Below, piece after piece: positions 1 through 64,000 of a DNA stretch of 64,000 nucleotides (the stretch's first letter is position 1; each line of letters begins with the position of its first letter). Below the pieces are notes generated by a model that was given only the letters and a program-made list of their open reading frames with translations, did no database searches and was not told where the DNA came from. The stretch is taken from assembly GCA_033442325.1 (NCBI GenBank), contig JAWQFM010000013.1, forward strand, positions 1,648,665 to 1,712,664, in the 5' to 3' direction. Made by a program: the position numbers and the translations under genes. This stretch comes from Salpingoeca rosetta (Eukaryota > Protista > Choanoflagellata).

Positions 1-1377
1 CTGGGATTTGCTCGAATCAGAGGCACGAAAGGTTCCCGCTGTGGTTCACGACCCATTAGTACCAGGCACGCAAATCACGCTCGCACTTGCTCATGTGTGC
101 CAGTGTGCGTGTGTGTGTGTGCGTGTGTGGGTATTTGTGCGTACGTTGTGTGCGTGTACATTTTGGTTTGTCGCACGTGTGCTGCAATTTGTTCCCCATG
201 TGTGAGAAGCCGACCTCACTCCGTCTTTACTCTTGACCAAGCACACACACACATGCATACATATACATACATGCACACATGCACACATACACACACATGC
301 ACGCATATACATACATGCACCCATGCACACATACACACACACACACGCTCACGTGCCCATCACTGCCACCAACCACAATCACCGCTGCTGCGTGTCCTGT
401 TTTGCCAGACCAATCGGGCGGCTGCCATCGCGTTTCCTTCTCCAACAGCGGTTTTCTCGTCGCAATTGCCGCCCTCGCACGCTTCCCAACGTATGCTCGG
501 CACCGTGCTGTCAACACGTGGCTGCTTACAGCACGTATCAGCGCAGCCCCACTTGTGTGCATATGTGTGGACATTTGCACATGTTTGTACGCTCACCCGC
601 CAATGTGTAGTTCGATCACGTGCACATTTGTGATTATTCACGTCCGTCTGTGTTTCTTCACGTACGCGCTCGTGTATTCTTCATGTGTGTTTGCGTGTGT
701 GCGGTCGTGTATTCTTTGTGTGTGCGTGTGTGCGCGTGTGTTTGCGTGTGTGATGCCAGCGGTGCGAATCAGGAGAGCGGTGGCGGCGGCGAGGACGCGC
801 CGTCAGCCATGAAGGAGCAGCACGTCGTGCACGTGTATGGCGTGAGCGGGGTGAGCCAGCAGCGGCAGCCGTTTCTCATCCAGGAGTACCGCGCGCACAC
901 GGGGATCATCTACAACATTGACTGGTGAGCGCACGCAGCAGACCAAGCGTGCGAGATGGGTGATTGCGAGTGTGGCAACTCGAATACACTCATCACTCAC
1001 TGCCTGCGCACGTGTTCACAGTGCATTCAATCGCCAACATCGACATGGCTAACACAACATTCTCACGTATAACACACACACACGCGCGCGCGCTTGTGCA
1101 CCTTCGTTGACGTGTGTGTGCACGCATAGGACACCGGACGACACGTGTTTCCTGACGTGCTCTGCCGATGGCTTTGTGTGCTTGTGGGATGCAGTGACAT
1201 TCAGCCCACAGCCGCTGGCGGTGAGGAAGAAACAGGGTGGCACACGCATGCAAGTGATTCTATCGGCCTTTACTTTGAGCTGTAGAGACTGCAATGTTCT
1301 CGTTCGCCTGTACTCACACGCATGTACAAATCTCGCACACACACACACACACATCTCGCACACACACACACACACAT

Positions 1378-1445
<68 letters not shown>

Positions 1446-3712
1446 TACGCGAAACAATTGGTATTGTGCGACTTGCTGTACACATTGCAGGTGCTGCCCC
1501 ATTCGTCATTCGTGTACGACGCACGGTTCCTGCGCACTTCTGCCCATCACGAGCACACACGCGCACGCGAACTGCATACACACCCAGTCGTTGACGACAG
1601 TGATGGTGAGAGTGCCAGTGATGGCGATGGTCATGGCGGTGGCAGCGATCGTTCCGATCGCGACGGTGGCGGTGTTGTGCCGCTGGAGCCCCCCGGTCAC
1701 GTTGGCGGCGTGTTTCGTGCATCGCAGAGACGACGACGACAGCGCCGACGCCATGGTGGCGATGGTCACGGTGGCGGTCACGGTGGACGGAAGCGGGGAG
1801 CACTGGCGCAGCGCGTGAAGCAGCGGCGGCCTGTGGACACACACGCGCTGGCGGAGGCCGTGCAGGTGGTGACGGCAGCGTACGATGGGCTGGTGCGCGT
1901 GTGGGAGCTGAGGGCACAGCGGCAACGCCGGCTCACCCTCTCCCTCGCGCACTCGCTGCGAACAAGCGGACAGCTGGAAGGAGCAGTGGTGTGTGAAACC
2001 AGAGCAGGGGCAACGACAACTCCCGCCATTTCCTCGGATCAGCAACAGCAACAGGGGCAACAGCAGTCGTCAGGTGGACTGGCCACAGCACCGGTTGCTG
2101 CCGTGAACGCGCTCGCCATTGACCGGCGCCACACGCGCGTCTTTGCCGGTGACGCCAGCGGACGCATCTGCGTCTGGCTCGTCGACACGTCATCGTCACC
2201 ATCAGCACAATCATCATCACCGCCATCGCAAGTGCTGAGCGGGGCGCGGGAGCTGCGTGACCCGGAGATGCGCGGGTTTGGCGTGACGAGCGTTGTTCTA
2301 GACAGCAGTGAACGCCGTCTCATCTGCCTCTCCCGCGACGCCACCATCCGATTCATCAACCTCACAAACATGCTTGTCGACCAGGTGATTTGTCGTATGT
2401 GTGCAGGGTGTGTGCAGTGTGTGTGTGCGCACGTGTACAGTGTATGTGTTTTGCGTGTGTGTGTGTGTGCAGTATGTGTGTGTGTATGTGCAGTATGTGT
2501 GTGTGTGCGTGTGTGGTGTGTGTAAATGGCACGAGTTCCATTTCGCGCGGAGTGCAATTGTGCGTACATGTTTCTTCTGTGTTCACCTGTCACCACTCCC
2601 CTTCCATCACGGTTCTGCAGAAAATCCACGTTGGTGCACGCCAGGTGACGGGAATGGTTCGCTGCTGTCTTTCGCCCTGCGGCCGTCTCCTCTTCGCAGG
2701 TGCGTGCATGCGTGTGTGTGCATGCGTGTGCATGTGAGTGCATGTATGTATGTACGTGCACGCGTGCGTGTGCGTGTGCGTAGGTGTATCTTTACGTTTG
2801 AACCGTGCATCTCAGCGCACAGAGTCATATCCACTGGCCAACTCAATTCATATGGCTGGTGCACGCTTGTGTGTTCTTGTGGCGTTGTGGGCTGGGTGTG
2901 TTCTCATTGCTGCAGGGGGTGACGATGGACGAGTGCTGTGCTGGTACACGGACACAGGTCTGGCATGCCGCACACAGCCAGCGCTGCCCACAAAGTAGGG
3001 ACCTTACCACTGGCTGTGGTAGTGTTATGGCTCATGCTGCTTTCACTTTGAAAGCACCACTCTCGTTCCCCCTATTTACACACACACACACACATGCACG
3101 CATACACACACGAACAAACGCTCACACCCATACGTTCACCTGTTGACAGCCTGCCGATCATCGACGTTGCGTTCCATCCGCACGACAACATCTTGGCCGC
3201 GTGTGTGTTCGCCTCTCCAGGCGCCGCCTTCTTCCTCTCAACACCACCACGCAGTGAGAGCACACACACACACACACATACACACACACACACACACGCA
3301 CATACACACACACACACAAGCTCACGCTCATGCACGCATGTTGACTGTTGCTGTTCTTTCCGTGCGCTTGAGACGCAATGCGCGATGCGTTTGATTCAAC
3401 CGCCTCCGCATCACACGCATGTTCATTCAATCCCCATCCTCTCACGCGTGCCTGAATGACTTCAAATGCTGCCCTCATCATCGCACTTCAGAACACGCCC
3501 ACGGCCAACCAGTGCCATCCGCATCTATTCCTTCGTCCCTCCGCCAGTCGCTGCCGCCTGGTCTGCTGGAGAGGTACAGCCACGCAGTCATGAAGAGGAA
3601 GGGAGTGTGGGTGGCAAATGGGCAGGGAGGAAGAGCACGGGTTTGTCACCATCAGGTGTGATGCGAACATCTGCGTCTGTCTCGTCGATGTTCACTCATC
3701 GATGGCGCTTAT

Positions 3713-3776
<64 letters not shown>

Positions 3777-4752
3777 TGACCAGGAAACCGCCGCCAATCT
3801 TCCTTGAGCCGCCGGCAGCGTCGACTGCCCACGGCGACGCTGATTCGCTGTCGGGAACACAGCAGCACGACCCGCATGAGCTCGCCCGGTACCGGCAGCT
3901 TAAGGAGCAGCATGCAACGCGACTGCTTCGCGACGCCATGGCAACCATCGACGAGCGGTTAGATCAAGTTTGTGTGCTCTGTGTGTGTTCTGTTTGTGTT
4001 TGTTGTCTCTGTCTCTGTCTCTGTCTCTCTCCTATGCTGTGTGCTGTGTGCTTTACATCACCCCACCTCACACCATCCGCCATCCATGCACTTCGCATCA
4101 TCAACAGGATCCTGGACCTTCAAGGCGCCGGCCACACCGTCGGTCGCGCGTGGACGGCAGCGGAGACAGCGCCGGCGCGCACGTCGCAGTTTGCGGCGCC
4201 GGCAGCCAGAAGCGACGACGTGAACGAGAGCGTGGATGCAAACGCGACGCGGGCGAATGTGGCAATGGAGATGCAGAGGTTCATGCAGATGGCGCCAGCG
4301 CAAACAATGGGCGACACCTCGACGACAACGGCAGCAGCGACATCGACCACCGCCAGTGGTGATGGTCGTGACGATGACTCTGCGCGGGCGCCACTCGCTG
4401 CAATTCGCCTCCAACCACTGAAGAAAGCAGCCGTAACCACCACCAACACCACATCACCACCACCACCATCGTCATCGTCGTCAACGAGTGGTCGGCGGCG
4501 GCGACAGCGGCCCGTCGGGAAATCGCGCGCATCGCAACGACGCAGCGTCGCAGGCCGTGACGATGGAGCGAAGGGTGATGGTGGTGATGGAGCAAAGGGT
4601 GATGGTGGTGCTGCGCACGACACGACTGCGCCACCGTCGCGTGCCAGTCGACGGAGGCGGCCGGCGGCGCGCAGTCGAGCAGCACGACGCCGCGCTGGTG
4701 GTGGTGAAGATGGAAGGGATGTGACCAAAGCAGACACGATGCACCAACCGCC

Positions 4753-4817
<65 letters not shown>

Positions 4818-4960
4818 GGGGTGAGGGAGGACTGCAGCCACCACCGCCGCCGTCATCATCATCGTCTTCATCGTCCTCGCGTGTGCGTTCACCGAAGATG
4901 CGGCGCTCGCGGTTTGGGGGCGGGATCCAACTGGAGGGAACAGCAGACATCGACCTGTAG
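1..4960 (+). CDS. AHI1: Jouberin/AHI1-like WD40 ciliary transition-zone protein, multi-exon, 5' end outside the window
   Basis: Spliced peptides GGCHRVSFSNSGFLVAIAA, AHTGIIYNIDW-TPDDTCFLTCSADGFVCLWD, VLPHSSFVYDARF, VVTAAYDGLVRVW, VRCCLSPCGRLLFAG and PIIDVAFHPHDNILAAC match the AHI1 WD40 series as I recall it (e.g. GHLNIIYDLSW, LPHPSFVYTAKF). The last exon is low-complexity with polyQ; stop TAG at 4958-4960. Confidence 0.8.
4754..4815 (+). repeat. (CAG)n polyglutamine tract in the last AHI1 exon
   Basis: About 20 uninterrupted CAG codons, in frame with the C-terminal tail. Confidence 0.9.
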
Positions 4961-5241
4961 CAGGCGCGGTGTACATGTGCGCGCGCGCGTGCGTGTGTGT
5001 GTGTGTGTGTGCACTCTGTGTGTATAGGTAGTTTACATTGTCTTTGACGCTCACGTTGTACCCTTTTGGGTTTTCCTTCGTGTCCATAAGAGTCGTGTGC
5101 ATATGCCTGAGGGCAATGTGAGGTTTGTGCTAACAATTTACGTGTTCGTGTAATGGAAATACAAGACGTTGTTCAAACAACAAAACAACACTACCCCATA
5201 CAACCGAACCAGCACCACGTGCGAACGACACATGTCATGGT

Positions 5242-5938
5242 TCATGGAAGTTTCATGTTCACACGAAGACCGCGGCCATCCGGTCCCTGCGTCCACGTCA
5301 CGCTGCAATGCACACACGCACACGCACACACGCACACACACACACACACACACATACACGGATATGAGCCGAGGAACTGAGTAAACGTGCATGTGAATGC
5401 GTGTGGGTTGCGTGCAAGGGAAGATGTGCGTGAGGGCTCAAGGGCATAACCATATTCACGTGGTCTGCGCACCTGGAGTTTGGATCAATGAGCAGGGAGT
5501 CGCCTTGATTCATGCTGTGATCAATGTCATTCACCCGCACCGTGGATGTCCCAGACTACACAGCACAGGCGAATATGTGCATTATGTGCATGTGTGAGTG
5601 GACGCATTGGGCGCAAGCAGCGGCAAACAAACACGTTCAACAATCGAATCGACTGCCGACACAGACCGACAGGCAGACAGACAGACAGACAGACACACAC
5701 ACACACGCGCGCGCGCGCACACACAAACGCACGTGTTGCCAGATCCATGTTTGCTGCTGTGTTGGCTCAAACGAGGCCTTGCATCCGTTTCCACACGCGT
5801 GCACCTGTGGATGGTGGATGAACAGATGAAGTGATGGGACAAACAGCAGCACGCGTGAGCACGACAAGCAGCACGACAACAAACCAACCCATTTCACAGG
5901 AAAACACAGCATGGCCCAAAGCCCCGTACACACACACA

Positions 5939-5979
<41 letters not shown>

Positions 5980-7054
5980 ACACACACACCGACACCACGT
6001 CATGGTGGAGCGCACCTGAAATTCTCCCTTTGAGAACATGAGCGTGGGTTTGTCTGCCACGTCATCGGCGTGCTCCTCAAACCACTGCAGTCAATACAGG
6101 AGAATTCAAGAGCACGCCAAAGCACAACACAGCACAACACAGCACGTGCGGCCACAGCAGAGATGAGGAGGAATTGCACCTCATCCACCAAATCAGCGCC
6201 AGCAGAAACTCATGCACAAGAACATGCGTATGCACAAACACACACACACACACACACACCTGCTGAAGTGAGAAGGGTGCGTCCACGGTTGTCGTTGTGT
6301 CGATGTTGATGGGAGTTGGGTCAGTCACGTTCTCTGTAGGAGGCGACAAGAGGCGTGAATATGCGATTGGCTTTGCAGAGGAAGATGGCGTGGTTTGTGT
6401 CTGCACCTGCAAAAAAAAAAAAAAAAAAAAAACACGCGAACACAACAAACAGACAGGCGGACACACGTGGAGGCACGCTTGACACGTGCTTGTTATACCT
6501 TTGGTTGGAGTGTCTGTCTTGTGCTCTTCGCTGGCAAAGAACCTGGGGAAGGCAACAGCAAGAAGCAGCAGCGCCCCGACAACGGCGACGTGAGTGTGGG
6601 ACATCTGCAACAAAAGAAGGAGCAGGAGCAGGAGAATGTGGAAAGAGCAAAGTCCATGCACCAGGCAGACACCCGGACAAACTGGCGGAAGAACGGCGGG
6701 ACATACAGACGGACAGATAAGCAGGCAGACACAAAACATGCCCGCACCCACACATGCACACACATGCACACACACATACACACACACATATACACACACA
6801 TGCAACCCCACACGCACACACACGCACACACACGCATGCACGCACTCGTCAATGACGGGCTTGAGCTGTGTGCCGAGGTCGTAGCAGTGGAACCAGCGTT
6901 CCCAGAGCGGCGTGCTGTCGTCCTGTTTGCGGTAGTAGCGGAGTCCATCAAGCTCCTTCTCGCTGCGCTCGCGCTCAATCACCAGCCCAACCGTGTCCTC
7001 AAACCGCTGTGGGGAGTGGGGAATGCGCCCGGGCAGCACAAAAATCTGCAATCG

Positions 7055-7109
<55 letters not shown>

Positions 7110-7189
7110 GGTTGGAGGGCGTGCGAGAAGCGCAAACGCGAGTCATCTGTACATGGTTCCGTCATGTTGCAGAGGAACACACACACAGA

Positions 7190-7232
<43 letters not shown>

Positions 7233-7960
7233 ACAGACATACACACAGACATACACAAACACAAGCAAAAGCAGCGCGGGTGGCACCTCTCCCTCCTTGA
7301 TCTTGACGTCCTTTGGTTTGCCTTGCTCCATGATCTTCAGAACCATGTCTCCCTTGAGCTGGAAGAAGAGCTGCCGTTACCATCGAAGCAGCGCAGGGGA
7401 CGAACATGAGTGGCACAGTTGCATGCAGGAAGCAAGTTGTCGTGGCGTAACGGTGTGGTGTGGTGCTAGCAACGAGCACCAACGCAGCCTGCGAGAGGGG
7501 GGGGGAACATGGAGGCGGCAACACTTGCATCCAGTGCCTGCATCCAGGGTTATCACCTCCTCGCCTTCCTCAATGTGGAAGTCCCGGCGGATGTTTGGTC
7601 CACCTACGAACATGATCTTCAACAAGCCATCGCCATGCCTGCTCGCACGCACGCGCACAGCGTATGTGTCACGAAAGTGAGCGGGATGAGTGCTTCACCA
7701 CCCACGTGTCAGGAGGCACCGCTGTTTCCTCAACACACTCACACGCACATATTCACGCACACCGCATATATGTATATGTATTCACGCAAACACAGGTTCA
7801 CCCACCCACACAAAGCCACCCCCCCACACACACAGTTCCACACACCCACACGCACGCACATACACACACATTCGCTCACGCACATGAGCTTGTTGCAGAC
7901 GGGTGGAGCGAAGGATGCCTTGTTCTCCTCCACCCAGCCCTCGATGTTCACCAGTGTCAT
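5242..7960 (-). CDS. HAAO: 3-hydroxyanthranilate 3,4-dioxygenase (kynurenine pathway), multi-exon
   Basis: Exons [26 protein letters not shown] / [27 protein letters not shown] / [28 protein letters not shown] / [27 protein letters not shown]...[15 protein letters not shown] / FFASEEHKT. The Fe-binding His/Glu/His residues are present. The C-terminal exons are less certain (probable end [20 protein letters not shown]). Confidence 0.92.
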
Positions 7961-8248
7961 CTTGGTTGGTTGATTGCTTTTGTCGCGGCGCAAAACAGTC
8001 AGCGGATGGGGTAATGGTGACTCCAGTTTATGCTGTTGTCGTTGACCTAGAAACATGGTGTACGACTTCAAAGGTTTTTCGGAACTGCCACGACTCTGGG
8101 TCTGGTGGATACGAACAATTGATTCATCGAAATGCGCGATAAGCACAAAGTTGTGACCAACAGTCATAGATTGAGGCAGAATTTTTTTGGCACACTTTTT
8201 TCTGGTTGGTTTGTCAGTGGAGACAAGCGAGAGCAACGAACAACCAAG

Positions 8249-10206
8249 ATGCAGCTGAAGTGGCTGTCTGTGCTGGCCATCGTGGCACTCCTGCTCACGC
8301 GTGAGTGCTGCTCGCAGTGGGTGGTGGTGCTGGTCCCGCTGGTGTTGGTGCTGGTGCCGAGGGTGTGGAGAAGGCAGAAAGGGTCGATCATTGAGCTCCA
8401 CATGTGCATGTATTGGTGCGAGCATGGGTGACTGTGCAAAGAGTGGAGGTTGGGCATGTACGTGTGTTGGTGTTGGTGCTGGTGTTGGTGCTGATGTATG
8501 TCAACGCTCACATCATTGTCATCATGATCTGTCCAACGTTTGTGTCCTGTGACTTTGTCTGTTGAACGTGCACAGGCCTTCCCCCTTCTTCCCTGGTTTC
8601 TGCAAACGATGACGACACCGTGACTGGCGAGGATGTGGGAGACGACATGGACAACGTCGCCGTCGATGAGGAGGTGTGTGTGTGTGTGTGTGTGAGTGAA
8701 TGTGAGAGAGAGTGTGTATGTGCGTGCGTGTGTGTGCGTGTGTGTGTGTACGCGTGATTGTTCTGCTTGGGTGATGCGTTCATGCCACGCCGCACCCACT
8801 GAGCAGGCGGAGGAGGAAGAGAGCGACATTGATGATTTGGAGCTCGGGCCAACAAAGCTCGTCGACGTGACTGCCATCTTCCCGGATTTTCCAACCCTCG
8901 GTGCGTGTCACACAGTCGTGGGTGAATACGCGTGCGTGTGTGTGTGTGTGTGTGTGTGTGCGTGTGCGTGGGCAGCAAAACACCTCTTGTCTTGTCTTTG
9001 ATGTTGACACGTGTTTGACAGCACTCTCATTTGATGCTGCCAATGCGTGTGTTCACTGTGGCGCAGAGATTCCTGCTGGCGCCATTGTTACCGCCGTCGT
9101 TGGTCTTGACAACAAGGCCGACTCGCCCTTCGTCGTCAGCTCCATTGAGGGATCCCTTGGGTACGCTTGTGTGCTGGCACAAAGAGCAGCGGCGGTGCAC
9201 CTCAGACATGTCCGGTTGCTGTCAGTGTTATTCTGAAACCTCCCATGCTGACCACCCATCCTTTCGCTCATTTTCCATGCTTTTTTCTTGCTGCATCCTC
9301 GCTGTCGTCACAGTGCGCCTTTCGACTACACCCAATCATTCCAGAACGTAAGCGATCGTCCCGTGCCGGCCTTTCATACCTTGTCACCCGCAGCAGACAC
9401 ACACACACACACGCACACACACACACGCACGCACGCACATACACATGCATCAACATCGTTGCTGTTGTTGTTGATGTTGTTGTTGTTCTCGCCTCACGTC
9501 CATCCTGCGTTTGCTGTGACTCGATGTGCAGTTCACTGCCATGCCGATTGAGCTGCGCGTGGACGCTGGCCAGCAGGCGACGTTCACCTACAAGTTCCGC
9601 CCCTCGGACCGCTTCGAGCCCCGCGACTTTGCGCTCGCCGTTGTCGTCAACCTCAAGGGTGCGCTGCGCGGTGTCCCTGGTGTCCCTGTGCGCGCGTGTG
9701 CATTTATATGCCTGTTTGTGAAGCTGGTGTATCTGTTTGTGAAGCTGCGTGTACCTGTGTGCCTGTCTACCGATGCATGTGCATGTGCCAGCTTGGCCTG
9801 CTTCTCTGCAACCTGTCTGTGAAACTATTGCGGCACTCCTCCTGCCCTTCTCTCCGCTGCCATCGCGCCACATCTCATTGACACATGCACGTATGACTGT
9901 GCTGCGCGGGATACAGACCAGAGCGAGGGCCTGTTTGTGAACACCGCGTTCAACCAGACCATCACGCTCACGGACCCCGAGTCTGACGTCTCGTCCAAGG
10001 CCATCTTTGGCTACATCCTGTTTGCTGCTGTTGGCGTGCTCGCGTTCCTGTACAGCCGGCCCAAGCCCGCCACCAAGCCAACCAAGCAGGCAGCGAAGCG
10101 CGTTGAGACGGGCGCAGGCATGGTGCAAGAGGACGAGTGGCTCGCCGATACCAATGTGTACGTATCCTGCATCCAACATGGTTGGTGGTGTTGGTGGCGC
10201 GAGTTG

Positions 10207-10244
<38 letters not shown>

Positions 10245-10456
10245 AGAGGAAAGTGTTTGCTTGTGATGAGTCGTGTGTCTGAGGTATTTATTTGCTCTGC
10301 CGTTGATGCTCGTGATCACTGTTGCTGTCACATCACGGCCTGTGCGCATGTTCGCGCACTCCATTCACGCATGACTCCGCTTGCACATGCATGTCGACCT
10401 TGCATTTATTCAGCGTACAGCCCCGTCGCCGCAAGCGCTCGGAGCGCAAGAACTAG
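8249..10456 (+). CDS. SSR1: Translocon-associated protein alpha (TRAP-alpha), multi-exon
   Basis: Signal peptide MQLKWLSVLAIVALLL, acidic N-terminus, then EIPAGAIVTAVVGLDNK...SSIEGSL, AFDYTQSFQN-FTA, QQATFTYKF...FEPRDFALAVVVN, NTAFNQTI, TM segment AIFGYILFAAVGVLAFL, KRVETG...DEWL and a basic end RRRKRSERKN*. Confidence 0.9.
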
Positions 10457-11267
10457 ACCACACACGTGGTGCTATTGGTGTTGTGTTGTTTCGTTCCCCT
10501 CATCATCATCATCATCAACATCATCATTGTTGTGGTTCTGTCTGCACCCACGGCCGTGCGTGTGGTGGATAACCGGGCGAATACTCATGTGAATCGGTGA
10601 ACTTGCGGGCGGCTTTCGTGTCTTCCGCAGGTCGCGTGTGCATGCGAGCAAACGTATCTCGCATCACCGCAATGCGCCAGCAATAAACATGACCAAAGCA
10701 TGCAGACGTACAGTTGCCACTGGTGAGTGAGCTCAGGGGTGCAGCAGCTGTATGAACAGCAGAGCACGCACTTGCTTTGGCCTTATCCGTTCTCACGTCA
10801 CGTTCACGCAACACCAAACGTTTCGCGCTTCCAAACTGAAAACTGTGGTTTCGTTTATTGGAGGCATGAAGCGACACAGGACCAGCAACCATCATCATTT
10901 CACACACAGGACAGGACCGGACAGAGAGACAACGCCTCACAACAGCAGGGGGGTTAAGCAGACATCCAAGTGTTTTGCGGTAGGGAGGTGAATATATGTA
11001 AACAAAAACAACACCCGTCATGGCTGGCACAGCAGGACAGCAAAGCAAGGAAGGAGGGGTGGTGGTGTTAGGAGGTCAAACAGACAGGTGAATGAAAAGA
11101 AACGCAGATGAACAAAATGGTGCAACAAGCAAGCAAGCAAGCATGGTCATCATCCCGTCATCGTCATCGTCGTCGTCGTCACAGAGAGCAAAGCAGCAGC
11201 CGGCACTGCCTCTGTCGCTGCTGCTGGTGATGCCTCTGCTGTCAGCTGCTGCTGCTACTGCTGCTGC

Positions 11268-12161
11268 TTAGACGGACTCGACGGCGGCGGAGGAGGAGGA
11301 AGAGGCGTTGGCGCGGTGCTTGGCGAAGAAGACGCCACCAACAACGGCGCCGACAAGCAGCAGCGCGCCAACCACAATGCCGGCAATGGCGCCCGCAGAG
11401 AGGCCTGCAGCGGCATCACCAGCACCAGAGGCGCCAGAGTTGTTGTCGGCGTAGGCGTAGTCGTTCTTCGTCGTGTACTCGTTCTTGGGCGCCTCGTAGG
11501 CCGTCGTGTACTCCTGGTGCTTGGTCGTGTACACGGGTGGCTTGGTGGTGTAGACTGGTGGCTTGGTGGTGTACACGGGGCGTGTGGTGTACACGGCCTC
11601 TGTGGTGTACACGGGTGGCTGTGTGGTGTAGACGGGTGGCTGCGTGGTGTAGACGGGGCGTGTGGTGTACTCCTGGTGCTGGGTGTAGCGTGGGTAGGCG
11701 GGCTTGGTGGTGTACTCCTGGTGCTTTGGTGCCTCGTAGGCAGTGGTGTACTCCTGGTGCTTGGTGGTGTACTCCTGCTTGGGTGCGACGTAGGCAGTGG
11801 TGTAAGCCTTCTTGGGTGCCTCATAAGCCGTGGTGTACTCCTGCTTGGGTGCCTCGTAAGCCGTGGTGTACTCCTGGTGCTTGGGTGCCTCGTAAGCTGT
11901 GGTGTACTCCATGTGCTTGGTCGTGTACTCCTGCTTGGGTGCCTCGTAAGCCGTGGTGTACTCCTGCTTGGGTGCGACGTACGCGGTCGTGTAAGCCTTC
12001 TTGGGTGCCTCGTAAGCTGTGGTGTACTCCATGTGCTTGGTCGTGTAGTCCTGGTGCTTGGGCTGATAAGCCGTCGTGTACTCGTGCCGCTGATAATCGG
12101 CAGCCATCGAGCCCGCAGCAAGCAGCAGGCACGACGCCACCGCAAACACCAACACGCGCAT
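11268..12161 (-). CDS. Single-exon type I membrane protein with a Tyr/Thr/Pro/Lys/His-rich tandem-repeat ectodomain (mucin/extensin-like)
   Basis: ATG at 12161. Signal peptide MRVLVFAVASCLLLAAGSMA; repeats EYTTAYEAPK, EYTTKH and PPVYTT; TM helix LSAGAIAGIVVGALLLVGAVVGGVFF; short cytoplasmic tail; stop TAA at 11268. Confidence 0.85.
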   Translation of the reverse strand: MRVLVFAVASCLLLAAGSMAADYQRHEYTTAYQPKHQDYTTKHMEYTTAYEAPKKAYTTAYVAPKQEYTTAYEAPKQEYTTKHMEYTTAYEAPKHQEYTTAYEAPKQEYTTAYEAPKKAYTTAYVAPKQEYTTKHQEYTTAYEAPKHQEYTTKPAYPRYTQHQEYTTRPVYTTQPPVYTTQPPVYTTEAVYTTRPVYTTKPPVYTTKPPVYTTKHQEYTTAYEAPKNEYTTKNDYAYADNNSGASGAGDAAAGLSAGAIAGIVVGALLLVGAVVGGVFFAKHRANASSSSSAAVESV

Positions 12162-13294
12162 GGCTGGCTGTCGGTGCAACACCTGGCTTCACAAAAGAGG
12201 AAGAAGAAGAAGAAGAAGAAGAAGTGTGCGCTGGCAGGTGGCTGGAAGTCACGCAGTTCAAATCGGGGGGTCTTGGTGGTTCTTGGTGCGTTGGATGACA
12301 GCTGAGAAAATGAACATCTCATCCACATCCAATCCACATCAACATCCATCCAGCCAGCTGACATTGGGGAGCTGATGGCGTGCGGTGGAGAAAGCAGGCG
12401 AGGAGAGACACGCTTGGGCCTTCTCGCTGGAGGGATGGCACGCACTCACTGTCGATGCCAAAGGTGCGTGCTGGCCGTTCCCCTTCCAATGCCGCTTGCC
12501 GGTACTGCACCCTGCTCACAACAGCATCAGTAGGCTCGGTGTGCACGAGCTGGGAACTGAAGCATCGCCTGCTGCACGTTCCCAGGCAATCAATCAAAGT
12601 GAATGAGAAAGAGGGGGCAAGTGAATGAGAAAGAGGGGGCAAGCGAATGAAGGTCCGTGTGAGTTTGTACAGAGTGATAAAGTGCGAGTGAAAGTGAGAG
12701 TGAGAGGAAGAGTGTGGGGCATGAAGAGAAGAAATGGCCTGCTTGCGTGTTTGCTTGCACCTGCATGAAGAAACAACACAGAGTACAGAGCACAAGTGCA
12801 CTCAAAACACGCACGTACGCTACACACACGCACGTACACCACACACACCACAACACGCATTCAACACATGCACGCACTTCATTTCAGCCAGCACTGCGTT
12901 CCTTTATCAGCTGCTGACTTCAGCCTGCAGCTGTTCGTACGAACCACGTCGATGCACCGTGTGCGTGTGTGAGATTGAATGCACTCGTGCTGCTCTTCTC
13001 TTTTGTTGTAATCATCTCCACTTGGCTTGCTTGCTCTGTGTGGATATGTGAATGTGCACACACCATCAGTGCATGTGTATGCATGTGTGTGCGAACCATC
13101 ATGCTTCACATCACCCACACATCACCCACACAACTGCAACTCAAGAAGCGCTGCTGCTTGTTGCTTGCTTGCTTGTTGGTGCGTGTTGGTTGTTGTTTTG
13201 GGTGTTGGTTGTTCGTGCTGTCCTTCCGATCGCCGTTTTGTGTAAATCTTGTGTTAACTTTCAACAACCACCTTGCACCAACGACCAACCAACG

Positions 13295-13790
13295 ATGATG
13301 ATTGGAACTGTGATCTCTAGCGCGCTGCTGTGCCTCGTTGTGGTTGTCTTCGTACCGGCCTCCACGGCGGCGCAGCGGCTCAACCCAGCGTACCCGACGT
13401 CCATGCATCCAACAGGTGGGCAAACTCAGCTCACCGCTTTTCATTTCTTGCTTGGCTGCTTCTCCCCTGGGCGTCTCGACGCCTGGACTCGTTGACTTGC
13501 TGCCTGCGTTCTGCTTCATTCACCTTGTTGCGACATGAGCACCCTGCGTTTGCTCTCTCAGGCACACTGACCGCCTCTAATTACCCTTTGACATCCCCCC
13601 TCTCTCTCTTTTGCCTGTAGGAGCATCTCCACTATATGTGATATCTGATCATGGTGTGGCGATGGAAGACATTGTCACGTACGAGACGATGGCAGGATTC
13701 CTCGGCCGGACCACTCCTCAGCTGTACCGGTGAGGTTTTGAGTATTGTTCTCTGCTGTGAGACCTGACCCTTGCGCAGTCGAACCTCCTG

Positions 13791-13855
<65 letters not shown>

Positions 13856-46820: not shown

Positions 46821-46910
46821 GATGCGTCCGCGTTTGGTGTGGGTGCGTGTGCGTGTGTGTTTGTGCTTGCGTGCGTGTACGTGCGTGTGTGCGTGTGTGC
46901 GTGTGCGTGC

Positions 46911-46970
<60 letters not shown>

Positions 46971-47327
46971 GTGTGTGCGTGTGTGCGTGTGTGTGTATGT
47001 GTGTGTGCGTGTGTGCGTGTGCGTGTGTGTGTGCGTGTGGGGTGTTTTTTAGGGCGACCACCCTGCGCGGGTTTGCGTGGTCTTTTATCGTGCATGGCCC
47101 GACAGAAGTGTCGCGTAACGTGCAAGAAATCGTGTGCTATCAACTCAATATCACCACATCACCATATACAAGCAGAAGAGGAGGGCAAACGGCCGAAAGT
47201 AGGAAAGCGGGCATCTTGCACACACACATACACACACATACACGTACACGCACATACACACACACATACACACACATACACGTACACGCACATACACACC
47301 AAACACACACACTACACACGGTCGCGT

Positions 47328-48722
47328 TTACATGATCAGGCATTTGCGACAGCCGCTGCTTTCTCCTTCATCGTAGTAGTGCATGGCGCGTGCAACCACT
47401 TCACCGTTGATGGTGAGCTCACGAATGCTGCGAAGGAGGTCTGGTACGTGGCTGGCAACCAAGCCAAGGTTGAAGTCGTACTTGCAGCGCACGCGCGGGA
47501 AGTTCCGCACAAGCGCAATGTTCTCATCAATGGGGTCATCGGTGGTGAACGTGAGGTCGTTGTTGTAGACGACACCCGTGGCGTCCTCCACCCCAAAGAA
47601 GAAGGTCTCCAGCAGCCTCACGGGGTCCTCCGTCGTGATGAGGCGCGGGTAGAAGGTGACCATCATGCCCCAGTAGAAGGGTTCGGCAATGGACGCCTGC
47701 ACGAACGCCAGGTACTTCTCCTCGCTGTGCGTTGTGGATGGGGCGCTGACGTACTCAAACAGCACCGGGCTGAACAGCTTCTCCCCGCCATCGTAGAGGT
47801 TGCGAAGCGTGTTGACAATCTTGCTGCGAAAGTCCGCTGGCACGCGCGTGGAGTAGATGGGCTGCAGGCGCTGGAAGTCCTTGTACTTCTGCTTGTAGGT
47901 GGCGTAGATGTTGGCCACCTTGTCCGCGTCGGTGCTGTACGAGCACTGAATGCCGTGCTTCTCAAACGCAGCCAGGATGGTGTCTGCCGTGTCCAGCTCT
48001 TCAATTTCCGCCAGGTACTCTGGGGCCTGGGAGGCAAAGTCGAAGTAGTTGGCGGGCGTCTTGTCGCGGGCCGCGGACATCTCCTTGACCTCCTGCATCA
48101 TGTTCAGCGGAGCGGCGCGCTCCCGCTGGTGCGCGCGGGTGTCGTAAGCCTCGCTCACGTCGTAGAACATGAGCAGGCGCAGCGTGCGCGCGATCAGCAC
48201 TTCCACAATGCACCAGCCGCGGGAGAACTCCGAGCCGTCCCACAGGCACACGGTGTACGAGTGCTCGAGGATGGTGTGCAAGTTGCCCATGACCTGCTGA
48301 AACAGCCCTTCCTCCTCTGCAGAGCGCGGGTGCTGCGGCGCGCACGTCCAGTCGAACCAGACGTTGATGTCGTTGAGGTACGCGAAGATGTCTCTGATGC
48401 ACTCCTCCGAGAGGCGGGCGGTGTCCAGGAAGGGCTCCAGCAAGGCCACCTCGTCCTTGGTGGGCGTCAAGATGTGCCGGAACAGGTCGTAACCCATGCT
48501 GCGATCCTGCAGGTACTCCGGGTTGAACATCTTCCAAGGAGCAGAAATGGGGAAGGGAACCGGGGAAGTGGGGGTGGTGACTGGGGGGGGGGGTTCCGGG
48601 GATGAGGGTGTCAAAAGGTCAACGGGGGACTCGACACACGACATGTTACACTGTGCAAGTGTCTAAGTGTGTAGCAAAACGCAGCCACGGCGAGGGCGAT
48701 ACATACAAACAGATCGCCGCAC

Positions 48723-48785
<63 letters not shown>

Positions 48786-48921
48786 GGCAGGCAGACAGAC
48801 AGACAGACACACACAGACAGATACACAGACAGACACACACACACACAGACAGACAGACACAGACACATACACACAGACAGACACACACACAGACACACAC
48901 AGACAGACAGACAGACAGACA

Positions 48922-48954
<33 letters not shown>

Positions 48955-49201
48955 TGCCCATGCTTGTTTTCTCATCGTCAAGAAATTTGATGTTGATGCA
49001 ACGGTTGATGATGCGAAGGAGACAGCCAACAAACTGCTTGTAGTAGCGGCCGTCATCGGCCTGCTCCTTGCTGAGCCAGCGGTGCGACACAAACAGGTTC
49101 AGTGCGTACGGGTTGAACTCTTGCAAGTCCTTGCGGCAGTCCTGGAACTTGGGGAAGCACCCATACTTGAGCAAATCCACAGCCAAGATGCTAAAACTCA
49201 T
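47328..49201 (-). CDS. Stand-alone HET/TIR-like domain protein, 2 exons (49201-48953, ~48650-47328)
   Basis: LFVSHRWLSKEQAD, VWFDWTCAPQHPRS, GNLHTILEHSYTVCLW and EFSRGWCIVE follow the HET-domain (PF06985-like) S[HY]xW / WxDxxCxxQ / RxWxxxE motif series. The C-terminal ~250 aa are not recognised. Confidence 0.75.
48727..48951. repeat. (CAGA)n/(CA)n intronic microsatellite
   Basis: Seen directly in the sequence. Confidence 0.85.
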
Positions 49202-49530
49202 GACTGGTGAACGGAATGCTGGTGGGAGGGGGGAGAGACTTGGGACGTGACGGTGTGCTGGCTGGGGAACGTGGGAACGTGGGAAGGTGGGGGAGGGAGG
49301 AGGGAGGAAGAGGAGGGGGGGGGGGGAGAAAGCAAAATGGCAAAACGCGCGCTTGTGTGCGTGGCTAAAGGGAAAACAAGAAGGCAAGACGCGGAAACCG
49401 CAGAAGCGCAGAGGCGATTCTTGGGTTGAGATTTGGCAAATTGTCGTGCTTGCAGGCAGGGCGTGTCTTGCTTGTGTTTTGCTTGCGAAAAGAGGTGAAA
49501 CGCTGTCTGGTGTGTTGTTCTTGTTGTAGG

Positions 49531-49591
<61 letters not shown>

Positions 49592-49844
49592 ATGCGTGCG
49601 TGTGTGTGTGTGCGCGTGCATGCGTGTGTGGTGGTGATCGTGGTGTTCTGGAAGTGTTTGAGAGCCTGGTTGGAGTACATACTGCCGTTGTTTCATGTCA
49701 ATAAAGTTGCACGCGGAAAGACAGAATCATCAACGACGACAGGAGGTGGAGAACGAGAAAGAAGAGATTCATTTGACCTTTTTGACCACACCTTTCTCTC
49801 TCTCACACACACACACACGCACACACACACACACACGCGCGCGC

Positions 49845-49897
<53 letters not shown>

Positions 49898-49986
49898 TTC
49901 TCTTACACGGCACACAATCACACGCATTCTCTTACACTCACACACACACATACACCCAACCTAACACCCCCCCCACTCCACTCCAA

Positions 49987-56286
<6,300 letters not shown>

Positions 56287-56883
56287 GGAGGGGAGGGGGC
56301 GTGAGGCAGGGACGGTGTGTTGTTGTCCGTTTCAGCGGGTTGCGTTAGCTCTGTCTTGCTTGCTTCTTGCTTGTCGATCTTTGCACGCAAAGTGGCGATT
56401 GTCGAAAGATTTTCATTGATGTTCTTCGAAGCAGCGCCTTGAAGCTCTTCCTTCTACCACCCCACAGCACTCCCACTTCCTTGCACGCCCCTCTGATTGT
56501 CCTTCACCTTTTCTGGACGGGTGCTTGTCGTGGGAGTTATACAGTATGTACAGCAACAGAACAACGCACAATCAACGCACAACGCAACTTGAGGCCATGA
56601 AACGGAGCAGTGCTGCCGTGAAGTGGAGTCAGGTTGAGCTGAGTGACACGTTACAACATTGCATTACAAGACGACAAGAAAACAGGAGGCGCGAAGCGAG
56701 GAAAAGAGCAGAAACAGAGCCAGGTAAGTGGTACAATCATGTGTACGGCTCAGGCGCAAGAATAGCAGGAACAAGCACAAGGAGAAGGAAGAACAGAAGC
56801 GTCTATGGGTGAAGCAAATGGTGACGGATTGTGTTAAAACAACAAGAAGAGCAAAATAGACCTCAAGACGCTACTCTTTTGTT

Positions 56884-59672
56884 CTACACACTGCACTTCT
56901 TCGCCTGCTGCACAAGCTTCATGGCGGGACCCATTGCCACACCGGAGGCCCGAAGCGTCTGCTTTGTCAAGTCACCCTCGTGCACGAGCCCAACAAGAAC
57001 CTCCAGGCTATCGATACCGTGCTCCACCAACGCGGCTTCGACGTGCGGTAGCAGCGAGTGGCGGTTGAGCCATTCAATTAACTCGGGCTCAAATGCAGGT
57101 GGCGGTGCGAAAGGTGTCATGACGGTGGAGGACGAGGAAGACGACTGCACGGCAGACAAGTTAGAGGGCTGAGTGAGACACAGCACGCGTGCCAAGCGGA
57201 AGAGAGAAAGCGCACGCTTGCATATCTGCAGACATGCAAACAGACACACACAGACACAAACACAGACACAGACACACACATGCACACACACACACAAAGC
57301 CATACCTGCGTGGAACGACGTGCAGTTGTTGGTGCCTGCGCTGCCTCGCTTCTCGCGGAGACGACGACCTGGCGCACCCTCTCTGCAATGTCGCGCAGCT
57401 GCGACGTACGGTCCACACCGGAATCCACCGCAATCACCGCATCAATGTCAAACAGAAACAGCACCACTTCACGCACGCTCTTGTGTTGCTGGGGTGGTGG
57501 GAGGTGCAGCACCTGAGAAAAGAACTGGTCCATCGCTGCTGCCGTCTTCTCACTCACAACATCCGGCAACTTCGTTGCCAGCCGCTTCAGGCGATCAAAC
57601 GAGTCGTACTCGCTCACCTCTGCCGTGCTCATACCATGGTGACTGCTGTCGTGCCATCCACTGCCGAGGAAGAGCGGAACGATGCGGCGGAGGTGGATCT
57701 GGTCCTGGTGCTGGCGAGCAAGCTGCTGCAGCTCCAGCATGGCCATCCACTCCAACAAGACGTTATCGCACGTGTCAGTGTGGCCGAGCGAGCGCATCTG
57801 ATGGATGGCACCCACGGAGACGACGGGGCAGGTGACAGTGCTGTTTTGCAGGGCTGTCACGCATGCGTGCTTGAAGTTGACGCCTGTCTCCAAGTTGTTG
57901 GCGTCCACAAAGGTCACCAGTCCGTGTTGCTCCAACTTTGGGTACAATGTCATCACCAAACCCCGGTTGCCGCGTTGCCTGTGACGTAGTGGTGAATATC
58001 GAAATGAGAAAGGAAGAGAGAGGCAAGGAAAGACACCCAGTTCGCACCGCACACACACACACACGCACACACACACACATGTCCCACCTGTAGCTGATGA
58101 AGGCGTCGTACTTGCTCTGCTGACCCATAACTGGCAAGAGTGGCCCATACTTGGCGACCAGATCCCCTGGTGACAGCAGCTGTGAGCGGCCAACGCGAAG
58201 CGCTTTCTTGTTCATGTGGTGGGTGTGCACGTCCTCGAAGAACAGCAGCCTTGTGTCATTAAATGGCAGCAGCAACGTGGCCTTGAGCTCGGGGTAGCGC
58301 TGCGTGACAGCTGTGGTGATGGTGTCGTACAGCATGTGCACCAGCGTGCGAGGACGTGCAGTCATGACCTTAATCTTGATGCCACCGACAGCCGGCACGA
58401 GCTGCATCTCGATCTCAGCAGCATCCATGAAGATCACGGCGTCTGTGCGGCTCAACATGGGCGGTTCCGTTGCACCATGCTGCATGTGTGCCATCACGCG
58501 TGCCAGAACCATCGTGAACAGCCCCTCTGGCAGGAAAGAGGCTTGCTGCGTGTCTGCAATCTTGACGCTTACACCCCTCTTGAACTCCCTCAGGCTGAAG
58601 GCGACGTAGGCTGTCTTCTCCTCAGATCCAACATACGGATTGGCCTGCTGTGCTGCTGCCGTGCTCAGCGTCACCGACGACGACGCCTGTTCATCCTCCA
58701 GCGTCATCGGCAGGATGGCTGGGACGAGGTATTGCTGCTGCTGTTGCTGTTGTTGCTGTTGAGGGCCGAACAGCAGCACCGTTGGTGCCGTGTACTGGAT
58801 ACACAGCCCGTACTCCATCATGAGTTGGAGAAAGGGCTCAACCATGCCACCTTCCAAGTCCCTCCACAACACCTCAAGTAGACGGCGATGCAGGATGCCA
58901 CGGTCAATGAGGTCGTCCCATAGCTGTGCGCCAACGGCCCTCGCCTCGCTATCCCGCACGTCGTGATGCAGGTCAAAGTTACGGATGACGCGCGTCATCA
59001 TGTCCACCGCCCACTGCGGGCTCAGGATCACATAGTCCTCCATGCCTGGCACACTGTCGTAGAACAGCACCATTGAGTACAAGTGCAGGAACTGCAGGCA
59101 GGCTCTCGTCTCCTGGCGTGTGCGCAGCCCACAGGTGCGTGCAATCTCCACCACCTCGTCAAACGTGAGCAGCGGGCGCTTCTCGTTGCGGGCAATGGCG
59201 TGGAGTTTGTCGTAGAGGTGGAGGTACGGCACCGCCACCTCCTGGCTCACGTACTCCTGCGCCAGTGCTGTGGAGGAGATGGTCTGGCGCAGGTCCTGGA
59301 TCATGGGGTCATTGATGGACTTGGTGTTGTCGACGGGCCAGAACCACAGACCATGCTTGTCGTTGTGGACGACGCCAGGGAAGGCCGGGTTGTGGCGAAG
59401 GCGGCTGTAAATGTCGCGCGAGATGTTCTCGTGCTGCTTACGCTTGCTGACCACATCAGCAAAGGTGCCGACGATGAGGACGGGTGCACCCTTGGCGTGG
59501 AGGTGGAGGGAGGAGAGCCAGTGCTCCATAAACTCCCACGCCTCAGCTCGCTTGCTGGCATCTTGGTGCAGCAAGTCCTCCATCGAGAACACCAGCAGGT
59601 ACACCGCGTACCTGGTGTGGGTTGCATGTGTGGTGAGGGTGGAATATATTGGGGTGAGTGAGTGAGGAGGCC

Positions 59673-59744
<72 letters not shown>

Positions 59745-60296
59745 GACCCACTTTGTGAGGAAGAAAGGGTGGAAGATGTAGAAGGTGGACTGGCCGCCCA
59801 AGTCAAACACCTTGAACGTGACCCTGGCTTTGCCCTCGCCAATGACGGCGTCCACGTTGAACTCCTTGATCGCTTTCTCCATTTCCTCCGCAGACATGCC
59901 GGTTGTGGCGGTGTTGTTGTGATTGCGGGCAGCAGCATCACTTTGGCTCGAAGAGTCCAGGGTGGCCTGCTTCTTGGATGCAGATGCTGAGTCATGAGAT
60001 GCCTTGGTGGGTTTGGGGACGGTCGATGGCGACGTGTGTGAGGATGGACGTGGCCGCGTCTCCTTTGCATTCTGTAACTGCTTCTGCTTCAGCTTGGCAG
60101 CTGTTGCTTTCGGTGTCTTATCAGATTCCTGCTGCCGTTGTTGCTGTTGGTGTTGGGTGATGCGGCTCTTCAGGTCCGCCTTTGCCTTCATCATCGCCTG
60201 CTTCATCTGCAAGTCCACGCCCGATTCCTGCGCCAGCGCCGTGCCGCAGAGGCTGCGCATCAACTCCGAGATCTCCGCATCCAGCTCCTGCAAAGG

Positions 60297-60349
<53 letters not shown>

Positions 60350-63300
60350 TGAACGCTTGTGCGAGGGGATGATCGTGTCAACCACCACCTCTCTTCACAC
60401 CCATCGTCGCACACATCACATGCTCGCACCAGACAAGGGTACACACCTGCCAGTCGTGAATGTCCAAGGACTCAACAATGACGGTGAGGTCGGTTGAGGC
60501 GGCGCCATGCGTGGAGTGCTCATGTTTGTTGAACATGTGACCCATGAGCGAGTGGAACGTGGAAGTCTTGCCGGCGCGCCCCTGACCGATGAAGATGAGC
60601 TTGGCCCTGCCCGCCATGGTCGCGTTGAAGCGTGCTATGACCTCCCGCATGCGCTGCTGGAGACGCTCCCTGCGCGCCTGCTCGGGCTGCTGCTGCTGGT
60701 GGCGGTGGTGACGGTTGTGTGAGACATCATGATTATGCTTGATACGAGACCACGGAGAGCGTGATGAAGGAATGGTATGGGTGACGTGATGCATTTGCTT
60801 GTGCGTTGCAAGCAAGCACTTGTCTCATCACTCACGTCTTGCGCTGCTTGTTCTTCTTGCTTCGGTCCGGCGGCAGGAGTGGGCGCAGGTGGCTCTTGTT
60901 TTGGTTGTTGCTGTTGTTGTTGCTGTTGCTGTTGTGGTTGCTCCAAAGGCTTGCCGCCTGGCTTCAGCCCTTGGATGCTGGTGATGGCAGTATGACCGCT
61001 GGCTTGTGCCACATCATAGGGCGTCTCTCCCTGCGTGTGTTGGAAAGGTAAAACGCATGAGTTGAGGAAGGAGGGAAGCAGGGAGAGGGGGAGGACACAG
61101 CGCAAATCAAAGAAGCAGTTGTGTCACGTCTTCAGAAACAGCCACACGACGCGAAGCACACCTTCTTGTTTTTGACGGCAGTGTCTGCGCCTTTCTCGAG
61201 GAGCAGCTCCACGACGGCGGGCTGGTTGTGCCTGCAGGCAACGTGCAGCGGCGTGTCGCCCTGTTATTGGGTGGGGGGCAGCAAGGCGCATGGCACGTGT
61301 GGTGAGGATCTATTGAAAACGAACACACGGCCGGTGCAACCATGAGCGAGCACCGTTCACATACGAGCACAACACAAACACACACACACACATATTGCAC
61401 ACACCTGTGCATTATGTTGGTTGATGTCTGCATTGTCCTCGATGAGGGAGGTGACAGCGGGAGCGTCGCCATCCCTGCAGGCGGAAAACAGTTGCTCATG
61501 CTGCCGCTTCTTCTCCGCGCGTGCTTCGTCGAAGGCGGCCCTGCCCTCATCGTCGCCACTCCTGTGATCTCACGCGACATTGGACGCAAGCACCACGCAG
61601 CGTGTGTGTGTGTGTGTGAGGTGTCGAGAGAGAAGGCAGGGAGCAAACGACTAGAGTGGAAGCACGCGTTGACTGACCAATCCCCTGTGATGAGTTCTCG
61701 GTCGACGGGCAGCGCGGCACCAAAGGCGCGGGCAGTGGCGGTGGAGTTGTTCTCGATGCTGAACGAGGACACGTGGTGGTAGCGTGTGGTTGGAACAAGC
61801 AGCAAGTGCGGTGCGGTGCGTCAGGAGGGTTGGTGGTTAGGGTTGTGGAGAAATGCAAGCAAGCAGAGAGGAACACACAGTGTGGCGTGCACTCAAAGAG
61901 TGGCGATTGGTCACACAAATCTACAACAGGACACAGGCGTTCATGAGGCAGGCGCAACGCAATTGACGTACTCAAGCCGAGACATGGTGCGGTTCTGGTC
62001 CAGTGCGGCACCCAGCGCCGCACCGCCAACCGGGGTGATGGAGTTCTTGGTCAAGCTGCAAGTGGCAAGAAATGCATGTTGGAAGAGCAGGGGGAACGGG
62101 TGGGCAAGCAACACGTGTCAGTGTCATGGATAAAAGTGGGTTGCAGATGGACCACGTGCACGCGTACTCGCTCGCACATCAGGTCCTACGACATTGAAGT
62201 CACAATGGCGGAGGCAAAGGGGGGCAAATGCAAATTGCACAGGATGTGGCAGCACTTGTGGCAGCACAGGTGAAGGATGGAATCATTTGTTGGTTGGACA
62301 AACAAGCATGTCGCACAGACATCGTGGGTGGCTTGCGGTGCCTCCATCTGCACATGGGTACTGCGGAAGAAGCGCCTAAAGACACACATTGCAAAGAGGA
62401 GCTTCCACTCACTTGAGTATTTCGAGGGTCGTGTTGTGCTTCAGCACCTTCGCCAACGCCACGGCGCCCTCATCGCCGATGGAATTGTCCCACAGGCTGT
62501 CAAGATGATGTGGTGGATGCCACACAGGGGGATGATGCCACATGGGTGAGGAAGTGCGTGAGTGAGTGATGATGATTGCTGTGGATGGCAACACAGTCAT
62601 CAATCCACACATGGGCACGTGATAAAGGTGCAGCGGCAGTGACGCAGCATACATGTGCATGTGTGCGTGTACACACTCACCCGAGCAATGTCATGGTCGT
62701 GTTGTGCTTCAGCATCTCCGCCAACGCCACGGCGCCCTCAGGACCGATGGAGTTGTATTGCAGGCTGTCAAGATGATGTGGTGGATGCCACACAGGGGGA
62801 TGATGCCACATGGGTGAGGAAGTGCGTGAGTGAGTGATGATGATTGCTGTGGATGGCAACACAGTCATCAATCCACACATGGGCACGTAATAAGGTGCAA
62901 CAGGCAGTGACGCAGCATACATGTACATGTGTGCGTGTACACACTCACTCGAGCCATGTGAGGGCCGTGTTGTGCTTCAGCATCTCCGCCAACGCCACAG
63001 CGCCCTCATCGCCGATGGAATTGTCCCANNNNNNNNNNNNNNNNNNNNNNNNNNNNNNNNNNNNNNNNNNNNNNNNNNNNNNNNNNNNNNNNNNNNNNNN
63101 NNNNNNNNNNNNNNNNNNNNNNNNNNNNNNNNNNNNNNNNNNNNNNNNNNNNNNNNNNNNNNNNNNNNNNNNNNNNNNNNNNNNNNNNNNNNNNNNNNNN
63201 NNNNNNNNNNNNNNNNNNNNNNNNNNNNNNNNNNNNNNNNNNNNNNNNNNNNNNNNNNNNNNNNNNNNNNNNNNNNNNNNNNNNNNNNNNNNNNNNNNNN

Positions 63301-64000
63301 NNNNNNNNNNNNNNNNNNNNNNNNNNNNNNNNNNNNNNNNNNNNNNNNNNNNNNNNNNNNNNNNNNNNNNNNNNNNNNNNNNNNNNNNNNNNNNNNNNNN
63401 NNNNNNNNNNNNNNNNNNNNNNNNNNNNNNNNNNNNNNNNNNNNNNNNNNNNNNNNNNNNNNNNNNNNNNNNNNNNNNNNNNNNNNNNNNNNNNNNNNNN
63501 NNNNNNNNNNNNNNNNNNNNNNNNNNNNNNNNNNNNNNNNNNNNNNNNNNNNNNNNNNNNNNNNNNNNNNNNNNNNNNNNNNNNNNNNNNNNNNNNNNNN
63601 NNNNNNNNNNNNNNNNNNNNNNNNNNNNNNNNNNNNNNNNNNNNNNNNNNNNNNNNNNNNNNNNNNNNNNNNNNNNNNNNNNNNNNNNNNNNNNNNNNNN
63701 NNNNNNNNNNNNNNNNNNGTGCAACGGCAGTGGCGCAGCATACATGTGCATGTGTGCGTGTACACACTCACTCGAGTGTTTCGAGGGTCGTGTTGTGCTC
63801 CAGCATCTCCGCCAACGCCACGGCGCCCTCATCGCCGATGGAGTTGTTGTACAGGCTGTCAAGACGGTATGGTGGATGCCACACAGGGCGATGATGCCAC
63901 ATGGGTGAGGAAGAGTGAGTGCGTGCGTGCGTGATGATGATTGTTGTGGGTGGCAACACAGTCATCAATCCACACATGGGCACATGTGCACGTGATAAGG
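56884..64000 (-). CDS. ROCO protein: LRR array - ankyrin repeats - Roc - COR - TIR - SAM, 5' end outside the window
   Basis: LRR exons (LWDNSIGDEGAVALAKVLKHNTTL etc.); ankyrin exons LFSACRDGD...DINQHNAQ / GDTPLHVACRHNQPAVVELLLEKGAD / GETPYDVA; Roc KLIFIGQGRAGKTST, HSTHG, KVFDLGGQSTFYIFHPFFLT, VLIVGTFAD; COR CLQFLHLYSMVLFY...VILSPQWAV, FLPEGLF; TIR YDAFISYR...TFVDANNLETG..F...ALQNS...PVVS...DNVLLEW; SAM exon 56884-57168 LIEWLNRHSLLPHVEAALVEHGIDSL...LRASGVAMGPAMKLV. Confidence 0.88.
62413..64000 (-). repeat. Tandem 268-bp exon+intron LRR cassettes (84-nt exon, 184-nt intron)
   Basis: Exons at 62413-62496, 62681-62764, 62949-(63032) and 63772-63855, with near-identical flanking introns. The period is exactly 268 bp for the first three units. 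Confidence 0.93.
63029..63718. other. Assembly gap inside the LRR cassette array (room for about 2 further units)
   Basis: Run of N. The 823 bp between equivalent exon ends on either side is about 3 periods. Confidence 0.95.

What the first reader, a model, noticed from the sequence alone, without database searches (positions are those of the whole stretch)
62413..64000. Hypervariable LRR exon cassettes with near-identical introns in a ROCO-TIR receptor: candidate diversifying immune-receptor system
Seen: each 28-aa LRR sits in its own 84-nt phase-2/phase-2 exon within a 268-bp tandem unit. Introns 62497-62680 and 62765-62948 are identical over about 120 nt and differ at only about 5-6 of 184 positions. 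The adjacent exons 62413-62496 and 62681-62764 differ at 18 of 84 nt by my count, and only 2 of these (AAT/AAC, GGC/GGT) are silent. So the coding sequence has diverged far more than the introns. The changes cluster at the x positions of LxxLxLxxN, which straddle the splice junction: exon starts L-WD-N, L-QY-N, (L)-WD-N, L-YN-N; exon ends LEIL, MTLL, LTWL, LETL. The helical core (EGAVALA..L.HNT) is invariant. The units look mosaic: the 62413 and 62949 exons share the same 5' half, and the 62413 and 63772 exons share ACC-CTC-GAA-A at the 3' end. Known: these x positions form the concave ligand-binding face of RI-type LRRs, and exon-shuffled LRR-ROCO genes have been described in the brown alga Ectocarpus. 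Inference: homogenised introns act as recombination or gene-conversion substrates, and symmetric exons allow in-frame skipping. Both would give combinatorial binding surfaces on a TIR-effector receptor in a unicellular relative of animals.
Basis: partly seen in the sequence, partly recalled or inferred. Interest (0 to 1): 0.9.

Follow-up and report, generated by a model that had tools for sequence, protein, structure and literature searches.

The report
Hypervariable LRR exon cassettes, choanoflagellate ROCO-TIR
This is the sensor end of a chromosome-end gene family in the choanoflagellate Salpingoeca rosetta, built from one-repeat 84-base exons that are swapped between copies and vary almost only at the predicted ligand-contact residues, as in brown-algal ROCO and animal NLR receptors.

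Summary
On the minus strand, 84-nt phase-2/2 exons each encode one RI-type LRR inside about 268-bp exon+intron units. The two complete introns differ by 3 substitutions and 2 one-base indels. Their exons differ at 18 of 84 nt, 2 of them silent. The gap at 63029-63718 cuts one exon and was not bridged, so local unit number and order are unknown.

The array heads an LRR-Ank-Roc-COR-TIR gene. The same unit, intron included, recurs at 13 or more loci, mostly 13-80 kb from contig ends; one of these ends carries telomere repeats. Across 64 units, non-synonymous diversity at the beta-strand x codons is 2.6 times intron diversity and 2.8 times core synonymous diversity. Introns diverge at about the synonymous rate, so they are not specially conserved. 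Flanking introns of one exon have unrelated histories, and exact tracts of 150-330 nt are shared between contigs. Exchange junctions lie in the invariant exon core as well as in introns.

My reading is germline cassette exchange plus diversifying selection in a candidate cytosolic receptor family. I found no RNA, so expression, exon skipping and any somatic process are untested. This scan already reported the same family on other contigs. The design is known from brown-algal ROCOs and animal NLRs.

The parts
61972..62055 (-). Terminal LRR exon (84 nt, LTKNSITPVGGAALGAALDQNRTMSRL). This is the conserved last repeat of the Ank-type family members, and a 357-nt intron (62056-62412) lies upstream of it.
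   Evidence: the same terminal repeat occurs in the C35, C36, C4, C32, C29 and C14 arrays
62413..62496 (-). LRR cassette exon (LWDNSIGDEGAVALAKVLKHNTTLEIL, junction codon AA|C = N)
   Evidence: identical to the exon at C35:36707
62497..62680 (-). 184-nt phase-2 intron, GTGAGTG...TTGACAG
   Evidence: 0/184 differences from the intron after C35:36439
62681..62764 (-). LRR cassette exon (LQYNSIGPEGAVALAEMLKHNTTMTLL, junction GG|C = G)
   Evidence: RI-type LRR matches in PDB, including LRRC34 and NOD2
62765..62948 (-). 184-nt phase-2 intron; differs from 62497-62680 by 3 substitutions and 2 one-base indels
62949..63028 (-). LRR cassette exon cut by the gap; its first 4 nt and acceptor site are missing ((L)WDNSIGDEGAVALAEMLKHNTALTWL)
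63029..63718 (.). Assembly gap of 690 N. Not bridged. Its size would fit the rest of one intron plus about two units.
63719..63771 (-). First 53 nt of the intron that follows exon 63772-63855
63772..63855 (-). LRR cassette exon (LYNNSIGDEGAVALAEMLEHNTTLETL, junction GA|C = D); same peptide as the exon at C35:36158
63856..64000 (-). Last 145 nt of the upstream intron. The window ends here, and a second N run of 1181 follows in the genome.
56884..61557 (-). Rest of the same gene. Ankyrin-like region about 61557-60959, Roc 60671-59748, COR 59616-58087, TIR 57989-57309, weak SAM-like 57303-56884.
   Evidence: Pfam results: Roc 28.1 bits (cut-off 27), COR-A 69.8 bits, TIR_2 27.6 bits (cut-off 28), SAM_2 E 0.013. 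tblastn of S. rosetta PTSG_03500 and PTSG_13066.

Best explanation
The finding is part of the N-terminal ribonuclease-inhibitor-type (LRR_6) repeat array of an LRR-Ank-Roc-COR-TIR gene of Salpingoeca rosetta. The gene belongs to a large ROCO family that sits mostly near chromosome ends.

Each repeat is one 84-nt symmetric phase-2 exon. The intron splits the beta strand LxxL-x|LxxN.

Arrays evolve in the germline in two ways:
- Whole units of about 268 bp are gained and lost.
- Short tracts of roughly one unit are exchanged within arrays, between arrays on different chromosome ends, and between ROCO subfamilies. The mechanism is unequal crossing-over or ectopic gene conversion.

The exchange junctions fall in the invariant helix-coding core of the exon and also in the introns. 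This re-assorts the 5' and 3' variable patches of exons.

Diversifying selection keeps the solvent-facing beta-strand codons hyperdiverse. These are codons 2, 3, 25, 26 and the split junction codon, with codons 5, 8, 9, 23 and 24 less variable. Introns and scaffold codons stay alike because units are young or repeatedly homogenised, not because the introns are constrained.

The likely role is a cytosolic recognition receptor in which a variable LRR surface gates a Roc-COR switch and a TIR output. What is shown: anatomy, family size, location, mosaicism and the substitution pattern. What is inferred: ligand binding, an immune or microbe-sensing role, and TIR output.
For: Anatomy.

Domains:
- Pfam finds Roc, COR-A/B and TIR in the window gene.
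- LRR_6 scores E 2e-18 on the paralogue's array.
- The window exon matches RI-type LRRs in PDB, including LRRC34 and NOD2.
- The AF2 model (pLDDT 82.7) places x26-L-xJ-L-x2 in the strands. It matches NOD2, NLRP and tropomodulin LRRs.

Family and location:
- The 536-nt exon+intron query matches about 100 places in the genome.
- There are at least 40 COR paralogues. The 10 closest (92-94% aa) all lie within 80 kb of a contig end and 3-5 kb from a cassette array.
- C36 begins with (CCCTAA)n.
- The same cassette heads LRR-Roc genes that lack Ank.

Selection:
- Per-column diversity is about 0.18 in the intron, 0.03-0.07 in the core and 0.5-0.7 at hv nucleotides.
- NG86 by class: hv pN 0.40 and pS 0.23-0.25; core pN 0.02 and pS 0.14-0.16.
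- Bootstrap ratios are 2.6 (1.96-3.6) against the intron and 2.8 (2.5-3.2) against core pS.
- In 27 of 27 independent nearest-intron pairs, hv divergence exceeds intron divergence.

Exchange:
- Upstream and downstream introns of one exon are uncorrelated (Mantel r about 0), whereas halves of one intron give r = 0.86-0.93.
- Similarity around near-identical introns is lost by the 3' end of the next exon.
- The zero-difference intron pairs show half-exon boundaries.
- 11 intron pairs are mosaic.
- Exact tracts of 150-330 nt are shared between contigs.
- 68 units give 63 distinct peptides.
Against: - No RNA evidence: all runs laid were DNA contigs of 70-190 nt, with no splice joints. Splicing rests on canonical GT-AG sites, an in-frame TGA right after every donor site, and annotated S. 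rosetta paralogue models.
- The local array has two gaps and an exact 578-nt duplicate.
- The selection test uses pairwise counts, not a codon model that handles recombination. Homogenisation lowers the neutral yardsticks, so the ratio measures retained diversity rather than substitution rate.
- Only one of ten sampled contig ends shows telomere repeats.
- TIR_2 is 0.4 bits under Pfam's cut-off in the window ORF.
- No ligand, phenotype or expression response is known.
Confidence: 0.7

Rival explanations
1. Assembly artefact. The near-identical introns and repeated units would come from collapse or duplicate placement of reads in a hard-to-assemble repeat, so the contrast between exons and introns would not be biological.
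For: There are two N gaps inside the array. A 578-nt exact duplicate abuts the second gap. Public contigs break into pieces of 70-190 nt here, and none crosses the gap.
Against: The same contrast is seen in 55 units from 12 other arrays, most of them free of N. Collapse would erase exon differences as well as intron differences. Identical introns sit next to exons that differ at 14-52% of hv nucleotides.
Confidence: 0.07
2. Relaxed constraint rather than positive selection. The x positions would simply be free to drift, while the scaffold codons and introns are held constant by selection on folding and splicing.
For: Scaffold codons are strongly constrained (pN/pS 0.14). The x positions tolerate 12-13 different residues.
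Against: Drift cannot push non-synonymous diversity above neutral diversity. pN at hv codons is 0.40, and 0.59 for the top three. The intron value is 0.15 and core pS is 0.14. Intron diversity equals synonymous diversity, so the introns are not specially constrained. pS at hv codons is only about 1.5 times core pS, which argues against a local mutation hot spot.
Confidence: 0.08
3. A regulated or somatic diversity generator. Exon skipping or ongoing mitotic exchange between subtelomeric arrays would give individual cells or clones different receptors.
For: All exons are symmetric, and the junction residue is set by the upstream exon alone (C in 68 of 69 next exons), so any exon can join any other in frame. 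The family lies near chromosome ends and shows recent inter-contig exact tracts. Alternative splicing of LRR exons is reported for brown-algal ROCOs (PMC11378527) and human NLRP3 (PMC6642158).
Against: There is no RNA or clone-level evidence at all. The cassettes sit in complete genes with normal splice sites, not in donor libraries beside an incomplete gene. Everything observed is explained by ordinary germline evolution.
Confidence: 0.1
4. The family is real and diversifying, but it is not an immune receptor. The variable LRR surface could serve self/non-self or mating recognition, or sensing of prey and cue bacteria.
For: Function is inferred only from domain content. RI-type LRRs also occur in non-immune proteins such as tropomodulin, LRRC34 and RanGAP.
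Against: Three features together are typical of host-parasite arms-race families: a hypervariable concave face, a STAND-like switch with a TIR domain, and a subtelomeric multigene family. This is an analogy and was not tested.
Confidence: 0.15

Closest known systems
Brown-algal LRR-ROCO candidate immune receptors (Ectocarpus, Saccharina; Zambounis 2012, PMC3341825; Teng 2024, PMC11378527)
   Same: LRR array N-terminal to Roc-COR. One LRR per exon, with phase-2 symmetric exons. Exon shuffling. Positive selection on the concave-face residues. Multigene family.
   Different: - The algal exons are 72 nt and encode a 24-aa LRR of another class. Here they are 84 nt and encode a 28-aa RI-type (LRR_6) repeat.
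- The genes here add Ank and a C-terminal TIR (with a weak SAM-like region), or have other tails.
- The family here lies near chromosome ends.
- Introns are co-duplicated with the exons.
- Alternative splicing is shown in algae and untested here.
- The two lineages are very distant, so the origin is probably independent. Orthology was not tested.
Animal NLR LRR domains (NOD2, NLRC3, NLRP3; Hoss 2019, PMC6642158)
   Same: RI-type 28/29-aa LRRs. Strict exon modularity, with the exon border at a fixed place inside the beta strand. The window exon and the model match NOD2 and NLRP LRRs.
   Different: The switch domain is Roc-COR, not NACHT, and there is no CARD, PYD or Death domain. NLRP exons carry two repeats (171 nt). 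That NOD2 and NLRC3 have 84-nt single-repeat exons is my recollection and was not checked here. Richter 2018 (PMC6040629) reports no NLR with CARD or Death domains in choanoflagellates.
Subtelomeric contingency gene families (Plasmodium var, Trypanosoma VSG; from general knowledge)
   Same: A multigene family close to chromosome ends. Mosaic genes made by ectopic exchange. Diversity focused on exposed residues.
   Different: Those families encode parasite surface antigens with mutually exclusive expression. Here the product is a predicted cytosolic receptor, and nothing is known about its expression.
Lamprey VLR and arthropod DSCAM somatic or splicing diversification (from general knowledge)
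   Same: LRR (VLR) or repeated-exon (DSCAM) modules used combinatorially.
   Different: Here there is no incomplete germline gene with flanking donor cassettes and no mutually exclusive exon clusters. The cassettes are ordinary constitutive-looking exons of complete genes.

Membership tests
ROCO proteins | Roc GTPase immediately followed by a COR domain | tested here: met
   Roc PF08477 scores 28.1 bits (cut-off 27), COR-A PF16095 scores 69.8 bits (cut-off 35.3) and COR-B has E 1.4e-4. The region is collinear with S. rosetta PTSG_03500.
RI-type (LRR_6) leucine-rich repeats | 28-29-aa period with LxxLxLxxNxIGxxGAxxLaxxLxxN, strand-helix units, horseshoe fold | tested here: met
   The period is 28 aa. 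The window exon hits LRRC34 and NOD2 repeats. LRR_6 scores E 2e-18 on the paralogue array. The AF2 model has alternating strand and helix and matches NOD2, NLRP and RNH1.
Exon-shuffled LRR-ROCO receptors (brown-algal kind) | One LRR per symmetric exon, N-terminal to Roc-COR | tested here: met
Exon-shuffled LRR-ROCO receptors (brown-algal kind) | Evidence of exon or unit shuffling between and within loci | tested here: met
   Flanking introns have unlinked histories. Identical tracts end at half-exon boundaries. Some introns are mosaic. Exact tracts are shared between contigs.
Exon-shuffled LRR-ROCO receptors (brown-algal kind) | Positive or diversifying selection at concave-face residues | tested here: met
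   Pairwise NG86 with bootstrap gives pN(hv)/pS(hv) = 1.75 (1.54-2.03) and 2.6 against the intron. This is not a codon-model test.
Exon-shuffled LRR-ROCO receptors (brown-algal kind) | Alternative splicing of LRR exons | not testable with these tools
   No RNA run was served and only DNA contigs were available.
Exon-shuffled LRR-ROCO receptors (brown-algal kind) | Common descent with the algal genes (same LRR class and exon length) | tested here: not met
   The algal exons are 72 nt and encode 24-aa type I LRRs (PMC3341825). Here they are 84 nt and encode 28-aa RI-type repeats. The system works alike but is not the same gene family.
Animal NLR (NACHT-LRR) | NACHT NTPase between effector domain and LRR | tested here: not met
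   Pfam on the gene's ORF pieces finds Roc and COR and no NACHT.
TIR-domain proteins | TIR fold or profile match | tested here: inconclusive
   TIR_2 PF13676 has E 4.4e-6 and 27.6 bits against a cut-off of 28 on an ORF padded with non-coding ends. The region aligns at 73% to the TIR region of PTSG_03500. The catalytic residue was not examined.
Subtelomeric multigene family | Members concentrated next to telomeres | tested here: met
   10 of the 10 closest COR paralogues lie within 80 kb of a contig end. About 20% of the genome lies that close. Telomere repeats were confirmed at the C36 end only.
Somatic LRR assembly (VLR-like) | Incomplete germline gene flanked by donor cassettes that lack splice sites | tested here: not met
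   All cassettes have AG/GT sites and lie in frame within complete genes.

The most novel reading that the evidence does not exclude
The chromosome-end LRR cassette arrays may exchange units often enough, or be spliced variably enough, that clones of this choanoflagellate carry or express different receptor repertoires. That would be an anticipatory, population-level recognition system in the sister group of animals. In addition, the RI-type single-repeat phase-2 exon with its border inside the beta strand may be the same module that animal NLRs use. If so, the NLR sensor module predates animals and was first mounted on a Roc-COR-TIR chassis.
Probability: 0.15. Interest if true: 0.85.

Novelty: new variant of a known kind. 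Interest (0 to 1): 0.6.

Why it matters
[quoted passage not shown] The main survey I read found TLR-like genes, SARM1, cGAS and STING in them, but no NLR with CARD or Death domains (PMC6040629).

This family has the hallmarks of arms-race receptors:
- It is large and lies near chromosome ends.
- It exchanges cassettes between copies.
- Its predicted binding face is hypervariable.
- It couples that face to a Roc-COR switch and a TIR domain.

It would therefore be a candidate for the missing cytosolic recognition repertoire. It would also be a second, independent case of the design seen in brown-algal ROCO genes. S. rosetta can be crossed and edited, so rates of cassette exchange, splicing and function are directly testable. 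I found no paper describing this family in the searchable library.

Tried and rejected
- **Reads.** All 24 runs are stored as Logan contigs. The four I laid are DNA and break into pieces of 70-190 nt over this multi-copy region. They gave no bridge over the gap, no splice joints and no RNA. This says nothing about expression either way.
- **Rfam on 62300-63028 at E <= 1.** No match, so there is no sign of a known RNA in the introns.
- **Fetching 200 kb of paralogous loci.** The analysis therefore rests on the 3.5-kb loci plus 120 kb fetched. Arrays on C30, C26, C23, C25, C20, C9 and the C2 end were not analysed.
- **First COR search.** It failed with a machine error and then a frame slip. I repeated it correctly.
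- **The idea that exchange happens only in the exon core.** The Mantel results suggested this. I softened it after finding 11 mosaic intron pairs. The exon core offers only slightly longer exact runs than the intron, with medians of 32.5 and 27 nt.
- **A GENECONV-style permutation of variable sites.** I considered it and did not run it. Clustering of hypervariable sites would inflate its significance.
- **Structure prediction of the window's own spliced array.** The tools take only unaltered translations, so this was not possible. I used the annotated paralogue P0001:45-187 instead.
Full report
**1. What is in the sequence**

The gene lies on the minus strand.
- Exons 62413-62496, 62681-62764 and 63772-63855 are each 84 nt.
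- Each is preceded by TTGACAG and followed by GTGAGTG.
- Each reads as 1 nt, 27 codons and 2 nt, so all introns are phase 2 and the exons are symmetric.
- Reading through a donor site gives xxG TGA, an immediate stop. A continuous protein therefore needs splicing.
- Exon 62949-63028 is the same kind of exon, cut by the gap.

- The two complete 184-nt introns differ by 3 substitutions and 2 one-base indels, with a 124-nt identical run.
- The two neighbouring exons differ at 18 of 84 nt, 2 of them silent.
- TRF finds the 268-bp period.

**2. The gap**

- 63029-63718 is N.
- Beyond it lie 53 nt of an intron 5' part, then exon 63772-63855.
- The estimated length would fit the rest of one intron plus about two units.
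- Any whole number of units keeps the frame, but neither continuity nor frame is shown.
- Contigs from four public DNA runs are only 70-190 nt long here, and none bridges the gap.
- The array continues outside the window. A second N run (C13:1712665-1713845) is followed by five more cassette exons, up to C13:1715265.
- The N-terminal cap lies near C13:1715474-1715963.
- The 578 nt after the second gap are an exact copy of window 62431-63008. This may be a real two-unit duplication or a misplaced contig.
- Local unit number and order are therefore unreliable.

**3. The host gene and organism**

- Downstream on the same strand, Pfam finds Roc, COR-A/COR-B and TIR_2. There is a weak SAM_2 match.
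- tblastn with annotated proteins gives the order cap, LRR array, Ank-like region, Roc, COR, TIR.
- The closest database proteins are Salpingoeca rosetta PTSG_13066 (92% over COR) and PTSG_03500.
- The genome is 55.4 Mb.
- The repeat is RI-type. The window exon matches LRRC34 and NOD2 repeats, and LRR_6 fits a paralogue's array.
- An AlphaFold model of that array (pLDDT 82.7) has strands covering x26-L-xJ-L-x2 and helices covering codons 8-21.
- The model matches tropomodulin, NOD2, NLRP and RNH1 LRRs.
- The variable residues therefore sit in and beside the beta strand. In this fold that strand lines the concave face (established knowledge of RI-type LRRs).

**4. A genome-wide family near chromosome ends**

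- The 536-nt exon+intron query matches about 100 places in the genome, introns included (80-93% identity at the best loci).
- The COR domain has at least 40 paralogues.
- The ten closest (92-94% aa) all lie within 80 kb of a contig end and 3-5 kb from a cassette array. About 20% of the genome lies that close to an end.
- C36 starts with (CCCTAA)n. The other nine ends I sampled do not show telomere repeats.
- The same cassette also heads LRR-Roc genes without the Ank region, on C27, C28 and C34.

**5. Where the variation lies**

I collected 69 family exons from 13 loci. All are 84 nt and phase 2-2, and 68 of 69 start with C.

Over 55 aligned exon+intron units, nucleotide diversity is:
- about 0.18 in the intron;
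- 0.03-0.07 in exon nt 28-70;
- 0.5-0.7 at the variable nucleotides.

By Nei-Gojobori counting on 64 units:

| Class | pN | pS |
|---|---|---|
| Variable codons (2, 3, 5, 8, 9, 23-26) | 0.40 | 0.23 |
| Core codons | 0.019 | 0.14 |

Intron p-distance is 0.154. Bootstrap ratios:

| Ratio | Median | 95% interval |
|---|---|---|
| pN(hv)/p(intron) | 2.6 | 1.96-3.6 |
| pN(hv)/pS(core) | 2.8 | 2.5-3.2 |
| pN(hv)/pS(hv) | 1.75 | 1.54-2.03 |
| pN(core)/pS(core) | 0.14 | 0.09-0.19 |

Two conclusions follow.
- The introns are not specially conserved. They diverge like synonymous sites.
- The x codons carry more non-synonymous diversity than neutrality allows.

The caveats are that these are pairwise counts, and that homogenisation lowers the neutral yardsticks. 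The result is best read as diversity kept by selection.

**6. Mosaicism**

- In 27 independent nearest-intron pairs, the variable nucleotides always differ more than the intron. This includes four pairs with 0 differences in 184-194 intron nt but 14-52% at variable sites.
- Divergence at variable sites is flat (about 0.38) whatever the intron distance.
- Distance matrices for the two halves of one intron correlate strongly (r = 0.86-0.93).
- Those of the introns on either side of one exon do not correlate (r about 0).
- The upstream intron is linked only to the adjacent 5' variable patch (r = 0.29).
- Around near-identical introns, similarity covers part of the upstream 3' patch, the intron, and the 5' patch and middle of the next exon. 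It is gone by the 3' patch of that exon and the next intron.
- In five of the six zero-difference intron pairs, the identical tract is "3' half exon, intron, 5' half of next exon", with both ends in the invariant core.
- Introns are also mosaic. In 11 pairs, one half has <= 1 difference and the other has >= 9.
- Junctions therefore occur in both places, and tracts are about one unit long.
- Exact tracts of 150-330 nt are shared between contigs: C13-C35, C32-C36, C15-C29, C36-C4 and others.
- C13 and C35 share near-identical flanks, but C35 has one unit where C13 has at least two plus the gap.
- 68 units give 63 distinct peptides, with 33 different 5' patches and 43 different 3' patches.

**7. 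Interpretation**

The data fit germline unit gain and loss, with short-tract exchange by unequal crossing-over or ectopic conversion between chromosome ends. Diversifying selection acts on the beta-strand face of a predicted cytosolic LRR-Roc-COR-TIR receptor.

Nothing here shows expression, exon skipping, or any somatic or rapid process. The receptor role is inferred from domain content and from analogy.

**8. What is known**

- The same design is published for brown-algal ROCOs: one LRR per phase-2 exon, shuffling, and selection on the concave face (PMC3341825, PMC11378527). Those genes use a different LRR class (72 nt, 24 aa) and have no TIR.
- Animal NLRs show strict exon modularity, with the border fixed inside the beta strand (PMC6642158).
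- The choanoflagellate survey I read does not describe this family (PMC6040629).
- Earlier follow-ups in this scan reached the same general reading on other contigs of this genome. I re-derived the points I use. I add the neutral-rate reading of the introns, the location of junctions, and the sharing of cassettes between ROCO subfamilies.

**9. Verdict**

- This is a new variant of a known kind. It is of real interest for the evolution of innate recognition before animals.
- It is not evidence of a dynamic "diversifying system".

Noticed in passing
window 53900-55628 (C13:1702564-1704292), minus strand: Six more 84-nt single-LRR exons of a different, more divergent subfamily (for example LENNQLGDTGMAALAPALTHLSSLTRL, ending with IFRNGLTESGMIEMLKQLEGMDTRAEI). 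They belong to the next gene downstream. Their introns (188-314 nt) are not alike.
   Followed up: partly
C13:1713846-1714423 versus window 62431-63008: A 578-nt exact duplicate that abuts the second assembly gap. It includes a copy of the normally penultimate KV...TLEIL exon in mid-array. It is either a very recent two-unit duplication or a misplaced contig.
   Followed up: partly
L064 (C36:1-150): The contig starts with (CCCTAA)n telomere repeats. The C36 family member lies 36-42 kb from this end.
   Followed up: yes
L022 (C27:1040763-1041883), and the C28 and C34 arrays: The same cassette family, intron included, heads genes in which the array ends with I..NGITERGMVNVLKQLQ.IDAKAKI and runs straight into a Roc domain without the Ank region. 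Cassettes are therefore shared between ROCO subfamilies.
   Followed up: partly
COR paralogues listed (for example C35:39698, C4:36316, C26:1048233, C3:1910021): About a dozen paralogues match the first 242 residues of the COR query at 83-88% but the rest at only about 60%. This suggests domain-level mosaicism (COR-A versus COR-B) between subfamilies.
   Followed up: no
C36:37553-38103: The terminal ITPVGG exon is present twice, inside a 313-nt exact tandem duplicate.
   Followed up: no
window 51272-60351: Long (AC)n/(TG)n/(AG)n microsatellites lie in many introns of this gene and the neighbouring gene. The first 30 nt of every cassette intron is an alternating purine-pyrimidine stretch (GTGAGTGTGTACACGCACACATGCACATGT).
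   Followed up: no
P0004 (1728 aa, 76% to the window's COR): A ROCO-TIR paralogue with a long C-terminal extension containing a YGAGIYF-type motif reminiscent of ADP-ribosyltransferases. Not tested.
   Followed up: no
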